Shown here: positions 1 to 64,000 of the stretch, piece after piece
How the letters are laid out: every line of letters begins with the position of its first letter
Numbering within the stretch: the stretch's first letter is position 1
Origin: Escherichia phage EP01
Length of the DNA stretch: 64,000 nucleotides
Strand: one strand, 5' to 3'
Sequence record: OM135583.1
Notes under the pieces: generated by a model
Seen by the model: the letters and a program-made list of their open reading frames with translations, nothing else
What the model was told of the DNA's origin: nothing
The model's database searches: none
Program-made: the position numbers and the translations under genes

Positions 1-48
1 CGGTTCATTCTGCTGAGTATGTTCCAGTATCTCACGGTATGTCAATGG

Positions 49-56
49 TATAAATA
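49..56 (+). promoter_or_regulatory. late promoter TATAAATA for gene 18
   Basis: Exact 8-mer 29 nt upstream of ATG. Confidence 0.65.
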
Positions 57-84
57 TATTAAAGCATATTAAAGAGGATTAAAA

Positions 85-2064
85 ATGACTTTATTATCTC
101 CGGGCATTGAGCTCAAAGAAACTACGGTTCAAAGCACCGTGGTTAATAACTCTACTGGTACAGCAGCTTTGGCCGGTAAATTCCAGTGGGGTCCTGCTTT
201 TCAGATCAAACAGGTTACAAATGAAGTAGATTTAGTTAATACTTTTGGTCAACCTACAGCTGAAACTGCTGACTATTTTATGTCTGCAATGAATTTCTTA
301 CAATATGGAAATGATTTGCGAGTTGTGCGTGCTGTCGATAGAGATACCGCTAAAAACTCATCTCCGATTGCTGGTAATATTGAATACACTATTTCTACCC
401 CAGGTAGTAACTACGCGGTTGGAGATAAAATCACAGTTAAGTATGTTTCAGAAGACATTGAAACGGAAGGTAAAATTACCGAAGTAGATGCTGATGGAAA
501 AATTAAGAAAATTAATATTCCTACTGCAAAAATTATCGCTAAAGCGAAAGAAGTTGGTGAATATCCAGCATTAGGTTCTAACTGGACCGCGGAAATTTCT
601 TCGTCTTCCTCTGGTTTAGCTGCAGTAATAACTCTTGGAAAAATTATTACTGATTCTGGTATTTTATTAGCTGAAATTGAAAATGCCGAAGCTGCTATGA
701 CAGCGGTTGAATTTCAAACAAATCTCGAAAAATATGGAATTCCAGGAGTAGTAGCTCTTTATCCGGGCGAGTTGGGCGATAAAATCGAAATTGAAATCGT
801 ATCTAAAGCTGACTACGCAAAAGGTGCTTCTGCATTACTCCCAATTTATCCAGGTGGCGGGACACGTGCATCTACTGCCAAAGCAGTGTTTGGATATGGA
901 CCACAAACTGATTCGCAATACGCTATTATAGTTCGTCGTAATGATGCTATTGTTCAAAGCGTTGTTCTTTCAACAAAGCGTGGTGAAAAAGATATTTACG
1001 ATAGTAACATCTACATTGATGACTTTTTCGCAAAAGGCGGTTCAGAATATATTTTCGCAACTGCACAAAATTGGCCAGAAGGATTCTCTGGAATTTTAAC
1101 TCTGTCTGGTGGATTATCATCAAATGCTGAAGTAACAGCAGGAGATTTGATGGAAGCTTGGGACTTCTTTGCTGACCGCGAATCTGTTGACGTTCAGTTG
1201 TTTATTGCGGGTTCTTGTGCCGGTGAATCTTTAGAAACAGCATCTACTGTCCAAAAACACGTCGTTTCAATTGGGGATGCTCGTCAAGATTGCTTAGTAT
1301 TATGCTCACCACCACGTGAAACTGTAGTTGGAATTCCTGTAACTCGCGCTGTTGATAACTTAGTCAATTGGAGAACTGCAACAGGTTCATACACTGATAA
1401 TAACTTTAATATCAGTTCAACCTACGCAGCAATTGATGGTAACTACAAATATCAGTATGACAAATATAATGATGTCAATCGCTGGGTTCCATTAGCAGCT
1501 GATATTGCAGGTTTATGCGCAAGAACCGATAACGTTTCTCAGACTTGGATGTCTCCAGCTGGTTATAATCGTGGCCAGATTCTTAACGTTATTAAACTTG
1601 CTATTGAAACTCGCCAGGCGCAGCGCGACCGTTTATACCAAGAAGCTATCAACCCGGTAACCGGTACAGGTGGTGATGGTTACGTATTATATGGTGATAA
1701 AACAGCTACTTCTGTTCCTTCTCCATTTGATCGTATTAACGTTCGTCGTCTGTTTAATATGTTGAAAACGAATATCGGACGTAGTTCAAAATATCGTTTG
1801 TTCGAATTAAACAACGCGTTTACTCGTTCATCATTCCGCACAGAAACTGCCCAATACTTGCAGGGAATTAAAGCTCTCGGTGGAATTTATGAATATCGTG
1901 TAGTTTGCGATACAACAAATAACACTCCGTCAGTAATTGATAGAAATGAGTTTGTTGCAACATTCTACATCCAACCGGCTAGAAGCATTAACTACATTAC
2001 CTTGAACTTCGTAGCAACTGCTACAGGTGCAGATTTCGATGAGTTAACTGGTCTTGCAGGTTAA
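85..2064 (+). CDS. 18: contractile tail sheath protein, 659 aa
   Basis: Length and sequence match remembered T4 gp18; AGAGGA SD upstream of ATG; TATAAATA at 49-56. Confidence 0.95.
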   Translation: MTLLSPGIELKETTVQSTVVNNSTGTAALAGKFQWGPAFQIKQVTNEVDLVNTFGQPTAETADYFMSAMNFLQYGNDLRVVRAVDRDTAKNSSPIAGNIEYTISTPGSNYAVGDKITVKYVSEDIETEGKITEVDADGKIKKINIPTAKIIAKAKEVGEYPALGSNWTAEISSSSSGLAAVITLGKIITDSGILLAEIENAEAAMTAVEFQTNLEKYGIPGVVALYPGELGDKIEIEIVSKADYAKGASALLPIYPGGGTRASTAKAVFGYGPQTDSQYAIIVRRNDAIVQSVVLSTKRGEKDIYDSNIYIDDFFAKGGSEYIFATAQNWPEGFSGILTLSGGLSSNAEVTAGDLMEAWDFFADRESVDVQLFIAGSCAGESLETASTVQKHVVSIGDARQDCLVLCSPPRETVVGIPVTRAVDNLVNWRTATGSYTDNNFNISSTYAAIDGNYKYQYDKYNDVNRWVPLAADIAGLCARTDNVSQTWMSPAGYNRGQILNVIKLAIETRQAQRDRLYQEAINPVTGTGGDGYVLYGDKTATSVPSPFDRINVRRLFNMLKTNIGRSSKYRLFELNNAFTRSSFRTETAQYLQGIKALGGIYEYRVVCDTTNNTPSVIDRNEFVATFYIQPARSINYITLNFVATATGADFDELTGLAG

Positions 2065-2080
2065 TACGGTGCATTCTAAA

Positions 2081-2098
2081 GGCCTGTTTCGGCAGGCC
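2081..2098 (+). terminator. hairpin after gene 18
   Basis: GGCCTG, 6-nt loop, CAGGCC, 17 nt past stop. Confidence 0.5.
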
Positions 2099-2099
2099 A

Positions 2100-2107
2100 T
2101 ATAAATA
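2100..2107 (+). promoter_or_regulatory. late promoter TATAAATA, distal, gene 19
   Basis: Exact 8-mer just after gene 18 terminator hairpin. Confidence 0.55.
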
Positions 2108-2158
2108 CACTATATCCTTAATTCTTTAATTCTATATGCCCTAGGTTAAACATAGGGA

Positions 2159-2166
2159 TATAAATA
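2159..2166 (+). promoter_or_regulatory. late promoter TATAAATA, proximal, gene 19
   Basis: Exact 8-mer 15 nt upstream of ATG. Confidence 0.6.
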
Positions 2167-2180
2167 CTACAGAGGCTAAT

Positions 2181-2672
2181 ATGTTTGTAGATGATGTAAC
2201 ACGAGCGTTTGAATCTGGTGATTTTGCTCGACCTAACTTATTCCAAGTAGAAATTTCTTATCTTGGACAAAATTTTACGTTTCAATGTAAAGCCACTGCT
2301 TTACCAGCTGGTATTGTAGAAAAAATTCCAGTCGGATTTATGAACCGTAAAATTAACGTAGCAGGCGATCGTACATTCGATGACTGGACTATTACAGTAA
2401 TGAATGATGAGGCGCATGATGCACGTCAGAAGTTTGTTGACTGGCAAAGCATTGCTGCTGGGCAAGGAAACGAAATTACTGGTGGAAAACCAGCAGAGTA
2501 TAAAAAGAGTGCTATTGTACGCCAATATGCTCGTGACGCTAAAACTGTAACAAAAGAAGTCGAAATTAAAGGCCTGTGGCCTACTAACGTGGGTGAACTT
2601 CAGTTAGATTGGGATTCAAACAATGAAATCCAAACCTTTGAAGTAACTCTCGCTCTCGATTATTGGGAATAA
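2181..2672 (+). CDS. 19: tail tube protein, 163 aa
   Basis: Size and position after sheath gene; matches T4 gp19; two TATAAATA motifs upstream. Confidence 0.93.
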   Translation: MFVDDVTRAFESGDFARPNLFQVEISYLGQNFTFQCKATALPAGIVEKIPVGFMNRKINVAGDRTFDDWTITVMNDEAHDARQKFVDWQSIAAGQGNEITGGKPAEYKKSAIVRQYARDAKTVTKEVEIKGLWPTNVGELQLDWDSNNEIQTFEVTLALDYWE

Positions 2673-2677
2673 AATGA

Positions 2678-2695
2678 ATGGGGAGAAATCCCCAT
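2678..2695 (+). terminator. hairpin after gene 19
   Basis: ATGGGGA, GAAA loop, TCCCCAT. Confidence 0.5.
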
Positions 2696-2704
2696 CCTGC
2701 TTAA

Positions 2705-4329
<1,625 letters not shown>

Positions 4330-4330
<1 letters not shown>

Positions 4331-4572
4331 TGGAAGGTTTAATTGAAGCTATTAAATCAAACGACCTCGTAGCCGCTCGTAAATTATTTGCTGAAGCCAT
4401 GGCTGCAAGAACGATTGATTTAATTAAAGAAGAAAAAATCGCTATCGCCCGTAATTTCTTAATCGAAGGTGAAGAACCTGAAGACGAGGATGATGACGAA
4501 GATGGTGATGATAAAGACGACAAAAAAGACAAAGACTCTGACGAAGATGACGAAGACGAGGATGATGAATAA
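4330..4572 (+). CDS. 67: prohead core protein with poly-acidic C-terminal tail, 80 aa
   Basis: ATGA-type junction with gene 20; D/E-rich tail; size and position as T4 gp67. Confidence 0.85.
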
Positions 4573-4997
4573 TGCTTCTGATCCCTGAAACTCATGAATT
4601 AGTTCTCGAGAATGTCGAAGCACTTATTCCTGAAGCACAGGGTCGCTTTGACGAATTGTCTTCTGCTTTAAATAAAGACGATATAAATACAATTATCGAG
4701 AATATGCTTGATGATGAAACTGATTTAGCAGTTGCATTAGCTTCTATTAATGAAAATATGCCGTTAAATGAATTCATTGTTAAGCATGTTTCAGCTCGTG
4801 GTGAAATTACACGTACTAAAGACCGCAAAACACGCGAACGTAATGCATTTCAAACCACCGGGCTGTCTAAAGCAAAACGTAGACAAATTGCTCGCAAAGC
4901 TACCAAAACGAAGATTGCCAATCCAGCAGGTCAATCTCGTGCTCAGCGTAAGCGTAAAAAAGCTCTTAAACGCCGTAAAGCATTAGGATTAAGCTAA
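4572..4997 (+). CDS. 68: prohead core protein, 141 aa
   Basis: Overlapping junctions with 67 and 21; basic C-terminus; size as T4 gp68. Confidence 0.85.
4682..4689 (+). promoter_or_regulatory. possible internal late promoter TATAAATA inside gene 68
   Basis: Exact 8-mer ~300 nt upstream of gene 21; could be chance in AT-rich DNA. Confidence 0.3.
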
Positions 4998-5635
4998 TGA
5001 ATGAACCCCAATTACTAATTGAAACTTGGGGTCAACCTGGCGAAATTATTGATGGTGTGCCAATGCTTGAATCCCACGATGGAAAAGACTTAGGTTTAAA
5101 ACCGGGTTTATACATCGAAGGAATATTCATGCAAGCAGAAGTCGTCAATAGAAATAAACGTCTTTATCCAAAACGCATATTAGAAAAAGCGGTAAAAGAC
5201 TATATTAATGAGCAAGTTTTAACTAAACAGGCTCTCGGAGAATTAAATCATCCTCCACGCGCTAATGTTGACCCGATGCAAGCCGCTATCATTATAGAAG
5301 ATATGTGGTGGAAAGGAAATGACGTATACGGACGAGCTCGTGTTATTGAAGGTGACCACGGTCCTGGAGATAAATTAGCAGCTAATATTCGTGCCGGATG
5401 GATTCCAGGAGTTTCTTCTCGTGGATTAGGTTCATTGACTGACACAAATAAAGGTTATCGTATCGTAAACGAAGGATTCAAATTAACTGTAGGTGTTGAT
5501 GCAGTATGGGGTCCAAGTGCTCCAGATGCATGGGTAACTCCTAAGGAAATTACCGAATCACAGACGGCGGAAGCCGATACAAGTGCCGATGACGCCTATA
5601 TGGCTCTCGCAGAGGCCATGAAAAAAGCGTTATAA
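4997..5635 (+). CDS. 21: prohead core protease, 212 aa
   Basis: Size and synteny match T4 gp21. Confidence 0.92.
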   Translation: MNEPQLLIETWGQPGEIIDGVPMLESHDGKDLGLKPGLYIEGIFMQAEVVNRNKRLYPKRILEKAVKDYINEQVLTKQALGELNHPPRANVDPMQAAIIIEDMWWKGNDVYGRARVIEGDHGPGDKLAANIRAGWIPGVSSRGLGSLTDTNKGYRIVNEGFKLTVGVDAVWGPSAPDAWVTPKEITESQTAEADTSADDAYMALAEAMKKAL

Positions 5636-5638
5636 ATA
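5631..5638 (+). promoter_or_regulatory. late promoter TATAAATA for gene 22
   Basis: Exact 8-mer 28 nt upstream of ATG. Confidence 0.65.
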
Positions 5639-5665
5639 TTATTATCTAAACAACAGGACTACAAA

Positions 5666-6475
5666 ATGCTTAAAGAACAACTGATTGCTGAAGCGCAAAA
5701 AATTGATGCTTCCGTTGCTCTTGATAGTATTTTCGAATCAGTTAATATTTCTCCGGAAGCAAAAGAAACTTTCGGCACTGTATTCGAAGCTACCGTCAAG
5801 CAGCACGCCGTTAAATTAGCTGAATCTCATATCGCTAAAATTGCTGAAAAAGCAGAAGAAGAAGTAGAAAAAAATAAAGAAGAAGCCGAAGAAAAAGCTG
5901 AGAAGAAAATCGCTGAGCAAGCTTCTAAATTCATCGACCATCTTGCGAAAGAATGGCTCGCTGAAAATAAATTAGCAGTTGATAAAGGCATCAAAGCCGA
6001 ACTGTTTGAATCCATGCTTGGTGGATTAAAAGAGCTCTTTGTTGAACACAACGTTGTTGTTCCAGAAGAATCAGTTGATGTTGTGGCTGAAATGGAAGAA
6101 GAGCTGCAAGAACATAAAGAAGAATCAGCTCGTCTGTTCGAAGAACTCAATATGCGCGACGCATATATCAATTATGTGCAGCGTGAAGTGGCATTGAGCG
6201 AAAGTACTAAAGATCTGACTGAGTCTCAAAAAGAAAAAGTCTCTGCTCTGGTCGAAGGTATGGATTATTCAGATGAATTCTCAAATAAATTGAGTGCCAT
6301 CGTAGAAATGGTGAAGAAGTCTAATAAAGATGAAAGCACTATTACTGAGGGTATAAATACTCCTGATACTGAAGCAGCCGGACTGAATTTCGTCACTGAA
6401 GCTGTAGAAGATAAAACTGCACCTGGTGCAGAAGATATTGTAAGTGTATATGCGAAAGTCGCATCTCGTTTCTAA
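5666..6475 (+). CDS. 22: prohead core scaffold protein, 269 aa
   Basis: E/K-rich coiled-coil-like protein; size and position as T4 gp22; TATAAATA at 5631-5638. Confidence 0.92.
   Translation: MLKEQLIAEAQKIDASVALDSIFESVNISPEAKETFGTVFEATVKQHAVKLAESHIAKIAEKAEEEVEKNKEEAEEKAEKKIAEQASKFIDHLAKEWLAENKLAVDKGIKAELFESMLGGLKELFVEHNVVVPEESVDVVAEMEEELQEHKEESARLFEELNMRDAYINYVQREVALSESTKDLTESQKEKVSALVEGMDYSDEFSNKLSAIVEMVKKSNKDESTITEGINTPDTEAAGLNFVTEAVEDKTAPGAEDIVSVYAKVASRF
6352..6359 (+). promoter_or_regulatory. late promoter TATAAATA for gene 23, inside gene 22
   Basis: Exact 8-mer 135 nt upstream of gene 23 ATG. Confidence 0.6.
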
Positions 6476-6493
6476 TTTTAAAGGTTAACACAA

Positions 6494-8059
6494 ATGACTA
6501 TCAAAACTAAAGCTGAACTTTTGAACAAATGGAAGCCATTACTGGAAGGTGAAGGTTTACCGGAAATTGCTAATAGCAAACAAGCGATTATCGCTAAAAT
6601 CTTTGAAAACCAGGAAAAAGATTTCCAGACAGCTCCAGAGTACAAAGACGAAAAAATCGCTCAGGCGTTCGGTTCTTTCTTAACAGAAGCTGAAATCGGT
6701 GGTGACCACGGTTACAATGCTACTAACATCGCTGCAGGTCAGACTTCTGGCGCAGTAACTCAGATTGGCCCAGCTGTTATGGGTATGGTACGTCGTGCTA
6801 TTCCTAACCTGATTGCTTTCGATATTTGCGGTGTTCAGCCGATGAATAGCCCGACCGGTCAGGTATTCGCACTGCGCGCAGTATATGGTAAAGACCCAAT
6901 CGCTTCCGGCGCTAAAGAAGCATTCCACCCAATGTATGGTCCAGATGCAATGTTCTCTGGTCAGGGTGCTGCTAAGAAATTCGCTGCTTTGAAAGCAAGT
7001 GATACTCTTGAAGTTGGAACTATTTACACCCACTTCTTCCAGGACACTGGTACTGTGTATCTGCAAGCTACAGAAGCTAAACAAATTGATTCCGCTGCAT
7101 CTGACGCAGACAAATTAGATGCTGAAATTAAGAAACAAATGGAAGCTGGTGTACTGGTAGAAATCGCTGAAGGTATGGCTACTTCTATCGCTGAACTTCA
7201 GGAAAGTTTCAACGGTTCTACCGATAACCCATGGAATGAAATGGGCTTCCGTATCGATAAACAAGTTATCGAAGCTAAATCTCGCCAGCTGAAAGCTGCT
7301 TACTCTATCGAATTAGCACAAGACCTCCGCGCTGTTCACGGTATGGATGCTGATGCTGAACTGTCTGGTATTCTGGCTACCGAAATCATGCTGGAAATTA
7401 ACCGTGAAGTTGTTGATTGGATTAACTACTCAGCTCAGGTTGGTAAATCTGGTATGACCCTGACTCCAGGTTCTAAAGCTGGTGTATTTGACTTCCAGGA
7501 TCCGATTGATATTCGTGGTGCTCGCTGGGCGGGTGAATCCTTTAAAGCTCTGCTGTTCCAGATTGACAAAGAAGCAGTTGAAATTGCTCGTCAGACCGGT
7601 CGTGGTGAAGGTAACTTCATTATCGCTTCCCGTAACGTAGTTAACGTTCTGGCTTCAGTTGATACTGGCATTTCTTATGCTGCACAGGGTCTGGCCACCG
7701 GCTTTAACACTGATACTACCAAGTCAGTATTTGCTGGTGTTCTGGGTGGTAAATACCGTGTATATATCGACCAGTATGCTAAACAGGATTATTTCACCGT
7801 AGGTTATAAAGGTCCGAACGAAATGGATGCAGGTATTTACTATGCTCCATATGTAGCTCTGACTCCGCTGCGTGGTTCCGATCCGAAGAACTTCCAACCA
7901 GTAATGGGATTCAAAACTCGTTACGGTATCGGTATCAACCCATTTGCAGAATCCGCTGCTCAGGCTCCGGCTTCTCGCATCCAGAGCGGTATGCCTTCTA
8001 TTCTGAATAGCCTTGGTAAAAACGCTTACTTCCGCCGTGTATATGTTAAAGGTATCTAA
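6494..8059 (+). CDS. 23: major capsid protein, 521 aa
   Basis: N-terminus MTIKTKAELLNKWKPLLEGEG and length match T4 gp23; high-expression codon usage; UUCG hairpin terminator follows. Confidence 0.97.
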   Translation: MTIKTKAELLNKWKPLLEGEGLPEIANSKQAIIAKIFENQEKDFQTAPEYKDEKIAQAFGSFLTEAEIGGDHGYNATNIAAGQTSGAVTQIGPAVMGMVRRAIPNLIAFDICGVQPMNSPTGQVFALRAVYGKDPIASGAKEAFHPMYGPDAMFSGQGAAKKFAALKASDTLEVGTIYTHFFQDTGTVYLQATEAKQIDSAASDADKLDAEIKKQMEAGVLVEIAEGMATSIAELQESFNGSTDNPWNEMGFRIDKQVIEAKSRQLKAAYSIELAQDLRAVHGMDADAELSGILATEIMLEINREVVDWINYSAQVGKSGMTLTPGSKAGVFDFQDPIDIRGARWAGESFKALLFQIDKEAVEIARQTGRGEGNFIIASRNVVNVLASVDTGISYAAQGLATGFNTDTTKSVFAGVLGGKYRVYIDQYAKQDYFTVGYKGPNEMDAGIYYAPYVALTPLRGSDPKNFQPVMGFKTRYGIGINPFAESAAQAPASRIQSGMPSILNSLGKNAYFRRVYVKGI

Positions 8060-8073
8060 GATATAACCTTATT

Positions 8074-8095
8074 ATGGGAGACTTCGGTCTCCCAT
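8074..8095 (+). terminator. hairpin with UUCG tetraloop after gene 23
   Basis: GGGAGAC, TTCG loop, GTCTCCC, then T-rich tract. Confidence 0.7.
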
Positions 8096-8108
8096 TCTTG
8101 TTTCTATA

Positions 8109-8375
8109 CTACGCAATCTTAACTCGACGGTTGATGATGTCACGGAAGTCAATACGATTTTCTTGGATTTTCAGCCAGTTACCAGATTTGTCTTTGGTAT
8201 GGGTAGAATATTCACCGTTCCACCAGAAGTCAGTAGCATAAGCCATGGTTTCATATTTCTTAACTAGGGCATTCACTGCATTACCGTTAGGATTGGAACC
8301 ATATTTTTCTACCAGGGCTTTGATGTCTTTATCAAGAGCGGACAGAGTAGTACGAATAAAGTTTAACTTGTTCAT
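8109..8375 (-). CDS. hypothetical protein, 88 aa, opposite strand between genes 23 and 24
   Basis: Track ORF 93 aa; internal ATG at 8375 is preceded by GAGGAGA SD at 7 nt; sigma70-like promoter upstream on minus strand; no recognisable motif. Confidence 0.45.
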   Translation of the reverse strand: MNKLNFIRTTLSALDKDIKALVEKYGSNPNGNAVNALVKKYETMAYATDFWWNGEYSTHTKDKSGNWLKIQENRIDFRDIINRRVKIA

Positions 8376-8405
8376 TTTTAATCTCCTCATGTTTTTGATA
8401 GGTCT

Positions 8406-8434
8406 ATAGTAACATGTGATAACCTTGCTGTAAA
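8406..8434 (-). promoter_or_regulatory. sigma70-type early promoter for the 88-aa ORF
   Basis: Minus strand TTTACA, 17-nt spacer ending TGT, TACTAT. Confidence 0.5.
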
Positions 8435-8441
8435 CAACTTT

Positions 8442-8449
8442 TATAAATA
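8442..8449 (+). promoter_or_regulatory. late promoter TATAAATA for gene 24
   Basis: Exact 8-mer 29 nt upstream of ATG. Confidence 0.65.
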
Positions 8450-8477
8450 AACATATACTCTCAACAAGGAAAGCGCA

Positions 8478-9761
8478 ATGGCTAAAATCAACGAACTTCT
8501 GCGCGAATCAACCACAACGAATAGCAACTCAATCGGTCGCCCAAATCTCGTTGCTTTGACTCGCGCTACCACTAAATTAATATATTCTGACATTGTAGCA
8601 ACGCAAAGAACTAATCAACCTGTTGCTGCTTTTTATGGTATCAAATACCTTAACCCAGATAATGAATTTACATTTAAAACTGGTGCTACTTACGCTGGCG
8701 AAGCTGGATATGTAGACCGAGAACAAATCACAGAATTAACAGAAGAGTCTAAATTAACTCTCAATAAAGGCGATTTATTCAAATATAATAATATCGTTTA
8801 TAAAGTATTAGAAGATACACCATTTGCTACCATTGAAGAAAGCGATTTAGAATTAGCTCTTCAGATTGCAATTGTTCTTTTAAAGGTTCGCCTATTTTCT
8901 GACGCAGCGTCAACAAGCAAATTTGAAAGCTCTGATAGCGAAATTGCTGATGCTAGATTCCAGATTAATAAATGGCAAACCGCAGTTAAATCTCGTAAAC
9001 TTAAAACTGGTATCACAGTTGAATTAGCACAAGATTTAGAAGCAAATGGATTCGATGCTCCTAATTTCTTGGAAGATTTGCTTGCAACTGAAATGGCGGA
9101 TGAAATCAATAAAGATATTCTACAGTCTTTGATTACAGTATCAAAACGCTATAAAGTTACAGGAATTACTGATACCGGATTCATTGATTTGAGTTATGCA
9201 TCTGCACCTGAAGCTGGTCGTTCATTATACCGAATGGTATGTGAAATGGTTTCGCATATCCAAAAAGAATCAACTTATACAGCAACGTTCTGCGTTGCTT
9301 CAGCTCGTGCCGCTGCGATTCTTGCTGCATCAGGTTGGTTAAAACATAAACCAGAAGATGATAAATATCTTTCACAAAATGCCTACGGGTTCTTAGCTAA
9401 TGGTTTACCGCTTTATTGCGATACTAACAGCCCATTAGATTATGTAATCGTTGGCGTGGTAGAAAATATTGGCGAAAAAGAAATTGTTGGATCAATTTTC
9501 TATGCCCCGTATACAGAAGGTCTGGACTTAGATGACCCTGAACATGTAGGTGCATTTAAAGTTGTAGTTGATCCAGAAAGTTTGCAGCCATCTATTGGTT
9601 TATTAGTTAGATATGCTTTATCTGCAAATCCTTACACTGTAGCAAAAGATGAAAAAGAAGCAAGAATAATTGATGGTGGAGACATGGATAAAATGGCGGG
9701 TCGTTCAGATTTGTCTGTTTTATTAGGTGTTAAGCTACCAAAAATTATCGTTGATGAATAA
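8478..9761 (+). CDS. 24: head vertex protein, 427 aa
   Basis: Size and sequence as T4 gp24; TATAAATA at 8442-8449. Confidence 0.94.
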   Translation: MAKINELLRESTTTNSNSIGRPNLVALTRATTKLIYSDIVATQRTNQPVAAFYGIKYLNPDNEFTFKTGATYAGEAGYVDREQITELTEESKLTLNKGDLFKYNNIVYKVLEDTPFATIEESDLELALQIAIVLLKVRLFSDAASTSKFESSDSEIADARFQINKWQTAVKSRKLKTGITVELAQDLEANGFDAPNFLEDLLATEMADEINKDILQSLITVSKRYKVTGITDTGFIDLSYASAPEAGRSLYRMVCEMVSHIQKESTYTATFCVASARAAAILAASGWLKHKPEDDKYLSQNAYGFLANGLPLYCDTNSPLDYVIVGVVENIGEKEIVGSIFYAPYTEGLDLDDPEHVGAFKVVVDPESLQPSIGLLVRYALSANPYTVAKDEKEARIIDGGDMDKMAGRSDLSVLLGVKLPKIIVDE

Positions 9762-9766
9762 AACAA

Positions 9767-9788
9767 AGGGACCGAAAGGTCCCTTTTT
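9767..9788. terminator. bidirectional hairpin between convergent gene 24 and rnlB
   Basis: GGGACC, GAAA loop, GGTCCC, then TTTTT; A-run on the other side. Confidence 0.65.
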
Positions 9789-9790
9789 AT

Positions 9791-10795
9791 TTAACTTACC
9801 AATTCAATCCAAGCCGGACGAAGTACATCTTGTACCATTTTAACTAATTCCTTTTTAATCAAAGAAGGATTATCAGCTTGAGTTAGAGTAATACCTTCAC
9901 GAGAAGTTTCTTCCAAAATATCTTGCACAGTTAGTCCCATCACCTTTCCAAAATCCTTCGGACCAATTTCGCCAATTTTAGAAATAACGTTATTTACTCG
10001 GTTCAGTGTAACGTAGCAAGCTAAAATTCCCAGCAATTTATTATCAGCTTCTGACAGCTCAACTTTAGCTTTAATAGGCTTATCAGACTTTTTCTTTTCA
10101 CTAAATTTAGAGTTCTTGCATTTAATCGCTACGCGATTGCCATTAGGCATCCAAGAAGGATAACAAGGTTTCAATACATAACCTTCAGCGGTAAATACTT
10201 CGCCTTTTGCTTCAGCATTCCAAACGCATTTATTTGCATCAACTAATCCAGCATGGTCTACTGTAAAATTATAATCCTGGACGACAGAATCTAAATCATT
10301 TGGCAATTTAATAAGTTCTTCAAATTTACCACGACCCAAAAGTGGAGCCATTTTAAATTTGAATGTATTACAGAATGATTCCATCATATAATCATCGACA
10401 TAAGTCACATCACCACTTTCTGTAGTAACAATAATGTCAAATACATAAAAATCTTTATCACCATAATCGACATTCTTCTGAATGCCAGGTCCAGCGAATT
10501 CGCCGAAGACTTGATAAGATACAACTGCTGAAGTTTCCATAATATCTTGTACTGCTTTAATGGAATCAGCGTAATTCTTTAGAATAATTTCATACCCAAA
10601 GAAATCTTCAGCAGGAAGAATCGGTCCAGTACGTTTAGCACAAGTTGCTTTATCGCGTTCAATAATCAGTGAGAAATTTGTACCATGAATCTTTTCACGA
10701 GCTACCCATTCGCCGCCAGTCAATCCTAAACTATAAAGTTTTTCAATGAATTTAGAATTATAATGATTTTCAAGACTGCTATACTTTTTAAACAT
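9791..10795 (-). CDS. rnlB: RNA ligase 2, 334 aa
   Basis: KIHGTN nucleotidyltransferase motif (active-site Lys) near N-terminus; length and sequence as T4 Rnl2. Confidence 0.93.
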
Positions 10796-10804
10796 AATTA
10801 ATCC

Positions 10805-11083
10805 TCAAAATGTAATTTCTAACCAATCACCATCACGCTGGTCACTATTGACTTTAAAGCTAAATCCTTCTTTTCTCAGCCAATCACCAATTTCTTCAGT
10901 AATCAATTTATCACGAGCAGTACAATAATAACTAAAATATGTTTTACCTTGTTCAGCTGCTTTATTAGCAAGTTCCGAAAAATCTTTAATAAAACACTCT
11001 AGTTTAAACTGTTTACTTTTAAGTGCTTTTTCGCGTAATTGATTAGCAAAAGATTCATTTTCATAAAGATCATACTGTTCCAT
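10805..11083 (-). CDS. hypothetical protein, 92 aa (position of T4 24.2)
   Basis: Same-strand ORF in compact array downstream of hoc. Confidence 0.6.
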   Translation of the reverse strand: MEQYDLYENESFANQLREKALKSKQFKLECFIKDFSELANKAAEQGKTYFSYYCTARDKLITEEIGDWLRKEGFSFKVNSDQRDGDWLEITF

Positions 11084-11285
11084 TTTTCACCTTTTTATTA
11101 ATATGTCTTTTTCTATAGACAACTTTTTCTCGAGTCTCAAATTTATTCTTAGCAGTCATAGCTCGAGCCCATAATACAGCCACTTCTTTTGCCTGTAAGT
11201 TCAATTCACGAGCAATTTCAATGAATGACTTTCCAGACTCATGGAGTGTAAACACCACAACCTCAGTTCTCATAATCAATCTCAT
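11070..11285 (-). CDS. hypothetical small protein with helix-turn-helix-like segment, 71 aa (position of T4 24.3)
   Basis: Segment SFIEIARELNLQAKEVAVLW resembles an HTH; overlaps downstream ORF by 14 nt. Confidence 0.55.
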   Translation of the reverse strand: MRLIMRTEVVVFTLHESGKSFIEIARELNLQAKEVAVLWARAMTAKNKFETREKVVYRKRHINKKVKNGTV

Positions 11286-11353
11286 GTTATCGAGTTGGTG
11301 CCATTATATACATCGTTTTCTGATTGTGTTTTGTGTGCTTTCAAAATGAAGAA

Positions 11354-11369
11354 AGGGGCCGAAGCCCCT
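11354..11369 (-). terminator. hairpin after hoc
   Basis: GGGGC, CGAA loop, GCCCC. Confidence 0.5.
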
Positions 11370-11373
11370 AAGA

Positions 11374-12225
11374 TTATGGATAGGTATAGATGATACCAGT
11401 TTCTAAAGCAGTTTTATGAATGATGTATCCATTGCGCGATTCTTGAACATCAACTTCTGGATAGTCTTTCATCATCTTCTGAAGAGTGTAACGATGCAAG
11501 TAATATTTACTATCTGGGTCGTCAGTTTTCCAATCTTTACCTTCTTCGGTCATTTTTTGGATTTCATCCATAACCCACCAACCGCACCAGATATAAGCTG
11601 AAGTACGATGTGGAAGAGGATGAACATAAGGTAATTCACCTTCTGGTTCTTGAGCAACTTTATCATTCACAGTCAGTGATACTTCATTCGAAGTAACTTC
11701 CTTTGCATCATAATCTGTCGCGGTTACTTGAGCCACACACTTAATTGTTTTAACTCCGCTTGTGGAAGGAGTGTAATTAAATGTAGCGGAAGTTGCTTCA
11801 CTAACAGGAGAATCATCTACATACCATTGATATGTAGCAGATGCGCCTGATGGTTGAGAAGCTAAGGCAGCAGTAAATTGAACTGGGGTTCCAATTACTC
11901 CAGCAGCAGGACTAGCAGGAGTTACAGCTAAGGTAGTTGTCTGTGTCTTATTTTGAACTGTGATAGTTGTAGAAGCTTCTGCTGTTTCAGCATCAGAATC
12001 AGGAATAGTATTTGTTGCAACTACTTTAATAGTCTTTTGACCGGCAGGTCCTTTTAATACATAATCAAAAGTTGCTTCAGCTCCATCTTGTGGAACATTA
12101 TCTACAGTCCAAGCATAGGTAATAGTTCCACCTCCAGTTTCACCACTGGGTGTAGCAGTAAACTGCTGAGTCTGATCTATAACTCCAGTAGGTGTTTTAG
12201 GAGTTATATCAACTGTAAAAGCCAT
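11374..12225 (-). CDS. hoc: highly immunogenic outer capsid protein Hoc, short form, 283 aa
   Basis: N-terminal Ig-like repeats and C-terminal capsid-binding region match remembered T4 Hoc; only two Ig-like repeats visible. Confidence 0.88.
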   Translation of the reverse strand: MAFTVDITPKTPTGVIDQTQQFTATPSGETGGGTITYAWTVDNVPQDGAEATFDYVLKGPAGQKTIKVVATNTIPDSDAETAEASTTITVQNKTQTTTLAVTPASPAAGVIGTPVQFTAALASQPSGASATYQWYVDDSPVSEATSATFNYTPSTSGVKTIKCVAQVTATDYDAKEVTSNEVSLTVNDKVAQEPEGELPYVHPLPHRTSAYIWCGWWVMDEIQKMTEEGKDWKTDDPDSKYYLHRYTLQKMMKDYPEVDVQESRNGYIIHKTALETGIIYTYP

Positions 12226-12234
12226 AAGTTATCC

Positions 12235-12915
12235 TTATTTTAATGTTACGAAAGAAGAGTTGCGTGTTTCACGAATTAAAACTGATCCGTCACGGTTAAT
12301 GTAGTAAATTAAGCTAAATAAAGTTTGGTGTGCTGACGCGTGTTCAAAACTAGTTGGGTGAGATTTCCAATCCGGAGTTTCAGCAATCCATTGATAAATC
12401 CACCAAGGAACAGTACAGAATCCTGGATTTTTTCCAATCAACTGAAGATTCGGGCTAAAGTTTTCCGGAAGAGTAAATACAGACGGCTTTTCAGATTCAA
12501 TAATCTCAGCTACAGCCTGCTCAAATTTTTCTTCAACAAAAGGAGTATCTTCAATCAAAACATCGATATTTTCAGGAATTTTATCCGTTTCTACCACTTC
12601 AATTTTAATGTCAGATTTAACCGGAGAATCAATTAGAAGTGCTGCTTCTGGATTGACCTCTTCATCGTCATATTTTAATCCCTCTGCAGCATCAGCAGCA
12701 TTAATTAAGTCTTTAATAGATAACCCATCAGTCTCTGGCATAGGTTCACTAGCGAGCTTCTGGAGGGCTTCTTCAATATCAACAACGATATTATCAAAAG
12801 ATTTATTCTTTTTGACCTTTATACCAAACTGTTCAGCATATTCAGTTAATTTAGCTTTAGCTTCTTTATTATCATCAAGAGCCTTCAGCTCTGCAATATA
12901 ATCTTTATCTATCAT
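12235..12915 (-). CDS. inh: inhibitor of prohead protease, 226 aa
   Basis: Size and synteny (hoc-inh-segE) as T4; GAGGAAA SD. Confidence 0.82.
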   Translation of the reverse strand: MIDKDYIAELKALDDNKEAKAKLTEYAEQFGIKVKKNKSFDNIVVDIEEALQKLASEPMPETDGLSIKDLINAADAAEGLKYDDEEVNPEAALLIDSPVKSDIKIEVVETDKIPENIDVLIEDTPFVEEKFEQAVAEIIESEKPSVFTLPENFSPNLQLIGKNPGFCTVPWWIYQWIAETPDWKSHPTSFEHASAHQTLFSLIYYINRDGSVLIRETRNSSFVTLK

Positions 12916-12928
12916 AATATTTCCTCAG

Positions 12929-12936
12929 TATAAATA
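12929..12936 (+). promoter_or_regulatory. late promoter TATAAATA upstream of segE
   Basis: Exact 8-mer 29 nt upstream of segE ATG. Confidence 0.55.
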
Positions 12937-12964
12937 TAGATATATTTATTACTCGGAAAATAGT

Positions 12965-13582
12965 ATGTATCACTTTGTATATGAAACGACAAATCTAATA
13001 AATGGTAAAAAGTATATAGGAAAACACTCTACTGATGACTTGAATGATGGCTACCTTGGTTCCGGTAAGGCAATTCAGCAGGCTATAAAGAAATATGGTG
13101 AAAAGAATTTCTCTAGAACAATACTAAAAGAGTTTAAAACTTCCGAAGAAGCGTACATGTATGAAGAAGAAATTATAACTCCTGAACTAATAAAAAGCAA
13201 AAATTATTATAATATGAAACCTGGTGGAATTGGTGGAATTGTTATGACTGCAGAGGTTATAGCAAAGATGAAAGAATCTTCCGCTAAGAGATTTGAAAAC
13301 TCACCGGGCACGGTATTAGGTACAACTTGTTACACCAATGGAACTAAAAATATTTTTATTAAACCCGGAGAACTTGTTCCAGAAGGATTTGTAAAAGGGA
13401 TGGTTCATCTTAATAGAAAGTCCAGAAAAGGATGTAAAGTCAAACCGACTACCACAGGAACTTTTTGGGTCAATAATGGAGCAATAAATAAATTAATACA
13501 ACCAGACGGTATTATTCCCGATGGATTTATTAAAGGTCGTCTCATGAAAAGAGACTCTAAAGGCAAATTTAGTAAGGCATAA
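12965..13582 (+). CDS. segE: GIY-YIG homing endonuclease, 205 aa
   Basis: N-terminal GIY-YIG module (YHFVYETTNLINGKKYIGKH); size and position between inh and uvsW as T4 SegE. Confidence 0.9.
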   Translation: MYHFVYETTNLINGKKYIGKHSTDDLNDGYLGSGKAIQQAIKKYGEKNFSRTILKEFKTSEEAYMYEEEIITPELIKSKNYYNMKPGGIGGIVMTAEVIAKMKESSAKRFENSPGTVLGTTCYTNGTKNIFIKPGELVPEGFVKGMVHLNRKSRKGCKVKPTTTGTFWVNNGAINKLIQPDGIIPDGFIKGRLMKRDSKGKFSKA

Positions 13583-13584
13583 TT

Positions 13585-15093
13585 ATGGATATTAAAGTAC
13601 ATTTTCACGACTTCAGTCATGTACGCATCGATTGTGAAGAGAGCACGTTCCACGAATTAAGAGATTTCTTTTCGTTTGAGGCCGATGGATATAGGTTTAA
13701 TCCTCGCTTCAGATATGGCAACTGGGATGGACGAATCCGTCTTTTAGATTATAATCGCCTTCTTCCGTTTGGTTTAGTCGGGCAAATTAAAAAGTTCTGC
13801 GATAACTTTGGCTATAAAGCCTGGATTGACCCACAAATTAACGAAAAAGAAGAATTATCAAGAAAAGATTTTGATGAATGGCTTTCTAAATTAGAAATCT
13901 ATTCAGGAAATAAAAGAATTGAACCGCATTGGTATCAAAAAGATGCAGTGTTCGAAGGATTAGTTAATCGTCGTAGAATTCTTAATCTTCCAACATCCGC
14001 AGGTAAATCCTTAATTCAAGCTTTGCTTGCACGTTATTATTTGGAAAATTATGAAGGTAAAATTCTTATCATTGTTCCAACAACTGCTTTAACAACTCAG
14101 ATGGCTGATGACTTTGTTGATTATCGTTTATTCAGTCATGCAATGATAAAGAAAATTGGCGGTGGAGCATCAAAAGATGATAAATATAAAAATGATGCAC
14201 CGGTAATTGTTGGTACATGGCAAACTGTAGTAAAACAACCAAAAGAATGGTTCTCACAGTTTGGAATGATGATGAATGATGAATGCCATCTTGCCACAGG
14301 AAAAAGTATTTCATCTATCATATCAGGTTTAAATAACTGCATGTTCAAATTTGGTCTATCGGGTTCATTGCGTGATGGCAAAGCTAATATCATGCAGTAT
14401 GTTGGAATGTTTGGTGAAATATTTAAGCCAGTAACGACTTCTAAATTAATGGAAGATGGACAAGTAACTGAGTTAAAAATTAATAGTATTTTTCTTCGCT
14501 ATCCTGATGAGTTCACTACTAAATTAAAGGGAAAAACTTACCAAGAAGAAATAAAAATTATTACTGGGCTCAGTAAAAGAAATAAATGGATCGCTAAATT
14601 AGCTATTAAACTTGCACAAAAAGATGAAAACGCTTTTGTCATGTTTAAACATGTATCACATGGTAAAGCTATTTTCGATTTAATTAAAAATGAATACGAT
14701 AAAGTTTATTACGTATCAGGAGAAGTTGATACTGAAACCCGTAATGTAATGAAAACTTTAGCTGAAAACGGTAAAGGAATAATTATAGTAGCTAGTTATG
14801 GTGTATTTTCTACTGGTATTTCAGTTAAAAATCTGCATCACGTTGTTTTAGCGCACGGCGTTAAATCTAAAATTATTGTATTGCAAACAATAGGTCGCGT
14901 ATTACGTAAACATGGTTCTAAAACAATCGCAACGGTCTGGGACCTCATTGATGATTGCGGTGTTAAGCCAAAATCTGCTAATACGAAAAAGAAATACGTT
15001 CATTTGAACTATCTTTTAAAACACGGCATTGATCGTATTCAGCGATACGCAGATGAAAAATTTAATTACGTAATGAAAACAGTTAATTTATAA
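13585..15093 (+). CDS. uvsW: UvsW SF2 helicase, 502 aa
   Basis: Walker A-like LPTSAGKS and DEAH-like MMNDECH motifs; size as T4 UvsW. Confidence 0.92.
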   Translation: MDIKVHFHDFSHVRIDCEESTFHELRDFFSFEADGYRFNPRFRYGNWDGRIRLLDYNRLLPFGLVGQIKKFCDNFGYKAWIDPQINEKEELSRKDFDEWLSKLEIYSGNKRIEPHWYQKDAVFEGLVNRRRILNLPTSAGKSLIQALLARYYLENYEGKILIIVPTTALTTQMADDFVDYRLFSHAMIKKIGGGASKDDKYKNDAPVIVGTWQTVVKQPKEWFSQFGMMMNDECHLATGKSISSIISGLNNCMFKFGLSGSLRDGKANIMQYVGMFGEIFKPVTTSKLMEDGQVTELKINSIFLRYPDEFTTKLKGKTYQEEIKIITGLSKRNKWIAKLAIKLAQKDENAFVMFKHVSHGKAIFDLIKNEYDKVYYVSGEVDTETRNVMKTLAENGKGIIIVASYGVFSTGISVKNLHHVVLAHGVKSKIIVLQTIGRVLRKHGSKTIATVWDLIDDCGVKPKSANTKKKYVHLNYLLKHGIDRIQRYADEKFNYVMKTVNL

Positions 15094-15108
15094 GGGCTTC
15101 GGCCCTTT
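15094..15108 (+). terminator. short UUCG hairpin between uvsW and uvsW.1 (function uncertain)
   Basis: GGGC, TTCG loop, GCCC, TTT; only a 4-bp stem. Confidence 0.3.
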
Positions 15109-15118
15109 GGAGAAAAAG

Positions 15119-15349
15119 ATGTTACTAGAATTTAAACAATTTCTTTATGAAGCTTCTATTGATGAATTTATGGGTAAAATTGCCTCTTGTCAAACATTAG
15201 AAGGTCTAGAAGAACTTGAAGCTTATTATAAGAAAAGAGTTAAAGAAACTGAATTAAAAGATACTGATGACATCTCTGTGAGAGATGCTTTGGCAGGAAA
15301 AAGAGCTGAATTAGAAGATTCAGACGATGAAGTAGAAGAAAGCTTTTAA
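15119..15349 (+). CDS. uvsW.1: UvsW.1 small acidic protein, 76 aa
   Basis: Track ORF starts at TTG 15107; ATG at 15119 gives MLLEFKQFLYEA as in T4 UvsW.1. Confidence 0.8.
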   Translation: MLLEFKQFLYEASIDEFMGKIASCQTLEGLEELEAYYKKRVKETELKDTDDISVRDALAGKRAELEDSDDEVEESF

Positions 15350-15404
15350 ATTAAAAAAGGCCCAACCAAAAAGGAAGGGCCAAAACTATAGACTAAAGGT
15401 CACA

Positions 15405-15572
15405 CTATAGCAAAAGTTGTGTTTCATTTAATTGTTCTTCCGAACTTTCTGAAACTGGTAGTTCTTTAATGTAATTATAGCAAGGCCCAGGATGTACAGG
15501 ACCTTTGTCTGTTTCAACAACCAATGCAGAATCGATTGGAGTTTTACAGACAACACAAATCTTATCTGACAT
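15405..15572 (-). CDS. small Cys-containing protein, 55 aa (position of T4 uvsY.-2); absent from ORF track (<60 aa)
   Basis: My translation: MSDKICVVCKTPIDSALVVETDKGPVHPGPCYNYIKELPVSESSEEQLNETQLLL; minus-strand TATAAATA 25 nt upstream. Confidence 0.5.
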   Translation of the reverse strand: MSDKICVVCKTPIDSALVVETDKGPVHPGPCYNYIKELPVSESSEEQLNETQLLL

Positions 15573-15597
15573 GATTGTCTCCTCTAAATTATATATC

Positions 15598-15605
15598 TAT
15601 TTATA
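15598..15605 (-). promoter_or_regulatory. late promoter (TATAAATA on minus strand) for the 55-aa ORF
   Basis: Plus-strand TATTTATA, 25 nt upstream of minus-strand ATG 15572. Confidence 0.5.
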
Positions 15606-15825
15606 TAACTCTCATATGCATATCAATGCCCATATCTTTAGAATAAAAATATTCATCAAGATATCCGGCAAATTTTCCTTTAATATAAAGTACATCTTCA
15701 CCGCATGGGTGGTCGGCCAGGATACGAATATCCTGACGCTTGAGATTATACTTTTTCATTAAGAATTGAATTTCCGTTTCGAATTCTTCTTCATAATTAA
15801 AAGCATCATCAATGCTATATTTCAT
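15601..15825 (-). CDS. hypothetical protein, 74 aa (position of T4 uvsY.-1)
   Basis: Start overlaps the uvsY stop; same-strand compact array. Confidence 0.7.
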   Translation of the reverse strand: MKYSIDDAFNYEEEFETEIQFLMKKYNLKRQDIRILADHPCGEDVLYIKGKFAGYLDEYFYSKDMGIDMHMRVI

Positions 15826-16238
15826 TATTTTCCAGCCTCAAATGCTCGCATGTCTTGAATATGCTTAATAGCAAATCCACGTGATTTAATAGCATCAAGA
15901 GCTCCGCTACAGAAATCCAATAAAATTCCCCAATATTGTAATGAAGTATCAACTTTTAAAACATCCTTATCAGCTGATAGAACTGTCTTCATTTCTGATT
16001 TCTCATAACGGTCCATACTAAATTCATCACCATCTCCTCGTCCCGAGTAGTAGTCTAATTTAGCTTTAAGAGCAACTTTTTTCTGTGCATCAATTCTAAG
16101 CATTTCCTTTTTAATACTTGAATGCTTATTAAGCCATTTACTATATAACATCACATTATTAGCTGCTTCATACTGTAATTTAGTCGAATCTATAAACACA
16201 TCTTTCTTCAATTCTTCTTGAAGATCTTCTAATCTCAT
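15825..16238 (-). CDS. uvsY: recombination mediator UvsY, 137 aa
   Basis: Size and sequence as T4 UvsY; MotA-box middle promoter upstream. Confidence 0.95.
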   Translation of the reverse strand: MRLEDLQEELKKDVFIDSTKLQYEAANNVMLYSKWLNKHSSIKKEMLRIDAQKKVALKAKLDYYSGRGDGDEFSMDRYEKSEMKTVLSADKDVLKVDTSLQYWGILLDFCSGALDAIKSRGFAIKHIQDMRAFEAGK

Positions 16239-16278
16239 ATTGTTCTCTATTCAATTGTTATTGGATGGACTTAGATTC

Positions 16279-16306
16279 ATTATACCACGTTTACACGTGA
16301 AGCATT
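16279..16306 (-). promoter_or_regulatory. MotA-dependent middle promoter for uvsY
   Basis: Minus strand AATGCTTCA, 13-nt spacer, TATAAT. Confidence 0.75.
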
Positions 16307-16703
16307 ATACTCTATTACTGGAAGCCAGTTGTAGTTTTATCTGTTCAATATCATCAGGGTTATCGATGACCGAAAAGCGTATTTCTACTATCAGAGTATA
16401 ATCATCATAAACTGGTATTACATTAACTGCTAATTTATCAATACGTGGCTCGTAGTTTCTTACTGCGCTTTCGATGTTACGCTCAACTGTATCAGCAGTA
16501 AGAGGAGTCATATTCTCAAAAAGTTGATCAGATAAATCACATCCAAATTCTGGGTCAAAAGGTCTCGACCCCTTTCTGGTTGTAATAATTCCTAAAAGAC
16601 TGTTTTTAATTGACCTTAATCCAAGAGATCTGGAAACGTCTTTGTCCCAATCCATTTTCATTTCTGGGTCAATGTCAGAATAAAGCTTATTAATATTTGC
16701 CAT
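16305..16703 (-). CDS. 25: baseplate wedge protein, 132 aa
   Basis: Size and synteny (26-25) as T4 gp25. Confidence 0.92.
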   Translation of the reverse strand: MANINKLYSDIDPEMKMDWDKDVSRSLGLRSIKNSLLGIITTRKGSRPFDPEFGCDLSDQLFENMTPLTADTVERNIESAVRNYEPRIDKLAVNVIPVYDDYTLIVEIRFSVIDNPDDIEQIKLQLASSNRV

Positions 16704-17329
16704 TACAATAGCTCAAAGAATTCTTTGAGTCCTCTTATTACATGAGCGTGAGATTTTCCACACTCTGGACATTTAATTGGAACAGCCAAATAAACAGTAG
16801 GCTTTAAAAGCATATCTTTTATAGCTACAATATCTGACTCTGTGATGATAGAATATAAATCTTCCAACTCTTTTTCATTTAAGTCTTCAACTGGAATGCT
16901 TTCACCGTTAGCATGAATCGTTTCTATACATGATACTATCATGTGGGCTATATTTTTATCATCAAAAATTTTAGGGTAATGGAACTTAATTTTAATGTCA
17001 CCCAGTGTATACCAGAGGTCTTCTGGTGCATCTATTTGTGTATGTAATAGATTTATATGGGTTGGTATTTCAGTTCCACAGGTGCACTTCCAGGAGTTTT
17101 CGTGATTAACTTCTCCAAGAGAATGTGCCCATAAATGAATCAGCAGTAGTTCTGATTCTTGGCGGTTTAAATCTTTTGCATTTGTGCAGTCTTTGATTAG
17201 CTTTTTAACAATCTCTTCGACTGAACCGTTCTTTTTAGCAGTAATAAGTTCTAGATATTCTTTAAGAGTAAATGCGCGACAGTTGATTATTTTAGAACCA
17301 ACTCTCACGTCAAATTTGTATTTATACAT
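16703..17329 (-). CDS. 26: baseplate hub protein, 208 aa
   Basis: Size and synteny, divergent from gene 51; late promoter upstream. Confidence 0.9.
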
Positions 17330-17350
17330 ATTTAGCTCCTTTATTTATCA

Positions 17351-17358
17351 TATTTATA
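17351..17358 (-). promoter_or_regulatory. late promoter (TATAAATA on minus strand) for gene 26
   Basis: Plus-strand TATTTATA, 21 nt upstream of gene 26 ATG. Confidence 0.6.
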
Positions 17359-17362
17359 AATA
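17355..17362 (+). promoter_or_regulatory. late promoter TATAAATA for gene 51
   Basis: Exact 8-mer 18 nt upstream of ATG; overlaps minus-strand motif. Confidence 0.65.
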
Positions 17363-17379
17363 GAATAAAAGGAGCATCT

Positions 17380-18129
17380 ATGGCAAACATTATTCGTTGT
17401 AAATTACCAGATGGTGTTCATCGTTTTAAACCATTTACGGTAGAAGATTATCGAGATTTTTTGTTAGTTCGAAACGATATAGAACATCGGTCACCACAAG
17501 AACAAAAAGAAATAATTGCTGATTTAATTGCCGATTATTTTGGAGACTATCCGAAGACTTGGCAGCCATTTATATTTTTGCAGGTATTTGTAGGGTCAAT
17601 AGGTAAAACTAAAGTACCGGTCACATTTGTATGTCCAAAATGTAAAAAAGAAAAGACAGTTCCATTTGAAATATATCAAAAAGAACTAAAGGAACCTGTT
17701 TTTGATGTAGCTAATGTTAAAATTAAATTAAAGTTTCCTTCTGAGTTTTATGAAAATAAAGCAAAGATGATTACTGAAAATATTCATTCTGTTCAAGTAG
17801 ATGAAACATGGTATGATTGGAAGGAAATTAGCGAATCAAGTCAAATAGAACTTGTTGACGCCATCGAGATAGAAACATTAGAAAAAATTCTCGATGCAAT
17901 GAATCCTATTAATTTAACATTGCATATGTCGTGTTGTAATAAGTATGTAAAAAAATACACTGATATAGTAGATGTGTTTAAGCTATTAGTTAACCCAGAT
18001 GAGATATTTACTTTTTATCAAATTAATCACACACTCGTAAAAAGTAATTATAGTTTAAATTCAATAATGAAAATGATTCCTGCCGAGCGCGGATTCGTAT
18101 TAAAACTGATTGAGAAGGATAAACAATAA
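17380..18129 (+). CDS. 51: baseplate hub assembly catalyst, 249 aa
   Basis: Size and synteny as T4 gp51; TATAAATA 18 nt upstream. Confidence 0.9.
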
Positions 18130-19304
18130 TGAGTATGTTGCAACGCCCAGGATATCCAAATCTCAGCGTTAAATTGTTTGATAGCTACGACGCTTGGAGT
18201 AATAATAGATTTGTTGAATTAGCTGCTACTATTACCACATTAACTATGCGGGATTCTCTTTATGGCCGAAATGAAGGAATGCTGCAGTTTTATGATTCTA
18301 AAAATATCCATACAAAAATGGATGGAAATGAAATAATTCAGATTTCTGTAGCTAATGCAAACGATATTAATAATGTTAAAACAAGAATTTATGGATGTAA
18401 GCATTTTTCAGTGTCAGTAGATTCAAAAGGTGATAACATCATTGCTATTGAATTGGGAACTATTCATTCTATAGAAAATCTTAAATTTGGCAGACCGTTT
18501 TTCCCTGATGCAGGTGAATCTATAAAAGAAATGCTTGGCGTCATTTATCAAGACCGTACGCTATTGACTCCACCTATAAATGCTATAAATGCTTATGTTC
18601 CTGATATTCCGTGGACTAGTACATTTGAAAACTATTTGTCATATGTCAGAGAAGTTGCTCTAGCTGTAGGAAGTGACAAATTTGTGTTTGTGTGGCAAGA
18701 CATCATGGGAGTTAACATGATGGACTATGATATGATGATAAATCAAGAACCGTATCCAATGATTGTCGGTGAGCCATCTTTAATAGGTCAATTCATCCAA
18801 GAATTAAAATATCCATTAGCGTATGATTTCGTTTGGTTGACTAAATCGAATCCTCACAAACGCGACCCAATGAAAAACGCTACTATCTATGCTCATTCAT
18901 TTTTGGATTCTTCATTGCCAATGATTACTACAGGAAAAGGCGAAAACTCTATTGTAGTGTCAAGGTCAGGTGCTTATTCTGAAATGACTTATAGGAATGG
19001 ATATGAAGAGGCTATTCGTCTTCAAACTATGGCACAATACGATGGCTATGCTAAATGTTCTACTGTCGGTAATTTTAACTTGACACCTGGCGTTAAAATT
19101 ATTTTTAATGATAGTAAAAACCAATTTAAAACAGAATTTTACGTTGATGAAGTTATCCACGAATTATCCAATAATAATTCAGTAACTCATCTATATATGT
19201 TCACTAATGCAACGAAACTGGAAACAATAGACCCAGTTAAGGTTAAAAATGAATTTAAATCTGATACTACCACTGAAGAAAGTAGTTCTTCCAATAAGCA
19301 ATAA
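18129..19304 (+). CDS. 27: baseplate hub protein, 391 aa
   Basis: ATGA-type junction with 51; size as T4 gp27. Confidence 0.92.
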
Positions 19305-19782
19305 AGAAGTTTCTATTCCTAAAATGGGTCTTAAACATTATAACATTTTAAAAGATGTTAAAGGTCCTGATGAAAATTTAAAACTTCTTATTGATTCTAT
19401 TTGTCCGAATTTATCACCGGCAGAAGTTGATTTCGTTTCTATTCATTTATTGGAATTTAATGGAAAGATTAAATCTCGTAAAGAAATAGATGGTTATACT
19501 TATGACATTAATGATGTTTATGTATGCCAAAGATTGGAATTTCAATACCAAGGAAATACATTTTATTTTAGACCGCCTGGAAAATTTGAACAATTTTCAA
19601 CTGTGAGCGATATGTTATCCAAATGCTTGCTTAAGGTCAATGATGAAGTTAAAGAAATTAATTTTCTTGAGATGCCAGCATTCGTTTTAAAATGGGCAAA
19701 TGATATTTTTACAACTTTAGCAATTCCTGGCCCTAATGGTCCAATAACCGGAATTGGCAATATTATTGGATTATTTGAATGA
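19249..19782 (+). CDS. 28: baseplate hub distal subunit, 177 aa
   Basis: Overlaps 3' end of gene 27 in another frame; size as T4 gp28. Confidence 0.82.
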
Positions 19783-21551
19783 AAAAGCCACAAGAAATGC
19801 AAACGATGCGTAGAAAAGTTATTTCAGATAATAAACCAACACAGGAAGCGGCTAAATCCGCTTCTAACACTTTATCTGGACTTAACGATATATCTACGAA
19901 ATTGGATGATGCTCAAGCTGCTTCTGAATTAATTGCTCAAACTGTCGAAGAAAAATCGAATGAAATAATTGGAGCAATTGACAGTGTAGAAAGCGCAGTG
20001 AGTGATACTACTGCTGGTTCTGAGTTAATTGCTGAAACTGTCGAAATTGGCAATAATATTAATAAAGAAATCGGTGAATCACTCGGGAGCAAATTAGATA
20101 AATTAACAAGTTTACTAGAGCAAAAAATTCAGACAGCTGGAATTCAACAGACTGGAACTAGTTTAGCCACAGTTGAAAGCGCTATTCCTGTTAAAGTTGT
20201 TGAGGACGATACAGCTGAATCTGTGGGTCCTTTATTACCAGCTCCTGAAGCAGTTAATAATGATCCTGATGCTGATTTTTTCCCTACCCCTCAGCCAGTT
20301 GAGCCCAAACAAGAATCGCCAGAAGAAAAACAGAAAAAAGACGCATTTAACTTAAAATTATCTCAAGCTTTAGATAAATTAACGAAGACTGTTGATTTTG
20401 GATTTAAGAAATCCATTTCAATTACTGATAAAATATCAAGCATGCTATTTAAGTATACCGTCAGTGCTGCTATTGAAGCTGCTAAAATGACTGCAATGAT
20501 ATTGGCTGTTGTTGTCGGAATAGACCTGCTGATGGTTCACTTTAAATATTGGTCAGATAAATTTTCACAGGCTTGGGATTTGTTCAGTACAGACTTTACT
20601 AAATTCTCTAGCGAAACCGGAACATGGGGTCCTTTATTACAGAGCATCTTTAGTTCTATTGATGAAATTAAAAAATTCTGGGAAGAGGGAGATTGGGGCG
20701 GTTTGACGGTAGCTATTGTAGAAGGGCTTGGAAAGGTTCTTTATAATTTAGGAGAACTTATTCAATTAGGTATGGCTAAATTATCTGCGGCAATTCTTCG
20801 AGTCATTCCTGGTATGAAGGATACTGCTGATGAAGTAGAAGGAAGAGCACTAGAAAATTTCCAAAATTCTACTGGAGCATCTCTCAATAAAGAAGACCAG
20901 GAAAAAGTTGCAAATTATCAAGATAAACGAATGAACGGAGACCTTGGTCCGATAGCAAAAGGATTAGATAAAATTGCTAATTGGAAAACTCGTGCATCTA
21001 ACTGGATTCGTGGCGTTGATAATAAAGAAGCACTAACTACCGACGAAGAACGTGCAGCGGAAGAAGAAAAATTAAAGCAACTTTCACCTGAAGAAAGAAA
21101 AAATGCTTTAATGAAGGCTAATGAAGCCCGTGCCGCAATGATTCGCTTTGAAAAATATGCTGATTCAGCTGATATGAGTAAAGACTCAACGGTTAAATCA
21201 GTTGAAGCTGCCTATGAAGACCTTAAAAAACGGATGGATGACCCGGATTTAAATAATTCACCGGCAGTTAAAAAAGAACTTGCTGCTAGATTTTCTAAAA
21301 TTGATGCTACTTATCAAGAGCTCAAGAAAAATCAGCCTAATGCCAAACCTGAAACTTCTGCTAAATCGCCAGAAGCAAAACAAGTCCAGGTAATAGAAAA
21401 GAACAAAGCACAGCAAGCTCCTGTTCAACAAGCATCTCCTTCGATCAATAATACTAATAATGTTGTTAAGAAAAATACTGTCGTTCATAATATGACACCC
21501 GTAACGAGCACGACTGCTCCTGGTGTATTTGATGCGACTGGAGTTAATTAA
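19779..21551 (+). CDS. 29: baseplate hub / tail length determinator, 590 aa
   Basis: Size and synteny as T4 gp29. Confidence 0.9.
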   Translation: MKKPQEMQTMRRKVISDNKPTQEAAKSASNTLSGLNDISTKLDDAQAASELIAQTVEEKSNEIIGAIDSVESAVSDTTAGSELIAETVEIGNNINKEIGESLGSKLDKLTSLLEQKIQTAGIQQTGTSLATVESAIPVKVVEDDTAESVGPLLPAPEAVNNDPDADFFPTPQPVEPKQESPEEKQKKDAFNLKLSQALDKLTKTVDFGFKKSISITDKISSMLFKYTVSAAIEAAKMTAMILAVVVGIDLLMVHFKYWSDKFSQAWDLFSTDFTKFSSETGTWGPLLQSIFSSIDEIKKFWEEGDWGGLTVAIVEGLGKVLYNLGELIQLGMAKLSAAILRVIPGMKDTADEVEGRALENFQNSTGASLNKEDQEKVANYQDKRMNGDLGPIAKGLDKIANWKTRASNWIRGVDNKEALTTDEERAAEEEKLKQLSPEERKNALMKANEARAAMIRFEKYADSADMSKDSTVKSVEAAYEDLKKRMDDPDLNNSPAVKKELAARFSKIDATYQELKKNQPNAKPETSAKSPEAKQVQVIEKNKAQQAPVQQASPSINNTNNVVKKNTVVHNMTPVTSTTAPGVFDATGVN

Positions 21552-21559
21552 GGAATAAT

Positions 21560-22654
21560 ATGGCAATTGTTAAAGAAATAACTGCTGATTTAATTAAAAA
21601 GTCCGGTGAGAAAATTTCAGCCGGACAGAGTACTAAATCAGAAGTAGCAACTAAAACATACACTGCCCAGTTTCCAACTGGGCGTGCTAGTGGTAATGAC
21701 ACTACAGGGGACTTCCAGGTAACAGATCTATATAAGAATGGATTATTATTTACTGCATACAATATGTCATCTAGGGATTCTGGAAGTCTTAGATCGATGA
21801 GATCTAACTACTCTTCTTCATCTTCGAGTATTTTACGTACAGCCAGAAACACTATTAGTAGTACAGTATCAAAACTATCAAATGGATTAATATCAGATAA
21901 TAATTCAGGAACAATAAGTAAAGCACCTGTTGCAAATATTCTTTTACCAAGATCTAAATCCGATGTTGATACATCATCACATAGATTTAATGATGTTCAA
22001 GAAAGTCTTATCAGCAGAGGTGGAGGTACTGCCACTGGTGTGCTAAGTAATATTGCTTCAACTGCAGTATTTGGTGCGCTAGAAAGTATAACGCAAGGTA
22101 TAATGGCTGATAATAATGAACAGATTTATACGACAGCCAGAAGTATGTATGGTGGTGCTGAAAATAGAACTAAAGTGTTTACATGGGATTTGACTCCACG
22201 TTCAACAGAAGATTTGATGGCTATTATTAATATCTATCAATATTTTAACTATTTTTCTTATGGTGAAACGGGCAAATCTCAATATGCTGCTGAAATAAAG
22301 GGGTATTTAGATGATTGGTATCGTTCTACATTAATTGAACCTTTATCTCCGGAAGACGCGGCTAAAAATAAAACACTATTTGAGAAAATGACATCGAGTT
22401 TAACTAACGTTCTAGTAGTTTCAAACCCGACAATTTGGATGGTGAAAAACTTTGGTGCAACATCTAAGTTTGATGGAAAAACGGAAATATTTGGCCCATG
22501 CCAAATACAAAGCATCAGATTTGATAAAACACCTAATGGTAACTTTAACGGATTAGCTATTGCTCCAAACCTCCCTAGTACATTTACTCTTGAGATTACT
22601 ATGAGAGAAATTATCACGTTAAACCGTGCTTCTTTATATGCGGGGACTTTTTAA
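21560..22654 (+). CDS. 48: baseplate tail tube cap protein, 364 aa
   Basis: Size and synteny as T4 gp48. Confidence 0.9.
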   Translation: MAIVKEITADLIKKSGEKISAGQSTKSEVATKTYTAQFPTGRASGNDTTGDFQVTDLYKNGLLFTAYNMSSRDSGSLRSMRSNYSSSSSSILRTARNTISSTVSKLSNGLISDNNSGTISKAPVANILLPRSKSDVDTSSHRFNDVQESLISRGGGTATGVLSNIASTAVFGALESITQGIMADNNEQIYTTARSMYGGAENRTKVFTWDLTPRSTEDLMAIINIYQYFNYFSYGETGKSQYAAEIKGYLDDWYRSTLIEPLSPEDAAKNKTLFEKMTSSLTNVLVVSNPTIWMVKNFGATSKFDGKTEIFGPCQIQSIRFDKTPNGNFNGLAIAPNLPSTFTLEITMREIITLNRASLYAGTF

Positions 22655-23619
22655 TGTATTCTTTAGAGGAATTTAATAATCAAGCAATAAACGCAGATTT
22701 CCAACGTAATAATATGTTTAGCTGCGTTTTTGCGACAACTCCATCAACTAAAAGCTCTTCGTTGATAAGTTCAATTAGCAACTTTTCTTATAATAACTTG
22801 GGCCTAAATTCAGATTGGTTAGGATTAACTCAAGGCGATATTAATCAGGGAATTACCACGCTAATTACTGCTGGCACACAAAAACTGATAAGAAAATCAG
22901 GGGTTAGTAAATATCTTATTGGTGCCATGAGTCAACGTACAGTTCAAAGTTTATTGGGCTCATTTACAGTTGGTACATATTTAATTGACTTCTTTAACAT
23001 GGCATATAACTCATCTGGATTGATGATATATTCTGTAAAAATGCCAGAGAATAGATTATCCTATGAAACTGACTGGAACTATAATTCTCCTAATATTCGT
23101 ATAACTGGGAGAGAATTAGACCCTTTGGTTATTTCATTTAGAATGGATTCAGAAGCATGTAATTATCGTGCAATGCAAGACTGGGTTAACGCTGTTCAAG
23201 ACCCAGTAACTGGATTGCGTGCTTTGCCACAAGATGTCGAGGCAGATATTCAGGTTAATCTTCATGCTCGTAATGGATTACCTCATACTGCGGTGATGTT
23301 CACTGGATGCATTCCAGTGTCAGTGAGCGCTCCTGAGTTATCATATGATGGAGATAACCAAATAACTACATTTGATGTTACTTTTGCGTATAGAGTCATG
23401 CAGGCTGGATCGGTTGATAGACAAGCTGCGCTTGAGTGGCTTGAATCTGCTGCTATAAACGGTATTCAAAGCGTTCTCGGAAATAGTGGAGGTGTTACTG
23501 GACTATCTAATTCGCTTTCACGACTTAGTAGATTAGGAGGAACTGCGGGAAGCATTTCAAACATTAATACTATGACGGGAATTGTCAACTCGCAAAGTAA
23601 AATATTAGGAGCAATATAA
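22654..23619 (+). CDS. 54: baseplate tail tube initiator, 321 aa
   Basis: ATGA-type junction with 48; size as T4 gp54; hairpin terminator follows. Confidence 0.9.
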   Translation: MYSLEEFNNQAINADFQRNNMFSCVFATTPSTKSSSLISSISNFSYNNLGLNSDWLGLTQGDINQGITTLITAGTQKLIRKSGVSKYLIGAMSQRTVQSLLGSFTVGTYLIDFFNMAYNSSGLMIYSVKMPENRLSYETDWNYNSPNIRITGRELDPLVISFRMDSEACNYRAMQDWVNAVQDPVTGLRALPQDVEADIQVNLHARNGLPHTAVMFTGCIPVSVSAPELSYDGDNQITTFDVTFAYRVMQAGSVDRQAALEWLESAAINGIQSVLGNSGGVTGLSNSLSRLSRLGGTAGSISNINTMTGIVNSQSKILGAI

Positions 23620-23623
23620 CAAT

Positions 23624-23641
23624 GGGGACCTTTCGGTCCCC
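23624..23641. terminator. bidirectional hairpin between convergent gene 54 and the 96-aa gene
   Basis: GGGGACC, TTTC loop, GGTCCCC, then ATATTTTTA. Confidence 0.65.
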
Positions 23642-23647
23642 ATATTT

Positions 23648-23938
23648 TTATTTACGGAATGAAATAAAAGCAGCAACTGAAGCAACTAAACTGTCTTCAA
23701 TATAAACTTCAATTTTTACCGGAGCTTCTGATTCAAATTTACCTGTTACTACACCATGGAAAATGCTTTCAGTCTGTTCTGGCTTTGAAAAATTTTCAGA
23801 AGGAAAAATTCCGAACTTTTTATCTGTTCCAAAAATTTTGATAAATTCATCGTAAACTGCTTCATTAAAAGCGTTATCAGCAGGAATAACGCCTTCAACT
23901 ACAAGTTCTTGACCTAAAAAGCGTAAAGAAGATTTCAT
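23648..23938 (-). CDS. hypothetical protein, 96 aa (position of T4 alt.-3)
   Basis: GAGGAA SD 6 nt upstream; early promoter cassette upstream. Confidence 0.6.
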   Translation of the reverse strand: MKSSLRFLGQELVVEGVIPADNAFNEAVYDEFIKIFGTDKKFGIFPSENFSKPEQTESIFHGVVTGKFESEAPVKIEVYIEDSLVASVAAFISFRK

Positions 23939-23946
23939 TTTGTGTT

Positions 23947-23999
23947 CCTCATGTTATGTCAGTAAGATTATTATAACACAACACGAGGGACTTGTAAAC
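23947..23999 (-). promoter_or_regulatory. early promoter plus leader cassette, copy 1, upstream of the 96-aa gene
   Basis: Minus strand GTTTACA, 17-nt spacer, TGT-TATAAT, leader with GAGGAA SD; 49/53 identical to copy at 39103-39155. Confidence 0.6.
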
Positions 24000-26056
24000 T
24001 ACATTTTGAACTTTTTAGACATTCCGTTGATGTTAATCAAAGAAGCCAAGATTTGAGAAACTTCGTTTTCCTCTTCTTTTGATTCTTCTACAAGGAATTG
24101 ATTAAATCCAGCCATTGGACGAACTTCACCAGTTTCCATCAGGTGGTCGCCATCATATACCGATTCTTCTAATTGTTCAGAAGGAGGAACGATTGTGCCT
24201 TCGATTAGATACTTGTTATAAGCAGTTTCTTTCATCATGTACGTACTCACTTTATTAATCTTCAGCAAAATTCCACGTGGTAAAATAACTTCAGCTTCTG
24301 ATGGAAATCCTGATAAATGACCCGGAACGATAACTTTGATTCGCTCAGCTCCTTTAATTACCATACCCACGCTAGTTTCAGCATCTTCATTCGCATAAGC
24401 AGAGTGACTGCCCATATGCATCAAATCTTCTGCGTCAACTGAACCTTCTCCTTCACCAGAAAATACTGCACCGGAATCATCTAGAGCCATATAGTTTTTA
24501 CCATACTCACCGAAGATATTTGGTTTAAGCGATGTTGATACGAAGTTCTTGAAATAGAACATTCTATTTTCAATATTATGACGTAAAGTTTTAAAGGTAA
24601 CTTCTTGTCCACGGTAAAGTGTAGTTCCTGGAGGAAGAACTGATCCTTTGGCAAAGGCAGAATCCATTGTCTCGATGTGTTTAATAGCTCGTTCCATATA
24701 TTCTTCACGGGTAGAATCTGGTTTACCTAAAAGGAACGAGTTCATTTCAACATATGAATCTGCACAATAATCTTCAATTACATCAGACTCAGCCTGAGTT
24801 AATCCTTTTGGGGGTACTTCAGTACTTGCATATTCATACGCTTGAGAAGCAGACTCATTAATCAATTTATAAATGCCATTCATGACAAATTGAACAATAG
24901 CTACCTTTTCATCTGGCGTGGCTTTAGAACCTTTAACTAAATCATTGACGATTTTCTTAATAACATCAAAGCTATTAGAAATATTAATGTCAGCAAGATC
25001 GCTTAAAATTTTATCAGTTTTATAATCAAAAAATTCTTTATTCTTTAAATATTCTTGAGAACCTTGATATGTTATATCGCTCTGTAACTTGATAGATGGA
25101 TCACGTAAACGTGCATGAGCCAATGCAATATGATTTCGGAAGCTTTCTAGTTCATAATCATTAGATTTAAAACGAGAAGCACTTCTCATACCACCGATAG
25201 CTCCTTTGCTGAAGTTTGAACCAACCTGAATAACGCCAGAGTTCATTGGTCCTTCTGCTTTATATACTGGAACTTTAGATTCAAACTCTTGATATTTCTT
25301 AGCAGCGAAGCTATCACCCTGAAGTGAAGCATCGACAGTAGAATATTGAGCTTGTGCTGCTAATCGACGACTAATTTTAGTTTTCTGAATTACAGCTTGA
25401 TCCGTGCGCTTATCATTTTCTAAAGCAATAGAAGCAGCAACAGCAACAGCTTTAGGAACAGCATTACCTGTTTTAACGTCTACATAAACATCACCAACCT
25501 TTGATTCAACTTTTGTGAATAACTCAGTTGAAATAGGAGGTACACCTGGAATGTCTTCTAAATTGGCATTTTTACGGTAAACCATAATATATGCATATTT
25601 CTTATCATAGTCCCAGATTTCCTTTAAAAGAACATATCGACCTGCTCCTTTAGTACGCACTAAACGGTCGGCAATAACTTGCATTTGACGAGCAGCGCCA
25701 TTTGTTTTACTCTTTAATACGCGGAATAGGCATGCGTCAATTTTGTACTGTTTCATTGTTTGAAGAGCAGTATCAAAAACCGCATTAATGACACCAATTG
25801 GATTTCCACCCAAGTTTTTAAGTTTAACTAATGATAGTTTCTCGTTGACACCTATCATTACGATATGCATCATTTTATCGCCTGGCTTAACGTTTTTATT
25901 TGTATCACCACCAGAGGTGTATGTACAAAATCTAAATCCAGGAAGCACGCTTTCTTCACCGGCTTGAATAGCAAAAATTTGAGGTATTTTATGCTTAGGA
26001 TTTAAGTTAACAACCGGCGCCGAAGCGCCGTCAAATAATTCTGTAATAAGTTCCAT
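23999..26056 (-). CDS. Alt-like mono-ADP-ribosyltransferase paralogue, 685 aa
   Basis: N-terminus MELITELFD as in Alt; C-terminal YRGQ...FVSTSL...EAEVILPRG consistent with an R-S-E ART core; AAGGA SD. Confidence 0.85.
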   Translation of the reverse strand: MELITELFDGASAPVVNLNPKHKIPQIFAIQAGEESVLPGFRFCTYTSGGDTNKNVKPGDKMMHIVMIGVNEKLSLVKLKNLGGNPIGVINAVFDTALQTMKQYKIDACLFRVLKSKTNGAARQMQVIADRLVRTKGAGRYVLLKEIWDYDKKYAYIMVYRKNANLEDIPGVPPISTELFTKVESKVGDVYVDVKTGNAVPKAVAVAASIALENDKRTDQAVIQKTKISRRLAAQAQYSTVDASLQGDSFAAKKYQEFESKVPVYKAEGPMNSGVIQVGSNFSKGAIGGMRSASRFKSNDYELESFRNHIALAHARLRDPSIKLQSDITYQGSQEYLKNKEFFDYKTDKILSDLADINISNSFDVIKKIVNDLVKGSKATPDEKVAIVQFVMNGIYKLINESASQAYEYASTEVPPKGLTQAESDVIEDYCADSYVEMNSFLLGKPDSTREEYMERAIKHIETMDSAFAKGSVLPPGTTLYRGQEVTFKTLRHNIENRMFYFKNFVSTSLKPNIFGEYGKNYMALDDSGAVFSGEGEGSVDAEDLMHMGSHSAYANEDAETSVGMVIKGAERIKVIVPGHLSGFPSEAEVILPRGILLKINKVSTYMMKETAYNKYLIEGTIVPPSEQLEESVYDGDHLMETGEVRPMAGFNQFLVEESKEEENEVSQILASLININGMSKKFKM

Positions 26057-26059
26057 GAT

Positions 26060-28153
26060 TTATCCTTGAACGAACTTGTAAGGCATGTTTGTAATATCTA
26101 TGCAAGACGCAATAATTCCGAGAGATGATTCTGCTTTCTGTTTAACATTTGATGAAACAAATGATGCAAAGTCAACTCTGTCTTCTATTTCAATATCACC
26201 TGTCATTGCAACTACTTCACCGGTTTCCATTAGACGGTCACCGTCATAAATGACTGATTCGGTGAGTTCTTCCGTAGTCATAACTTCAGCTTGAATGAGT
26301 TTTGTGTTATTAGATGTTGTTCCGTCATTATTAGAAGCATCAGTTATTTTATTAACTTTGACCATCAATCCGCGTGGTAGAATTACTTCAGCTTCTGTTG
26401 CTATTCCGAGACTCCCTGGATATACAACATTAACTTTATGAGCTCCATCAATTGCCCATCCTATTTGAACTTTAACGTATTCAGGATTTTCTTTATACGC
26501 TCTTATTTCGTTCGGATTAATAGTTATTCCTTCTTCATTTTTATCAACTGTTAATTCATTACGAGCTTCTGGTTCTAAAAGACCGATACCAGCATGTGTA
26601 ATTCCAAAACGTCCAAAAATGATAGGAGTTAAAGAAGTAGATACAAAATTTCTGAAATAGAACACTTTATTTTTAACTAGTGCTTCGTATATAGGAGCAG
26701 TCATACTTTGAGCACGATAAACTGTAATGCCTTCTGGTATACGGTCACCATTTTCAAAAGCTGAATCTAAATTATTTATCGCAGATTCAATTTCTTTTTC
26801 ACTCATTACATCATATCGTTCTGGATTGTAGCGGCCTAAAAGAAGATTATTGATGTCAGTATATCCTGATCCACAATATTCTCTAATGCCGCGCTTTTGC
26901 GATGGAGTATATTTAGAACCATCACGTGCAATGGTAATATCAATCATTGGACCTGCACCAATTCCAGAAAAGCTGTAAATCATTCTTTTGAGGAATTTAG
27001 TTTTTGCTGCGTTCCAGGAATTTTTAGTTATTTCTTCCCAGACTTCATCTGGCTGTCCTTTACGGGTTTTATTATGTTTATCAAGCCAAGTATCTTTATA
27101 TTCTTCAAAGAATTTATTAATAGCTGCTGCATACTTCTCTAAACATTTTATTGAAGTAGTTGGTTCATTTTTAATCGCATTAAGAATTACATCTTTAATT
27201 TTTTCAGAAACTTCATTAACCTCACTTTTTGAAAAGAATTTATAATCATAGTGAAGTTCATCTGCAGTTCCTTCGGCAATAATTTTTGCTGCTTTAGTTT
27301 TAGAAGCTAATGAATTAATTCCAAGTTTCATTTCTTCTGCTTCAGGAATTAAAGGAGCTGTAGCAGGTTTATTGAAATTAGCTGCGGTAGATTCATACTT
27401 CTGAAATAATTCATTTTCAAATCTAGAAGATTCTAATGATTGACTTTGCGCAATTGCTCTACGGGAAATTTTAACTTTAACGATTACAGCTTGGTCAGAA
27501 CGTTTATCATTTTCTTGCGCAATAGATGCTGCAATTGCCTCATTTTTAGTTACTTGGGCTCCAGTATCTTTATTGATATAAACATCGCCGACCTTCGATT
27601 CAACTTTAGTAAAGAGCTCGGTACTAATTTCCGGAACTCCTGGAATGTCTTCTAGTGATACATTTTTGCGATGTATAAGAATATATGCATACTTTTTATC
27701 GTAATCCCAGAGTTCCTTAAGAAGGACGTATCTGCCACCTGAACGACTACGGATAAGTCTATCAGCAATAACTTGAATTTGTCGAGCTTGGCCAGCAGTT
27801 TTAGACTTAAGAATACGAAGCATGCAGGCATCAATTTTATACTGACGCATCGTTTGCATCGCAACAGTAAAAACTGAATTGATGTAATTAATTGGGCTTG
27901 GACCGAGACCTTTCAATTTAGCAATTGAACCTTTAGCAGTTAATGTAAAAGGAACAATGTGCATCATTTTATCGCCCATCTTTAGATCACGGTTAGTATC
28001 ACCTCCAGATGTATAGGTACATAAACGAAAGCCTGGTTGTTCAATTGCGTCATCAACATGAACTGAAAAAATTTGCGGTATTTTCTTCTTTGGATTTAAG
28101 TTTGTAATCGGAAGAGTAGTATCTTCGTCAAATAATTCTGTAATGAGTTCCAT
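26060..28153 (-). CDS. alt: ADP-ribosyltransferase Alt, 697 aa
   Basis: N-terminus MELITELFDEDTTLPITNLNPKKKIPQIF matches remembered T4 Alt; adjacent to gene 30; second ATG chosen on SD spacing; late promoter 20 nt upstream. Confidence 0.85.
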   Translation of the reverse strand: MELITELFDEDTTLPITNLNPKKKIPQIFSVHVDDAIEQPGFRLCTYTSGGDTNRDLKMGDKMMHIVPFTLTAKGSIAKLKGLGPSPINYINSVFTVAMQTMRQYKIDACMLRILKSKTAGQARQIQVIADRLIRSRSGGRYVLLKELWDYDKKYAYILIHRKNVSLEDIPGVPEISTELFTKVESKVGDVYINKDTGAQVTKNEAIAASIAQENDKRSDQAVIVKVKISRRAIAQSQSLESSRFENELFQKYESTAANFNKPATAPLIPEAEEMKLGINSLASKTKAAKIIAEGTADELHYDYKFFSKSEVNEVSEKIKDVILNAIKNEPTTSIKCLEKYAAAINKFFEEYKDTWLDKHNKTRKGQPDEVWEEITKNSWNAAKTKFLKRMIYSFSGIGAGPMIDITIARDGSKYTPSQKRGIREYCGSGYTDINNLLLGRYNPERYDVMSEKEIESAINNLDSAFENGDRIPEGITVYRAQSMTAPIYEALVKNKVFYFRNFVSTSLTPIIFGRFGITHAGIGLLEPEARNELTVDKNEEGITINPNEIRAYKENPEYVKVQIGWAIDGAHKVNVVYPGSLGIATEAEVILPRGLMVKVNKITDASNNDGTTSNNTKLIQAEVMTTEELTESVIYDGDRLMETGEVVAMTGDIEIEDRVDFASFVSSNVKQKAESSLGIIASCIDITNMPYKFVQG

Positions 28154-28176
28154 CATATCCTCTCTAGTGTTTATTC

Positions 28177-28184
28177 TATTTATA
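28177..28184 (-). promoter_or_regulatory. late promoter (TATAAATA on minus strand) for alt
   Basis: Plus-strand TATTTATA, 20 nt upstream of alt start. Confidence 0.6.
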
Positions 28185-28189
28185 AAATT

Positions 28190-28207
28190 AAAGGCCCGAA
28201 GGCCTTT
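28190..28207 (-). terminator. hairpin after the gene 30 operon, before the alt late promoter
   Basis: AAAGGCC, CGAA loop, GGCCTTT, overlapping the 62-aa ORF stop. Confidence 0.55.
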
Positions 28208-28394
28208 AATAATCTAATGGTAAGAGAGTACGATATATTTCAAACTTTGGACCTTTTTCATAGGCATCAAATGTTTCTGTGAATTTATTATAAGCATATG
28301 CATCTACAAATTCGAGAATGACTTGTGATACAGAAGTAGAAACATCTCCACCTTCTTTTTGAGCAATGACAATTGTTTCTAAGTAAGCTTTCAT
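28206..28394 (-). CDS. hypothetical protein, 62 aa
   Basis: ATG overlaps gene 30 stop (ATGA); hairpin terminator immediately downstream. Confidence 0.5.
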   Translation of the reverse strand: MKAYLETIVIAQKEGGDVSTSVSQVILEFVDAYAYNKFTETFDAYEKGPKFEIYRTLLPLDY

Positions 28395-29854
28395 AGACCA
28401 GTTACCTCATGAAAATCACCAAATACATCCTCGAATGTATTAGCTTTAGTTTTATCTTCACGTAAACGAATCGCAATCGGAAGAAATAATTTAACGTAAT
28501 CAGTGCGGCCATCAGATTTTAACCAACCGTTGCATTCGCACTCTAGAATTTTTCCAATATAATAATTTTGGTTTTCCATAATGCGAGTACGGTCAAGTTC
28601 ATGTGATTTTACACCGGCTTTATCTTTTAAGCCTGAACCAGCATTTACTTTAATTTTTCCACATTCTGATTCAAGAATAAATCCACCCGCTTTAGTAGGG
28701 TCTTTACGGTGAGGATAAATTCCTACAATTTTTAAATCAACATCAATTACTTCTTTAAATTTATAGAGATTTTTTGAACGAGCATTTTCCCACAATCCAT
28801 CGGTATTTTTGAGAATAATACCTTCAAGACCTTGGTCAATATATTTTTTATAAATTACCTTAGCTTCATCTAGGTTATTTACTACCTGGTTTTCAATTAA
28901 AATTACTTTATCATATACTGATGTCATTTGTTCTAGTTTAGAAAAACGTACATCATATTTTAAACGAAACGCCGGAAGACCGTATATTTCTACCAACGGG
29001 ACATAATCCCAGACCTGAAACTTCATGCATTGAGCTTCTTTTTCAGAAATGGTTCCTTTTAAGGATTTATTGGCGATTCCATTAGAAGTAGTACGAGATT
29101 CCGCTACTTCGGCGAATTCATTAGCTTTACTAATTTCAGGATAAGCATCAAAAAGAAAATCTAGGCCTTCTGGTTCCTTTTTAACTTGCTCATGGTATAC
29201 CAATTCACCATCGATTAACACACCTTCTGGATGAATCTGGCGGGCTTCAGCAGTCATTTTGATTAACTCTTCCTTAAGAAGATCTAATCCTAGATATTCA
29301 TTACCAGCTCGTGATAAAAGACGAACATCATCTAATTCATCTCCTCGGACTTCAGCAAAACACCGAGCTCCATCTGCTTTTAACTGCGCAAAAGCTGGAA
29401 ACTTGATATTCTTACTAATGCCTTTTTCATCATAAGAACTTGCCAGCATTTGAGGTTGTTCAGGAATTAAACCTGGCCAAACTTTGTTTGCAATAGATAC
29501 TGAAGCACCGCATTCAAGGTCTCGCATCATCACTCGACGTAAAACTTCAACATCATCCTTTTTACCATCAGTGATATATCCAGTTAATTCCTCAATTGCT
29601 GCATTTCCAGTCAATTTCCGAGTAGCTAACGTGAATTCAATGAAGTCAAGCATATCGGTAATAGTCAGCATTCCAAAACTCTGGGTAGCAATACCAGGTT
29701 TAGGCCATTTCTTGATATAATACTGTAACCCACGAGAATAAGTCAGACGATATACTCGTTTAAGCAATTCATTATTTTTATTCTTTTCAAGAATTGCTTG
29801 CTTCTGTTTAGTTGATCCAATAGATGCTATTTCATTCAGAATTTTAAGAATCAT
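28391..29854 (-). CDS. 30: ATP-dependent DNA ligase, 487 aa
   Basis: Adenylation motif KADGAR (active-site Lys); size identical to T4 DNA ligase. Confidence 0.95.
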   Translation of the reverse strand: MILKILNEIASIGSTKQKQAILEKNKNNELLKRVYRLTYSRGLQYYIKKWPKPGIATQSFGMLTITDMLDFIEFTLATRKLTGNAAIEELTGYITDGKKDDVEVLRRVMMRDLECGASVSIANKVWPGLIPEQPQMLASSYDEKGISKNIKFPAFAQLKADGARCFAEVRGDELDDVRLLSRAGNEYLGLDLLKEELIKMTAEARQIHPEGVLIDGELVYHEQVKKEPEGLDFLFDAYPEISKANEFAEVAESRTTSNGIANKSLKGTISEKEAQCMKFQVWDYVPLVEIYGLPAFRLKYDVRFSKLEQMTSVYDKVILIENQVVNNLDEAKVIYKKYIDQGLEGIILKNTDGLWENARSKNLYKFKEVIDVDLKIVGIYPHRKDPTKAGGFILESECGKIKVNAGSGLKDKAGVKSHELDRTRIMENQNYYIGKILECECNGWLKSDGRTDYVKLFLPIAIRLREDKTKANTFEDVFGDFHEVTGL

Positions 29855-30120
29855 TGTTCATCCTTCAGAGTTTGATTTACATCTCTATTATAAATCAATT
29901 CATCATTAAGCTCAGGCAAAGACTTATGATATGTCGTTCTAACTTTATTTCCTTGCATCCAGTGCTTGACGTAAATGAAACCTTGCTCTACACATTTTTT
30001 AAAAATTCGTTCATCCTTTTGAGCACGGAACTCTGGATTGCATCTAAAAAATTGATTTACGTGACCATAATCACGTGTAGTATTACCTTCATTTTCATAA
30101 ATAGTATGAACAACAAACAT
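29851..30120 (-). CDS. hypothetical protein, 89 aa (gene 30 cluster)
   Basis: Same-strand ORF with 4-nt overlaps on both sides. Confidence 0.6.
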   Translation of the reverse strand: MFVVHTIYENEGNTTRDYGHVNQFFRCNPEFRAQKDERIFKKCVEQGFIYVKHWMQGNKVRTTYHKSLPELNDELIYNRDVNQTLKDEQ

Positions 30121-30959
30121 TAGAATGCTCCTTGAAAAATATTATCACCACTAGTAGGTCTATTATACAAATACTCTATGCCACCAGGTTTAATATAGTT
30201 CCATGTCTGAAACGGATGTGTCTGATATGGATGATATAGATGATTATAAGGATTTAATCCAGGCGTTCTCCAGGTAGTGTTCCAAGGAAAAGAATCGTTT
30301 TTAACCATCTTCTCAATTAAATCTTTTATAGCTTTTTCACTATCAAAACTTTCTTTATTTTCCTTCGGCGAAAAAAGCTTATTTTCTACATCATTCCATG
30401 TATAAACTCGCTGCGCAGTTTTTGGAATATTGTCACGCTCTCCTCGAGCCATCCAATAAACTGGAACATTTAATATTTCACTCGCATGATCGCAGTGATG
30501 AGCGAGATCGTCAATATAACAAATTACGTTATATTTCTCTTTTGCCTTTTTGAACAGCTCTTCTTTTGAAGAATCATGACCACACATCATTACTTCTGAG
30601 AAGGCACCAGGAAAAAGAGCGTTCAAATTAAATTGACGATTCAACAGAGCGTCAATAGAATCACCCAATGCTGTAACAGCTACAAAATTATAATCTTCTT
30701 TTAATTTGTTAATTACACACAGGGCATCTTTATACGGAGACAAGTAACGAATAAAATCTGAACGATTGTATTTTTCAATTAACTTGACGCCAAGTTCTTC
30801 GTCACAATTAAAGAGTTTACCTGGAGAAATAAATTTCTCATCTTGGATCATTTTTAAAATATGTTCTAATGGAAGATTATATTTCTGAGCAAAATAAGGA
30901 AGGCCTGATTGCCAGCTTAAACATACTCCATCAATATCAGTCAAAATAGTTGGCTTCAT
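30120..30959 (-). CDS. HAD-like hydrolase family protein, 279 aa
   Basis: N-terminal ILTDIDGV (DxDG motif I of the HAD superfamily). Confidence 0.65.
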   Translation of the reverse strand: MKPTILTDIDGVCLSWQSGLPYFAQKYNLPLEHILKMIQDEKFISPGKLFNCDEELGVKLIEKYNRSDFIRYLSPYKDALCVINKLKEDYNFVAVTALGDSIDALLNRQFNLNALFPGAFSEVMMCGHDSSKEELFKKAKEKYNVICYIDDLAHHCDHASEILNVPVYWMARGERDNIPKTAQRVYTWNDVENKLFSPKENKESFDSEKAIKDLIEKMVKNDSFPWNTTWRTPGLNPYNHLYHPYQTHPFQTWNYIKPGGIEYLYNRPTSGDNIFQGAF

Positions 30960-31420
30960 AGAGAGTCTCTTAATAGGTTTAACACATCAATAAATTCAGC
31001 TTCGGTTAGTATTGTATCATCTTTTGTTAGACCATTAGCCATGCTGTGCTTCAAAACTTTTCCTTTCGAGGCTTGTAATGCATCACGAAAACCCCTGTTT
31101 TGGATCGCTGCTTCAAAATATGCATTTGTGTATAATTCTTTCCATGCTTCGGAATATCTTGAAAACGGAGTTCCAAGCCAGAACAACGTGCCACGGTCCT
31201 GAGCTCTAGCATAAGACCTTCCAGCTTGTTGGGCGGCAAGCCCGGATAACCCAAATATACGTCTTTGCTGTTCAACATTTTTCACCTTACATCCTTGGAG
31301 GAATCCTTCGAGACCTCCAAATTGGATACCATCCATAACGAAAGGCCATTGGGCGAAATTGCTTAATGCACATGATGGCCATCTAAAATTGCTTCTTATC
31401 TCTAGCTCAGACATTTTCAA
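30956..31420 (-). CDS. NADAR/YbiA (DUF1768)-family protein, 154 aa
   Basis: LSNFAQWPFVMDGIQF aligns by eye with the E. coli YbiA core FSNFAAWPIKVDGKTW. Confidence 0.7.
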   Translation of the reverse strand: MKMSELEIRSNFRWPSCALSNFAQWPFVMDGIQFGGLEGFLQGCKVKNVEQQRRIFGLSGLAAQQAGRSYARAQDRGTLFWLGTPFSRYSEAWKELYTNAYFEAAIQNRGFRDALQASKGKVLKHSMANGLTKDDTILTEAEFIDVLNLLRDSL

Positions 31421-31613
31421 TACTTATAATTTCAACATCAGCCCAATGACCATAGCAAGGAAGACGAAATTCAACTGGCCAGTTAGGGTCCTTTTCTAAT
31501 ATAATAGACTGAACTTGTGGCTCTTCATATTCATCGGTATACGGACCTTTATACGTTACTTTATATGTGACCTTAATGTACTGAATTCCAAAAATCTTAT
31601 TAATTATATTCAT
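31407..31613 (-). CDS. hypothetical protein, 68 aa
   Basis: Same-strand ORF in compact array. Confidence 0.5.
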   Translation of the reverse strand: MNIINKIFGIQYIKVTYKVTYKGPYTDEYEEPQVQSIILEKDPNWPVEFRLPCYGHWADVEIISIENV

Positions 31614-31807
31614 ACTAATTCCTTTAATCCGTAAATAGGAGATAATTCATCACCCATACGAAGGTCTTCATTTCCATCTACCCAAGAAACAATATAAGCT
31701 TCTTTTATTTGAACGTCTCTCCATTTAAATGCAGGCAAAACCTTAGAAATTAATCCAGGTATACCGACTCCCTTTAATTCAACAGTTTGACCTAAAAAGA
31801 ATTTCAT
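31610..31807 (-). CDS. hypothetical protein, 65 aa
   Basis: Same-strand ORF with overlapping junctions. Confidence 0.5.
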   Translation of the reverse strand: MKFFLGQTVELKGVGIPGLISKVLPAFKWRDVQIKEAYIVSWVDGNEDLRMGDELSPIYGLKELV

Positions 31808-32094
31808 TAGAACCTCATCTGAAAACCGTGCGATTTAACATTACCGCCGTCAATATCAGAAATGTTAATTTCACGCGCAATTGAAGGGTCAATGTCAATT
31901 TCACGATTGAGTTTAGCGATAGCTAGAGTATCACGCCCATTTACAGTACGGAACTCTAAAGGGCAGACTGTATTAACATAGTTTTTAATCGATTCACTGG
32001 TAGGCTGCAAATGAGCAGGAAGGTCTTTAGGTGCCTTAGAGAAAACCACTTCACAGAAATTTTTGCGGGTATCAAAATAAGTAGTCATAAACAT
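31807..32094 (-). CDS. hypothetical protein, 96 aa
   Basis: Track ORF (112 aa) runs through the hairpin at 32112-32125; ATG at 32094 has GAGGAAA SD at 7 nt. Confidence 0.55.
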   Translation of the reverse strand: MFMTTYFDTRKNFCEVVFSKAPKDLPAHLQPTSESIKNYVNTVCPLEFRTVNGRDTLAIAKLNREIDIDPSIAREINISDIDGGNVKSHGFQMRF

Positions 32095-32111
32095 AGTATT
32101 TTCCTCAGTAA

Positions 32112-32125
32112 GGGGCCGAAGCCCC
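32112..32125 (-). terminator. hairpin between the 126-aa and 96-aa genes
   Basis: GGGGC, CGAA loop, GCCCC. Confidence 0.45.
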
Positions 32126-32134
32126 TGTTTTATT

Positions 32135-32515
32135 TTAAATATCAAATTCGTTAAGAACTACATCAAAGATTGCTTCAAGATGCTCAGGTTTAGCTCTGTT
32201 ACTCAGAATATGACGAATCCAAGTTTTAACCAGAAGCTTACGATTGACGCCATTCCAGCAAGGATGAGTCCCTAAATCGCGTTGACGGAAATCATCATCT
32301 AATGCGATTTTGAAAGAAGAACCTTCTTTCGTGATTGAAACCGTGATGCCGCCATTTTCAAATCGCATATAAACGTAGTTAGGAGTCATATACTGTTCAA
32401 TTTCGCATACTGATCCATTTTGATGTTTCCAAAGGCAGATAGTATCAATAGAACCTGCAATACCGTTAGAAACATATTTACGTTCAAAGTTGATGTAGTT
32501 CATTTTATTCTCCAA
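32135..32515 (-). CDS. hypothetical protein, 126 aa
   Basis: Same-strand ORF; hairpin terminator downstream. Confidence 0.6.
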   Translation of the reverse strand: MENKMNYINFERKYVSNGIAGSIDTICLWKHQNGSVCEIEQYMTPNYVYMRFENGGITVSITKEGSSFKIALDDDFRQRDLGTHPCWNGVNRKLLVKTWIRHILSNRAKPEHLEAIFDVVLNEFDI

Positions 32516-32570
32516 GGTGTTTAATTGCGGTACAGGTATATAATATCATATCCTGTACCAAAGTAAACAA

Positions 32571-32903
32571 TTATTTTACTACTTTCCAATGCTTCATGTC
32601 AAGTTTACCAACTTTTTTCATCTTCTCAATTAAGCGTTCGGCACGTTGGCGAGCTGTAACATAATACCATTCACCCAATTCATTTTGTTCAATTTTTCCA
32701 ACGATTACTGTATTCAATTCATAAATCCAACCAGTAAAGAAATTATGAACTTGAATTGTAAAGGTGAAATCTGTTCCCATACCTTCTGTTGTTTCTACTT
32801 CAATAATATCACCTTCAACTGCCATTAAGAACCACATAGTTTCGTTATATTCACCATTGAAACATTTAGCTTTAACCGCAGCGTTCAGATTAATCGTTTT
32901 CAT
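32571..32903 (-). CDS. hypothetical protein, 110 aa
   Basis: Same-strand ORF; early promoter and GGAGAA SD upstream. Confidence 0.6.
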   Translation of the reverse strand: MKTINLNAAVKAKCFNGEYNETMWFLMAVEGDIIEVETTEGMGTDFTFTIQVHNFFTGWIYELNTVIVGKIEQNELGEWYYVTARQRAERLIEKMKKVGKLDMKHWKVVK

Positions 32904-32930
32904 TTTATTCTCCTTTGTTTGTGTAAGATA

Positions 32931-32959
32931 ATACTATCACAAAGGAACTATACTGTAAA
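32931..32959 (-). promoter_or_regulatory. sigma70-type early promoter for the 110-aa gene
   Basis: Minus strand GTTTACA, 17-nt spacer ending TGTGA, TAGTAT. Confidence 0.5.
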
Positions 32960-32990
32960 CAACTTTGTGCAATCTTTGGAAAATAAAAAA

Positions 32991-33008
32991 GGACTCCCGA
33001 AGGAGTCC
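32991..33008 (-). terminator. intrinsic terminator after the 72-aa basic protein gene
   Basis: GGACTCC, CGAA loop, GGAGTCC, then U-run on minus-strand RNA. Confidence 0.65.
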
Positions 33009-33013
33009 TTAAC

Positions 33014-33232
33014 TTATGCTTTCTGCTTACCAAAACGAGAAGCATCATCTCGAAGAACCGCACGTGCTCGGCGCATGATCTTCTCAACAGTTTGATTGAT
33101 ACGAGAGTTCGACCCACGCTTGTAACCAGCGCGTTTAGAATCACCAACTTTCTTTTCAACTGCTTTCTTTGCTTTAGCTTGTTTTGCCATTATAAATTCT
33201 CTTTTAAATGAAAATGCAGGACTTATTGGCAT
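33014..33232 (-). CDS. hypothetical small basic protein, 72 aa
   Basis: K/R-rich ORF followed by a hairpin plus T-run on the minus strand. Confidence 0.55.
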   Translation of the reverse strand: MPISPAFSFKREFIMAKQAKAKKAVEKKVGDSKRAGYKRGSNSRINQTVEKIMRRARAVLRDDASRFGKQKA

Positions 33233-33310
33233 TGCCTGCGAAAGCCCTCAAAGGGGTACTTAGGTTTTGAATATTTACCGACAGGATAACCATAAACCTC
33301 GTCAACATAA

Positions 33311-33559
33311 TTACTTCAGTGTTACCACAAAGTGACGAACTGCTTTTCGTGCAGCAGAAGCCAGAGGCTTAGCATATTTAAGTTCATCTTTTTCCTGGAG
33401 CTCAGCAGCTAGTGCAGTTTGAGCAGGATTCAGATGTTTGAAATAACGCAGGATTTCAAGAGCTTCGGCTTCAACATCAATAGATGCGCCATAGTTTTCG
33501 TGACCATTATTCCATGCGTTTCGTTGCAGTTCGAGAGCGTGTTGTAATTGTTTAATCAT
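33311..33559 (-). CDS. rIII: lysis inhibition accessory protein rIII, 82 aa
   Basis: Size and sequence as T4 RIII; position between gene 31 and the gene 30 cluster. Confidence 0.9.
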   Translation of the reverse strand: MIKQLQHALELQRNAWNNGHENYGASIDVEAEALEILRYFKHLNPAQTALAAELQEKDELKYAKPLASAARKAVRHFVVTLK

Positions 33560-33706
33560 TTAAAAATTCTCGTTAGAGATTAAAACTCGGTAGCCACGTT
33601 CTTCTGAATTTCATCTTCTTTCGACAGATCTCTCAGTTGTAGACTACCACATAGAATTGTTCGGTTAACTTATTATTCCGACACCCAATTCATATTATTA
33701 TTTATA

Positions 33707-34042
33707 TCACTTATAAAGACACGGAATAGCTTTATAGTGACAGGTAACGAATTTTTGTTTAATTTCTTTTGGCTGCTTAAGACCCAGAGCTACAAAAGGA
33801 TGCGGAACGTTTCGAATTTGACCAACTGGAAGAGAAGTCAAATCACCAACTTCACAGAAACCTTCAGGAACATCAGGACCAACAGAGTGAACTACACACA
33901 GTTCAGGAACTTCACCTTGAACACGTTTACCGATGATAAGTCCTGATTCTGTGACTTCTTCATCACCGGCTTGCGCAGGTTCAGAAACTAAAATAACATA
34001 TTCACCGACAGCATGAATTGGTAGCTGTTGTACTTCAGACAT
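33707..34042 (-). CDS. 31: GroES-like co-chaperonin for capsid folding, 111 aa
   Basis: Size and sequence as T4 gp31; MotA-box promoter and AAGGA SD upstream. Confidence 0.93.
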
Positions 34043-34072
34043 CGTTTTTCCTTTTTGTTAACAGATGAATTA

Positions 34073-34099
34073 ATAATAACAAATAATTCTTAAAGCATT
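34073..34099 (-). promoter_or_regulatory. MotA-dependent middle promoter for gene 31
   Basis: Minus strand AATGCTTTA, 12-nt spacer, TATTAT; 30 nt upstream of ATG. Confidence 0.65.
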
Positions 34100-34407
34100 T
34101 ATTTACCAATAAATTGAAGCAAATGCTCAACTTTCATACCATTAACGGAAATCAATTTGTCAATAGAAAAACCTCGCCATGCGCCGAGTTCAACATCAAA
34201 TACTGGAATCATATCAGTAGATTCTTTCCGAGTAGATTCAGTCAATTTACCGGTTTGCATGGTTGGCATAAAGTCTGCATCACGAGTACCTTTCATAGTA
34301 CGAATAGTACCATCAGACTTTTCAAAAACCACGTTTGAAATACCCATGGACAATTTAGTTTTCAAAATTTCACGAATTGCTACTTTTTGTTCAGTCGTCA
34401 GTTTCAT
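34099..34407 (-). CDS. hypothetical protein, 102 aa (position of T4 31.1)
   Basis: Same-strand ORF between cd cluster and gene 31. Confidence 0.6.
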   Translation of the reverse strand: MKLTTEQKVAIREILKTKLSMGISNVVFEKSDGTIRTMKGTRDADFMPTMQTGKLTESTRKESTDMIPVFDVELGAWRGFSIDKLISVNGMKVEHLLQFIGK

Positions 34408-34644
34408 TTATTTACCTATCACAGTTTTAATATGGGTTGTTCCACGTTCTTTAAGTGTGGAAAGCAGTTTTTTGCATTTTTCTAAATCAGATTTCCAACT
34501 ATATGGATTATCAATACAAACCCAGTTTGACTTATAATACTGCTTCCATTTAGAGAAAAAATATTTCTTATACTCTACAGCAAATGAAATGTTCTCATTA
34601 GAATAAGAACTAATTGCTGTGAGTTGTACCAAACGAAATTTCAT
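34408..34644 (-). CDS. hypothetical protein, 78 aa (position of T4 31.2)
   Basis: Same-strand ORF abutting neighbours. Confidence 0.55.
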   Translation of the reverse strand: MKFRLVQLTAISSYSNENISFAVEYKKYFFSKWKQYYKSNWVCIDNPYSWKSDLEKCKKLLSTLKERGTTHIKTVIGK

Positions 34645-35225
34645 TATTCACCGCAGAATTCGTTGATATTTTCCCAGTTTAACTTATTCAAGTTTTTCTT
34701 AGGAACATTAAACACTTCAATACCTGCATTTCGCAGAATATCATCCCAGCCAGGTTTATTTTTATCGTATGTTTCGCAATAAACCAGCTTTTTAATACCA
34801 GATTGAGCTATCGCTTTTGCACAATCTGGGCAAGGAGAAAGTGTTACATACATAGTAGCACCTTCAATTGAAGAACCGTTTCGTGCAGCAAACAAAATCG
34901 CATTTAGTTCAGCATGAATTTCATTTTTAGACGACCATTCAGAGTGAGCGCTGCGGTGTTCTTTCGCCAAAACAAAACGATCAGTTGAACCAAATGATGC
35001 ACATTCGGGCTTATGACCTTGAATGATAGTTTGTTTAGGCTTATTCAGCAACCAACCTTGCTCGGCAGCATAATCGCAGCAATTCACACCACCTGCCGGA
35101 GAACCGTTATATCCGGTAGAAATAATACGTCCATTCTTTTCAATTACTGCTCCTACCTTCCAGGAGCAACATTTGGATTCTTGTGATACTAAATATGCAA
35201 TTTGAAGTACTGTACTCGCTTTCAT
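34644..35225 (-). CDS. cd: dCMP deaminase, 193 aa
   Basis: Zinc-binding deaminase motifs (H-x-E and PC-x-x-C); size as T4 Cd. Confidence 0.93.
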   Translation of the reverse strand: MKASTVLQIAYLVSQESKCCSWKVGAVIEKNGRIISTGYNGSPAGGVNCCDYAAEQGWLLNKPKQTIIQGHKPECASFGSTDRFVLAKEHRSAHSEWSSKNEIHAELNAILFAARNGSSIEGATMYVTLSPCPDCAKAIAQSGIKKLVYCETYDKNKPGWDDILRNAGIEVFNVPKKNLNKLNWENINEFCGE

Positions 35226-35560
35226 TTCATAATCACCAGATAAGCAGATTTAGCAGTTTCAACACGATAAATTTCGTGACGAAGTTTAGTTATACTTTTA
35301 ATAACAGAACTAATTATATTCTGCCCATCTTTAAAGCGGTTTTTCTTATCAATAAAAATTGCACCAGCCATCTTTTTGTGAAGCTCAACTGGATACTTCG
35401 TCACAATAATAGCATCATACACAGAAGGATGAATACTATTCACTAGAGTATCATTCATTAAAGTTATTCTAATGAACTGTGCTGTTTCAGAGTCAAGCGC
35501 TCTATGATCGCCAGTATCATTTTCAAGACAATTATCAATTATATCAGTTAAATTCATCAT
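35222..35560 (-). CDS. hypothetical protein, 112 aa (cd.x array)
   Basis: Same-strand ORF, 4-nt overlaps. Confidence 0.55.
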   Translation of the reverse strand: MMNLTDIIDNCLENDTGDHRALDSETAQFIRITLMNDTLVNSIHPSVYDAIIVTKYPVELHKKMAGAIFIDKKNRFKDGQNIISSVIKSITKLRHEIYRVETAKSAYLVIMK

Positions 35561-35793
35561 AGTACGCCATACACCCTTTGTGCTTCAACTAATCCATCAA
35601 AATCCAGTTTAAGATGTGTTATTTGGTCACCATCACCTGGATTCACAATTACTAATACTGAACGAGGAGTTTCGGTAATAACACGAACCGATGTTTCAGG
35701 AAATCGTTCAGAAACCTTATTTACCAATTCCTGAGCAAATAGTTTAATTTTTTCTTGAAATTCTTTAACAGTAATTGGTTTTTCACTTAGCAT
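35557..35793 (-). CDS. hypothetical protein, 78 aa (cd.x array)
   Basis: Same-strand ORF; early promoter upstream at 35823-35851. Confidence 0.55.
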   Translation of the reverse strand: MLSEKPITVKEFQEKIKLFAQELVNKVSERFPETSVRVITETPRSVLVIVNPGDGDQITHLKLDFDGLVEAQRVYGVL

Positions 35794-35822
35794 TTCAATT
35801 TCCTCATTTGTTTGGTAGAGCT

Positions 35823-35851
35823 ATAATATCACAACTCTACCGTAAAGTAAA
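35823..35851 (-). promoter_or_regulatory. sigma70-type early promoter for the 78-aa cd.x gene
   Basis: Minus strand TTTACT, 17-nt spacer ending TGTGA, TATTAT. Confidence 0.5.
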
Positions 35852-35854
35852 CTA

Positions 35855-36130
35855 TTAAATTGCTTTGAATTCTGATGTCTGTGATTCAAAACGAATATCG
35901 CCTTTGATGACTAGCTCAGCATCAAGACCGAATACGACAATGATATGCGCGGAACCTGGATACAGCGTAATTGCAATAGAATCCACTTGGTCTGGAAGCA
36001 AAGCGTTCAATACATGAGTCACTTGAGCGTGGATTCGAAGTTCAGCTGCATTATCAAGCTTTTCAAACATGTTATTAGCGATAATTTGGCTAAACACTAC
36101 TTCTACGATTTTAGAGTAAGTCGGAAACAT
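35855..36130 (-). CDS. hypothetical protein, 91 aa (cd.x array)
   Basis: Same-strand ORF. Confidence 0.55.
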   Translation of the reverse strand: MFPTYSKIVEVVFSQIIANNMFEKLDNAAELRIHAQVTHVLNALLPDQVDSIAITLYPGSAHIIVVFGLDAELVIKGDIRFESQTSEFKAI

Positions 36131-36132
36131 AT

Positions 36133-36333
36133 TTACCTCACATAATTTTCTTCAAGCCAATCAATAACATCCAAAGCGTTATCAAAAATTGAACCATCTA
36201 CTTTGTCTTCTGTTTCATAATCAAGAACATCTAAGCCTACTCTTCCGTCAACAATAGGCCATAGACAAAATAGATATTTCTTTTCTTTTTCAATTTTATC
36301 ACAAAGACGATAAATCTTTTCTAGATTATTCAT
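36133..36333 (-). CDS. hypothetical protein, 66 aa (cd.x array)
   Basis: Same-strand ORF. Confidence 0.5.
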   Translation of the reverse strand: MNNLEKIYRLCDKIEKEKKYLFCLWPIVDGRVGLDVLDYETEDKVDGSIFDNALDVIDWLEENYVR

Positions 36334-36522
36334 AAGTTTTCCATGGTAAAGGCAGTTTAGTTTTCTTTACTGTTAGTTCAACATCAGGATTCTTTTCTCT
36401 TAATTTGAGGCATTCCTCCCAAGCTCTGATTTCACTAGTGAATATACAAAATTGCCCATTACTAGTACCAACTAAACCGCTATTTACAATAACAATAGAC
36501 CATGTTTCATGATGCCAAGCCA

Positions 36523-36523
<1 letters not shown>
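36326..36523 (-). CDS. hypothetical protein, 65 aa (cd.x array)
   Basis: Same-strand ORF abutting pseT. Confidence 0.5.
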
Positions 36524-37723
<1,200 letters not shown>

Positions 37724-37727
<4 letters not shown>

Positions 37728-37954
37728 TTATTTTTCTCAACCAATGATTGAATATAATCATGCAGGTCTTTAGATGCTTTACCCCACTTATTTTGGTATT
37801 CATTTTTAAGATTAGCCCGAGATTGAGCTAATAAAACATCATTAGTTGGAGGTAAAGATTCTAATCGTTGAATCTGGCGTCCATAAATCATTGCAGCCAT
37901 CTCGGATTCATAAATCAATCCTTTGAGATGTTCAAATTGATGCCATGAAATCAT
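37724..37954 (-). CDS. hypothetical protein, 76 aa
   Basis: Same-strand ORF with 4-nt overlaps. Confidence 0.55.
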
Positions 37955-38250
37955 TTACATTTATCCTCTTTTAGCTCTTGACGATAATAACATATCATAG
38001 TTTTTTGGTCATGTACATATCGTTTTACATCATTAAGCCAAATACGAAATTCCTGAGAATCTTCGAATGGCATACCGACCCAAGCTTTACCATCAATAAC
38101 TTTAACTTGCCAAGATAGTTTAGCTTCGTCATATGACTTTATTTGCACGGGCCAATTAGGATGAACTGTTTCTTTCTTTACTTCTAGAGGCTTTGTCGAA
38201 CAACCAACTAGAAGACCAATAGATAATATTACTGCTGATAGTTTAATCAT
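37951..38250 (-). CDS. pseT.2: outer-membrane lipoprotein, putative o-spanin (Rz1-like), 99 aa
   Basis: Signal peptide with lipobox LLVGC; start overlaps stop of the upstream TM coiled-coil gene; T4 naming from memory. Confidence 0.6.
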   Translation of the reverse strand: MIKLSAVILSIGLLVGCSTKPLEVKKETVHPNWPVQIKSYDEAKLSWQVKVIDGKAWVGMPFEDSQEFRIWLNDVKRYVHDQKTMICYYRQELKEDKCK

Positions 38251-38600
38251 TTAGAAAGGTCCTGGATGTCTTCTGCGAACTTGTTGAAGGAGTTGTTGAT
38301 TTGTTTTTCAACCAATCCTGGCTTATGAGCCACCACATCCGCCTTCTTTGCATCTTTGCGCAGTTTTTCATTTTCACGCTCAATAGCAGCAATTGCCTCA
38401 CGATTTTTATTATTCATCGCATCAATATAATTATATTGAATTTTTAAATCATTCAATGCTAAAGCGTTTTCATTGGCCGTTTTTGTAATTTCAGTAACCG
38501 ATGTTTCTAATCTTTCTACCTTATTTTTTAAAATAATAGATGTTCCGCCAAATGCTATTACAAGTAATAGCAATCCAGCTGTAAAATTACTTACATGCAT
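38247..38600 (-). CDS. pseT.3: N-terminal TM plus coiled-coil protein, putative i-spanin (Rz-like), 117 aa
   Basis: Hydrophobic stretch AGLLLLVIAFGGTSIIL then charged helical region; paired with downstream lipoprotein; T4 naming from memory. Confidence 0.6.
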   Translation of the reverse strand: MHVSNFTAGLLLLVIAFGGTSIILKNKVERLETSVTEITKTANENALALNDLKIQYNYIDAMNNKNREAIAAIERENEKLRKDAKKADVVAHKPGLVEKQINNSFNKFAEDIQDLSK

Positions 38601-39094
38601 AAAGTTTTAATAACCTCTACAATATCGTCTTGAGAAAGACCGTTAATTAAAATATGATGTTCAGCCGGAGATTTAGAAATTTTAAAGCATGCCTCAACAT
38701 CTTCTGCCATATCTGATGCACTACGATTTGGATTACTAATTCCAAGACGATGCTTTTCTGTCAAAGGATTAACAATGATGTAGCATTTACAGTTATTAAT
38801 ATGAACATTAGGTTGAGTCTGATTAATGAACACTTCACAATTATATTTCGCAAGCTGATTTTCTAAAAAGACTTTCATCTCCTCAACCGCATCAGGAAGC
38901 ATATCACGGGCTTGCTCAAGACGACGATTTCGATATTCTTTGATGGTCGTTTTCCGCTTAACTTGCTTAGCTAAATCTTTCTTAAGATCGGTGATATATC
39001 CAACTCGACGATTTCCTTTAAATACAGAAATCCCATCTGTAGTATCACCATATGCTTCAACGACCATCTCAGTAGTAATAAGCTGCAAATCCAT
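38591..39094 (-). CDS. alc: Alc, transcription terminator of dC-containing DNA, 167 aa
   Basis: Sequence from MDLQLITTEMVV matches T4 Alc; second ATG chosen on SD spacing; early promoter cassette upstream. Confidence 0.85.
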   Translation of the reverse strand: MDLQLITTEMVVEAYGDTTDGISVFKGNRRVGYITDLKKDLAKQVKRKTTIKEYRNRRLEQARDMLPDAVEEMKVFLENQLAKYNCEVFINQTQPNVHINNCKCYIIVNPLTEKHRLGISNPNRSASDMAEDVEACFKISKSPAEHHILINGLSQDDIVEVIKTLCM

Positions 39095-39102
39095 CATAAA
39101 GT

Positions 39103-39155
39103 CCTCATGTTATGTCAGTAAGTCTACTATAACACAACATGAGGGACTTGTAAAC
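39103..39155 (-). promoter_or_regulatory. early promoter plus leader cassette, copy 2, upstream of alc
   Basis: Minus strand GTTTACA, 17-nt spacer, TGT-TATAGT, leader with GAGGA SD; near-identical to 23947-23999. Confidence 0.6.
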
Positions 39156-39158
39156 AGC

Positions 39159-40746
<1,588 letters not shown>

Positions 40747-40754
40747 AATAAAAT

Positions 40755-40768
40755 GGGCCTTGCGGCCC
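40755..40768 (-). terminator. hairpin between nrdB and denA
   Basis: GGGCC, TTGC loop, GGCCC, in the 27-nt gap. Confidence 0.45.
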
Positions 40769-40773
40769 ACTCC

Positions 40774-41952
40774 TTAAAAGTATTTTTTAAAACTCATCAT
40801 AACTTTATCATCAACATCATTATCAATCTGTGCAACAAGGTAAGATGACAGTTCTACTTCTTGTGGCGCGGATTGAACATTATCAGAATTAAGATATTCA
40901 CGAATCCAAGGATATGGATGTTTAACCGGAGCATCGGTAATTGGGCATGGAAGACCACACTGTTTCATACGAGATACAGTTAAGTAATCAATAAAGCTCC
41001 ACATGCTATTTGTATTTAATCCAGGAACATCACCATCTTTAAATAAATGAACTGCCCAATCTTTTTCTTGGCGGTTAACTTCCATGAAAATATCAACTGC
41101 TTCTTGTTCACACTCTTGAGCAATTTTAACCCATTCATCACCATCAGTACCGGATTGAAGTTGACGAATAATATATTGAGTGCCTTTAAGGTGAAGCTGC
41201 TCATCACGCGCAATGAACTTCATAATCTTGGCATTACCTTCCATGATTTCCATGTTCTTATGGAAGTTAAAGGTACATGCAAAAGATACATAAAAACGAA
41301 TAGCTTCTAAGGCATTAATAACGTGCAAACAGAGGTAAAGAGATTTCATTAGTGCTCGTTTAGCTTCGGCTTCTTGTTTAATAGCTCGATTTAAACGAAA
41401 AACAGCATCAGGAGATTCTTTAGCTAGTTCTGTAAATTCTTTAGCATTTTCCCATTCACGGGTTTTAGTCAGAACATCATCATAATAGCGACCGATAGAT
41501 TCAGCACGTTTCATGATAGCTTCATCTAGTACAATCTCATCAAATACCTTCGATGGATCAGTATAAAGATTTCGCATGATATGGGTATATGAACGGCTAT
41601 GAATAGTTTCACTAAAAGTCCATGTAGCAACCCATGTATCAAGACTTGGGTCTGAAATTAATGACATAAGTACAGCAGATGGCGCACGACCCTGAATGCT
41701 ATCTAGAAGTGATTGATACTTCAGATTATTAGTAAAAATATCTTGCTGATATTGAGGAAGCTTGTTAAATTGTGCAGCATCCATCATTAAGTTTACTTCT
41801 TCAGGACGCCAGAAAAATGACAACTGCTTTTCGGTTAAATCTTCAAAAACTTTATGACGTTGAATATCATAACGCGCAATACCAAGACCTGAACCGAAGA
41901 ACATAGGTTCTTTTAAAACATCAACTGGATTTGTATTAAAAACTGTGCTCAT
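40774..41952 (-). CDS. nrdB: ribonucleotide reductase small subunit, 392 aa, uninterrupted
   Basis: Continuous ORF, di-iron R2 family; synteny nrdA-nrdB-denA. Confidence 0.94.
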   Translation of the reverse strand: MSTVFNTNPVDVLKEPMFFGSGLGIARYDIQRHKVFEDLTEKQLSFFWRPEEVNLMMDAAQFNKLPQYQQDIFTNNLKYQSLLDSIQGRAPSAVLMSLISDPSLDTWVATWTFSETIHSRSYTHIMRNLYTDPSKVFDEIVLDEAIMKRAESIGRYYDDVLTKTREWENAKEFTELAKESPDAVFRLNRAIKQEAEAKRALMKSLYLCLHVINALEAIRFYVSFACTFNFHKNMEIMEGNAKIMKFIARDEQLHLKGTQYIIRQLQSGTDGDEWVKIAQECEQEAVDIFMEVNRQEKDWAVHLFKDGDVPGLNTNSMWSFIDYLTVSRMKQCGLPCPITDAPVKHPYPWIREYLNSDNVQSAPQEVELSSYLVAQIDNDVDDKVMMSFKKYF

Positions 41953-42003
41953 AAATTTTCCGCTTAGTTAATAGATAGTGACTCGTCCGTGAGTCAAATT
42001 ATA

Positions 42004-44268
42004 TCATAATTTACAGGATGAACAATCTTCAGCTTTTGGAGTTTCTATTTCATAATCATCAGTACCAGAACCATCACGGGTATTATGATAATAGAAGTTT
42101 TTAATGCCATAATACCATCCGTATAGCATGTCATCAATCATTACAGACATTGGAACCTTTCCTTTTGGAAAAATCTGCGGGTCATAATATGTATTCGCTG
42201 AAGCTGATTGACATACCCATTTCAGCATAATAGCTACCTGCGTAAGATAAGGTTTATTACCTTTCTTAGCTAATTTCCACGTATAATCATAGAGGTCTAT
42301 GTTATGCTCAATATTGGGCACGACTTGATTAAAGGAACCCTCTTTTGATTCTTTAACAGAGACTGGTCCACGTGGAGGCTCGATACCGTTTGTACTGTTA
42401 GAAACTTGGGAAGATGACTCACATGGCATAAGTGCTGATAATGTGCTATTACGGATGCCAAAGAGCTTAAGGTCTTCCCGCAGCGACGACCAGTCACAAA
42501 CGTATTTTGGAGCTGCGATTTGGTCAATCTTTTTATTGTACCAGTCGATAGGTAATTCGCCTCGAGACCAACGAGTGTCTGAATAATATTCGCAAGGTCC
42601 TTTTTCTTTGGCGAGCTTAATGGATGCTTTAATGAGTCCATACTGTAGTCTCTCAAATAGTTCATGTGTTAAATCGTTAGCATCTTCATAAGAAGCAAAG
42701 TTACTTGCCAGCCAAGCTGCATAGTTAGTAACACCTACGCCAAGGTTTCGACGCTTTTTAGCTTTTTCTGCTTCAGGAACTGGATATCCTTGGTAATCCA
42801 AAAGATTATCAAGAGCACGAACTTGAACTTCTGCTAATTCATTAATTTTATCTTGGTCTTGCCAATCGAAATTATCTAACACAAATGCAGATAACGTGCA
42901 CAATCCAATTTCAGCATCAGGACTATTCACATCATTTGTTGGAATAGCAATTTCACAGCACAAGTTACTCTGACGAATAGGTGCCTTTTCACGAATAAAT
43001 GGAGTATAGTTATTCGTATTATCAATGAACTGTACATAAATCCTTGCTGTTCCTGATCGTTCAGTCATGAGCAATTCAAACAGTTCACGTGCTTTAATAC
43101 GCTTTTTGCGAATATTAGGGTCTTTTTCTGCTGCTTCGTATAATTCGCGGAAACGGTCTTGGTCTTTAAAATAAGAATAATAAAGCTCGCCGCCCATTTC
43201 ATGCGGACTGAACAAAGTAATGTAGTCGTTCTTTCCAAAACGTTCCATCATCAAATCATTCAGCTGGACGCCATAATCCATATGACGGATACGGTTTTCT
43301 TCTACGCCTTTGTTATTTTTCAAAACGAGAAGATTTTCAACTTCCAAATGCCAAATAGGATAATAAGCAGTAGCAGCGCCGCCACGAATTCCACCCTGTG
43401 AACATGATTTAACAGCAGTCTGAAAATGTTTCCAAAAAGGAATAACGCCAGTATGACGTACTTCACCTGTGCCAATCTTAGAACCTTCAGCACGAATCAT
43501 ACCAACGTTAATACCAATTCCAGCACGTTTGGAGATATATTCAACAATTGAAGCTGAAGCCTTATTGATAGACTTCAGCGAATCACCTGCTTCAATAACA
43601 ACGCATGAACTAAATTGCCGAGTTGGAGTACGACAACCAGCCATAATAGGAGTTGGCAGTGAAATCTGTCGAGTGGATACTGCTTCATAAAAACGAATAA
43701 CGTGTTTTAATCTATCAACAGGTTCGTCTTGATGCAATGCCATTCCAATAGTCATAAATGCAAACTGTGGAGTTTCATAAATTTGACCAGTGGTTTTATC
43801 TTTAACGAGATATTTTTCTTTTAATTGCATCGCCCCGGAATAAGTAAATTCCATATCCCGCTCGTGCTTAATTTTTGATTCTAAAAATGTAATTTCTTCT
43901 GCAGAATATTTTGACAACAATTCAGGATCGTATTTACCTTCATTTACACAGTAAGAAATATGGTCAATAAATGAACGGGGCTCATACTGTCCGTACACAT
44001 GTTTACGAAGAGCAAACATTAAACAGCGTGCAGCTACGTATTGGTAATCAGGCTCTTCAACTGAAATAGAATTCGCAGCAGCCTTAATTACAATAGTTTG
44101 AATGTCATCAGTGGTCATTCCATCACGGAGATATGATTTAATATTTTCATATAATTCATAAGGATCTACAGATGTTCCTTCAGCTGCCCAAGATAAAACT
44201 TTAATAATTTTTTGTGAATCAAAGCTCTGAGAAACACCACTACTTTTGATAACATTAATTAATTGCAT
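42004..44268 (-). CDS. nrdA: ribonucleotide reductase large subunit, 754 aa
   Basis: Length identical to T4 NrdA; N-terminal ATP-cone-like region. Confidence 0.95.
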   Translation of the reverse strand: MQLINVIKSSGVSQSFDSQKIIKVLSWAAEGTSVDPYELYENIKSYLRDGMTTDDIQTIVIKAAANSISVEEPDYQYVAARCLMFALRKHVYGQYEPRSFIDHISYCVNEGKYDPELLSKYSAEEITFLESKIKHERDMEFTYSGAMQLKEKYLVKDKTTGQIYETPQFAFMTIGMALHQDEPVDRLKHVIRFYEAVSTRQISLPTPIMAGCRTPTRQFSSCVVIEAGDSLKSINKASASIVEYISKRAGIGINVGMIRAEGSKIGTGEVRHTGVIPFWKHFQTAVKSCSQGGIRGGAATAYYPIWHLEVENLLVLKNNKGVEENRIRHMDYGVQLNDLMMERFGKNDYITLFSPHEMGGELYYSYFKDQDRFRELYEAAEKDPNIRKKRIKARELFELLMTERSGTARIYVQFIDNTNNYTPFIREKAPIRQSNLCCEIAIPTNDVNSPDAEIGLCTLSAFVLDNFDWQDQDKINELAEVQVRALDNLLDYQGYPVPEAEKAKKRRNLGVGVTNYAAWLASNFASYEDANDLTHELFERLQYGLIKASIKLAKEKGPCEYYSDTRWSRGELPIDWYNKKIDQIAAPKYVCDWSSLREDLKLFGIRNSTLSALMPCESSSQVSNSTNGIEPPRGPVSVKESKEGSFNQVVPNIEHNIDLYDYTWKLAKKGNKPYLTQVAIMLKWVCQSASANTYYDPQIFPKGKVPMSVMIDDMLYGWYYGIKNFYYHNTRDGSGTDDYEIETPKAEDCSSCKL

Positions 44269-44585
44269 AAGTCCTCAACTTGAAAATCGTCTTTAAACAA
44301 TCGGTTAACTATATGAGCTATTATATCACCATGACACGGCTTTGGTTTACATGTGCATCCTAGCCTCATTCCACGTAAAGGCTCTAAATGTGCTTTAGTT
44401 ATTTCTCCGGATTTAATTCGACGTATAAAATCTTTTTTGAATAATTCAATGGCAGCCTCCCGGCTGCCAACATCTTTACCGACGTAATTTCCCCAAAATG
44501 TACCACGGTGAATATTAACATCAAAGTCGGATTTATATTTATTCACTACCTGGCATAGACGGCGCGCGCGGTAATAGTTCGTCAT
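44259..44585 (-). CDS. hypothetical Cys-containing protein, 108 aa
   Basis: ATG start; overlaps nrdA start by 10 nt; [12 protein letters not shown] motif. Confidence 0.55.
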
Positions 44586-44802
44586 ATTGTTTTTCCGTTA
44601 AAACAGTAATATCATAATAACAATCTGAAGAAGTTTTAACTGTAGAAATTTTATTATCAAAATACTCACGAGTCATTTTATGAGTATAATATTTTTTGCC
44701 ATAAATGATAATAGGCTGATTTGGTCCTGGAACTTCTAACTCACTTGGATTAGGAAGTGTAAAAAGAACTATACCAGAAGTATCTTTAAATCGTAAAATC
44801 AT
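44539..44802 (-). CDS. hypothetical protein, 87 aa
   Basis: Same-strand ORF overlapping the downstream ORF by 47 nt. Confidence 0.5.
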
Positions 44803-44825
44803 ATATCCTCACAATTAATAATTAA

Positions 44826-45686
44826 TTACACCGCCATTTTTCCTTTAATAGGAGGGTGTGATTCGTAACCTTTAAGAACGAAATCTTTAGGCCTGAGTTT
44901 AAGAATGTATTCCAATTGTTCTTTAGTAGAAAGATAGCGGAATTTATAAGGCAATCCGCCTATTACCAGTTCACAAAGCTCTTTAGGTTCACGACGCAAA
45001 ATTTCTTTACATTGTTCTACGTGATTCATATAGATATGAGTATTACCGCCAGAAAATATCAAATCTCCTGGAATAAGATTACACATCTTAGCTACAATAT
45101 GAACCAACACAGCATATGATGCAATATTAAATGGAAGACCGAGGAAAACATCTACTGAACGTTGGTACCACTGTAAATCCAAATATCCATTACGCACATT
45201 AAACTGATAAAACATATGACAAGGCGGTAATGCCATATATTTAAGTTCAGCTGGATTCCACGCCGACACAATTTGTCGCCTATCATTCGGCAGTTTTTTA
45301 ATACGATCAATAACTTCTACAATTTGGTCTACACCACCAAAATCACGCCACTGTTTTCCATAAATTGGACCAAGTTCACCGCTATGGTATCCTAAATCTT
45401 TTGCTTGATTTTCGTAATTTTCATCCCAGACTGTTTTGCCTTGAATTAATGAATCATGCTGAATTAATCGTAAATCATTTACGTTAGTACTTCCTGACAA
45501 AAACCATATTAGCTCAGCAATACAAGCTTTCCAGGCGAGCTTCTTAGTCGTTACTGCAGGAAAACCTTTAGTTAAATCCCAGCGTAATTTAGTACCGAAC
45601 AAAGCAATTGTTCCTGTGCCCGTTCGGTCATCGGTTTCATAGCCATTTTCAAAAATGTCTTTAATTAAATCTTGGTATTGTTTCAT
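44826..45686 (-). CDS. td: thymidylate synthase, 286 aa, uninterrupted
   Basis: Active-site ALPPCHMFYQF; continuous 286-codon ORF. Confidence 0.95.
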   Translation of the reverse strand: MKQYQDLIKDIFENGYETDDRTGTGTIALFGTKLRWDLTKGFPAVTTKKLAWKACIAELIWFLSGSTNVNDLRLIQHDSLIQGKTVWDENYENQAKDLGYHSGELGPIYGKQWRDFGGVDQIVEVIDRIKKLPNDRRQIVSAWNPAELKYMALPPCHMFYQFNVRNGYLDLQWYQRSVDVFLGLPFNIASYAVLVHIVAKMCNLIPGDLIFSGGNTHIYMNHVEQCKEILRREPKELCELVIGGLPYKFRYLSTKEQLEYILKLRPKDFVLKGYESHPPIKGKMAV

Positions 45687-45731
45687 TTAGTACCTTATAT
45701 AAATTATAATACATTTTATGAAGCTAAATAA

Positions 45732-46082
45732 TCAATACGGTTTAGCATCAAATTTTCTTTCGATTTCAGGAGTGAAATATAATTCTTTACCACGTTTGGA
45801 AAAGCGACCAATAATATGATAATTATTCTCATCAAACGTGATATTGCCGATATCCATAGCTTTCAACCAAATATCGATATTTCTGTCAAGCTTTATATCA
45901 AAATTCCAATACGGAGAACTATTACCGAAAATACTGCAAGCGGATTCAGTGCAATAACTGCTGCTATAAATCTTGTCTTTGGGAACTACTAATTGATAGA
46001 CGCCTTTAATAAACTGAGGACCCTGCCATTTTGGTTGTTTCGCGTCTTTTTCTAATAGAATAGGGTAATAATTAAAGTTCAT
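45732..46082 (-). CDS. hypothetical protein, 116 aa, between frd and td
   Basis: Track ORF (120 aa) starts at GTG 46094; first ATG at 46082; no recognisable motif. Confidence 0.5.
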   Translation of the reverse strand: MNFNYYPILLEKDAKQPKWQGPQFIKGVYQLVVPKDKIYSSSYCTESACSIFGNSSPYWNFDIKLDRNIDIWLKAMDIGNITFDENNYHIIGRFSKRGKELYFTPEIERKFDAKPY

Positions 46083-46102
46083 ATTTTCTGCCACGCGTTA
46101 TT

Positions 46103-46929
<827 letters not shown>

Positions 46930-46939
46930 ATTATTTTCC

Positions 46940-47182
46940 TTAAACAGACTTTTTCACAGTTTTCCAATCAGCTTTAAACTGTTCAACATCAGAATGGTAA
47001 ATCCAAAACCCTGCGCTTTCTCCATCCTCATAAAGAGGGCATCCATCGCATTCATCTTCCCATCCCATATCACGCAAAAGAAGTTCAGCTTTTTCAACAA
47101 GTTCAGAATCTTTACCGATGATATTAAAATACCATTTACCTCTAACTTCTGAATCTTTGATGCTCTGGCGTTGTAATCTCAT
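46940..47182 (-). CDS. hypothetical protein, 80 aa (position of T4 frd.2)
   Basis: Same-strand ORF; early promoter upstream at 47208-47236. Confidence 0.55.
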   Translation of the reverse strand: MRLQRQSIKDSEVRGKWYFNIIGKDSELVEKAELLLRDMGWEDECDGCPLYEDGESAGFWIYHSDVEQFKADWKTVKKSV

Positions 47183-47207
47183 TTTATTCTCCTCAGTTGA
47201 TAGGGTA

Positions 47208-47236
47208 ATAGTATCACACTACTACCCTTCTGTAAA
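47208..47236 (-). promoter_or_regulatory. sigma70-type early promoter upstream of the 80-aa gene
   Basis: Minus strand GTTTACA, 17-nt spacer ending TGTGA, TACTAT. Confidence 0.5.
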
Positions 47237-47602
47237 CTACTTTTTGAAAGTTTTTCGTAAAAGTTCAATGATTTCGTCTACATTGTTTTCGTCAACAATA
47301 CAGTGAATTTTTGTTACGCCAGAAACCTTGTCTTCAACTTCATCTTTTTCAGAAGTCGGTTCTTTATATTCACGGAAACAATGAAATTCGTCTTCACAGA
47401 CGTTGAAGTAAAAATGCTTTCCATTTGCGCATTCAATGTGTTTTATTACTCTAAATCCATCAGCAAAGAAAGCTTCTTTAACTTCAAACCATCCGCCATT
47501 ATCTCGAATAGCTTTAACTATTGATGAATTAGAACGCGGGCGATAATTAATAAATGTATCAATAAGTCTTGGAACAAGTTCATATTTTCTACCAATATAC
47601 AT
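47237..47602 (-). CDS. hypothetical protein, 121 aa (position of T4 frd.3)
   Basis: GAGGAAA SD upstream; preceded by hairpin. Confidence 0.55.
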   Translation of the reverse strand: MYIGRKYELVPRLIDTFINYRPRSNSSIVKAIRDNGGWFEVKEAFFADGFRVIKHIECANGKHFYFNVCEDEFHCFREYKEPTSEKDEVEDKVSGVTKIHCIVDENNVDEIIELLRKTFKK

Positions 47603-47622
47603 TGTGTTTTCCTCATTTTAAT

Positions 47623-47640
47623 AGGGGCTTGATAGCCCCT
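47623..47640 (-). terminator. hairpin between the 75-aa gene and the 121-aa gene
   Basis: AGGGGC, 6-nt loop, GCCCCT. Confidence 0.45.
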
Positions 47641-47646
47641 TAATAA

Positions 47647-47874
47647 TTACTGCTCAATAAATCCTGTGTAAAATTCTACATCTTCAGCATCCATACCGTC
47701 ACAGTATTCATTAACCATAAATTGTTTAAGACGATTTAAAGGACCTTCAATAACAACTGAAACATTGCAATTGGGGTCATTTAGTGCGCTTGTAATACGG
47801 AGTTCAGGATAACGATTACGAATAATTTCTTCAATATATTCAAAATCAACAACATCAATATCAATTTTAGCCAT
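47647..47874 (-). CDS. hypothetical protein, 75 aa
   Basis: Track ORF 83 aa; ATG at 47874 has AGAGGA SD at 7 nt; early promoter upstream. Confidence 0.5.
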
Positions 47875-47920
47875 GTTATTTTCCTCTTTAATCATCATCA
47901 GCAGTATTGCCGATAGTTGT

Positions 47921-47949
47921 ATAGTACCACAGTATGCTTTGGTTGTAAA
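47921..47949 (-). promoter_or_regulatory. sigma70-type early promoter upstream of the 75-aa gene
   Basis: Minus strand GTTTACA, 17-nt spacer ending TGG, TACTAT. Confidence 0.45.
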
Positions 47950-47981
47950 CCGTTTTGTGAAAAAATTTTTGAAATAAAAAA

Positions 47982-48000
47982 GGGGACCTCTAGGGTCCCC
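47982..48000 (-). terminator. intrinsic terminator after gene 32
   Basis: GGGGACC, 5-nt loop, GGTCCCC, then U-run on minus-strand RNA. Confidence 0.7.
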
Positions 48001-48022
48001 AATTAATTAGTAATATAATCTA

Positions 48023-48931
48023 TTAAAGGTCATTCAAAAGGTCATCCAGGTCCGTGTCATCAGCACTAGATGAACTGCCAGAGCTTGAGCTCATAAAATC
48101 ATCTTCAGTTTTTGTTTTGAAGTCATCAACATTGAATGCATCCAAATCATCAGCAACTTTATCAGCTTTCTTAGCAGCAGTTGCAGCGGCACCACCCATA
48201 GCAGCAGTTCCCATAACTTGACTGAACTTAGTGCTCAGTTCTTCAAACGATTTGAATTTATCTTTAGAAGTCATTTCAGAAAGGTCAACCATTTGTTCGA
48301 ACAGTTCTTTCTGGAAAGATTCATCATCAATGTTTGGAATCGCAGATTGATTCAGGAATTTAGATTCGTCGTAGTTACTAAAACCAGAAACTTGTTTAAC
48401 TTTCAGTACAAAGTTAGCACCTTCCCACGGACAAGTTACATCAACCGGAGTTTCACCCATTTCAACATCAACTGCAATCATTGCATTGATTTTATCCCAG
48501 ATTTTCTTACCGAAACGATATTTAAATACTTTACCTTCATTTTCTGGAGCAGCTGGGTCTTTTACTACAAGAATGTTAGCCCAGTAAGAAGTTTTACGTT
48601 TAACAAGACTGTACTCTTTATTGTCAGTGTTGTACAAATCATTTTTACTGATGTACTGACATACTGGGCAAGAATCGTAATCACCGTGGGTAGATGAGCA
48701 ATTTTCGATATACCATTTACCGTTTTTCTTGAAACCGTGATTTACAAGAATTGCGAATGGTGCTTGTTCATCATTTTTAGACGGAAGAAAACGAATTACT
48801 GCTTGACCGTTACCCGCATTGTCGAGTTTCAGTTTCCACTCGCCTTTATCTTCAGAAGAAAAACCACCTTTATTTCCAGCCAGTTTAGCCATTTGTGCAG
48901 CGAGTTCAGCAGTAGATTTACGTTTAAACAT
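48023..48931 (-). CDS. 32: single-stranded DNA-binding protein, 302 aa
   Basis: Sequence as T4 gp32 incl. Ser/Asp-rich acidic C-terminus; AU-rich operator upstream; hairpin terminator downstream. Confidence 0.96.
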
Positions 48932-48995
48932 TTTTATTTCCTTTTTAATTTAATTAACAGTTGGTGCTATGACGATGTATGACCTCATAGCTGGT
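48932..48995 (-). promoter_or_regulatory. gene 32 5' leader: AU-rich operator with upstream pseudoknot-forming inverted repeat
   Basis: Minus strand GCUAUGA...UCAUAGC inverted repeat followed by UUAAUUAAAUUAAAAAGGAAAUAAAAAUG. Confidence 0.7.
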
Positions 48996-49005
48996 CAGTG
49001 AGATA

Positions 49006-49030
49006 ATTATAATCTATTTATAATAAGCAA
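49006..49030 (-). promoter_or_regulatory. probable middle promoter for gene 32 (partial MotA box)
   Basis: Minus strand TTGCTTA, 12-nt spacer, TATAAT; overlaps late promoter. Confidence 0.5.
49015..49022 (-). promoter_or_regulatory. late promoter (TATAAATA on minus strand) for gene 32
   Basis: Plus-strand TATTTATA, 83 nt upstream of gene 32 ATG. Confidence 0.55.
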
Positions 49031-49684
49031 TTAATACTTACAAGATTTCACAGTTTCAATGAAAACGCTTTTAGCTTTCTGCGAATCAATATTTAAAATT
49101 TTTCTATAAGCCTTTAACTTTATAGAATAATTATTCCAGACTAAATTATCAGTCTGTTCATCATGTTTATCAATTATATTTAAAAACGAATCAAGCAAGA
49201 TAAACGTCTCAAACGAAATTATATTCGATTGAAGTAGTTTAAAAATATAACTTGATTGAACTTTTGGATTATACTCAAAGATTTCTTTAAAAGCAGAAAC
49301 TTCAACTTTTTTACTAAAATAATAAATGTTGCGAATATCTTCTTCAAACTTAAATTTAATTTGCTTTAAGCGTCCGATATATTCACGATAAAACACAAGT
49401 GCATCAGCGTCAGAGATGTCACCAATCCAAGCATCCTGGTTAGCAACCAGATTGCTTATAAAGATTAAAGCAAGTTCCTTTAATTTATATTTTTCTGATA
49501 ACTTCTGGAAAAAATACTTATCCCTTCGCTTTTGATAAGCGGCATCAGACACCCGCATGCACCAATTATACTTAATTACATCATACTTTCCATTCATATG
49601 TTGTTTTATCATTAAGTATAATTTATAAACTGATTTACCATCAATGTATCTTTCACCACCAGCAGGCATGCGGAGTTTAATCAT
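49031..49684 (-). CDS. 59: helicase loader protein, 217 aa
   Basis: Size and synteny (33-59-32) as T4 gp59. Confidence 0.92.
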   Translation of the reverse strand: MIKLRMPAGGERYIDGKSVYKLYLMIKQHMNGKYDVIKYNWCMRVSDAAYQKRRDKYFFQKLSEKYKLKELALIFISNLVANQDAWIGDISDADALVFYREYIGRLKQIKFKFEEDIRNIYYFSKKVEVSAFKEIFEYNPKVQSSYIFKLLQSNIISFETFILLDSFLNIIDKHDEQTDNLVWNNYSIKLKAYRKILNIDSQKAKSVFIETVKSCKY

Positions 49685-50019
49685 AGTAGAAAATCTAATG
49701 TATTAGTTTTTTCACAACGAACAACAGAAGGACGTAAAAGATTTTCGTCAATAGCTTCTGACTGAATTTTTTCAATTATACCCGAAGGAATAAATTTAGC
49801 AAATTGAGTTTCAGGAATAGAATTTTCTTCTAAGAATGCTGTTGTAGCTTCAAGATAACTCATTCCAAACTCTTCTACCATTTTTTCAATAATAAATCCA
49901 TTTTCTTGACGGTCAAGAAGCTTTGCAATTTCATCCTTTTCTTTCTTAATTGAAAGTTCTTTTTCTGAAAGACCGGTCTCATCGACCGGACGAATATCAT
50001 TTAGAGAAAACTGTGTCAT
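49681..50019 (-). CDS. 33: late transcription accessory protein, 112 aa
   Basis: Track ORF starts at TTG 50028; ATG at 50019 gives MTQFSLNDIRP and the T4 gp33 length. Confidence 0.82.
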   Translation of the reverse strand: MTQFSLNDIRPVDETGLSEKELSIKKEKDEIAKLLDRQENGFIIEKMVEEFGMSYLEATTAFLEENSIPETQFAKFIPSGIIEKIQSEAIDENLLRPSVVRCEKTNTLDFLL

Positions 50020-50266
50020 AAAGTTCAACTACCTCTTCAGTTTCAGCTTCAAACACATCACGGTTATCTTTATGATACAAAGCTAATAGACGATTAAACA
50101 TCTTACCATCAACGCCAAGTTCATCTTTGGCACGAATTCGAATATCTTTAATCAATTCATTATAACCAGAAATTTTCAGTTTATGGTCAGATGCTTCTTT
50201 AATAAATTTAGCTAAATCTTCGCCGTGGATAGCTTCATCAAATTCAACCATTTCTTTTTTAGCCAT
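49997..50266 (-). CDS. dsbA: double-stranded DNA-binding protein, 89 aa
   Basis: Size and position between rnh and 33 as T4 DsbA. Confidence 0.82.
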   Translation of the reverse strand: MAKKEMVEFDEAIHGEDLAKFIKEASDHKLKISGYNELIKDIRIRAKDELGVDGKMFNRLLALYHKDNRDVFEAETEEVVELYDTVFSK

Positions 50267-50274
50267 TATTCACC

Positions 50275-51192
50275 TCAAAATTCGTTAATGCTATTAGTTA
50301 ATTTAGAAAGACCCGCTTTTACAAAATATGAATAAATTTTGCCGCGCGGTGGTAATTTATATGAATTATAGTAATTCACAATGTTTGAAGCAATATTATC
50401 AGGAATATAATCAAAATCAATTAGAACTAAATTTTCTTTGTATCGATTATACTCAGATTCGGTGAGAAGCACCTTAGCTTGCTCACGGTCATTAGCAATA
50501 GCTTCAACAATAGAGGTTTTCATTGAAGGAGTTCGTTCGCCTTCAACTCTGGTAAACCAAAAGTCAGATCGTACTTTAACTGAAGCAACGTTATCCTTTT
50601 TATCGCCCTTAAGAATTTTAGTCATACAGTCAATTTCAGCAGAACCGCTTTTAATTTTAACCCATTTCTTGTGCATCGGTGACCATTGCTTAACATTTGG
50701 GTATTTGTGAAGTTGAGTAAAGTCACCATCCGACGAAATGATTAAAATTTTATGTCCTTCTAAAGAGAACTTTTTAACCAAAACAGCAATATGGTCATCT
50801 GCTTCATACTTATCAATATCCATAACAATGTATGGCATATAAGCTTTCAATTCATCTATAACTTTATGACTGGATTCAAAATAACCTTCCCAGTCCCAAG
50901 TAGATTCTTCTCGTGCTTTTCCACGGTTTTTCTTATAGTAATAAGCGAAATCACGACGCCAGTATCCAGATTTCGCGTTATCGATACACAGTACAATTTT
51001 AGTGTATCCAAGAGTTTTTGCTTTTTTGACATTAAACTTAATTGAGTTCAATATCAAATGACGAACCATTGATAAATTAATTTTTTCTTTATCTGGGAAG
51101 TTTACTAGAGCAGTTGAAAGCGCAATTTGACTAAAGTCAATTAAGCAGATTCCTTCTTTGTAATCTTCATCCAGCATCATTTCTAAATCCAT
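50275..51192 (-). CDS. rnh: RNase H / 5'-3' flap exonuclease, 305 aa
   Basis: Track ORF starts at TTG 51207; ATG at 51192 with GAGG SD gives MDLEMMLDEDYKEG as in T4 RNase H. Confidence 0.9.
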   Translation of the reverse strand: MDLEMMLDEDYKEGICLIDFSQIALSTALVNFPDKEKINLSMVRHLILNSIKFNVKKAKTLGYTKIVLCIDNAKSGYWRRDFAYYYKKNRGKAREESTWDWEGYFESSHKVIDELKAYMPYIVMDIDKYEADDHIAVLVKKFSLEGHKILIISSDGDFTQLHKYPNVKQWSPMHKKWVKIKSGSAEIDCMTKILKGDKKDNVASVKVRSDFWFTRVEGERTPSMKTSIVEAIANDREQAKVLLTESEYNRYKENLVLIDFDYIPDNIASNIVNYYNSYKLPPRGKIYSYFVKAGLSKLTNSINEF

Positions 51193-51254
51193 ATGAACCT
51201 CGTTCAATTAGTGAGATTTCTATTATATACCATCCGAATCTTAAAGTAAACAAG

Positions 51255-51262
51255 TATAAATA
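51255..51262 (+). promoter_or_regulatory. late promoter TATAAATA for gene 34
   Basis: Exact 8-mer 35 nt upstream of ATG. Confidence 0.65.
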
Positions 51263-51296
51263 CTTATTATTGAAAACACAATAGGAGCCCGGGAGA

Positions 51297-54200
51297 ATGG
51301 CCGAGATTAAAAGAAAGTTCAGAGCAGAAGACGGTCTGGACGCAGGTGGCGATAAAATAATCAACGTAGCTTTAGCTGATCGTACCGTAGGAACTGACGG
51401 TGTTAACGTTGATTACCTAATTCAAGAAAACACAGTTCAACAATACGATCCAACTCGTGGATATTTAAAAGATTTTGTAATCATTTATGATAACCGCTTT
51501 TGGGCTGCTATAAATGATATTCCAAAACCGGCAGGAACTTTTAATAGTGGACGCTGGAGAGCATTGCGTACTGATGCTAACTGGATCACAGTTTCATCTG
51601 GTTCATATCAATTAAAATCCGGTGAAGCTATTTCGGTTAACACTGCAGCTGGTAATGATATTACATTTACTTTACCATCTTCCCCAATTGACGGTGACAC
51701 TATCGTTCTCCAAGATATTGGAGGAAAACCTGGAGTTAACCAAGTTTTAATTGTAGCTCCGGTGCAAAGTATTGTAAACTTCAGAGGCGAACAAGTACGT
51801 TCAGTACTAATGACTCATCCAAAGTCACAGTTAGTTTTAATTTTTAGTAATCGTCTGTGGCAAATGTATGTTGCTGATTATAGTAGAGAAGCTGTAATTG
51901 CAACACCAGCGAATACTTATCAAGCGCAATCTAACGATTTTATCGTACGTAGATTTACTTCTGCTGCACCGATTAATATTAAACTTCCGAGATTTGCCAA
52001 TCACGGCGATATTATTAATTTCGTCGATTTAGATAAACTAAATCCGCTTTATCATACAATTGTTACTACATACGATGAAACTACTTCAATACAAGAAGAT
52101 GGAACTCATTCTATTGAAGGCCGTACATCGATTGACGGTTTCTTGATGTATGATGATAATGAAAAATTGTGGAGATTGTTTGACGGGGATAATAAAGCAC
52201 GTTTACGTATTATAACAACTAATTCAAATATTCGTCCAAATGAAGAAGTTATGGTATTTGGTGCGAATAACGGAACAGCTCAGACAATTGAGCTTAAGCT
52301 TCCAACTAATATTTCTGTTGGTGATACTGTTAAAATTTCCATGAATTACATGAAAAAAGGACAAACAGTTAAAATCAAAGCTGCTGGTGAAGATAAAATT
52401 GCTTCTTCAGTTCAATTGCTGCAATTCCCAAAACGTTCAGAGTATCCGCCTGAAGCTGAATGGGTGACTGTTCAAGAATTAGTTTTTAACGGTGAAACTA
52501 ATTATGTTCCAGTTTTAGAGCTTGCTTATATAGAAGATTCTGATGGAAAATATTGGGTTGTACAGCAAAACGTTCCAACCGTAGAAAGAGTTGATTCTTT
52601 AAATGATTCTACTAGAGCGAGATTAGGCGTAATTGCTTTAGCTACACAAGCTCAAGCTAACGTTGATTTAGAAAATTCTCCACAAAAAGAATTAGCAATT
52701 ACTCCAGAAACATTAGCTAATCGTACTGCTACAGAAACTCGCAGAGGTATCGCAAGAATAGCAACTACTGCCCAAGTGAATCAGAACACTACATTCTCTT
52801 TTGCTGATGATATTATCATTACTCCTAAAAAGCTGAATGAAAGAACTGCTACAGAAACTCGTAGAGGTGTTGCTGAAATTGCTACGCAACAGGAAACTAA
52901 TGCAGGTACTGATGATACTACAATCATCACTCCTAAAAAGCTTCAAGCTCGTCAAGGTTCTGAATCATTATCTGGTATTGTAACCTTTGTATCTACCGCA
53001 GGAGCTACTCCAGCTTCTAGTCGTGAATTAAATGGTACAAACGTTTATAATAAAAACACTAATAATTTAGTTGTTTCGCCTAAAGCTTTGGATCAGTATA
53101 AAGCTACTCCAACACAGCAAGGTGCAGTAATTTTAGCAGTTGAAAGTGAAGTAATTGCTGGACAGAGCCAAGAAGGATGGGCAAATGCGGTTGTAACACC
53201 AGAAACGTTACATAAAAAGACATCAACTGATGGAAGAATTGGTTTAATTGAAATTGCTACGCAAAGTGAAGTTAATACAGGAACTGATTATACTCGTGCA
53301 GTAACTCCTAAAACTTTAAATGACCGTATAGCAACTGAAAGTTTAAGTGGTATAGCTGAAATTGCTACACAAGTTGAATTCGACGCAGGCGTCGACGATA
53401 CTCGTATCTCTACACCATTAAAAATTAAAACTAGATTTAATAGTACTGATCGTACTTCTGTTGTTGCTCTATCTGGATTAGTTGAATCAGGAACTCTCTG
53501 GGACCATTATACCCTTAATATTCTTGAAGCAAATGAGACACAACGTGGTACACTTCGTGTGGCTACGCAAGTTGAAGCTGCTGCAGGAACATTAGATAAC
53601 GTTCTAATAACTCCTAAAAAGCTTTTAGGTACTAAATCTACCGAATCGCAAGAAGGTGTTATTAAAGTTGCAACTCAGTCTGAAACTGTAACTGGAACGT
53701 CAGCAAATACTGCTGTATCTCCAAAAAATTTAAAATGGATTGCGCAGAGTGAACCTACTTGGGCAGCTACTACTGCGATAAGAGGTTTTGTTAAAACTTC
53801 ATCTGGTTCAATTACATTCGTTGGTAATGATACAGTTGGTTCTACACAGAGCTTAGAGCTATACGAGAAAAATAGCTATGCAGTATCACCATATGAATTA
53901 AACCGTGTATTAGCAAATTATTTGCCGTTAAAAGCAAAAGCTGCTGATACAAATTTATTGGATGGTCTAGATTCATCCCAGTTCATTCGTAGGGATATTG
54001 TACAGACGGTTAATGGTTCACTAACCTTAACCCAACAAACGAATCTGAGTGCCCCTCTTGTATCATCTAGTACTGCTACGTTTGGTGGATCAGTTTCGGC
54101 AAATAGTACATTAACTATTTCTAACTCTGGAACAGCAACTCGTCTGATTTTCGAAAAAGGTCCTGCATCTGGGGCAAATCCTGCACAGTCAATGAGTATT

Positions 54201-55166
54201 CGTGTATGGGGTAACCAATTTGGCGGCGGTAGTGATACGACTCGTTCGACAGTGTTTGAAGTTGGCGATGAAACATCTCATCACTTTTATTCTCAACGTA
54301 ATAAAGACGGTAATATAGCGTTTAGCATTAATGGTACTGTAATGCCAATAAATGTTAATGCTTCCGGTTTGATGAATGTGAATGGCACTGCAACATTCGG
54401 TCGTTCAGTTACAGCCAATGGTGAATTTATCAGCAAGTCTGCAAATGCTTTCAGAGCAATAAATGGTAATTATGGATTCTTTATTCGCAATGATTCTGCT
54501 AATATCTATTTTCTGCTAACTAATTCAGGTGACCAGACAGGTGGTTTTAATGGATTACGTCCTTTAGCTATTAATAATGCCTCCGGTTTAGTAACTATTG
54601 CCGAAGGTCTTGTTATTGCTAAAGGAGCTACTATTAACTCCGGTGGTTTAACTGTTAACTCGAGAATTCGTTCTCAGGGCATTAAAACTGCTGACCTATA
54701 TACCCGTGCACCGACATCTGATACTGTAGGATTCTGGTCAATTGACATTAATGATTCAGCTACTTATAACCAGTTCCCAGGTTATTTTAAAATGGTTGAA
54801 AAAACTAATGAAGTGACTGGACTTCCATACTTAGAACGTGGAGAAGAGGTTAAATCTCCTGGTACATTGACTCAATTTGGTAATACACTTGATTCTCTTT
54901 ACCAAGATTGGATTACTTATCCAACAACTCCAGAAGCGCGTACCACTCGCTGGACGCGTACATGGCAGAAAACCAAAAACTCCTGGTCAAGTTTTGTTCA
55001 GGTATTTGATGGAGGTAACCCTCCTCAGCCGTCTGATATTGGTGCTTTACCATCTGATAATGCTACAATGGGGAATCTTACTATTCGTGATTTCTTACGA
55101 ATTGGTAATGTTCGCATTGTTCCTGACCCAGTGAATAAATCTGTTAAATTTGAATGGGTTGAATAA
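51297..55166 (+). CDS. 34: long tail fibre proximal subunit, 1289 aa
   Basis: Length identical to T4 gp34; internal ~40-aa repeats; TATAAATA at 51255-51262. Confidence 0.95.
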   Translation: MAEIKRKFRAEDGLDAGGDKIINVALADRTVGTDGVNVDYLIQENTVQQYDPTRGYLKDFVIIYDNRFWAAINDIPKPAGTFNSGRWRALRTDANWITVSSGSYQLKSGEAISVNTAAGNDITFTLPSSPIDGDTIVLQDIGGKPGVNQVLIVAPVQSIVNFRGEQVRSVLMTHPKSQLVLIFSNRLWQMYVADYSREAVIATPANTYQAQSNDFIVRRFTSAAPINIKLPRFANHGDIINFVDLDKLNPLYHTIVTTYDETTSIQEDGTHSIEGRTSIDGFLMYDDNEKLWRLFDGDNKARLRIITTNSNIRPNEEVMVFGANNGTAQTIELKLPTNISVGDTVKISMNYMKKGQTVKIKAAGEDKIASSVQLLQFPKRSEYPPEAEWVTVQELVFNGETNYVPVLELAYIEDSDGKYWVVQQNVPTVERVDSLNDSTRARLGVIALATQAQANVDLENSPQKELAITPETLANRTATETRRGIARIATTAQVNQNTTFSFADDIIITPKKLNERTATETRRGVAEIATQQETNAGTDDTTIITPKKLQARQGSESLSGIVTFVSTAGATPASSRELNGTNVYNKNTNNLVVSPKALDQYKATPTQQGAVILAVESEVIAGQSQEGWANAVVTPETLHKKTSTDGRIGLIEIATQSEVNTGTDYTRAVTPKTLNDRIATESLSGIAEIATQVEFDAGVDDTRISTPLKIKTRFNSTDRTSVVALSGLVESGTLWDHYTLNILEANETQRGTLRVATQVEAAAGTLDNVLITPKKLLGTKSTESQEGVIKVATQSETVTGTSANTAVSPKNLKWIAQSEPTWAATTAIRGFVKTSSGSITFVGNDTVGSTQSLELYEKNSYAVSPYELNRVLANYLPLKAKAADTNLLDGLDSSQFIRRDIVQTVNGSLTLTQQTNLSAPLVSSSTATFGGSVSANSTLTISNSGTATRLIFEKGPASGANPAQSMSIRVWGNQFGGGSDTTRSTVFEVGDETSHHFYSQRNKDGNIAFSINGTVMPINVNASGLMNVNGTATFGRSVTANGEFISKSANAFRAINGNYGFFIRNDSANIYFLLTNSGDQTGGFNGLRPLAINNASGLVTIAEGLVIAKGATINSGGLTVNSRIRSQGIKTADLYTRAPTSDTVGFWSIDINDSATYNQFPGYFKMVEKTNEVTGLPYLERGEEVKSPGTLTQFGNTLDSLYQDWITYPTTPEARTTRWTRTWQKTKNSWSSFVQVFDGGNPPQPSDIGALPSDNATMGNLTIRDFLRIGNVRIVPDPVNKSVKFEWVE

Positions 55167-55174
55167 GAGGTATT

Positions 55175-56293
55175 ATGGAAAAATTTATGGCAGAGTTTGG
55201 ACAAGGATATGTCCAAACGCCGTTTTTATCGGAAAGTAATTCAGTAAGATACAAAATAAGTATAGCGGGTTCTTGCCCGCTTTCTACTGCAGAAGGACCA
55301 TACGTTAAATTTCAGGATAATCCTGTTGGAAGTCAAACATTTAGCACAGGACTTCATTTAAGAGTTTTTGACCCTTCCACCGGAGCATTAGTTGATAGTA
55401 AGTCATATGCTTTTTCGACTTCAAATGATACTACATCAGCTGCTTTTGTTAGTTTCATGAATTCTTTGACGAATAATAGACTTGTTGCTATATTAACTAA
55501 CGGAAAAGTTAATTTTCCTCCTGAAGTAGTATCTTGGATAAGAACCGCAGGAACGTCTGCTTTTCCATCTGATTCTATATTGTCAAGATTTGACGTATCA
55601 TATGCTGCTTTTTACACTTCTTCTAAAAGAGCTATTGCATTAGAACATGTTAAACTAAGTAATAGAAAAAGCACAGATGACTATCAAACTATTTTAGATG
55701 TTGTATTTGATAGTTTAGAAGACGTTGGAGCTACAGGATTTCCTAAAAGAACATACGAAAGTGTTGATCAATTTATGTCGGCAGTTGGCGGAACTAATAA
55801 CGAAATTGCGCGATTGCCAACTTCAGCTGCTATAAGTAAACTCTCTGATTATAATTTAATTCCTGGCGATGTGCTTTATCTTAAAGCTCAATTATATGCC
55901 GATGCTGATTTACTTGCGCTTGGAACCACAAATATATCTATCCGTTTTTATAACGCATCTAATGGATATATTTCCTCGACACAAGCTGAGTTTACCGGAC
56001 AAGCTGGGTCTTGGGAATTAAAGGAAGATTATGTAGTTGTTCCAGAAAACGCTGTGGGATTTACGATATACGCGCAAAGAACTGCACAAGCTGGTCAAGG
56101 TGGCATGAGAAATTTAAGTTTTTCTGAAGTGTCAAGAAATGGTAGTATTTCGAAACCTGCTGAATTTGGTGTCAACGGTATTCGAGTTAATTATGTCTGT
56201 GAATCCGCTTCACCTCCGGATATAATGATACTTCCTACACAAGCATCGTCTAAAACCGGTAAAGTGTTTGGGCAAGAATTTAGAGAAGTATAA
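55175..56293 (+). CDS. 35: long tail fibre hinge protein, 372 aa
   Basis: Size and synteny as T4 gp35; AAGAGG SD. Confidence 0.9.
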   Translation: MEKFMAEFGQGYVQTPFLSESNSVRYKISIAGSCPLSTAEGPYVKFQDNPVGSQTFSTGLHLRVFDPSTGALVDSKSYAFSTSNDTTSAAFVSFMNSLTNNRLVAILTNGKVNFPPEVVSWIRTAGTSAFPSDSILSRFDVSYAAFYTSSKRAIALEHVKLSNRKSTDDYQTILDVVFDSLEDVGATGFPKRTYESVDQFMSAVGGTNNEIARLPTSAAISKLSDYNLIPGDVLYLKAQLYADADLLALGTTNISIRFYNASNGYISSTQAEFTGQAGSWELKEDYVVVPENAVGFTIYAQRTAQAGQGGMRNLSFSEVSRNGSISKPAEFGVNGIRVNYVCESASPPDIMILPTQASSKTGKVFGQEFREV

Positions 56294-56298
56294 ATTGA

Positions 56299-56316
56299 GG
56301 GAGCCTTCGGGTTCCC
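56299..56316 (+). terminator. intrinsic terminator after gene 35
   Basis: GGGAGCC, TTCG loop, GGTTCCC (one G-U pair), then TTTTTCTTT. Confidence 0.65.
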
Positions 56317-56324
56317 TTTTTCTT

Positions 56325-56332
56325 TATAAATA
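56325..56332 (+). promoter_or_regulatory. late promoter TATAAATA for genes 36-37
   Basis: Exact 8-mer 24 nt upstream of gene 36 ATG. Confidence 0.65.
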
Positions 56333-56355
56333 CTATTAAAATAAAGGGGCATACA

Positions 56356-57015
56356 ATGGCTGATTTAAAAGTAGGTTCAACAACTGGGGGCTCTGTCATT
56401 TGGCATCAAGGAAATTTTCCATTGAATCCAGCCGGTGACGATGTACTCTATAAATCATTTAAAATATATTCAGAATATAATAAACCACAAGCGGCTGATA
56501 ACGATTTCGTTTCTAAAGCTAATGGTGGGACATATCTCAAAAAGGTAATCTTTAACGAAGGCGTTGCAGTCAAAACAGCAGATAACCAAAAGAATGGTAT
56601 TTTTCCTGGTAACGGTGATGCAGCTACTTTTGCTATGGCAAATATTGACATCGTTTCGTGGAATGGTATTGGTTTTAAATCATCACAAGGTTCAGCAGAC
56701 CGAACTGTTGTAATTAATTCACGTAATGGTGATATTAGTACAAAAGGCGTTGTGACAGCAGTAGGTCAAATAAGAAGTAATGCAGTTTCTCCTGTATCAG
56801 CAAATGACCTTACTAGAAAGGACTATGTTGATGGAGCAATAAATACTGTTACGGCAAATGCGAACTCTAGAGTGTTACGATCTGGCGACACTATGACGGG
56901 AAACTTAACCGCACCAAACTTTTTCTCGCAGAATCCTGCATCTCAACCTTCACACGTTCCGCGATTTGACCAAATCGTAATTAAGGATTCTGTTCAAGAT
57001 TTCGGCTATTATTAA
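56356..57015 (+). CDS. 36: long tail fibre distal connector, 219 aa
   Basis: Size and synteny as T4 gp36; TATAAATA at 56325-56332. Confidence 0.9.
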
Positions 57016-57023
57016 GAGGACTT

Positions 57024-60000
57024 ATGGCTACTTTAAAACAAATACAATTTAAAAGAAGCAAAACCGCAGGTGCACGTCCTGCTGCTTCAGTATTAGCCGA
57101 AGGTGAATTGGCTATAAACTTAAAAGATAGAACAATTTTTACTAAAGATGATTCAGGAAATATCATTGATTTAGGCTTTGCTAAAGGCGGGCAAGTTGAT
57201 GGAAATGTGACTATCAATGGACTTTTGAAATTAAACGGCGATTATGTACAAACTGGTGGAATGACCGTAAATGGACCTATTGGTTCTACTGAAGGCATAA
57301 CTGCAAAAGTTTTCAGATCTACACAAGGTTCATTTTATACAAGAGCATCAAACGATGCCTCAAATGCCCATTTATGGTTTGAAAATGCCGATGGTACTGA
57401 ACGAGGCGTTATATATGCTCGTCCTCAAACTACAACCGATGGTGAAATACGTCTTAGAGTTAGACAAGGCACAGGTAGCACTGTAAATAGCGAATTCTAT
57501 TTCCGTTCTATTAATGGAGGTGAATTCCAGGCGGCTCGAGTAATTGCTACTACTTCGATGCATACTCCATCTGTAGTTGTTAATACAGTTAACCATGATT
57601 CTAAAACGTTTGGTCAATATGATAGCCAATCGTTAGTTAACTACGTATACCCAGGCACCGGTGAAACAAATGGTATAAACTATCTTCGTAAAGTTCGAGC
57701 TAAATCAGGCGGAACTATTTACCATGAAATCGCTTCAGCTCAAACTGGTAAGAATGATGAAATTTCTTGGTGGACCGGAAATACACTTACTACTAAATTA
57801 ATGGGTCTTCGTAATGATGGCGCAATGGTATTACGTCGTTCACTTGCTATTGGCACAATTACCACTGATGAAAATACTAACAACTATGGTTCTCCTACTC
57901 CAATGGGAGAAAGATATATTGCTTTGGGTGATGCTGCCACTGGTTTAAAATACATTAAGCAGGGCGTTTATGATTTAGTAGGTAATTGGAATTCTGTCGC
58001 ATCTATTACTCCAGATAGTTTCCGTAGTACTCGTAGAGGTATATTTGGACGTTCAGAAGACCAAGGCACCACATGGATTATGCCTGGAAACAACGCCGCG
58101 TTTTTATCGGTTCAAACACAAGCTGATGGAAACACTGCTGGAGACGGCCAGACACATATTGGCTATAACTCAGGCGGTAAAATGAACCACTATTTCCGTG
58201 GTAAAGGCAAAACTAATATTAATACTCAGGAAGGTGTAGACGTTAACCCGGGTATTTTAAAATTAACAACTGGTGCTAACAGTATTAGCTTTAACGCTGC
58301 AACAGGTAATATTGATTCTACATTAGCCTTTCGTCTTAATAAAGGCATAATTATTGATGGGCCTGATAATCAGGGATTCCAGTTTAACGCACCGACGGCT
58401 GCAGATGGTACTAGAAGTATATACTGGAATAGTGGCACACGCCCAGGTCAAAACAAAAGCCCTGTTACGGTTAAGGCATGGGGAAGTGCGTACAGCACAG
58501 GAGATAAATCTCGTGAAACTGTGTTTGAAGTTGGTGATGGGCAAGGATATTACTTTTATGCGCAGCGTGTAGCTCCCGATTCAGGATCTACTGTCGGACG
58601 AATTCAATTTAGAATTGCTGGAGCATTATTAACCGGTGGTATTACATCATCCGGCTCGATTGTTACAGAATCAAGTTTAGTTGCGAATAATGGATTATCT
58701 GTAAATGGTCAAGCCAAATTTGGCGGAACAGCAAACGCACTGAGAATTTGGAATGCTGAATATGGTGCCATTTTCCGTCGTTCGGAAAATAACTTTTATA
58801 TTATTCCAACCAATCAAAATGAAGGCGAAAGTGGAGACATTCACAGCTCTTTGAGACCTGTGAGAATAGGATTAAATGATGGTATGGTTGGATTAGGAAG
58901 AGATTCTTTTATAGTAGATCAAAATAATGCTTTAACTACGATAAACAGTAACTCTCGCATTAATGCCAACTTTAGAATGCAATTAGGTCAGGCTGCATAC
59001 ATTGATGCAGAATGTACTGATGCTGTTCGCCCGGCTGGCGCGGGTTCATTTGCTTCGCAAAATAATGAAAACGTTCGTGCTCCATTCTATATGAACATTG
59101 ATCGTACAGATACAAGTACTTACGTTCCCATTTTAAAACAACGATATGTTCAAGGAAATAGTTGTTATTCTTTAGGTACTTTAATAAATGGCGGTGACTT
59201 CAGAGTTCAATACCATGAAGGTGGAGATAATAATTCAACAGGTCCTTTAATTAAAGACTTTGGATGGGAATTCCGTCGTACTGGTGACTTCCGCGTACCT
59301 GGTAAAATTATTGCCGGTGCTGCTACTCTTGACACTGATGGTAATATTACGGGTGGTTCAGGAAACTTTGCTAACTTAAACAGTACAATTGAATCACTTA
59401 AAACTGATATTGTTTCAAGTTATCCTATTGGAGCTCCAATTCCATGGCCAACGGATACACCTCCTGAAGGTTATGCAATAATGGAAGGTCAGACTTTTGA
59501 TAAGTCTGCATATCCAAAGTTAGCTGCGGTGTATCCTTCCGGCGCTCTGCCTGATATGCGTGGTCAAACTATCAAGGGTAAACCAAGTGGTCGCGCAGTG
59601 TTGAGCGCTGAGGCAGATGGTGTTAAGGCTCATAGCCATAGTGCATCTGCTTCAAGTACTGACTTAGGCACTAAAACCACATCAAGCTTTGACTATGGTA
59701 CGAAGGGAACTAATACTACTGGTGGCCACACACACTCTGGTAGTGGTTCTACTAGCGCAAATGGTGAGCACAGCCACTACATGGAGGCATGGAGTGGTAC
59801 TGGTAAAGGTGGTAATCTGATGTCATCATATGCCGTAGCATATAGGGCTGGTGGGACTAACACTAATGCAGCAGGGAACCACAGCCACACTTTCTCTTTT
59901 GGGACTAGCGGTGCTGGCGACCATTCCCACTCTGTAGGTATTGGTGCTCACAGCCACACGGTAGCGATTGGTTCGCATGGTCATACTATCACTGTAAATA

Positions 60001-60065
60001 GTACAGGTAATACAGAAAACACGGTTAAAAACATTGCTTTTAACTATATCGTTCGTTTAGCATAA
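57024..60065 (+). CDS. 37: long tail fibre distal subunit / receptor-recognising tip, 1013 aa
   Basis: C-terminal His-rich HxH repeats and terminal NYIVRLA as in T4-type gp37; AAGAGGA SD. Confidence 0.93.
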
Positions 60066-60069
60066 GGAG

Positions 60070-60085
60070 AGGGGCTTCGGCCCCT
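60070..60085 (+). terminator. hairpin with UUCG tetraloop after gene 37
   Basis: AGGGGC, TTCG loop, GCCCCT, 5 nt past stop. Confidence 0.55.
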
Positions 60086-60092
60086 TCTAAAT

Positions 60093-60644
60093 ATGAAAAT
60101 CTATCATTATTATTTTGACACTAAAGAATTTTACAAAGAAGAAAATTACAAACCGATTAAAGGTCTTGGTCTTCCTGCTCATTCAACAATTAAAAAACCT
60201 TTAGACCCTAAAGAAGGCTATGCTGTTGTATTTGATGAACGTATTCAGGATTGGGTTTATAAAGAAGACCATCGCGGTAAACGAGCATGGACTTTTAATA
60301 AAGAAGAAATTTTTATAAGTGACATTGGAAGCCCGGTTGGTATAACTTTTGATGAACCCGGCGAATTTGATATATGGACTGATGACGGTTGGAAAGAAGA
60401 CGAAACATATAAGCGAGTTTTAATTCGTAATAGAAAAATTGAAGAATTATATAAAGAGTTCCAAGTTTTAAATAATATGATTGAAGCTTCTGTCGCCAAT
60501 AAAAAGGAAAAATTTTATTATAAAAATCTTAAGCGGTTCTTTGCTCTTTTAGAAAAGCATGAGCATTTAGGTGGTGAATTCCCTGCATGGCCTGAAAAAG
60601 AACGGAAGCCTTGGTATAAGCGTTTATTCAAGCATTACGTATAA
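60093..60644 (+). CDS. 38: tail fibre assembly chaperone (T4 type), 183 aa
   Basis: Size and sequence as T4 gp38. Confidence 0.9.
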   Translation: MKIYHYYFDTKEFYKEENYKPIKGLGLPAHSTIKKPLDPKEGYAVVFDERIQDWVYKEDHRGKRAWTFNKEEIFISDIGSPVGITFDEPGEFDIWTDDGWKEDETYKRVLIRNRKIEELYKEFQVLNNMIEASVANKKEKFYYKNLKRFFALLEKHEHLGGEFPAWPEKERKPWYKRLFKHYV

Positions 60645-60647
60645 ATA
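60640..60647 (+). promoter_or_regulatory. late promoter TATAAATA for holin t
   Basis: Exact 8-mer 19 nt upstream of t ATG, inside last codons of gene 38. Confidence 0.6.
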
Positions 60648-60665
60648 TCTTAAAAAGGAGGGTCT

Positions 60666-61322
60666 ATGGCAGCACCTAGAATATCATTTTCGCCCTCTGA
60701 TATTCTGTTGGGTGTTCTAGATCGCTTGTTCAAAGATAACGCTACCGGGAAAGTTCTTGCTTCCCGGGTAGCTGTCGTAATTCTTTTGTTTATAATGGCG
60801 ATTGTTTGGTATAGGGGAGATAGTTTCTTTGAGTACTATAAGCAATCAAAGTATGAAACATACAGTGAAATTATTGAAAAGGAAAGAACTGCACGCTTTG
60901 AATCTGTCGCCCTGGAACAACTCCAGATAGTTCATATATCATCTGAGGCAGACTTTAGTGCGGTGTATTCTTTCCGCCCTAAAAACTTAAACTATTTTGT
61001 TGATATTATAGCATATGAAGGAAAATTACCTTCAACAATAAGCGAAAAATCACTTGGAGGATATCCTGTTGATAAAACTATGGATGAATATACAGTTCAT
61101 TTAAATGGACGTCATTATTATTCCGACTCAAAATTTGCTTTTTTACCAACTAAAAAGCCTACTCCTGAAATAAATTACATGTACAGTTGTCCATATTTCA
61201 ATTTGGATAATATCTATGCTGGAACAATAACCATGTACTGGTATAGAAATGATCATATAAGTAATGACCGCCTTGAATCAATATGTTCTCAGGCGGCCAG
61301 AATATTAGGAAGGGCTAAATAA
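60666..61322 (+). CDS. t: holin T, 218 aa
   Basis: Single TM (VAVVILLFIMAIVWY) with large C-terminal periplasmic domain; size and sequence as T4 T; TATAAATA at 60640-60647. Confidence 0.93.
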   Translation: MAAPRISFSPSDILLGVLDRLFKDNATGKVLASRVAVVILLFIMAIVWYRGDSFFEYYKQSKYETYSEIIEKERTARFESVALEQLQIVHISSEADFSAVYSFRPKNLNYFVDIIAYEGKLPSTISEKSLGGYPVDKTMDEYTVHLNGRHYYSDSKFAFLPTKKPTPEINYMYSCPYFNLDNIYAGTITMYWYRNDHISNDRLESICSQAARILGRAK

Positions 61323-61595
61323 TTATTTGTTTGTATACATCTCTAGATATCGATATACACCCTCAAAACCCTCGTTGAATTCGTCGATGAGGGTTTTCTT
61401 ATCTTCTTGGGTTAATTCAGAAACAATTTTACGGAATGAATTCTGATTCAACTTTCTACCTTCATGCGTTACTCCAATCTCATTCAGAAATGCGATAAAA
61501 TTAGCACGATTCTCAACAATATCTTCTCTGGAAAATTTAATCAAAATAGACGCAACAGTAATAATTTCACGAACTGTATCAATGTTTTTATTCAT
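61323..61595 (-). CDS. asiA: anti-sigma70 factor AsiA, 90 aa
   Basis: Sequence MNKNIDTVREIITVASILIKFSRE matches remembered T4 AsiA. Confidence 0.93.
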   Translation of the reverse strand: MNKNIDTVREIITVASILIKFSREDIVENRANFIAFLNEIGVTHEGRKLNQNSFRKIVSELTQEDKKTLIDEFNEGFEGVYRYLEMYTNK

Positions 61596-61607
61596 TAACT
61601 ACACCAC

Positions 61608-61760
61608 TCAATTAGTTGACTTTATTATAATATCATCAGACGCTTGATTTGTAAACTGGTCTGTGTTATTTTCTTCAAAAATTTTTTCTACGAATTCCTT
61701 GAACGACTCACGTTCCTGAGCTACATTATGCTCGATTACCTTTTCAAGATTATGACTCAT
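61608..61760 (-). CDS. possible small protein, 50 aa; absent from ORF track
   Basis: My translation: MSHNLEKVIEHNVAQERESFKEFVEKIFEENNTDQFTNQASDDIIIKSTN; ATG overlaps upstream stop (ATGA). Confidence 0.35.
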   Translation of the reverse strand: MSHNLEKVIEHNVAQERESFKEFVEKIFEENNTDQFTNQASDDIIIKSTN

Positions 61761-62035
61761 TCGAAATAATCTTCAATTTCGTAATCATGGACATAAATCA
61801 TTATAGTTTTTAATACATCATCAATACTTTTTCCTGGAGCTGGAATTACGTAAAAATATCCCGCCTTTGAGTTATCTTTATAAGTTCCAACCAAGAAATC
61901 ATTATTCTCAAGATGTAGTTCTTCAACTAATTCATCGACAATTGAGTGGTATAAATTTGGTAGAAACTTATATAGCTTTTCTAGAATGTCAATTTTGATT
62001 GTATATTGAACCACAGATTGAGAATCAATAATCAT
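61757..62035 (-). CDS. arn: hypothetical protein, 92 aa; size and position consistent with T4 Arn (McrBC inhibitor)
   Basis: Position adjacent to asiA and 92-aa length match my memory of T4 arn; sequence not independently verified. Confidence 0.5.
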   Translation of the reverse strand: MIIDSQSVVQYTIKIDILEKLYKFLPNLYHSIVDELVEELHLENNDFLVGTYKDNSKAGYFYVIPAPGKSIDDVLKTIMIYVHDYEIEDYFE

Positions 62036-62118
62036 AGACCTTCCCCTTATGTTTCTGTTTGCGATTAGATTCTTTAAACGCTTTCTTCTTATCTTTATGG
62101 ACAGAAGCTTTATTAAAA

Positions 62119-62337
62119 TTATGTTTTGCGACTAAATTGTTCATAGTGCTGAATTACCTCTCTTAAACATTTGCATGTGAATGAAAACTTTTTAGCTACA
62201 CCACATTCAAATATATGTTCTCTTAAATCACATGTGTCAGTATATCCCATCTCAACAATAAAATGCCGTATTAGATTTTTATCTTTATCATTGAGAGAGT
62301 TAAAATAATCGGATTTTGAATTAATTTCCCTGGCCAA
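62119..62337 (-). CDS. hypothetical protein, 72 aa
   Basis: Same-strand ORF in the asiA-motA array. Confidence 0.5.
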   Translation of the reverse strand: MAREINSKSDYFNSLNDKDKNLIRHFIVEMGYTDTCDLREHIFECGVAKKFSFTCKCLREVIQHYEQFSRKT

Positions 62338-62617
62338 ATTGAATCACCTTCAGTTGACGTTTTAGTTCTTTTATCATTTCTTCGTTCATCGCAATATAAA
62401 GATCGCGTAAAGCAGGTTTTAACATTCCATTTATTGGGGAACTAAATGGACATACATAATCTTTTCCTACGAGCTTTTTAGTGAATTCCATATTACAGAA
62501 CTGAAATGCCGGTTCATTGGCATAAATTCCCCATTTGGTTGACATCATTTTATTGGCATATTCCAATGCCTGGATTTGATTCATAATTCCATCAATTTGA
62601 AACTTTTTAATATTCAT
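62321..62617 (-). CDS. hypothetical protein, 98 aa
   Basis: Same-strand ORF with overlapping junctions. Confidence 0.5.
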   Translation of the reverse strand: MNIKKFQIDGIMNQIQALEYANKMMSTKWGIYANEPAFQFCNMEFTKKLVGKDYVCPFSSPINGMLKPALRDLYIAMNEEMIKELKRQLKVIQFGQGN

Positions 62618-63078
62618 TAGTAAAGGTCCTCAGAGTAAAGTTCTTTTTCACTACCACCACGTTCAATACGCACTTGTCCAGCATAAGTTGCAATAATCAT
62701 TGCTTCTTCACGTGTCCAATAATTACTATATTGGTCAATAAACCCTTGATCATCATCACAAACTTGCTGAGTAACTAATTGAGGTTTAACTACATCTAAA
62801 ACTGCTGCCATATCTTTAGAATAATGACGAGCACCTGGAATAACAAGAGTTCGTCCATCTTTTAATTTAAAACGGTTGGCTGCGCAAACAATCCGTCGTT
62901 GATACTTTTGGTTTTCGTCCCAATATGCAGACTGCCAACAGATTTCAGGAACTTCTTTTAGAATATCTTCTTCTGTGCATTTATAACCATGTGCTTTAAA
63001 TTTTTCAGCAAGACTTTCTGGAGTCTCACGAGATAAAGGAACATTCAGCATTTTTAAACGATTAATAAATAGATTCAT
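62617..63078 (-). CDS. hypothetical protein, 153 aa
   Basis: Same-strand ORF with overlapping junctions. Confidence 0.55.
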
Positions 63079-63404
63079 TTAAACCATCCTTTAATGCGCT
63101 GCCACAAAGTTTTCTGTTGAGCTTTGTTAACACCAATTGAGCGAATAACTGGTTGAGATTCCTGGAATTCTTTATAATCAGCAAGGTAAATTTCGTAAGC
63201 TGAATCCGTAAAGGAACTTATAGCTGCCATGAAATTATTGCGAATGCCTACTGGAGCATCTTTACTTTCACGAATAATCATGTATTTGCCAGTCTTAATC
63301 TTTACGATAGTTCCAAGATAAGCTCCGTGGTACCAGATGTCCCATCCCTCTTGAGTAGGTTCTGCGCAACGACGAAGTTCATTAACAATTTCTAACTTGT
63401 TCAT
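63075..63404 (-). CDS. hypothetical protein, 109 aa
   Basis: Same-strand ORF downstream of motA. Confidence 0.55.
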
Positions 63405-63414
63405 TATTTATTCC

Positions 63415-64000
63415 TCACAGTTCAGATGCTACGGTGATTACAGCTTCAATGTTTTCTGTTGAGCGTTTAATGTCAAGATACACATTACCGTTTTTAGCGA
63501 TTTTACATGACATTCCGATATCAGTAAATTTCTGAATATGATGTTCCATCATTTTGTATCCAAAAATTCGCATATTTCCATTGTTATTAATTTCAAAATT
63601 ACGAATTCCGTGAGTGCGTTTTTCTAAAATAGCGAGATAGTTACTGCGATAAGTTTCAACTTTTTTAAGAACAAATCCATTTTCATCTAAAAGTTTTAAC
63701 ATGAAGTCTTTATCTTCTTCCATATCGGAAGTAATCTCGCGAGCTTTACGTGTTGCTCGTTTTTTCAGCAGTTCAGGAGCGTTTTCCTGTGCGTATAAAG
63801 TTGCCGCATTTGAAATAATATCCTGAGCTTCACCAGTAATGATTAATCCATCACCAGATTTCTCCACCAGGCCTTTTTTAATCAATACCCCAATATTACT
63901 ATTAACTACTGCGTTACCTAAATCTGGATGCACCTCACGAACTTCTGCAGCTGTAATGAAATCTTTCTTAGCAATGGTAATTAAAATCGCAGCAGTTTTT
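63415..64000 (-). CDS. motA: middle-transcription activator MotA, C-terminal part (N-terminus beyond window)
   Basis: Track fragment from HPDLGNAVVNSN matches T4 MotA; reading frame stays open to position 64000. Confidence 0.85.
   Translation of the reverse strand, partial: KTAAILITIAKKDFITAAEVREVHPDLGNAVVNSNIGVLIKKGLVEKSGDGLIITGEAQDIISNAATLYAQENAPELLKKRATRKAREITSDMEEDKDFMLKLLDENGFVLKKVETYRSNYLAILEKRTHGIRNFEINNNGNMRIFGYKMMEHHIQKFTDIGMSCKIAKNGNVYLDIKRSTENIEAVITVASEL

What the first reader, a model, noticed from the sequence alone, without database searches (positions are those of the whole stretch)
8109..8477. Opposite-strand small gene with its own early-type promoter between capsid genes 23 and 24
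The 418-bp gap between genes 23 and 24 carries a minus-strand ORF (88 aa from the ATG at 8375, with GAGGAGA SD). Upstream on the minus strand is TTTACA, a 17-nt spacer, an extended TG and TACTAT at 8406-8434. It is antisense to the late capsid operon and would be expressed early. As I remember the T4 map, this interval holds the homing endonuclease gene segD; here there is no endonuclease-sized ORF. The protein has no motif I recognise.
Basis: partly seen in the sequence, partly recalled or inferred. Interest (0 to 1): 0.6.

Follow-up and report, generated by a model that had tools for sequence, protein, structure and literature searches.

The report
Small early accessory gene between capsid genes
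The gap between the two capsid genes of this T4-like phage holds a real 88-residue gene on the opposite strand with its own early-type promoter; it is an optional, laterally exchanged cassette already annotated as "hypothetical protein" in related phages, and its function is unknown.

Summary
The 418-bp gap between gene 23 (6494-8059) and gene 24 (8478-9761) carries a minus-strand ORF (8375-8109, 88 aa). It has a GAGGAGA Shine-Dalgarno sequence and a TTTACA-N17-(TG)TACTAT promoter at 8434-8406.

The ORF is a real gene. dN/dS is 0.03-0.13 against homologues. It sits at the same place in Tequatro-, Dhaka-, Gapriver- and Mosigvirus (237 of 50,697 phage records). It matches PHROG 6003 (function unknown) and is named "hypothetical" everywhere.

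The promoter fits the published T4-type early consensus TTTACW-N17-TAYWAT. The window has 8 exact matches, all on the minus strand, against 0.33 expected. The hexamers are kept across genera while the spacer diverges. T4 has the homologous promoter in front of segD, whose RNA is classed as early.

The gap has four states among T-evens: empty (most common in the sample), segD only (T4), ORF only (here) and ORF+segD. The ORF's dS against JS98 is 0.16, versus 0.78 and 1.93 for genes 23 and 24. So the cassette moved laterally.

A confident model (pLDDT 89) shows a three-helix bundle with a β-hairpin. It has no informative match by fold or sequence.

Most likely it is a dispensable early protein that binds a host or defence factor. 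This is an ordinary kind of thing, with modest interest.

The parts
8074..8095 (+). Gene 23 intrinsic terminator: hairpin AUGGGAGAC-UUCG-GUCUCCCAU followed by a U-rich tail. On the minus strand the same stem forms 13 nt after the ORF's stop codon but has no U-tract.
   Evidence: Terminator scan. Folding gives -15.2 kcal/mol on the + strand (z -3.5) and -16.1 on the - strand (z -4.3). Annotated as a terminator in phage G28. The stem sequence travels with the cassette and differs from that of empty-site phages and of T4.
8109..8375 (-). Protein-coding gene: 88 aa, 10.3 kDa, pI 9.6, no Cys, no membrane segment. Predicted fold: helix 3-25, helix 31-47, β-hairpin 52-61/67-71, helix 77-87.
   Evidence: ORF list. 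PHROG 6003, E 5.8e-50, full length. dN/dS 0.03 against JS98, 0.09 against F2, 0.13 against VR26. AlphaFold2 pLDDT 89.4, pTM 0.75. Physical properties.
8382..8388 (-). Shine-Dalgarno sequence GAGGAGA, 7 nt from the GGAG core to the ATG at 8375, in an unstructured leader.
   Evidence: Sequence. Kept in homologues. Leader folds at 0 kcal/mol.
8406..8434 (-). Early-type sigma-70 promoter: -35 GTTTACA (8435-8429), 17-nt spacer, extended -10 TGT-TACTAT (8414-8406). Inferred transcription start near 8398.
   Evidence: Scan. Exact match to TTTACW-N17-TAYWAT, the T4/PST early consensus of Comeau et al. 2014 (PMC4122927). Window has 8 matches, all on the minus strand, against 0.33 expected. Hexamers kept while the spacer diverges in six phages. 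Each of the ten fetched T-even loci that match has a single match, lying just upstream of the gene, or of segD in T4.
8442..8449 (+). Late promoter TATAAATA of gene 24. It is divergent from the early promoter and lies 8 bp from its -35 element, where an A/T-rich upstream element of the early promoter would sit.
   Evidence: Sequence. The same element is annotated as a late promoter in phage fPS-2. TTATTTATAAA next to GTTTACA is kept in all six aligned phages.
8060..8441 (.). The exchangeable intergenic cassette (terminator, ORF, early promoter). It is absent from 'empty-site' Tequatroviruses, whose gap is about 83 bp.
   Evidence: Alignment with the empty site of fPS-2, with T4, AV116 and JS98. 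Identity to JS98 is 0.93-1.0 over about 8050-8470 against 0.5-0.9 in the flanks. dS is 0.16 against 0.78 and 1.93.

Best explanation
This is a self-contained, dispensable early-gene cassette set into the late capsid operon. Host sigma-70 RNA polymerase starts at the T4-type early promoter (8434-8406) in the first minutes of infection. It reads away from gene 24 through a 23-nt unstructured leader with a strong ribosome-binding site. The product is a soluble, basic 88-residue protein. The RNA 3' end falls at, or is protected by, the stable hairpin that also terminates gene 23 on the other strand. The protein is a compact three-helix bundle with a β-hairpin and an invariant N-G-N..N loop. It shows no enzyme-like features. 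Like other small non-essential T-even early proteins, it most likely acts by binding a host, defence or competitor macromolecule. The cassette spreads between phage lineages by recombination through the conserved ends of genes 23 and 24. In some phages the homing endonuclease gene segD has inserted 3 nt after its stop codon and uses its promoter and translation. In T4 only the promoter, leader and segD remain.

Shown: the gene is real and under purifying selection, the promoter class and its conservation, the four-state polymorphism, and the lateral transfer.

Inferred: early timing, and the binding-type function and its target.
For: Real gene: 8 synonymous against 1 non-synonymous change versus JS98; dN/dS 0.03-0.13 where dS is not saturated. 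It holds the same position and strand in four genera. AlphaFold2 pLDDT is 89.4.

Early promoter: exact fit to TTTACW-N17-TAYWAT. All 8 window matches are on the early-gene strand, against 0.33 expected. Hexamers and TG are kept while the spacer diverges. The homologous T4 promoter is the only consensus match in 14 kb, and T4 segD is classed 'early RNA, middle protein', with SegD protein detected.

Dispensable and accessory: 237 of 936 records with matching 23/24 flanks carry it. Most sampled Tequatroviruses have an empty gap of about 83 bp between 97-98% identical flanks. The RB69 copy is split by two frameshifts.

Lateral transfer: dS is 0.16 for the ORF against 0.78 (gene 23) and 1.93 (gene 24) versus JS98, with a sharp identity step at the gene borders. 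Within Mosigvirus, AV116 and Shf125875 share 97-100% identical flanks but carry different cassette alleles.

Not tied to the capsid: homologues in the Vequintavirinae phage ABPH49 and in a metagenome contig sit in same-strand arrays of tiny ORFs.

segD piggy-backing: in AV116 and F2 the sequence reads TAA-AAT-ATG(segD), with no ribosome-binding site of its own.
Against: No transcript, protein or phenotype data exist for this gene in any phage (searches found no literature). The T4 evidence concerns segD, whose RNA could also come from upstream promoters, as Edgell et al. 2010 proposed. The function is argued only from size, timing, distribution and the absence of catalytic signatures. No fold or sequence relative of known function was found. 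The hairpin lacks a U-tract on the minus strand, so the transcript may not end there.
Confidence: 0.6

Rival explanations
1. The gene belongs functionally to the SegD homing endonuclease. It would act as a helper, regulator or antidote, or simply as the expression platform and landing pad of the mobile element, with no independent role for the phage.
For: segD sits 3 nt downstream in AV116, F2 and the LF82 phages, without its own ribosome-binding site. T4 segD uses the homologous promoter and leader. The segD-linked allele has replaced the resident Mosigvirus allele with sharp junctions, as endonuclease-driven co-conversion would do.
Against: Most carriers have the ORF without segD: Dhakavirus, Gaprivervirus, most Mosigvirus and this window. 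Selection on the protein is strong in those lineages. Homologues in Vequintavirinae-type contigs have no Pfam-recognisable endonuclease among their neighbours in L011. T4 keeps segD without the ORF.
Confidence: 0.12
2. It is a capsid-related factor, such as an assembly chaperone, a regulator of gene 23 or 24, or a minor head protein, as its location between the capsid genes might suggest.
For: Its position between genes 23 and 24 is constant in four T-even genera. Its promoter overlaps the upstream region of the gene 24 late promoter.
Against: It lies on the opposite strand with an early-type promoter. No late TATAAATA or MotA box lies upstream on its strand. It is absent from most Tequatroviruses, whose gene 23 and 24 flanks are 97-98% identical to the window's. 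Homologues outside the T-evens lie in arrays of small same-strand ORFs, not in head modules.
Confidence: 0.05
3. The transcript, not the protein, is the functional product. It would be an early antisense RNA that reads through the hairpin into antisense gene 23, or that pairs with 23-to-24 read-through RNA, to tune capsid gene expression.
For: On the minus strand the hairpin is followed by AAUAAGG rather than a U-tract, so termination may be leaky. The orientation is antisense to the late operon.
Against: The substitution pattern shows selection on the amino-acid sequence (dN/dS 0.03-0.13). A strong, accessible ribosome-binding site is conserved. The protein folds confidently. An RNA role could at most be additional.
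Confidence: 0.05
4. It is a chance ORF and a chance promoter match in an AT-rich spacer.
For: The generic sigma-70 scan is not enriched in this kilobase (5 sites against 2.7 expected).
Against: Purifying selection. Family conservation down to 30-37% identity. Consensus enrichment with strand bias. Conserved hexamers. Confident fold.
Confidence: 0.01

Closest known systems
JS98 orf173 (EpJS98_gp173, YP_001595302) and G28 KMC08_gp231; PHROG 6003
   Same: The G28 protein is identical, and the 461-bp interval is 100% identical in G28, GEP001, KIT06 and others. JS98 orf173 differs by one residue. Position and strand between genes 23 and 24 are the same. The HMM match is full length, E 5.8e-50.
   Different: Nothing differs; this is the same gene. 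All records call it hypothetical or uncharacterised, and no paper naming it was found.
Promoter-early/stem-loop (PeSL) regulatory cassettes and the ORFans they flank in T4-type phages (Arbiol et al. 2010, PMC2839356; Comeau et al. 2014, PMC4122927)
   Same: The promoter fits the T4/PST PeSL consensus TTTACW-N17-TAYWAT exactly. A small non-essential ORF is bounded by an early promoter and a stable stem-loop. It is present or absent between close relatives and is exchanged as a module. The paper notes that such motifs inside the conserved core accompany plastic non-essential genes.
   Different: A PeSL is a composite in which the stem-loop directly precedes the promoter, between same-strand early genes. 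Here the stem-loop is the gene 23 terminator, 3' of the ORF. The unit sits alone and inverted inside a late operon. The exchange junctions are the ends of genes 23 and 24, not PeSL repeats.
T4 segD locus (free-standing GIY-YIG homing endonuclease between genes 23 and 24)
   Same: Same gap and same strand. The promoter and leader region is homologous (GTTTACA/ATTTACA, N17, TG-n-TAYTAT). T4 segD RNA is classed as early. In AV116 and F2 the two genes are adjacent and share one promoter.
   Different: The 88-aa protein has no GIY-YIG domain and no similarity to SegD. It is a different gene that shares the site, not a degraded endonuclease.
Small non-essential early proteins of T-even phages that act by binding host factors (for example AsiA, Alc, Arn, Dmd, Stp; named from general knowledge) and Emp of Mosigvirus AV110 (bioRxiv 10.64898/2026.09.14.751387)
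   Same: About 10 kDa, soluble, with an early promoter, dispensable, with a fold of no known function, and patchily distributed in Tevenvirinae.
   Different: There is no sequence or fold relation to any of them, and no target, toxicity or phenotype is known. The AV110 screen chose genes by homology to T4 early genes, so it could not have included this gene, which T4 lacks.

Membership tests
PHROG 6003 (phage protein family of unknown function) | Significant full-length match to the family HMM | tested here: met
   E 5.8e-50, 168 bits, residues 1-88 on profile positions 1-88 of 90.
T4-type early (sigma-70) promoter class | TTTACW, 17-nt spacer, TAYWAT (consensus of Comeau et al. 2014), often with TG upstream of the -10 element | tested here: met
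   TTTACA-N17-TACTAT with TGT before the -10 element. The class is enriched 8 against 0.33 expected and lies only on the minus strand in this window.
T4-type early (sigma-70) promoter class | Transcription in the first minutes of infection by unmodified host RNA polymerase | not testable with these tools
   The only evidence is indirect: T4 segD, behind the homologous promoter, is classed as early RNA.
PeSL composite motif (Arbiol 2010; Comeau 2014) | Stem-loop terminator immediately followed by the early promoter, as one conserved unit repeated through the genome | tested here: not met
   No strong stem-loop abuts the promoter on its upstream side. The only candidate is a weak 6-pair stem inside gene 24 at 8541-8523. 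The strong hairpin lies 3' of the ORF.
PeSL composite motif (Arbiol 2010; Comeau 2014) | Association with small variable ORFs that differ between close relatives | tested here: met
   Four-state polymorphism of the gap among phages whose flanks are 97-98% identical.
GIY-YIG homing endonuclease (SegD-like) | GIY-YIG catalytic domain plus a DNA-binding domain, about 200-225 aa | tested here: not met
   88 aa and no GIY-YIG hit. The window's segE-like ORF at 12965-13582 does hit PF19835/PF01541 in the same kind of search.
Pfam DUF5380 (PF17351) | Score at or above the gathering threshold (29 bits) | tested here: not met
   13.2 bits, E 0.085, C-terminal third only, and only in 3 closely related members of 9.
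Known anti-phage defence proteins (PADLOC) or NCBIfam named families | Significant HMM match | tested here: not met
   No family for the window protein in PADLOC. Only noise-level hits far below the cut-offs in NCBIfam.

The most novel reading that the evidence does not exclude
The protein may be a new type of early effector with a previously unclassified fold, either an inhibitor of a bacterial defence system or a modulator of a host process. It would be carried on a promoter-plus-gene cassette that moves between T-even genera, has relatives in Vequintavirinae-like phages, and has been co-opted by the SegD homing endonuclease as its expression platform. The same comparison also gives T4 segD the promoter that an earlier review reported it lacked.
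Probability: 0.3. Interest if true: 0.55.

Novelty: new member of a known kind. Interest (0 to 1): 0.3.

Why it matters
On its own this is one more uncharacterised small early gene of a T4-like phage, already present in GenBank as a hypothetical protein. Three things make it modestly useful.

1. It is a clean natural experiment. Near-isogenic phages exist with the gap empty, with the ORF, with segD, or with both, so its function can be tested by comparing or swapping a 380-bp cassette.

2. It shows how a homing endonuclease gene can lodge behind a resident accessory gene and borrow its promoter and translation. It also points to a conserved early-type promoter in front of T4 segD, which a 2010 review described as having no identifiable promoter.

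3. If the protein proves to be an anti-defence or host-takeover factor, it would be a new fold for that role, with a very narrow distribution: about five 50%-identity clusters among 1.84 billion representatives.

Tried and rejected
Searches that gave no function:
- Pfam, NCBIfam and PADLOC gave nothing significant.
- The weak DUF5380 hit (13 bits against a cut-off of 29) was set aside.
- A PDB sequence profile gave nothing.
- Foldseek against BFVD found only a family member.

Tools or sources that were unavailable:
- AFDB50 was not installed.
I reran it without that row.
- The T4 genome review (PMC150520) and the 2018 SegD paper are not held. What I say about the SegD paper is limited to its title as cited.

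Homology and literature:
- The word-indexed protein search returned only 7 close relatives.
- The exhaustive representative search added four divergent clusters, plus spurious low-complexity hits to long proteins and one chimeric 160-aa assembly product.
- Searches for the gene's locus tags and accessions found nothing relevant. A search for 'JS98' was uninformative.
- The AV110 early-protein screen did not include this gene.

Hypotheses rejected:
- A degraded segD: there is no similarity.
- A paralogue elsewhere in the window: none was found.
- A late or MotA-type promoter on the minus strand: none is seen.
- The 93-aa start at 8390: it has no ribosome-binding site and is not conserved.

Full report
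**What is there.** The window is a T4-like phage. Gene 23 (major capsid protein) is at 6494-8059 and gene 24 (vertex protein) at 8478-9761, both on the + strand. RNA ligase 2 (rnlB) follows on the - strand. The gap of 418 bp holds a minus-strand ORF, 8390-8109. From the ATG at 8375 it encodes 88 residues. GAGGAGA (8388-8382) precedes that ATG at ideal spacing, in a leader with no predicted structure. The upstream ATG at 8390 has no ribosome-binding site and is not kept in Mosigvirus homologues. Upstream on the same strand lie GTTTACA, a 17-nt spacer, TGT and TACTAT (8435-8406). Thirteen nt past the stop codon lies the hairpin GGGAGAC-UUCG-GUCUCCC (8074-8095). On the + strand this hairpin is the gene 23 terminator. 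The late promoter TATAAATA of gene 24 is at 8442-8449, 8 bp from the -35 element of the divergent early promoter.

**Is it a gene?** Yes. The 461 bases around it are 100% identical in phages G28, GEP001, KIT06 and others. They are 96% identical in JS98, where the ORF is annotated as a hypothetical protein (G28 KMC08_gp231, JS98 orf173).
- tblastn finds the protein in 237 of 50,697 phage records.
- In each T-even locus I examined it lies between genes 23 and 24 on the opposite strand. These include Dhakavirus JS98, Gaprivervirus VR26 (63% identity), Mosigvirus Shf125875 (34-37%) and a metagenomic T-even contig.
- Against JS98 there are 8 synonymous changes and 1 non-synonymous change (dN/dS 0.03). 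dN/dS is 0.09 against F2 and 0.13 against VR26.
- It matches PHROG 6003 over its full length, E 5.8e-50, function unknown.
- With a diverse alignment, AlphaFold2 gives pLDDT 89.4 and pTM 0.75. The fold is helix 3-25, helix 31-47, a β-hairpin (52-61, 67-71) and helix 77-87.
- The protein is 10.3 kDa, pI 9.6 and hydrophilic, without cysteines or membrane segments, and has no paralogue in the window.

**Is the promoter more than chance?** The generic sigma-70 scan is not enriched in this kilobase (5 sites against 2.7 expected). Comeau et al. 2014 give the early-promoter consensus of T4-type regulatory cassettes as TTTACW-N17-TAYWAT (PMC4122927).
- The window has 8 exact matches against 0.33 expected, and 0 of 100 shuffles reach 8. 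All 8 are on the minus strand, and the six I checked lie just upstream of minus-strand ORFs. Six of them, including this one, also carry TG before the -10 element.
- Across six phages, GTTTACA (ATTTACA in T4) is kept and the -10 element is TACTAT, TATTAT or CATAAT. The 17-nt spacer has diverged almost completely.
- The pattern occurs once in each of the ten fetched T-even loci that match, each time in front of the gene.
- In T4 the only match in 14 kb (0.04 expected) is 21 nt upstream of the annotated segD start.
- In the time-resolved T4 omics data, segD is classed 'early RNA, middle protein' and SegD protein is detected (PMC9697503 supplement).
- Early expression of the 88-aa gene is therefore well supported, but it is still an inference. 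No transcript data exist for a phage that carries the gene.

**The gap is polymorphic and the cassette moves.** I sampled 60 of the 936 records that match the flanks. The gap shows four states:
- empty, about 83 bp holding only a terminator and the late promoter: the most frequent state in the sample, for example fPS-2, RB33 and HP3;
- segD only: T4, PP01 and ECML-134;
- the ORF only: this window, Dhakavirus, Gaprivervirus and most Mosigvirus;
- the ORF followed by segD: F2, AV116 and the LF82 phages.

The empty site lacks the minus-strand promoter, and its terminator stem has a different sequence. So the whole interval from the gene 23 stop codon to the gene 24 late promoter is exchanged as a unit.

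Against JS98, identity is 0.93-1.0 over about 8050-8470 and 0.5-0.9 in the flanking genes. dS is 0.16 for the ORF, 0.78 for gene 23 and 1.93 for gene 24. Against T4, the window's genes 23 and 24 have dS 0.16 and 0.14. The window is thus a Tequatrovirus backbone carrying a gap allele shared with Dhakavirus.

Within Mosigvirus, AV116 and Shf125875 have flanks 97-100% identical up to the gene borders but carry different alleles. Shf125875 has the Mosigvirus-type ORF. AV116 has the Dhaka/Tequatro-type ORF plus segD. RB69's copy is split by two frameshifts into ORF188c and ORF189c. Together with the empty sites, this indicates the gene is dispensable, at least in the laboratory.

**Relation to segD.** The protein is not a degraded endonuclease. 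It has no GIY-YIG domain and no similarity to SegD. In AV116 and F2, segD starts 3 nt after the ORF's stop codon (TAA-AAT-ATG) and has no ribosome-binding site of its own. There, segD would be transcribed from the ORF's promoter and probably translated by re-initiation. This matches what Edgell et al. 2010 describe for several free-standing T4 endonucleases that overlap the upstream gene. In T4 the homologous promoter and leader are joined directly to segD. The second ATG of the annotated MFKMKYL... start aligns both with the ORF's ATG and with Met1 of AV116 SegD (MNYLIY...). Edgell et al. wrote that bioinformatic searches found no segD-specific promoter. The consensus match, its conservation, and the early RNA class argue that there is one.

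**Function.** No informative relative was found.
- The exhaustive search of 1.84 billion representatives found only about five true clusters, all 87-90 aa. All named members are 'hypothetical'.
- Pfam, NCBIfam, PADLOC and a PDB sequence profile gave nothing significant.
- Invariant residues are F6, L21, G26, N30-G31-N32, N35, A45 and Q71. The N-G-N..N motif sits in the loop and N-terminal cap of helix 2.
- Outside the T-evens, homologues occur in the Vequintavirinae phage ABPH49 and in a metagenomic contig. There they sit in long same-strand arrays of tiny ORFs, next to a T7 gp0.6-like gene. That context separates the protein from capsid biology and fits an early accessory role.

My best reading has these layers: a real gene (about 0.97), with an early promoter (about 0.8), whose product is a dispensable early protein that acts by binding a host, defence or competitor macromolecule (about 0.5). 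I put 0.6 on the explanation as a whole.

The rivals, and why they rank lower:
- A SegD-linked role (0.12): weakened because most carriers lack segD.
- A capsid-related role (0.05): weakened by strand, promoter type, absence from most close relatives, and the non-T-even contexts.
- A purely RNA or antisense role (0.05): contradicted as the main function by dN/dS. The hairpin does lack a U-tract on the minus strand, so read-through into antisense gene 23 remains possible.
- Chance (0.01).

**Verdict.** It is an ordinary kind of object for T4-type phages: a small early ORFan on a promoter-plus-stem-loop module. The gene is already catalogued as a hypothetical protein. It fits the promoter class of the published PeSL cassettes but not their composite architecture. 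Interest is modest (0.3). The most useful by-products are the four-state natural polymorphism, the clear lateral transfer, and the inferred promoter and expression logic for segD.

Noticed in passing
L003 (T4 NC_000866) 7254-7282, minus strand; record about 107253-107281: T4 has an exact TTTACW-N17-TAYWAT match (TTTACA...TG-A-TATTAT) 21 nt upstream of the annotated segD start. It is the only match in 14 kb (0.04 expected) and is homologous to the small ORF's promoter. Edgell et al. 2010 stated that no segD-specific promoter could be found. The T4 omics data class segD RNA as early.
   Followed up: partly
L003 7222-7233 (T4 segD start) compared with L008 1315-1317 (AV116 segD start): T4 SegD is annotated as starting MFKMKYLIYQ. 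AV116 SegD starts MNYLIYK, and the small ORF's ATG aligns with the second T4 ATG. The real T4 start may therefore be Met4, which would also ease the oddly placed ribosome-binding site noted by Edgell et al.
   Followed up: partly
L009 (RB69 NC_004928) 8292-8532, minus strand: RB69ORF188c and RB69ORF189c are two pieces of the same gene, broken by a +1 and a -1 frameshift relative to Shf125875 (96% identical DNA). This is either a pseudogene or errors in an old sequence. A cluster of mismatches surrounds the first shift.
   Followed up: partly
L006 (phage F2, NC_054913) and L008 (AV116): F2 is filed under Tequatrovirus, but its gene 23, gap and gene 24 region is 97-100% identical to Mosigvirus AV116. 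Either the label does not fit this region or the genome is mosaic.
   Followed up: no
L010 (Acinetobacter phage ABPH49, Vequintavirinae) 3495-3761; L011 6001-6264 (metagenome contig SRR30397407_518): Family members about 33-35% identical to the window protein lie outside the T-even phages. They sit inside long same-strand arrays of tiny uncharacterised ORFs. In L011 the array includes T7 gp0.6-like, DUF7222 and Phage_g100 genes.
   Followed up: partly
window 23970-23998, 35823-35851, 47208-47236, 47921-47949, 51222-51250, 51750-51778, 61627-61655 (all minus strand): Seven further exact matches to the T4-type early promoter consensus. The six I checked against the ORF list lie just upstream of minus-strand ORFs, and most carry the extended TG. 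They give a ready map of early promoters in this window.
   Followed up: no
window 12965-13582 (+) and 11374-12225 (-): The phage lacks segD but keeps a segE-like GIY-YIG endonuclease between inh and uvsW, as in T4. Its Hoc-like ORF is only 283 aa, against 376 aa in T4 (1131-nt CDS) and about 472 aa in G28. So this window is not the same phage as G28, even though the 23-24 gap is identical.
   Followed up: partly
P0010 (160 aa) and P0019 (90 aa) from the representative search: P0010 carries 34 residues identical to the middle of the ORF, fused to unrelated sequence, so it is almost certainly an assembly or gene-calling chimera. P0019, a clear family member, is named 'NADPH-dependent curcumin reductase CurA' by one source, an evident misannotation.
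   Followed up: no
L002 (JS98) 3437-6001; L005 (VR26); L012: Dhakavirus, Gaprivervirus and the P0008-bearing contig carry two tandem copies of gene 24 downstream of the cassette. The window and T4 carry one.
   Followed up: no

Follow-up and report, generated by a model that had tools for sequence, protein, structure and literature searches.

Known Hoc fibres

Hoc is the capsid fibre by which T4 adheres to mucus, and it is also a main scaffold for phage display and for vaccines based on T4. The T4 protein has three Ig-like domains, called here D1, D2 and D3, followed by a C-terminal capsid-binding domain (C). T4 is described in PMC10385173 as carrying 155 Hoc fibres of 180 Å with four domains. 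Fokine et al. (2023) surveyed 650 Hoc homologues in that paper and found proteins with one, two, three and ten Ig-like domains.

The nearest described system is the Hoc of phage PNJ-9, which a 2024 paper in J Virol describes as "lacking Domain 3" (PMC11853027). It adheres to intestinal mucus through fucose on MUC2; the key residues are S183, L184 and T185 of domain 2. The same paper cites E29 and G33 as the MUC2 contacts of the PNJ-6 Hoc, and it quotes Chin et al. for a mutation of D246 in T4 D3 which changed mucus persistence. It contains no survey for the D3-less form in other phages.

We have analysed a stretch of 64,000 nucleotides of Escherichia phage EP01 (sequence record OM135583.1), which we will call the window. 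Its hoc gene is of the PNJ-9 type. It follows from PMC11853027 and PMC10385173 that neither this variant, already characterised in PNJ-9, nor the variation of Hoc domain number in general is new; a protein of 283 aa with 100% identity had also been deposited for EP01 (P0032). EP01 adds one more carrier, in a Tequatrovirus background, and some indication that the allele is passed between genera. The genome paper of EP01 (PMC8877722) makes no mention of Hoc.

The hoc gene of EP01

The hoc coding sequence occupies positions 11374–12225 of the window on the minus strand and has 283 codons followed by a TAA stop (11374–11376). A Hoc homologue of 283 aa had been placed there in an earlier note made from the DNA letters, and the open reading frame fills exactly these coordinates. 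Its product matches T4 Hoc with E = 9.5e-173 (phmmer, PDB sequences). A comparison of the ORF map with annotated T4 places the gene where T4 has it: it is found 3′ of inh and 5′ of the homologues of 24.3, 24.2 and rnlB, as T4 hoc lies between inh and 24.3/rnlB. The upstream neighbour inh (inhibitor of prohead protease; 12235–12915, minus strand) has the position and length of T4 inh. Its stop codon overlaps the Shine-Dalgarno sequence of hoc in the hexamer TAAGGA (12232–12237, minus strand), where AAGGA stands 6 nt before the ATG. At the other end of the gene, 5 nt past the stop, the terminator scan found a terminator-like hairpin (AGGGGC-UUCG-GCCCCU) with a U-rich tract after it (11354–11369, minus strand; RNA fold −12.2 kcal/mol, z = −2.6).

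The gene is under purifying selection, since its dN/dS with respect to relatives is below 1: the values are 0.18–0.40 in D1 and D2 and 0.04–0.16 in the C-terminal part. The 25 kb around hoc are 97.8% identical to Tequatrovirus vB_EcoM_JE01, whose Hoc has 376 aa. Judged by its sequence, EP01 is a Tequatrovirus.

Domain organization

The earlier note had given a length of 376 aa for T4 Hoc, and this is what we found in PDB 5vf3_Z, in the annotated CDS of 1131 nt and in its translation. The two proteins thus differ by 93 aa, and in the alignment the difference lies wholly inside the region of the Ig repeats. Multiple alignment gives a single gap of 93 aa, with EP01 residues 1–187 corresponding to T4 1–187 and residues 188–283 to T4 281–376. 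In the same way phmmer gives two blocks against T4 Hoc: query residues 1–191 match T4 1–191 and the C-terminus of the query matches up to T4 residue 376. The identity of the first 187 residues, which comprise domains 1 and 2, is about 85%.

Domain 1 (residues 1–93; 11947–12225, minus strand) is the orthologue of T4 D1, with 79 of 93 residues identical. Domain 2 (residues 94–187; 11665–11946, minus strand) is the orthologue of T4 D2 (82/94 identical). When the domains are scored one by one, EP01 D2 has only 30 of 66 residues identical to T4 D3. The linker (about 188–200) and the capsid-binding domain (about 200–283) are encoded at 11377–11664 on the minus strand and are 97.9% identical to T4 281–376. 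It follows from these identities, in which the second domain matches T4 D2 and not D3, that the absent piece is T4 Ig-like domain 3, exactly 93 aa (279 nt), in frame. A search of the whole window with tblastn found no sequence similar to domain 3 elsewhere, so that its relocation within the window is ruled out.

The two repeats which the earlier note had recognised by their motifs are indeed there, TITYAWTVDNV...KTIKVVATN at residues 34–72 and ATYQWYVDDS...KTIKCVAQV at residues 130–166. They are true paralogous repeats, because residues 1–93 and 94–189 are 40% identical (BLASTP E = 4e-14). An AlphaFold2 model, for which the alignment input was 41 Hoc relatives of two-domain size, has a mean pLDDT of 94.3. 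It contains two beta-sandwiches at residues 1–93 and 94–187, each with pLDDT > 90 (about 95–98 in D1), then a short linker, which is less confidently predicted, and a C-terminal domain of alpha/beta fold and T4 type. The latter superposes on T4 Hoc (8t1x_X) in Foldseek with TM 0.92 and rmsd 1.9 Å, which agrees with its sequence homology to T4 281–376. The N-terminal part is matched by proteins with tandem Ig domains (CD22, RAGE and NCAM) and by the Hoc of RB49 (3shs), so both the model and the fold search show a string of Ig-like domains. Pfam, which the earlier note had proposed for domain prediction, gave PKD, PKD_4 and Ig_2 on D2, all of them below threshold (PKD over residues 101–161 had 22.8 bits for a cut-off of 23.5), and nothing meaningful on D1; the structure model and the fold search took its place.

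The order D1-D2-C without D3, apparent in the domain scores and in the single gap of 93 aa, is the order of the PNJ-9 Hoc. This protein also has 283 aa and the same join between D2 and the linker (SLTVN|DKVAQ), and its amino-acid identity with EP01 Hoc is 91.9% overall. The key triplet S183-L184-T185 is present in EP01, residues 181–187 being EVSLTVN in both phages. E29 and G33 are also present, in D1 of EP01, whereas the site of D246 is absent together with D3. The two phages differ in that PNJ-9 is a Mosigvirus and EP01 a Tequatrovirus, and in EP01 D1 and the 150 nt at the end of hoc are closer to T4.

The deletion junction

Alignment of the DNA with T4, GEP001, JE01 and pSs-1 places the junction at codons 186–189, GTG AAT GAT AAA (V N / D K; 11659–11670, minus strand). 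Between codons 187 and 188 the EP01 gene lacks the 279 nt which code for T4 residues 188–280. In GEP001, JE01 and pSs-1, which have three or four Ig domains, D2 ends in TCA CTG ACT GTT AAT AAG AAG ACA (SLTVNKKT) and D3 ends in CAA GTT CAA GTG ACT GAT AAA GTT GCT (QVQVTDKVA). The EP01 sequence, TCA CTG ACT GTG AAT GAT AAA GTT GCT CAA (SLTVN|DKVAQ), joins the two in register. Since the break coincides with the domain boundary, the capsid anchor and the two Ig domains remain whole. At the breakpoint the two ends share only about 2 nt in register. We also considered a crossover at the hexamer TGACTG, which is found at the ends of both D2 and D3; it is one codon out of register and predicts a product of 281 aa with the join SLT|DK, which is not observed.

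The junction was then used as a probe of 161 nt, which matched 597 phage records. Contiguous matches were found in only five of them: PNJ-9 (99.4%), KIT06, vB_EcoM-RPN187, AV112 and AV113, all of which annotate a hoc CDS of 852 nt. The remaining matches with full coverage are split by about 279 nt (three Ig domains) or by about 567 nt (four Ig domains). The form without D3 is rare among the hoc genes of T4-type phages. The exact junction pattern TCAYTDACKGTGAMTGATAAAGT had no match in IMG/VR or among the metagenome contigs of JGI. The sequence GTG AAT GAT AAA GTT GCT CAA is identical in EP01, PNJ-9, RPN187 and AV112; KIT06 has GTG ACT GAT AAA, one base off (ACT for AAT). KIT06 is a Tequatrovirus, while PNJ-9, RPN187, AV112 and AV113 are classified as Mosigvirus.

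In a gene with paralogous repeats, where precisely one unit is missing, it may be thought that the Ig modules collapsed during assembly and one repeat was lost. This is extremely improbable: D2 and D3 have diverged too far to collapse at the level of reads (30/66 aa identical in the alignable part), five phages from Viet Nam, China, Thailand and Denmark, whose genomes were sequenced independently, have the same junction, and the PNJ-9 Hoc has been expressed and was investigated as a protein of three domains (PMC11853027).

The EP01 gene is a mosaic. Its nucleotides 1–420 have their closest counterparts in the Tequatroviruses GEP001 and KIT06 (19 and 23 differences). Nucleotides 421–700, which contain the junction, have 3 differences in 280 nt with PNJ-9. 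Nucleotides 701–852 are again closest to T4, GEP001 and JE01, with 4 differences, as compared with 11 to PNJ-9. This pattern, which is made up of few differences in a stretch of some hundred bases, suggests that the allele without D3 has spread by recombination.

We consider it very probable that EP01 has a functional Tequatrovirus hoc gene, with the order D1, D2, linker and capsid-binding domain, in which the 279 nt of D3 are missing in frame. They would have been lost in a single event, and the block with the junction may later have been moved by recombination. The ancestor would have been a Hoc with three Ig domains, in which D3 ended in ...VQVTDKVA as it does in GEP001, JE01 and pSs-1. A single deletion would then give the D1-D2-C allele, and homologous recombination would have moved the junction block between Mosigvirus and Tequatrovirus. 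Domain loss recurs in this family, as two metagenomic loci which lost a domain at other breakpoints (described below) indicate, so a separate deletion in EP01, neither inherited nor acquired from an allele of the PNJ-9/KIT06 type, has also to be weighed. It is highly improbable, as GTG AAT GAT and the otherwise unusual Q in DKVAQEPEG are common to EP01, PNJ-9, RPN187 and AV112, and only three positions of the 280-nt block differ from PNJ-9.

Hoc domains in other phages

The Hoc family was searched with phmmer; the query was the last 95 residues of the protein, the target a set of 1.84 billion representative proteins, and 136 representatives were found. We have classified them by the length which precedes the C-terminal domain, in units of about 93 aa. 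Two units are found in 43 representatives, three units in 20, one unit in 18 and four units in 8. Smaller numbers of representatives reach about 15 units, and 13 of the 136 have almost nothing before the C-terminal domain. Only in the T4-type lineage are two domains an unusual number for a Hoc, because two units are the commonest class of the family. In that lineage almost all Hocs have 376 or 472 aa, among the best 120 of about 930 clusters at 90% identity.

Two other genera of T-even phages of E. coli have a Hoc which resembles that of EP01 in size. In the Dhakavirus QL01 and the Gaprivervirus vB_EcoM_RZ (loci L013 and L014, gene at 301–1149 in both) it has 282 aa, with two Ig-like domains and the C-terminal domain, at the same locus. 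Its second domain, however, has 54–55 of 86 residues identical to T4 D3, versus 30–32 of 82–86 to D2. These proteins are thus D1-D3-C, without an orthologue of T4 D2, whereas EP01 is D1-D2-C; the overall identity is about 56%.

These comparisons bear on the direction of the change. The earlier note had proposed the in-frame loss of one domain of about 93 aa: the absence of 93 aa, which correspond to T4 domain 3, is found in the alignment, while loss as its direction is what we infer as more parsimonious. The presence of a D3 orthologue in the Dhakavirus and Gaprivervirus Hoc indicates that D3 is older than the T4-type lineage, and for this reason a loss of D3 is favoured over a later gain in T4. 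The opposite view takes the two-Ig form as ancestral in the T4-type lineage, with domain 3 inserted later in T4. The predominance of two N-terminal domains across the family (43/136), which speaks against loss, and the existence of 282-aa Hocs in other T-even genera would fit it. We find it very unlikely: those Hocs are D1-D3-C and not D1-D2-C, which makes D3 the older domain and D2 apparently the younger one; the junction of D2 with C occurs in just 5 of the 597 T4-type phage records; and its carriers are scattered over two genera, with flanks nearly identical to those of relatives with three Ig domains.

Further changes of domain number

The T4-type Hocs of 472 aa, found in pSs-1, BF15 and others, have the same D1, D2 and C modules as EP01, with 86–92% identity. 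They have four Ig domains in the order D1-D2-D2'-D3-C: D2 has been duplicated and D3 is kept, a change of copy number opposite to that of EP01.

Using the conserved C-terminal pattern we found 17 further loci in metagenomes (4 + 13, from IMG/VR and JGI). A usable ORF was present in 16 of them, and L019 was left out. Eight have a Hoc of 376 aa and three a Hoc of 472 aa; lengths of 378, 570, 565, 283, 282 and 241 aa are found once each, although the shortest one (L028) may be truncated. Locus L018 (UMIC01022929.1), with 283 aa, has a chimeric second domain, which is D2 as far as YQWHVDGSPV and D3 from EGSTNVYTV onwards. Locus L026 (OCHD01000040.1), with 282 aa, switches from D2 to D3 at VTATDYD|SKTITAEG. 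Both are independent deletions between D2 and D3, in register, at sites of local homology. If the boundary deletion of EP01 is counted, these few sequences point to at least three separate origins of a two-Ig Hoc in T4-type phages. The Hoc of 570 aa is D1-D2-D2-D2-D3-C, and that of 565 aa has a divergent D1 and four D3-like units. Expanded Hocs (472, 570 and 565 aa) are represented by L023 (OARM01000641.1), L024 (OBRH01000009.1) and L006 (pSs-1, 2775–4193).

A general interpretation is that T4-type Hoc behaves like an accordion: recombination in register between paralogous Ig modules would change its number of Ig domains again and again. It is based on deletions at three different places, namely the domain boundary in EP01, the SPV motif in L018 and TATDYD in L026, and on the expansion of D2 to two or three copies in the forms of 472 and 570 aa. 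We would give it an even chance. Alleles with different domain numbers also appear to have been exchanged between Tequatrovirus and Mosigvirus. If the accordion interpretation is true, the length of the fibre and its glycan specificity would be a rapidly tunable trait. Such dynamics are not described in PMC11853027 or PMC10385173, and a keyword search of the literature found no papers on Hoc domain duplication. The multiple independent deletions may be the only part of our results which goes beyond these papers.

A predicted shorter fibre

Work on T4 and the 98% identity of the binding domain lead us to expect that one EP01 Hoc would be attached at the centre of each gp23 hexamer through its C-terminal domain, as a dispensable decoration. 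As T4 residues 188–280 are absent, the fibre should be one Ig domain shorter (roughly 45 Å), about 135 Å as compared with 180 Å in T4. Adhesion to mucin glycans would be kept through D2 and possibly D1, if EP01 behaves as PNJ-9, given that the triplet of domain 2 is retained. A natural Hoc without D3 implies that this domain is dispensable for assembly, and the work on PNJ-9 that mucin binding does not require it either. This is relevant to the choice of therapeutic phages and to the design of shorter display scaffolds.

Neighbouring features

Between inh and uvsW the window has a gene for a GIY-YIG homing endonuclease of 205 aa (12965–13582, plus strand), with 201 of 205 residues identical to T4 SegE. 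A SegE-like gene is present at this place in T4 and JE01 and absent there in KIT06, GEP001, PNJ-9, RPN187, AV112 and pSs-1. This polymorphism of segE adjoins the mosaic hoc gene.

The intergenic region between inh and segE (12929–12945) contains a perfect T4 late-promoter motif, TATAAATA, on the plus strand (12929–12936). A few bases away, on the minus strand and upstream of inh and hoc, there is a version with one mismatch, AATAAATA. The two look like candidate back-to-back late promoters. Perfect late-promoter motifs occur 20 times in the window, versus 8.7 expected.

On the other side of hoc, the 24.3-like ORF (DUF2774; 11070–11285, minus strand) has 71 aa when it is read from the first ATG, while its relatives annotate a CDS of 204 nt (67 aa). 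The difference in length is probably due only to the choice of start codon.

Follow-up and report, generated by a model that had tools for sequence, protein, structure and literature searches.

The window, which is the whole 64,000-nucleotide stretch of Escherichia phage EP01 DNA that was analysed (record OM135583.1), carries on its minus strand two adjacent intact open reading frames, alt (697 aa) and its paralogue alt.-2 (685 aa). Both begin with MELITELFD, as the first-pass annotation had reported. The alt frame opens with an ATGATG pair. Read from the first ATG it covers 26060..28156 (698 aa); relatives annotate it from the second (28153), which gives 697 aa. The gene order, DNA ligase/alt.1 - alt - alt.-2 - alt.-3/gene 54, was the same in T4 and eight other phages. 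The features of the locus are listed in Table 1.

Table 1. Features of the alt/alt.-2 locus, with positions in the window.
Feature	Position	Strand	Remarks
Hairpin AAAGGCCTTCGGGCCTTT	28190-28207	-	GC-rich; between alt.1 and late promoter; read from the sequence
T4-type late promoter TATAAATA	28177-28184	-	23 nt 5' of alt ATG
alt	26060-28153	-	697 aa; N-domain 1-238, helical centre, ART (R480, S505-T-S507, E587-A-E589), C-propeptide after LTE-632
alt protease motifs	ITE-6 28136-28144; LTE 26258-26266	-	
Intergenic gap alt/alt.-2	26057-26059	-	3 nt (TAA ATC ATG)
alt.-2	23999-26056	-	685 aa
alt.-2 protease motifs	ITE-6 26039-26047; LEE-631 24164-24172	-	
Segment absent from T4, SG1 and slur03	24019-25717	-	1,699 bp
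Imperfect 9-nt direct repeats bounding the deletion	TTAAAGAGT 25709-25717; CTAAAAAGT 24010-24018	-	
alt.-2 catalytic residues	R482 24611-24613; S507-T-S509 24530-24538; E587-A-E589 24290-24298	-	
Sigma-70-type promoter	23970-23998	-	TTTACA-17-TATAAT plus TG; 11/12 matches; directly 3' of alt.-2 stop
alt.-3	23648-23938		DUF5498
Hairpin terminator	23622-23643		Bidirectional; between alt.-3 and gene 54

A late promoter before the upstream gene and a 3-nt gap after it had been described earlier, and both were found. The promoter, TATAAATA, is the sole minus-strand copy of this element in the alt locus, and T4 has the same element. We infer that alt and alt.-2 are expressed as a bicistronic late transcript from this promoter, the 3' end of which is likely the hairpin between alt.-3 and gene 54. 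An AAGGA Shine-Dalgarno sequence for alt.-2 sits within the 3' end of alt; this, along with the short gap, makes translational coupling from alt to alt.-2 likely. The hairpin AAAGGCCTTCGGGCCTTT probably terminates the upstream unit; a consensus terminator scan did not pick it up. The strong sigma-70-type promoter that follows alt.-2 serves alt.-3. An internal promoter for alt.-2 was considered and ruled out, the late-promoter motif being absent between the two genes. Sigma-70-like matches in the alt region numbered 16, compared with 18.3 expected from shuffles, i.e., there was no excess.

When the two proteins were aligned by BLASTP, they were 41% identical overall (E = 3e-158). Identity was ~68% over residues 1-238, ~15% over the helical centre (239-410) and ~31% in the ART domain. 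The first-pass annotation had placed the strong divergence in the central ~250 residues; the centre does diverge strongly, but the divergence is not confined there and extends to the ART domain. The C-terminal signature that it described was present in both proteins: YR[AG]Q (R480 of alt, R482 of alt.-2), FVSTSL and EAEVILPRG (E587/E589 in each). Hence Arg, Ser-Thr-Ser and Glu-x-Glu are present in alt and alt.-2, and the alignment revealed no loss of catalytic residues in either copy. Both proteins matched PF03496 and, over their full length, phrog_802 (residues 1-685 of 685 for alt.-2 and 1-696 of 697 for alt; the two matches had E = 3e-272 and 9e-255). Furthermore, alt.-2 aligned end to end with T4 Alt (NP_049811, 682 aa), and the domain layout was visible in an AF2 model. 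A second, profile-based homologue search returned just further close Tequatrovirus Alt variants, so the AF2 structure was predicted from a shallow alignment of 20 sequences. Neither protein matched NCBIfam. A PDB sequence search returned nothing at E <= 0.01, indicating that a solved Alt structure is not detectable by sequence.

T4 keeps alt along with two stubs, alt.-1 (61 aa) and alt.-2 (67 aa), as the first-pass annotation had stated; it does not encode the intact 685-aa protein. The T4 stubs were compared with both window genes. They consist of the first ~117 codons of full-length alt.-2, its last few codons and the 3' flank, with 96% nucleotide identity over 411 nt, 97% over the 3' flank, and one deletion junction. 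The junction falls on a 9-nt repeat; the deletion is 1,699 bp from repeat to repeat, the unique segment being 1,690 nt. Besides the deletion, an A-run in the stub region has undergone a -1 frameshift. The residues of the stubs agree with alt.-2, not alt, and the PHROGs of the stubs reach 138/131 bits with alt.-2 compared to 78/70 with alt (~2-fold). In the T4 record the stubs are said to duplicate the start of alt. The present comparison shows instead that they are remnants of a deleted full-length alt.-2 paralogue. We are highly confident that alt and alt.-2 are genes for NAD+:arginine mono-ADP-ribosyltransferases of the Alt family, alt.-2 being the full-length form of the T4 stubs.

Of about 500-540 records of related phages, about 400 had intact alt.-2, among them those of T2, RB14 and RB68. 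An orthologue with at least 80% amino acid identity occurred in 402 records, the segment missing from T4 in 401, and the T4-type deletion junction in 91; the orthologue search yielded roughly 1,200 genes of the Alt family. The window belongs to a Tequatrovirus (T4-like phage), and the two-gene locus is the normal, ancestral state of this genus; T4 retains a broken stub of the second gene. An intact second paralogue, suggested earlier as a real difference, does set this phage apart from T4, but it is common among the relatives. The gene is accessory, and at least two losses occurred within the genus, one of them in the lineage including T4. It is dispensable in T4, SG1, slur03 and sutha, so what it contributes may be slight or depend on the host.

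Since T4 and ~90 other records hold just wrecks of alt.-2, and the stub annotation in T4 might point the same way, one could ask whether the gene is decaying or catalytically dead. For alt.-2 of the window this has only the slightest probability and is already effectively refuted: the ORF was intact, with identical length, in 9/9 loci examined (and intact in the ~400 records mentioned), and the catalytic as well as the cleavage motifs were invariant among nine phages. Pairwise differences in alt.-2 were 2,633 synonymous versus 442 non-synonymous. The dN/dS values for the nine phages were 0.041 for alt.-2 and 0.057 for alt, and the N-domain of alt.-2 was the most constrained part (0.014). Both genes are under strong purifying selection.

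[quoted passage not shown] T4 packages about 40 copies of Alt per head and injects them along with its DNA (PMC9026906), and the enzyme ADP-ribosylates the alpha subunit of E. coli RNA polymerase along with other host proteins (PMC5512222; preprint 10.1101/2025.11.20.689424). The prohead protease trims it by 6 N-terminal and 63 C-terminal residues, at ITE-6 and LTE-619 (PMC5694885). The first-pass annotation spoke of a cleaved N-terminal region; cleavage does occur in T4 Alt, but removes just six residues at that end, in addition to the C-terminal piece. Putative sites for this protease (gp21) stand at homologous positions in the window proteins: at the N-terminus both have ITE-6, and towards the C-terminus alt has LTE-632 and alt.-2 has LEE-631. 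The predicted mature form of alt.-2 has 625 aa and a mass of 69.1 kDa. When checked on T4 Alt, the same calculation gave 68.2 kDa, which equals the published mass-spectrometry value (PMC5694885). T4 Alt and alt.-2 are alike in N-domain, helical centre, R-S-ExE ART domain, C-propeptide, ITE-6/LxE motifs, late promoter and genomic context; their identity is 41% overall and ~8-35% in the effector part.

By homology with T4 Alt, both proteins would be synthesized late and become part of the prohead core; gp21 would cut behind ITE-6 and, at about residue 631, behind L-x-E. Carried in the head, they would enter the host with the DNA and ADP-ribosylate host proteins on arginine. Homology with T4 Alt makes packaging and injection of both proteins probable. 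It is quite unlikely that alt.-2, though made late, goes unpackaged and acts in the producing cell, or is part of the head core but plays no role as an injected protein. The sequence gives no proof of packaging, and the C-propeptide (54 aa) and central domain of alt.-2 are unlike those of Alt. However, it shares its first nine residues with Alt and has both gp21 motifs in place, its N-domain (68% identical to that of Alt) is the most strongly constrained part, and the gene appears to be co-transcribed with alt from the late promoter. Literature searches brought up no virion proteomics that covers alt.-2; as to functional or proteomic studies of the gene, they returned just a 2006 comparative-genomics remark on tandem alt duplications (PMC1524935).

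The conserved N-domain, genus-specific and ~68% identical between the paralogues, is probably the head-incorporation module, and the helical centre with the ART domain (15-31%) can be read as the effector module. Dhakavirus IME341 has the same tandem Alt pair. Its downstream Alt (707 aa; also JS10/KM16-type) occupies the position of alt.-2 and is the nearest relative of the alt.-2 effector outside Tequatrovirus, with identities of 46% in the centre, 55% in the ART domain and 66% in the C-propeptide; the two cluster together with a bootstrap of 100. The N-domain of this Dhakavirus protein is 46% identical to that of alt.-2 and clusters with other Dhakavirus/Mosigvirus N-domains. Between the window's alt and a Dhakavirus Alt, identity is 95% in amino acids (84-91% in nucleotides) for the ART module but 46% for the N-domain. 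Between the window's alt and T4 Alt, it is ~100% for residues 1-240, 15-50% for 241-400 and ~68% for the ART domain. Judged from these alignments, N-domains follow the phage genus, and effector modules follow the paralogue type and can apparently move between genera.

The two copies have in common the catalytic motif set, the N-domain architecture and the promoter, and repeated losses of alt.-2 left the phages viable. These features would suit a redundant duplicate, acting on the targets of Alt and raising the dose of injected enzyme. We consider such redundancy unlikely. The effector parts are just 15-31% identical, and each paralogue type is kept across two genera with dN/dS ~0.04-0.06, whereas redundant copies should not last so long. 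Moreover, even alt alleles are not interchangeable against Mokosh type I, which is countered by T4 Alt but not by Bas37 Alt (preprint 10.1101/2025.11.20.689424). We lean instead towards two enzymes with different substrate or counter-defence spectra. The grounds for different targets are two, namely the divergence of the sequences and the analogy with the target-determining loops of C3/VIP2-type toxins. These R-S-E toxins (Vis, C3bot, CPILE-a, Certhrax, iota/CDTa) have the catalytic-domain fold and the R / S-T-S / E-x-E residues seen in alt.-2. Unlike Alt, they lack both a phage head-targeting N-domain and gp21 propeptides, and identity is 13-25%; they are secreted, whereas T4 Alt is virion cargo.

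A wider reading, to which we would give slightly less than an even chance, is that the majority of natural T-even phages deliver two different ARTs into the host by injection, the second being naturally knocked out in T4. Alt proteins would then resemble polymorphic toxins, combining a genus-specific N-module with two ancient, occasionally swapped effector types, and alt.-2 would have host targets of its own, possibly a defence system. Should alt.-2 indeed act on targets of its own, the view of host take-over and counter-defence drawn from T4 is incomplete for most T-even phages, among them many that serve in therapy. T4 happens to be without this fourth enzyme, and about three quarters of its sequenced relatives have it.

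The tandem pair itself is real, ordinary and already catalogued, and would not surprise a specialist. Its second member, a fourth ART yet to be studied, is of modest interest, its value being that of a pointer to an easily testable enzyme rather than a discovery. The second gene is not new, being named "alt.-2 / Alt-like RNA polymerase ADP-ribosyltransferase" in RefSeq. RB14 (NC_012638), RB68, RB32/RB51, Shfl2, wV7, T2 and PP01 have the same gene at 94-99% identity. In RB14, RB68, T2 and others it likewise encodes 685 aa and lies between alt and alt.-3 after a 3-nt gap, with no substantive difference from the window's copy. The best-matching record was 98-99% identical to alt.-2, not 100%.

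The alt locus of EP01 contains two intact, co-oriented genes, alt and alt.-2, behind one late promoter. The promoter, preceded by a GC-rich hairpin 3' of alt.1, is the sole copy of its motif on the minus strand within the locus, and the same arrangement is found before alt in T4. The AAGGA ribosome-binding site for alt.-2 sits within the 3' end of alt. Two tandem Alt-type genes had been described here in the first-pass annotation, and the ORFs, the 3-nt gap, the late promoter, the MELITELFD start and the ADP-ribosyltransferase (ART) motifs were all borne out. ATGATG was found at the alt start in both phages (window 28151-28156, minus strand; T4 locus, L001:6501-6506).

Features of the alt/alt.-2 locus and of the encoded proteins
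Feature	Position	Strand	Remarks
alt ORF	26060-28156	minus	698 aa, counted from the first ATG of the ATGATG pair
alt, start as in related records	from 28153	minus	697 aa
alt.-2 ORF	23999-26056	minus	685 aa
alt/alt.-2 junction	3-nt gap	minus	reads TAA ATC ATG
Late promoter TATAAATA	28177-28184	minus	23 nt upstream of alt ATG
9-nt direct repeat TTAAAGAGT	25709-25717		flanks T4 deletion; imperfect copy
9-nt direct repeat CTAAAAAGT	24010-24018		flanks T4 deletion; imperfect copy
alt.1	28206-28394	minus	62 aa
Sigma-70 promoter	23970-23998	minus	TTTACA-17-TGTTATAAT, extended -10
alt.-3	23648-23938	minus	96 aa
Catalytic residues, alt	R480, S505-T-S507, E587-x-E589
Catalytic residues, alt.-2	R482, S507-T-S509, E587-x-E589
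Alpha/beta N-domain, alt.-2	to about residue 225		AlphaFold2 model
All-helical region, alt.-2	residues about 230-470		AlphaFold2 model
Beta-rich ART core, alt.-2	residues 480-622		AlphaFold2 model
Disordered tail, alt.-2	residues 629-685		AlphaFold2 model

The two proteins were 41% identical (E = 3e-158), sharing the N-terminus MELITELFD and the motifs YR[AG]Q, FVSTSL and EAEVILPRG. Both fell into the ADP-ribosyltransferase exoenzyme family of Pfam (PF03496; E = 1.6e-37 and 7.2e-20), and phrog_802 ('Alt-like RNA polymerase ADP-ribosyltransferase') covered them end to end. The 685-aa alt.-2 protein was modelled with AlphaFold2 (pLDDT 75, pTM 0.66). Loss of catalytic residues from one copy had been considered earlier; R, S-T-S and E-x-E are present in both. 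At the level of sequence and predicted fold, alt and alt.-2 are catalytically competent. The activity of T4 Alt was abolished by mutating the corresponding second Glu, named E577 (PMC11404850). Because of the ATGATG start, we take this residue to be the last Glu of the ExE motif (E576 by RefSeq numbering); numbering from the first ATG would explain the mutant name E577A.

By mass spectrometry of T4 virions, Alt is cut by the prohead protease gp21 after ITE-6 and LTE-619, giving a 68.2-kDa protein (PMC5694885). The mass of mature T4 Alt computed from sequence (68.2 kDa) agreed with this value. ITE-6 occurs in both window proteins and a C-terminal cleavage motif lies at the homologous position (LTE-632 in alt, LEE-631 in alt.-2), the predicted mature masses being 70.2 and 69.1 kDa, respectively. 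The predicted C-propeptide of alt.-2 corresponds to the disordered tail of the model. At the sequence level, the processing motifs are kept in both proteins.

When dN/dS was computed across nine phages, whole-gene values of 0.041 for alt.-2 and 0.057 for alt were obtained. Within alt.-2, the N-domain had a value of 0.014 and the centre one of 0.090; the ART domain and C-propeptide gave 0.033 and 0.038, respectively. No indels or stops occurred among the nine phages, in all of which the catalytic and cleavage motifs were invariant. alt.-2 is a functional protein-coding gene under purifying selection.

T4 does not encode the same intact 685-aa protein; the order in its record (NC_000866) is alt (682 aa), alt.-1 (61 aa), alt.-2 (67 aa) and alt.-3, and the two stubs are described there as dating from an old duplication that covered the beginning of alt. 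The stubs matched the N-terminus of window alt.-2 nearly residue for residue, with no such match to T4 alt. Their DNA was 96% identical to window alt.-2 over 411 nt (3' flank, 97%), and T4 differed from it by 1 nt missing from an A-run and by a single 1,699-bp deletion between the imperfect 9-nt direct repeats. The stub-derived PHROG families also scored about twice as high on alt.-2 as on alt. Together, these results show that the T4 stubs are the wreck of a full-length alt.-2 paralogue. The T4-type deletion junction was present in 91 of 499 records, among them T4 strains, RB55/RB59 and natural isolates, for example SG1, slur03 and VEc20. The junction was identical in T4, SG1 and slur03, and the second lesions differed: SG1 and slur03 carry a stop at codon 7, and the -1 frameshift is shared by T4 and slur03 but absent from SG1. 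A shared exact junction with different second lesions argues for deletion first and decay later. In SG1 and slur03, the deletion occurs alongside the 697-aa alt allele; the alleles thus reassort. In phage sutha (L003:6921-9184), the loss of alt.-2 was an independent event: the 3' ends of the two paralogues recombined, and an annotated 38-aa stub was left.

The 1,690-nt segment missing in T4 was matched in 406 phage records (at least 90% identity), including T2, RB68, wV7, Shfl2, phiD1 and PhiZZ30, and 401 of these held at least 80% of it. By tblastn, an alt.-2 orthologue at 80% identity or more was found in 402 records, and at least 80% of the 4.85-kb locus was matched in 394 of the 543 records having any match. 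The layout (685 aa, 3-nt gap, 697 aa) was identical in all eight related loci compared. Among alt alleles, the 697-aa form prevails (333 records, T2, RB3 and RB33 among them). Both genes are named 'Alt-like RNA polymerase ADP-ribosyltransferase' in RefSeq, and the full-length gene is termed alt.-2 in RB14, RB68 and the Shfl2 notes. The intact alt.-2 is real yet already known, with hundreds of genomes carrying it as an annotated gene; duplication of alt in tandem among T4-like phages was remarked on in 2006 (PMC1524935). No experimental work on alt.-2 was found in the literature searched, within the library covered. As a fourth ART, missing in T4, it is a well-defined, testable gap of modest interest rather than a surprise.

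The same tandem pair (694 and 707 aa, 3-nt gap, same context) occurs in Dhakavirus IME341; the Mosigvirus, Jiaodavirus, Karamvirus and Lazarusvirus examples examined have a single alt copy. In a domain-wise comparison, the N-domains clustered by phage genus, that of window alt being 68% identical to alt.-2, 99.6% to T4 alt and 42-46% to the Dhakavirus copies. For the centre, the ART domain and the C-propeptide, clusters followed the paralogue type, alt.-2 grouping with the Dhakavirus downstream copy (bootstrap 100). Window alt (26060-28153, minus strand) was compared with T4 alt (L001:4455-6503) and the IME341 upstream Alt (L012:1913-3997). Nucleotide identity to T4 alt was 95-98% for codons 1-250 and 651-697 and 47-81% for codons 251-650; relative to T4 alt, the window gene is a chimera. 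Codons 401-650 were 84-91% identical in nucleotides to the IME341 gene (third positions, 64-80%), the remainder of that pair being near saturation. The ART domains of this pair shared 95% amino acid identity and the N-domains 46%. The comparison points to exchange of the alt ART module between genera. In the more distant Krischvirus GEC-3S (L017:2923-6359), two shorter ORFs of 274 and 161 aa come after alt, and the tblastn match of alt.-2 consists of two joined pieces across alt and part of the 274-aa ORF (locus 3001-5814). This match, with the remark on RB49ORF183c (PMC1524935), suggests a further alt duplicate that is either partial or decayed.

About 40 copies of T4 Alt are present per head and are ejected together with the DNA (PMC9026906). 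By analogy, the alt and alt.-2 proteins would join the prohead core, be trimmed by gp21 at both ends and, once injected, ADP-ribosylate arginines of host proteins before any phage gene expression. As a head-incorporation module, the best candidate is the N-domain, which is strongly conserved and genus-specific. For target choice, the best candidates are the helical centre, which is divergent, and the variable region that separates STS from ExE; they include the loops that govern substrate choice in C3/VIP2-type toxins. Mokosh type I defence is reported to be relieved by T4 Alt but not by the Alt of Tequatrovirus Bas37 (2025 preprint, 10.1101/2025.11.20.689424). Therefore, effector-module differences within the Alt family do have phenotypes.

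As for the flanking genes, alt.1 matched the 'Phage blade protein' family of Pfam (PF24647, E = 1.9e-29). Nothing overlaps the alt.1 stop codon, and the hairpin before the alt late promoter comes next. The near-consensus sigma-70 promoter (11/12 matches) begins directly after the alt.-2 stop codon, ahead of alt.-3. The latter encodes a DUF5498 protein, labelled dsDNA-binding protein in one record (SF2-1) without stated evidence.

Follow-up and report, generated by a model that had tools for sequence, protein, structure and literature searches.

Two near-identical early-promoter cassettes upstream of alc and alt.-3 in a T4-type phage, with a predicted hairpin that may gate translation by transcript origin

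The 64,000-nucleotide stretch of Escherichia phage EP01 DNA analyzed here (OM135583.1; referred to as the window) belongs to a Tequatrovirus that is ~98% identical to phages W143 and PP01. It carries two near-identical copies of a 54-nt early-promoter cassette, copy 1 upstream of alt.-3 and copy 2 upstream of alc. We propose, with moderate confidence, that the spacer and -10 region of this promoter hide the SD in RNAs reading through from upstream genes, that RNA initiated at the cassette's own promoter is left open, and that the two copies are homogenized by conversion. The analysis shows the repeat, its promoter anatomy, the predicted hairpin with its covariation between genera, the haplotypes common to both loci, and the early timing of the two T4 orthologues; the translation block on read-through RNA, the transcription start site, and the conversion mechanism are inferred.

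Results

Organization of the two cassettes

An earlier note on this DNA had claimed 49/53 identity between two sites in the same orientation, extending beyond the promoter hexamers into the transcribed leader. A repeat search of the window recovered this pair as a two-copy family and extended the span slightly, with 50 of 54 positions identical (93%) between 23946-23999 and 39102-39155, both on the minus strand. Identity runs from the -35 G of GTTTAC to the end of the SD (GAGGA), and the flanks of the two copies are unrelated on either side of these 54 nt. Read on the minus strand, copy 1 (23999-23946) is GTTTACAAGTCCCTCGTGTTGTGTTATAATAATCTTACTGACATAACATGAGGA and copy 2 (39155-39102) is GTTTACAAGTCCCTCATGTTGTGTTATAGTAGACTTACTGACATAACATGAGGA. 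By our own estimate, based on a per-base match of ~0.28, a 50/54 match among all position pairs in 64 kb has a chance expectation of <1e-12. The count of two holds for self-comparison of the window and, in a search with an 81-nt query, for nearly all of ~500 Tequatrovirus records, T4 included, each with two sites per genome.

The promoter elements could be read in both copies as the earlier note had described them. Each displays GTTTACA, a 17-nt spacer ending in TGT, a -10 hexamer (TATAAT in copy 1 and TATAGT in copy 2), the leader CTTACTGACATAACATGAGGA, and an ATG 7 to 10 nt further on. A sigma-70 scan scored copy 1 at 11/12 and copy 2 at 10/12, with the 17-nt spacer and a TG extension in both. 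The hallmarks of T4-type early promoters (GTTTAC(A), 17-nt spacer, TGn extended -10, TAnnnT) are thereby present at both sites, which agree with the T4 class in the -35 element, spacer length, TG extension, and -10 element (PMC2988021, PMC1524935); phage SA21RB has an identical site, which carries the annotation T4-early-like. An A-rich UP element is not obvious in copy 2: in the corresponding region (~-40 to -45), the sequence upstream of copy 1 is A-rich (ctaaaaagttcaaaatgta), whereas that upstream of copy 2 is not (cccagaaggatactaagct). The likeness between the two copies also far exceeds the class consensus, since seven other early-promoter-like sites in the window have only 16 to 30 of 54 positions in common with either copy or with each other. 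The early-promoter consensus alone was therefore rejected as the cause of the repeat. Following the general convention for T4 early promoters, which places the start ~7 nt after the -10 element (PMC1524935), transcription is predicted to begin at the A at 23963 in copy 1 and the A at 39119 in copy 2, in each case the 7th nucleotide after the hexamer.

The neighbors named in the earlier note, a 96-aa gene after an Alt paralogue and alc, were identified as alt.-3 (DUF5498) and alc (PF17527) (Table 1). Copy 1 lies between the second Alt paralogue and alt.-3, and its first base is the final base of the paralogue's TAG stop codon, which overlaps the -35 element. Copy 2 lies between rnlA and alc, with the rnlA stop codon (TAA) 3 nt upstream of the cassette. 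The true start of rnlA is probably an ATG ~36 nt inside the longest ORF. T4 has the same two copies, its second alt being shrunk to alt.-1 and alt.-2, and both loci are syntenic across genera (rnlA-alc and alt-alt.-3-gene 54).

The late-promoter motif TATAAATA located just upstream of alt is the likely source of late read-through across copy 1. The terminator scan called no minus-strand terminator-like site between this motif and position 23643, and late alt transcripts should therefore cross the cassette and alt.-3. The two-way hairpin that follows alt.-3 is predicted to end the transcripts of alt, the alt paralogue, and alt.-3. In T4, alt is a late gene and rnlA is early as RNA and late as protein (PMC9697503), whereas for alc and alt.-3 the RNA and the protein are both early (PMC9697503 supplements).

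Table 1. Positions of the two cassettes, their elements, and neighboring features in the window
Feature	Coordinates	Strand	Basis
Two-way terminator-like hairpin between alt.-3 and gene 54	23622..23643	.	terminator scan
alt.-3 (96 aa, DUF5498), gene served by copy 1	23648..23938	-	
Cassette copy 1 (-35 through SD, 54 nt; upstream of alt.-3)	23946..23999	-	repeat search
Copy 1 3' arm UGACAUAACAUGAGG, contains SD (GAGGA = 23946-23950)	23947..23961	-	fold prediction
Copy 1 -10 hexamer TATAAT, TGT before	23970..23975	-	sigma-70 scan
Copy 1 5' arm CCUCGUGUUGUGUUA (spacer and first -10 bases)	23974..23988	-	fold prediction
Copy 1 -35 hexamer TTTACA (GTTTAC = 23994-23999)	23993..23998	-	sigma-70 scan, 11/12
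Second Alt paralogue (685 aa, ADP-ribosyltransferase domain), upstream of copy 1, transcripts reading into copy 1	23999..26056	-	
Late-promoter motif TATAAATA, just upstream of alt	28177..28184	-	motif scan
Early promoter upstream of gp30.8, same layout, unrelated sequence	32901..32960	-	covariance-model match, 23.6 bits
alc (168 aa, PF17527), gene served by copy 2	38591..39097	-	
Copy 2 3' arm GACAUAACAUGA-GGACUU, contains SD (39102-39106)	39099..39116	-	fold prediction
Cassette copy 2 (-35 through SD, 54 nt; upstream of alc)	39102..39155	-	repeat search
Copy 2 -10 hexamer TATAGT	39126..39131	-	sigma-70 scan
Copy 2 5' arm AAGUCC-C-UCAUGUUGUGUU, one bulged C	39131..39149	-	fold prediction
Copy 2 -35 hexamer TTTACA	39149..39154	-	sigma-70 scan, 10/12
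rnlA (gene 63), upstream of copy 2, transcripts reading into copy 2	39159..40319	-	longest ORF

Predicted structure of read-through and own-promoter RNAs

The cassette contains an inverted repeat through which, in the predicted fold of read-through RNA, the spacer and -10 region pair with the leader and SD over 15 to 21 bp. This predicted pairing of the leader with the spacer and -10 element explains the identity of the leader between the copies. The helix of each copy continues into its own nonhomologous downstream flank, the 3' arm of copy 2 extending 3 nt beyond the repeat into locus-specific sequence. For read-through RNA, the MFE was -21.7 kcal/mol for copy 1 (z, -4.77) and -27.8 kcal/mol for copy 2 (z, -4.65), and none of 200 shuffled sequences was as stable in either case. 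RNA beginning at the predicted start, without the 5' arm, reached only -1.0 kcal/mol (copy 1) and -1.4 kcal/mol (copy 2). By geometry, and with the start position assumed as above, the 5' arm falls between the -35 and -10 elements and would hence be missing from the own-promoter transcript. The inverted repeat had no place in the earlier note.

The predicted cost of opening the SD-AUG region differed accordingly between the two RNAs, with 13.7 kcal/mol in read-through RNA versus 2.2 kcal/mol in own-promoter RNA for copy 1 and 11.7 versus 3.6 kcal/mol for copy 2. In read-through RNA, the predicted probability that the SD is unpaired was ~0; the own-promoter alt.-3 RNA still has weak predicted pairing of the SD with the coding region, although the opening cost there is only 2.2 kcal/mol. 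Among ~10 early-promoter-like sites preceding ORFs in the window, a difference in opening cost of >8 kcal/mol was found only for copy 1, copy 2, and gp30.8 (11.5, 8.2, and 11.7 kcal/mol, respectively), the remaining sites showing at most 4.2 kcal/mol.

Several other properties of the hairpin were examined. Rfam was searched with the whole window at the gathering threshold and with the surroundings of copy 1 at E<=1, and neither search yielded a match. No terminator-like site was called at either cassette, though the same scan called the hairpin after alt.-3, and no U-tract follows the alc or alt.-3 hairpin in either copy or in any genus inspected, the tails being A-rich. Consensus scans and tail inspection thus speak against an intrinsic terminator. 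The Tequatrovirus stems contain 2 or 3 G.U pairs that turn into mismatches on the opposite strand, and the predicted energies of these stems are -20 to -26 kcal/mol for the sense strand versus -10 to -18 kcal/mol for the antisense strand. Over all lineages, the sense strand was the more stable one in only 19 of 32 cassettes. Since this strand asymmetry is clear in Tequatrovirus only, it was dropped as a general argument for action at the RNA level.

Conservation of the hairpin upstream of alc

The order rnlA, ~60-bp gap, alc is syntenic across Tevenvirinae genera, and our comparative set comprised 37 distinct alc cassettes. In ~30 of these, the SD forms the end of the 3' arm, whose partner is the bases immediately following GTTTACA. 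This layout recurs in at least eight Tevenvirinae lineages (Tequatro-, Dhaka-, Gelderland-, Karam-, Jiaoda-, Kanagawa-, and Winklervirus and further unclassified phages), in which GTTTACA is followed by UCUCC, UCCUC, or CCUC plus 5 to 9 more bases that pair with the SD-containing leader. The arms themselves differ: they are CCUCAUGUU/AACAUGAGG in Tequatrovirus, UCUCCUCAU/AUGAGGAGA in Dhakavirus, UCUCCGUUU/AAACGGAGA in Gelderlandvirus, UCUCCAUUUGGUU/AACCAAAUGGAGA in Karamvirus, UCCUCAUCAG/CUGAUGAGGA in Jiaodavirus, and CCUCGUUUGUU/AACAAACGAGG in HMGUkp2, and further distinct arms occur in Kanagawavirus, Winklervirus, and three more types. The arm sequences by which the lineages differ include CAUGUU/AACAUG, GUUU/AAAC, AUUUGGUU/AACCAAAU, AUCAG/CUGAU, GUUUGUU/AACAAAC, and UCGUUUUUG/CAAAAACGA.

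Complementarity is retained throughout this variation. In an alignment-free comparison of 12 lineages, duplexes between cognate arms averaged -21.0 kcal/mol versus -12.2 kcal/mol between noncognate arms, and the observed mean was not attained in any of 100,000 permutations. Column-wise covariation was restricted to a subgroup chosen for its one common helix register, because the register differs between groups (i+j = 65, 62, or 61) and the all-lineage MAFFT alignment is almost ungapped. In this subgroup, 87.5% of cells were paired, compared to 38 to 48% with the partner slid; six pairs were changed on both sides, and the covariation score was 0.226 versus 0.129 for shuffled data (0/500). In two rows of the subgroup (L050 and L051), MAFFT lost the register; this reduces the percentage of paired cells and thus acts against the result. 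A covariance-model alignment (A5) that mixes antisense matches and other promoter types was left out of the counting. Of the six stem positions that vary within Tequatrovirus, five still pair (G.U to A-U and C-G to U.G). Since the arms vary yet stay complementary, this comparative evidence indicates that the alc hairpin is under selection in these Tevenvirinae lineages.

The layout is not obligatory, as exceptions exist among alc lineages. RB69-like phages have only a small hairpin within the spacer, with the SD free of sequestration; some alc lineages have a hairpin around the -10 element that ends before the SD; and Acinetobacter and Aeromonas relatives also depart from the SD-hiding layout.

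The same layout was found at other genes. At gp30.8, whose early promoter is unrelated in sequence to the cassette, the spacer UUCCUUUGU is predicted to pair with ACAAAGGAG, which contains the SD, and the opening cost is 12.0 kcal/mol in read-through RNA versus 0.3 kcal/mol in own-promoter RNA. The Dhakavirus orthologue of gp30.8 has other arms (UCUCCGGU/ACUGGAGA) and the same spacer-SD pairing. In Kanagawavirus alt.-3, the spacer (GAAUGAACG) pairs with the first codons (CGUUCAUUC) and not with the SD. Judged from these pairings, the same principle has appeared independently in Kanagawavirus alt.-3 and gp30.8, a case of convergence. Other early promoters of the window have hairpins around the -10 element that do not reach as far as the SD.

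Exchange between the two loci

In other genera, the spacer of the alt.-3 promoter is a different one with a small internal hairpin, and the near-identity of the alc and alt.-3 cassettes is therefore specific to Tequatrovirus. As the Dhakavirus alc cassette is similar to the alc version through AGACTTAC, this version looks like the ancestral one. Within Tequatrovirus, the two copies are identical at 53 of 54 positions in T4 and at all 54 in PP01, in one IMG/VR phage, and in G28, where this applies to all three copies present. The third copy of G28 was considered as an inter-cassette recombinant and rejected, since it results from a plain 351-bp tandem duplication comprising the end of rnlA, the cassette, and the start of alc.

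Each of two haplotypes, TATAATAAT and TATAGTAGT, was found at one locus in some phages and at the other locus in others, along with intermediate forms. Haplotypes were sampled over ~500 GenBank Tequatrovirus genomes by a single BLAST query, and exact-pattern scans added 10 loci in IMG/VR and 8 in metagenomes. That two linked changes are common to paralogous sites favors conversion over parallel mutation. The haplotypes are thus clear evidence for concerted evolution of the two loci and point to gene conversion as the mechanism. The copies are direct and ~15 kb apart, with DNA ligase, gene 31, cd, and pseT between them. Crossing-over would delete this ~15-kb segment including these genes, and therefore only non-crossover products can survive; excision products were neither seen in these genomes nor expected.

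A Dhakavirus-like phage offers a second case. In this phage, 31 nt of the alc leader are those of its own alt.-3 leader, whereas the other Dhakavirus alc leaders seen are different, and the 5' arm of the alc cassette still fits the new leader. Comparison of these leaders shows an exchange between alc and alt.-3 that is independent of the one in Tequatrovirus.

Discussion

The earlier note had left a choice between a duplicated early-promoter module, gene conversion, and a conserved RNA element, and the evidence supports all three together. Both sites have the full anatomy of a T4 early promoter, and in T4 the two genes orthologous to those downstream are expressed early. Multibase haplotypes are common to both loci, and copies identical at 53 or 54 of 54 positions occur in several genomes. 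The spacer and -10 region are predicted to pair with the leader and SD, and upstream of alc this pairing is retained through compensatory changes between genera. The cassette is of a known kind, an early promoter of the promoter-early stem-loop (PeSL) type, with promoter-gated translation as a putative but well-supported additional function.

Under the gate that we propose, read-through RNA would carry both arms, fold, and sequester the SD. Such RNA would come from late alt and alt-paralogue transcripts at copy 1 and from rnlA transcripts at copy 2. Own-promoter RNA would start ~7 nt past the -10 element, lack the 5' arm, and have its SD open. Alc and Alt.-3 would then be made essentially only while the early promoters fire, despite later transcription across both genes. 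In Tequatrovirus, alt.-3 carries a copy of the old, conserved alc cassette, and the two 54-nt copies would be kept alike through nonreciprocal recombination (gene conversion).

Termination is the function that the PeSL literature would suggest: the hairpin would terminate or attenuate transcription of alt or rnlA, and the promoter would then restart it for alc or alt.-3. The cassette matches the PeSL layout (stop codon, -35 and -10 elements, a stem-loop with G-T pairs overlapping the -10, SD, and ATG), and one PeSL stem-loop of RB49, the element for which the terminator reading was shown, cut downstream lacZ about as much as rrnB T1 (PMC2839356). The -10 hairpins of other early promoters in the window stay clear of the SD, and some role besides SD hiding must therefore exist in the family. 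Termination is nonetheless unlikely at alc and alt.-3, given the missing U-tracts and A-rich tails, the silence of the scan at both cassettes when it calls a real-looking terminator after alt.-3, the long loops (5 to 24 nt), and the AU-rich stems; nor would a terminator need its 3' arm on the SD, as found in most alc cassettes. Translational coupling, with the SD hidden until a ribosome finishing rnlA or the Alt paralogue melts the helix, draws on the position of the upstream stop codon, which lies 6 to 13 nt before the 5' arm in all lineages, so that terminating ribosomes could open part of the helix. This applies best to Dhakavirus and HMGUkp2, where the gap is 6 to 7 nt and the first pairs of the 9- to 11-bp helix would come within reach of a terminating ribosome. 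In the window, the core helix begins 10 to 16 nt past the stop codon and is 15 to 21 bp long, and the footprint size of the ribosome suggests that at most a few pairs would be opened. Genome compaction likewise imposes tight spacing, since the -35 element has to come after the stop codon. With T4 Alt late and Alt.-3 protein early, the opposite of what coupling would give, we consider this explanation quite unlikely.

If the repeat had no RNA function, it would be only a recombination cassette or a strong promoter copied recently, and its inverted repeat would act in DNA (as a cruciform, a single-stranded DNA hairpin, or a protein site) or be incidental. This reading would fit the proposed role of PeSLs as recombination sites and the exchange observed between the two loci. 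The stems outside Tequatrovirus are almost all Watson-Crick, and strand asymmetry therefore cannot separate DNA from RNA structure there. Arm sequences, however, shift between genera while their complementarity stays, which makes sequence-specific protein binding unlikely, and the length of the loops would hinder cruciform extrusion. The SD (or, in Kanagawavirus alt.-3, the start codon region), which is a feature of sense RNA, invariably makes up one arm, the Tequatrovirus stems have G.U pairs that are mismatched on the antisense strand, and excision between the copies would cost the phage the ~15-kb segment with its ligase and other genes. We accordingly hold a purely DNA-level role to be very unlikely. 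RNase III substrates include helices of ~20 bp. The Tequatrovirus helices, at ~20 bp with a bulge, are within this size range and could conceivably serve RNase III or another nuclease as a site for separating the upstream and downstream cistrons. We give this scarcely any weight, because in other genera the helix has only 9 to 13 bp, which is short for RNase III, and because the accessible T4 reviews give no sign of such processing.

PeSL cassettes of T4-like phages were described by Arbiol et al. in 2010 (PMC2839356) and by Comeau et al. in 2014 (PMC4122927), and the class was reported for the PST/T4 pair, which belongs to the same genus as the phage studied here (PMC2839356; PMC4122927). Like PeSLs, the alc and alt.-3 cassettes are intergenic units that extend from the upstream stop codon through a sigma-70-like early promoter to the SD and ATG. 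They likewise have a stable stem-loop between the -35 and -10 elements or over the -10, with G-T pairs (here, z of ~-4.7 and 2 or 3 G.U pairs), and are repeated within the genome and exchanged by recombination, here by conversion only. Several differences are apparent. The authors of the PeSL studies read the stem-loops as terminators and recombination sites and never discussed translation (PMC2839356; PMC4122927), whereas here the 3' arm is the SD and the U-tract is absent. The legend of the PST figure puts the stems just upstream of the promoter (PMC4122927), as opposed to around it. PeSLs reside in hyperplastic regions beside variable ORFans, in contrast to the conserved syntenic positions of the alc and alt.-3 copies, which, with essential genes in the 15 kb between them, permit conversion but not excision.

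The proposed gate also resembles the hairpins that hide translation starts in T4 genes e, soc, 49, and I-TevI (also mobE and segB), which have an internal promoter and, in the case of gene e, a 100-fold effect on translation (PMC3014915). In both systems, long transcripts hide the SD or AUG, and a promoter within or after the 5' arm gives a translatable RNA, so that a timing gate is set by the identity of the transcript; for the cassettes, this is predicted from the DNA sequence. The polarity of the gate is opposite. In e, soc, 49, and I-TevI, a late internal promoter (TATAAATA) is combined with a block on early or middle RNAs, whereas the cassettes have a sigma-70 early promoter with the anti-SD arm in its own spacer, and the block would fall on later read-through transcripts. 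No late-promoter motif TATAAATA is present at either cassette. The hairpin list of the review covers late-promoter cases only, and alc, alt.-3, and 30.8 are missing from it (PMC3014915). In a literature search that did not extend to older T4 papers, we found no description of an early-promoter spacer doubling as an anti-SD arm, no 5'-end map of T4, and no report that connects alc or alt.-3 with a hairpin.

A wider generalization is tentative. The spacer used as an anti-SD arm could be a recurrent design of T-even-type phages, conserved at alc, reinvented at alt.-3 (through the SD in Tequatrovirus and through the start codon region in Kanagawavirus) and at gp30.8, and spread and homogenized between loci by conversion, and a large part of the "PeSL terminators" could be translational insulators. 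We regard this as possible but doubtful.

The spacer/anti-SD design is simple and could be reused in synthetic operons that need promoter-specific translation. The alc/alt.-3 pair also provides a small natural case of concerted evolution acting on a 54-nt viral regulatory module. The early promoters of T4, the reference phage for the timing of gene expression, have so far been regarded as transcription signals alone. If the proposed gate is correct, the timing of Alc, which shuts off host transcription, and of Alt.-3 and gp30.8 would be set by the origin of the transcripts and not by their abundance, and RNA-seq by itself would misreport the expression of alc, alt.-3, and 30.8. The stem-loops of PeSLs would then need to be reread as translational insulators, by which early genes can follow late or middle genes in a compact genome.

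Related promoter architectures in the window and in other genera

The layout of the alc and alt.-3 cassettes recurs at the early promoter of gp30.8, the sequence of which is unrelated to theirs. Opening the region from SD through AUG is predicted to cost 12.0 kcal/mol in the gp30.8 read-through RNA versus 0.3 kcal/mol in the RNA of its own promoter. Orthologues of gp30.8 in Dhakavirus use other arms for the spacer-SD pairing (UCUCCGGU/ACUGGAGA). At two further early-promoter-like sites, the inverted repeats end upstream of the SD, and these sites resemble the published promoter-early stem-loop (PeSL) class of T4-like phages.

The alt.-3 promoters of Kanagawavirus (comparison loci L026 and L092-L094) carry a spacer, GAAUGAACG, complementary to the first codons (AUG CGUUCAUUC), and folding predicts that the start region is hidden in the read-through RNA instead of the SD. 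This spacer/start-codon pairing is a convergent solution. RB69 alc (L018) and alt.-3 of Dhakavirus and Marfavirus (L016/L079-L090) have in common a spacer type distinct from that of the cassette. Within this spacer lies a short palindrome (ACACC..GGUGU or CCAC..GUGG) that is absent from the RNA of their own promoters.

Features of the window and of comparison loci (L-numbers)
Feature	Position	Strand	Detail
Strong GC-rich hairpin	23622-23643		between convergent alt.-3 and gene 54
Alt (ADP-ribosyltransferase) paralogue, full-length	23999-26056	-
Alt (ADP-ribosyltransferase) paralogue, full-length	26060-28156	-
Early-promoter-like site	32540-32568	-	perfect inverted repeat around -10, GGTACAGG...CCTGTACC
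gp30.8 early promoter	32901-32960	-	predicted spacer-SD pairing UUCCUUUGU/ACAAAGGAG
Early-promoter-like site	35823-35852	-	perfect inverted repeat around -10, GGTAGAG...CTCTACC
Diverged direct repeats, three to four, ~33-68 nt each	52698-53623	+	families D2, D4
vB_EcoM-G28 tandem duplication, 351 bp	L015 3996-4698
Mosigvirus G53 cassette of small gene upstream of ndd	L017 580-645

Repeats, duplications, and possible leader shuffling

The two Alt paralogues lie in tandem and match each other patchily, at ~70% identity (repeat families D1, D5, and D6), whereas in T4 the second paralogue is reduced to the fragments alt.-1 and alt.-2 only. The hairpin following alt.-3 (9 bp, loop of 4, T-runs on either strand) looks, from its sequence, like a two-way terminator. 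The D2 and D4 repeats, all located within one coding region, probably encode a repeated protein motif.

In phage vB_EcoM-G28, the duplicated unit runs from the final 150 nt of rnlA through the cassette into alc, of which it takes in approximately the first 140 nt. The duplication thereby raises the number of cassettes to three and leaves an alc open reading frame that is truncated. The -10 element and leader of the G53 cassette (TATAGTAGTCCTACTGAAACATGAGGAACACAAAATG) are closely similar to those of the Tequatrovirus alt.-3 cassette, including the SD-to-ATG stretch, and this likeness hints that leaders may have been shuffled more widely.

Follow-up and report, generated by a model that had tools for sequence, protein, structure and literature searches.

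The gene analyzed here has its closest described counterpart in gene 30.3 of phage T4. NADAR domains in T4-like phages were noted earlier by bioinformatics (PMC9503650); for the phage NADARs of the His type, Schuller et al. refer to the definition of the superfamily by de Souza and Aravind from 2012 (PMC11543638). The T4 protein, gp30.3, hydrolyzes guanine-ADP-ribose and not thymidine-ADP-ribose on oligonucleotides, and it fails to rescue E. coli from DarT1 (PMC11125620). Cytidine-ADP-ribose is likewise not removed by the T4 NADAR (PMC12945103). Johannesman et al. mapped resistance to DarTG1 to 30.3 and renamed the gene adfN, for anti-DarT factor NADAR (PMC11825919). In that study, plaquing on DarTG1 was abolished in T4 or T2 without adfN, RB69 was rescued by ectopic adfN, C-terminal truncation impaired AdfN, and the purified protein stripped ADP-ribose from DarT1-modified DNA (PMC11825919). 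For T4 and T2, AdfN is both required and sufficient for resistance to DarTG1. Stable binding of AdfN to DarT1 was not detected in a bacterial two-hybrid assay, and DarTG2 was not countered (PMC11825919). Independently, in a transposon screen, insertions in 30.3 were lost on DarTG1 hosts only, indicating that the gene is conditionally essential there (bioRxiv 10.1101/2025.11.20.689424), and 30.3 is dispensable on K-12 (bioRxiv 10.1101/2025.11.20.689424; PMC11825919).

Here, we analyzed a gene of Escherichia phage EP01 that lies in a window of 64,000 nucleotides from sequence record OM135583.1. The gene is a T4-type gene 30.3, that is, adfN; it is already published, and the analysis adds nothing new on its biology. 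We consider it very probable that the gene encodes a core-only NADAR that would clear phage DNA of the ADP-ribose that DarT1 attaches to its guanines, so that replication can proceed. The original prediction for this ORF had offered either a counter-defense hydrolase acting on ADP-ribosyl-guanine in DNA or a housekeeping enzyme. The former has been published as the function of the T4 orthologue, to which the EP01 protein is 97% identical (PMC11825919, PMC11125620), but the latter is not favored by the experiments. Two of the tests proposed with that prediction are already in the literature: the plaque assay with a deletion mutant, in the form of T4 and T2 lacking adfN, which fail on DarTG1 (PMC11825919), and of the lost 30.3 insertions (bioRxiv 10.1101/2025.11.20.689424); and the assay on ADP-ribosylated DNA, in which the T4 orthologue hydrolyzed guanine-ADP-ribose (PMC11125620, PMC11825919).

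The gene 30.3 locus of phage EP01

The minus-strand ORF at 30956-31420 is real, running for 154 amino acids from a TTG to a TGA stop at 30956-30958. However, the mechanical ORF call, and the original prediction with it, began two codons too early. The in-frame TTG (31418-31420, minus strand) lies two codons upstream of an ATG at 31412-31414 and is probably not the true start of adfN. The ATG, which gives a protein of 152 amino acids, is the likely start because T4 30.3 is annotated as 459 nt and 152 aa from an ATG, the close homologues of the EP01 protein start with MSELEIRS, and the published numbering of E36 and K43 fits the ATG only. We took 30956-31414 (minus strand; 152 codons plus TGA) as the gene on account of the 152-aa T4 annotation and of the overlaps at both ends, where the ATG of adfN overlaps the 30.4 stop (ATGTCTGA) and its stop overlaps the 30.2 start (ATGA). 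The product is annotated here as a DNA ADP-ribosylglycohydrolase of the phage NADAR clade, based on the ORF, its match to Pfam family PF08010, its identity to the T4 protein, the T4 annotation, and AlphaFold2 and Foldseek analyses.

The EP01 protein and T4 gp30.3 align without gaps and are identical at 147 of 152 positions (97%). The five substitutions relative to T4, V82T, P89E, K106R, I125M and S127N, all fall outside the columns that are invariant in the family, and the methionine at position 125 is the family consensus. From its sequence we infer, with high confidence, that this allele would behave as T4 AdfN, including in resistance to DarTG1. Since the allele is intact, EP01 is predicted to be resistant to E. 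coli carrying DarTG1, a prediction that is useful for the host range of therapeutic T4-like phages.

EP01 has a Tequatrovirus genome in which adfN is flanked by 30.4 and 30.2 and lies upstream of the DNA ligase gene, and the order of genes is that of 30, 30.1, 30.2, 30.3 and 30.4 in T4. Transcriptionally upstream is a 68-aa ORF (31407-31613); downstream are the 279-aa ORF encoding gp30.2 (30120-30959, minus strand), a DUF3045 protein of 89 aa, and a 487-aa ORF (28391-29854) whose matching regions in related phages carry the annotation DNA ligase. The ligase match and the T4 gene order bear out the earlier placement of the gene in a gene 30 cluster. Across the 2.4-kb neighborhood of adfN, identity to Escherichia phage vB_EcoM_JE01 is 99.2%; in all, 724 phage records match this neighborhood, most of them from Tequatrovirus phages of E. 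coli and Shigella. A scan for promoters and terminators around the gene 30 cluster revealed no excess over shuffled sequence (15 vs 13.4; 4 vs 2.6).

Two further features of the region deserve description. Inside adfN is an out-of-frame ORF of 75 aa (31051-31278, minus strand) that corresponds to 30.3' of T4, annotated there as "internal translation in a different reading frame", and that matches a separate Pfam family, DUF2883 (E = 7e-43). In the adfN homologue of Acinetobacter phage KARL-1, a comparable ORF of 77 aa is open in the +1 frame, and this frame is not open in the RB49, Vibrio, Aeromonas, Karamvirus and Ochrobactrum homologues. The 75-aa ORF may be a genuine overlapping gene or a relic of annotation. 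Past the ligase gene, on the side opposite adfN, are two tandem genes for Alt-like ADP-ribosyltransferases (23999-26056 and 26060-28156, both minus strand) of 685 and 698 aa. Each product matches PF03496, and the two share 41% identity. The T4 stretch used for comparison begins inside alt, which adjoins alt.1 and gene 30 there.

Family membership and predicted fold

The EP01 protein matched Pfam family PF08010 (Phage_30_3) with E = 6e-69 and 230.6 bits (cutoff 36), covering profile positions 1-138 of 138. The original prediction had placed it in the NADAR/YbiA-like family on the strength of a single motif, LSNFAQWPFVMDGIQF (residues 17-32 of the ATG-started protein; 31319-31366, minus strand). 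In HMMER and hhalign alignments this motif is equivalent to YbiA FSNFAAWPIKVDGKTW, to which it is identical at 8 of 16 positions. The YbiA motif given with that prediction is correct, as read from ybiA of E. coli K-12 (NC_000913) and from PDB entry 2b3w. Because so short a match could be chance, the likeness was checked at the profile level. Among 5.8 billion proteins searched, 93 relatives were found. All have PF08010, and JGI names some of them "YbiA (DUF1768 family)"; 46 of the 93 made up our family alignment and profile. Searched against PDB sequences, the profile matched YbiA (2b3w, E = 0.0022) over exactly the motif stretch and matched no other entry. Direct comparison of the gp30.3 family with E. 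coli YbiA by hhalign gave a probability of 94.9% and E = 4.2e-8 over 91 columns. Judged by these two profile comparisons, the resemblance to YbiA is beyond chance.

In addition, 19 of the 46 family members individually matched the Pfam NADAR family PF08719, the best with E = 1.5e-7. By contrast, the EP01 protein on its own had no match to PF08719 at E ≤ 1 in a Pfam scan that returned PF08010 only; Pfam keeps gp30.3 as a family apart from NADAR. A phmmer search of the EP01 protein against PDB sequences gave no matches, nor did a search of NCBIfam, which is without a model for this gene. Since these single-protein searches all missed the NADAR link, detecting it took a family profile or a structure model, and membership rests on profile and fold evidence. 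The assignment is upheld by the profile-profile comparison, by the 19 members with PF08719 and by the predicted fold. As for the HHpred/Pfam check that had been proposed, the comparison of profiles by hhalign was positive, but a plain Pfam test alone would have appeared negative. Members of the gp30.3 family occur in 1510 phage records, from phages of Escherichia, Klebsiella, Aeromonas, Acinetobacter, Vibrio and other hosts.

AlphaFold2, run with a 45-sequence alignment from which the T4 sequence was left out, yielded a model of the EP01 protein with a pLDDT of 93.4 and a pTM of 0.89. The model has six helices and small strand pairs and adopts a YbiA-like alpha+beta fold, in which a helical core is flanked by two small sheets. 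The best three Foldseek matches in the PDB were YbiA (2b3w; E = 4e-5, TM 0.67), the NADAR of P. nicotianae with ADP-ribose (8bau; E = 0.012) and a DarG1-type NADAR of G. lovleyi (8bat; E = 0.068). Nothing credible was found in the PDB beyond these three, all other matches having E > 2 and a probability of at most 0.07. The same three structures were found in the published analysis of T4 gp30.3 (PMC11825919). The C-terminal helix (residues 138-152; 30959-31003, minus strand; modeled as a helix over 138-151) is absent from the inactive RB69 allele and intact here, and the EP01 ORF ends in LLRDSL before the stop, exactly as in T4. Our tblastn match to RB69 stops at residue 137, in agreement with the published frameshift through which the RB69 allele lost activity (PMC11825919).

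Active site and likely substrate

We mapped active-site residues by chaining the hhalign alignment of the family and YbiA with a phmmer alignment of YbiA and 8bau; E43 and K50 of PnNADAR, in the numbering of the paper, are residues E45 and K52 of the chain. E36 (codon GAA, 31307-31309, minus strand), the predicted distal-ribose-coordinating glutamate, is equivalent to YbiA E48, PnNADAR E43 and E. coli C7 NADAR E88, and is invariant in the 46 sequences. K43 (AAG, 31286-31288, minus strand), the predicted phosphate- and adenine-contacting lysine, is equivalent to YbiA K55, PnNADAR K50 and C7 NADAR K95 and is conserved in at least 90% of them. Together they form the NADAR pair of a glutamate and a lysine seven residues apart, as in E43/K50 of PnNADAR and E88/K95 of C7 NADAR. 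H123 (CAC, 31046-31048, minus strand), in the last strand, is invariant in the 46 sequences and is equivalent to YbiA E125, PnNADAR E125 and C7 NADAR D171; we set it opposite YbiA E125 because the hhalign alignment ends one residue earlier, opposite V124. This position defines the phage clade, and is a glutamate in NADARs of the YbiA type and an aspartate in those of the DarG1 type (PMC11125620, PMC11543638). Other invariant columns of the 46-member alignment include P13, L17, S18, N19, F20, F25, G37, F38, Q40, T134, L136, T137 and R149. The catalytic residues are thus present and invariant or nearly so across the family, which settles the check on them that had been proposed.

In the structure of PnNADAR with ADP-ribose, the distal ribose is coordinated by E43 and E125, and K50 is in contact with the adenine and phosphates; mutation of E88, K95 or D171 in C7 NADAR abolished rescue from DarT1 (PMC11543638). 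In the gp30.3 clade, the alignments reveal no evident conserved equivalents of D130 and W133, which contact the pyrophosphate in PnNADAR, and the segment after H123 (DTILT) is variable up to the invariant T134-x-L136-T137. Because these counterparts are not evident, details of the active site may differ from those of PnNADAR. The exact catalytic role of H123 is one that we infer.

The last-strand residue also bears on whether the protein is a YbiA-like N-glycosidase of the riboflavin pathway that clears reactive riboflavin intermediates. YbiA is its best match in the PDB by both structure and sequence, and RefSeq calls YbiA an N-glycosidase. However, the last-strand glutamate of the YbiA family is replaced by an invariant histidine in the gp30.3 family, riboflavin genes were not found among the neighbors examined, and the DarTG1 phenotype already accounts for retention of the gene. 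We therefore give this function almost no credence.

It is just as improbable that AdfN is not an enzyme at all and instead inhibits DarT1 stoichiometrically, by binding and blocking it, in the manner of AdfA (gp61.2) and type II antitoxins. AdfA and AdfB do work by binding, and the E36A and K43A substitutions, which impair AdfN of T4, leave it partial rescue (PMC11825919). The lack of stable association between AdfN and DarT1 in the two-hybrid assay and the removal of ADP-ribose from DNA by the purified protein (PMC11825919) argue against such a mode of action. So does the invariance of the active-site residues across distant phages, which is as expected of an enzyme.

The remaining alternative concerns the substrate. 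A housekeeping or signal-quenching hydrolase would act on soluble ADP-ribose derivatives, such as host immune signals or by-products of RNA repair, or on collateral modifications made by Alt and Mod, and its activity on DNA would be secondary. The presence of the two Alt-like ADP-ribosyltransferase genes 3-7 kb from adfN in the window is consistent with this possibility, as is the retention of the gene in about 1500 phage records and in varied genomic contexts. However, Alt and Mod enzymes ADP-ribosylate arginines in proteins, and we know of no NADAR shown to cleave the arginine-ADP-ribose linkage. Iyer et al. proposed that phage NADARs prefer ADP-ribose derivatives of low molecular weight and pointed to their co-expression with ADP-ribosyltransferases in T4-like phages (PMC9503650). 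By contrast, conditional essentiality on DarTG1 hosts is the sole phenotype found for T4 30.3, which K-12 hosts do not require (bioRxiv 10.1101/2025.11.20.689424; PMC11825919), and ADP-ribosylated DNA is a substrate of the purified protein (PMC11825919, PMC11125620). A primary role of this kind is improbable. All three alternatives run counter to published experiments or to the substitution of histidine for glutamate.

We therefore favor removal of DarT1-installed ADP-ribose from phage DNA. In the proposed mechanism, the adfN product, a minimal, core-only N-glycosidase of the NADAR fold, would be made from the gene 30-rIII cluster. During T-even infection of a DarTG1 cell, the DarT1 toxin would ADP-ribosylate the N2 of guanine in phage DNA and thereby block replication. 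AdfN would bind the ADP-ribose, with K43 directed to the phosphates and adenine and with E36 and H123 flanking the distal ribose, and would hydrolyze the bond between ribose and guanine, so that the DNA would be unmodified again and replication could proceed. AdfN would in this way be an "orphan antitoxin" that does the job of the host DarG1 on behalf of the phage.

Context dependence, allelic variation and relation to known systems

AdfN is fully effective in T-even infections only, regardless of whether the DNA carries hmC or glucosyl modifications; T5 and Bas25 are weakly rescued by AdfN of T4 (PMC11825919), and uninfected cells are not rescued from DarT1 (PMC11825919, PMC11125620). A free enzyme that cleans any DNA is therefore an incomplete description. 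One possible explanation, which we regard as doubtful, is that AdfN depends on a partner, or on a site of action, specific to T-even phages, such as the phage replisome or recombination machinery on single-stranded DNA. It is similarly unlikely, if worth entertaining, that such a dependence would account for the fold being core-only, for the active site being of the His type and for the lack of a counterpart of D130/W133. The need for a T-even context has already been raised in the literature.

We considered gp30.2 as an obligatory T-even partner of AdfN, given that its gene is translationally coupled to adfN through the ATGA overlap. The N-terminal 175 residues of gp30.2 are 49% identical to the product of the gene that adjoins adfN in Acinetobacter phage KARL-1. 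Among the phages examined, however, a gp30.2 homologue lies at most 3 kb from adfN in T4 and KARL-1 only; none was found that close to the gene in the RB49, Vibrio, Aeromonas, Karamvirus and Ochrobactrum phages. With co-location confined to the T4 type and KARL-1, adfN and 30.2 are not a conserved pair, and we dropped gp30.2 as a candidate. The protein had no match in Pfam or NCBIfam and belongs to a PHROG of unknown function only; it begins with MKPTILTDIDGV, which resembles the DxDG motif of HAD phosphatases.

The position of adfN itself varies among phages. In RB49 the gene directly abuts the ligase gene. Its homologues in Aeromonas phage UP87 and in Enterobacter phage vB_VIPECLUMC02, a Karamvirus, lie within a phage tRNA cluster and not near ligase, while that of a Vibrio phage is upstream of sbcCD-like genes and that of an Ochrobactrum phage adjoins a helicase gene.

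Public data also contain disrupted alleles of adfN. Two are frameshift chimeras of the 30.3 and 30.3' frames, one of them in phage vB_Eco_NR1, and in two others a deletion has joined the C-terminal portion of gp30.3 to the N-terminus of either gp30.7 or gp30.8. Phage SV76 encodes an N-terminally truncated product without E36 and K43, and RB69 has the known C-terminal truncation. Loss of adfN thus appears to recur among phages, and those with disrupted alleles are predicted to be sensitive to DarTG1. adfN is ordinary for a T4-like genome, and the main value of the analysis is one of annotation: the gene is nearly always a "hypothetical protein" in the INPHARED records examined, and its function has already been demonstrated experimentally.

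Compared with T4 AdfN, the EP01 protein shares 97% identity over 152 residues, the position between 30.4 and 30.2 near ligase, the E36/K43/H123 set and the C-terminal helix. It differs by the five substitutions listed above.

DarG1 (BC4488-type; C7 NADAR, G. lovleyi 8bat) shares with the EP01 protein the NADAR fold and the Glu/Lys pair; its chemistry, the hydrolysis of guanine-N2-ADP-ribose on DNA, and the toxin that it counters are also those of T4 AdfN (PMC11543638). However, DarG1 has an aspartate in the last strand (D171 in C7 NADAR) where the EP01 protein has its histidine. The EP01 protein is, moreover, core-only, its 152 residues reaching the SNF motif by residue 18, and lacks the beta1-beta2-alpha1 N-terminal extension of DarG1, which forms a proposed basic groove for DNA (PMC12945103). 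adfN is not beside a DarT1 gene; its neighbors are 30.4 and 30.2, and the nearest ADP-ribosyltransferase genes are those of the Alt-like PF03496 type. In addition, AdfN is no substitute for DarG1 in uninfected cells (PMC11825919, PMC11125620).

E. coli YbiA (2b3w) is the best fold match and has in common with the EP01 protein the SNFA-WP--DG motif, the glutamate and the lysine. The two proteins are about 18-24% identical, and they differ at the last strand, where E125 becomes H123, and in the D130/W133 motif, which is not conserved. Furthermore, cytidine-ADP-ribose is a substrate of YbiA and not of the T4 NADAR (PMC12945103).

Finally, AdfA (gp61.2), AdfB and AdfM (Tk.4) share with AdfN the role of neutralizing DarTG, and none is homologous to it (PMC11825919; bioRxiv 10.1101/2025.11.20.689424). 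Unlike AdfN, AdfA and AdfB are non-enzymatic DarT binders (PMC11825919; bioRxiv 10.1101/2025.11.20.689424). AdfM is, like AdfN, an orphan antitoxin-like hydrolase, but it is a macrodomain directed against DarTG2 and thymidine-ADP-ribose (PMC11825919; bioRxiv 10.1101/2025.11.20.689424).
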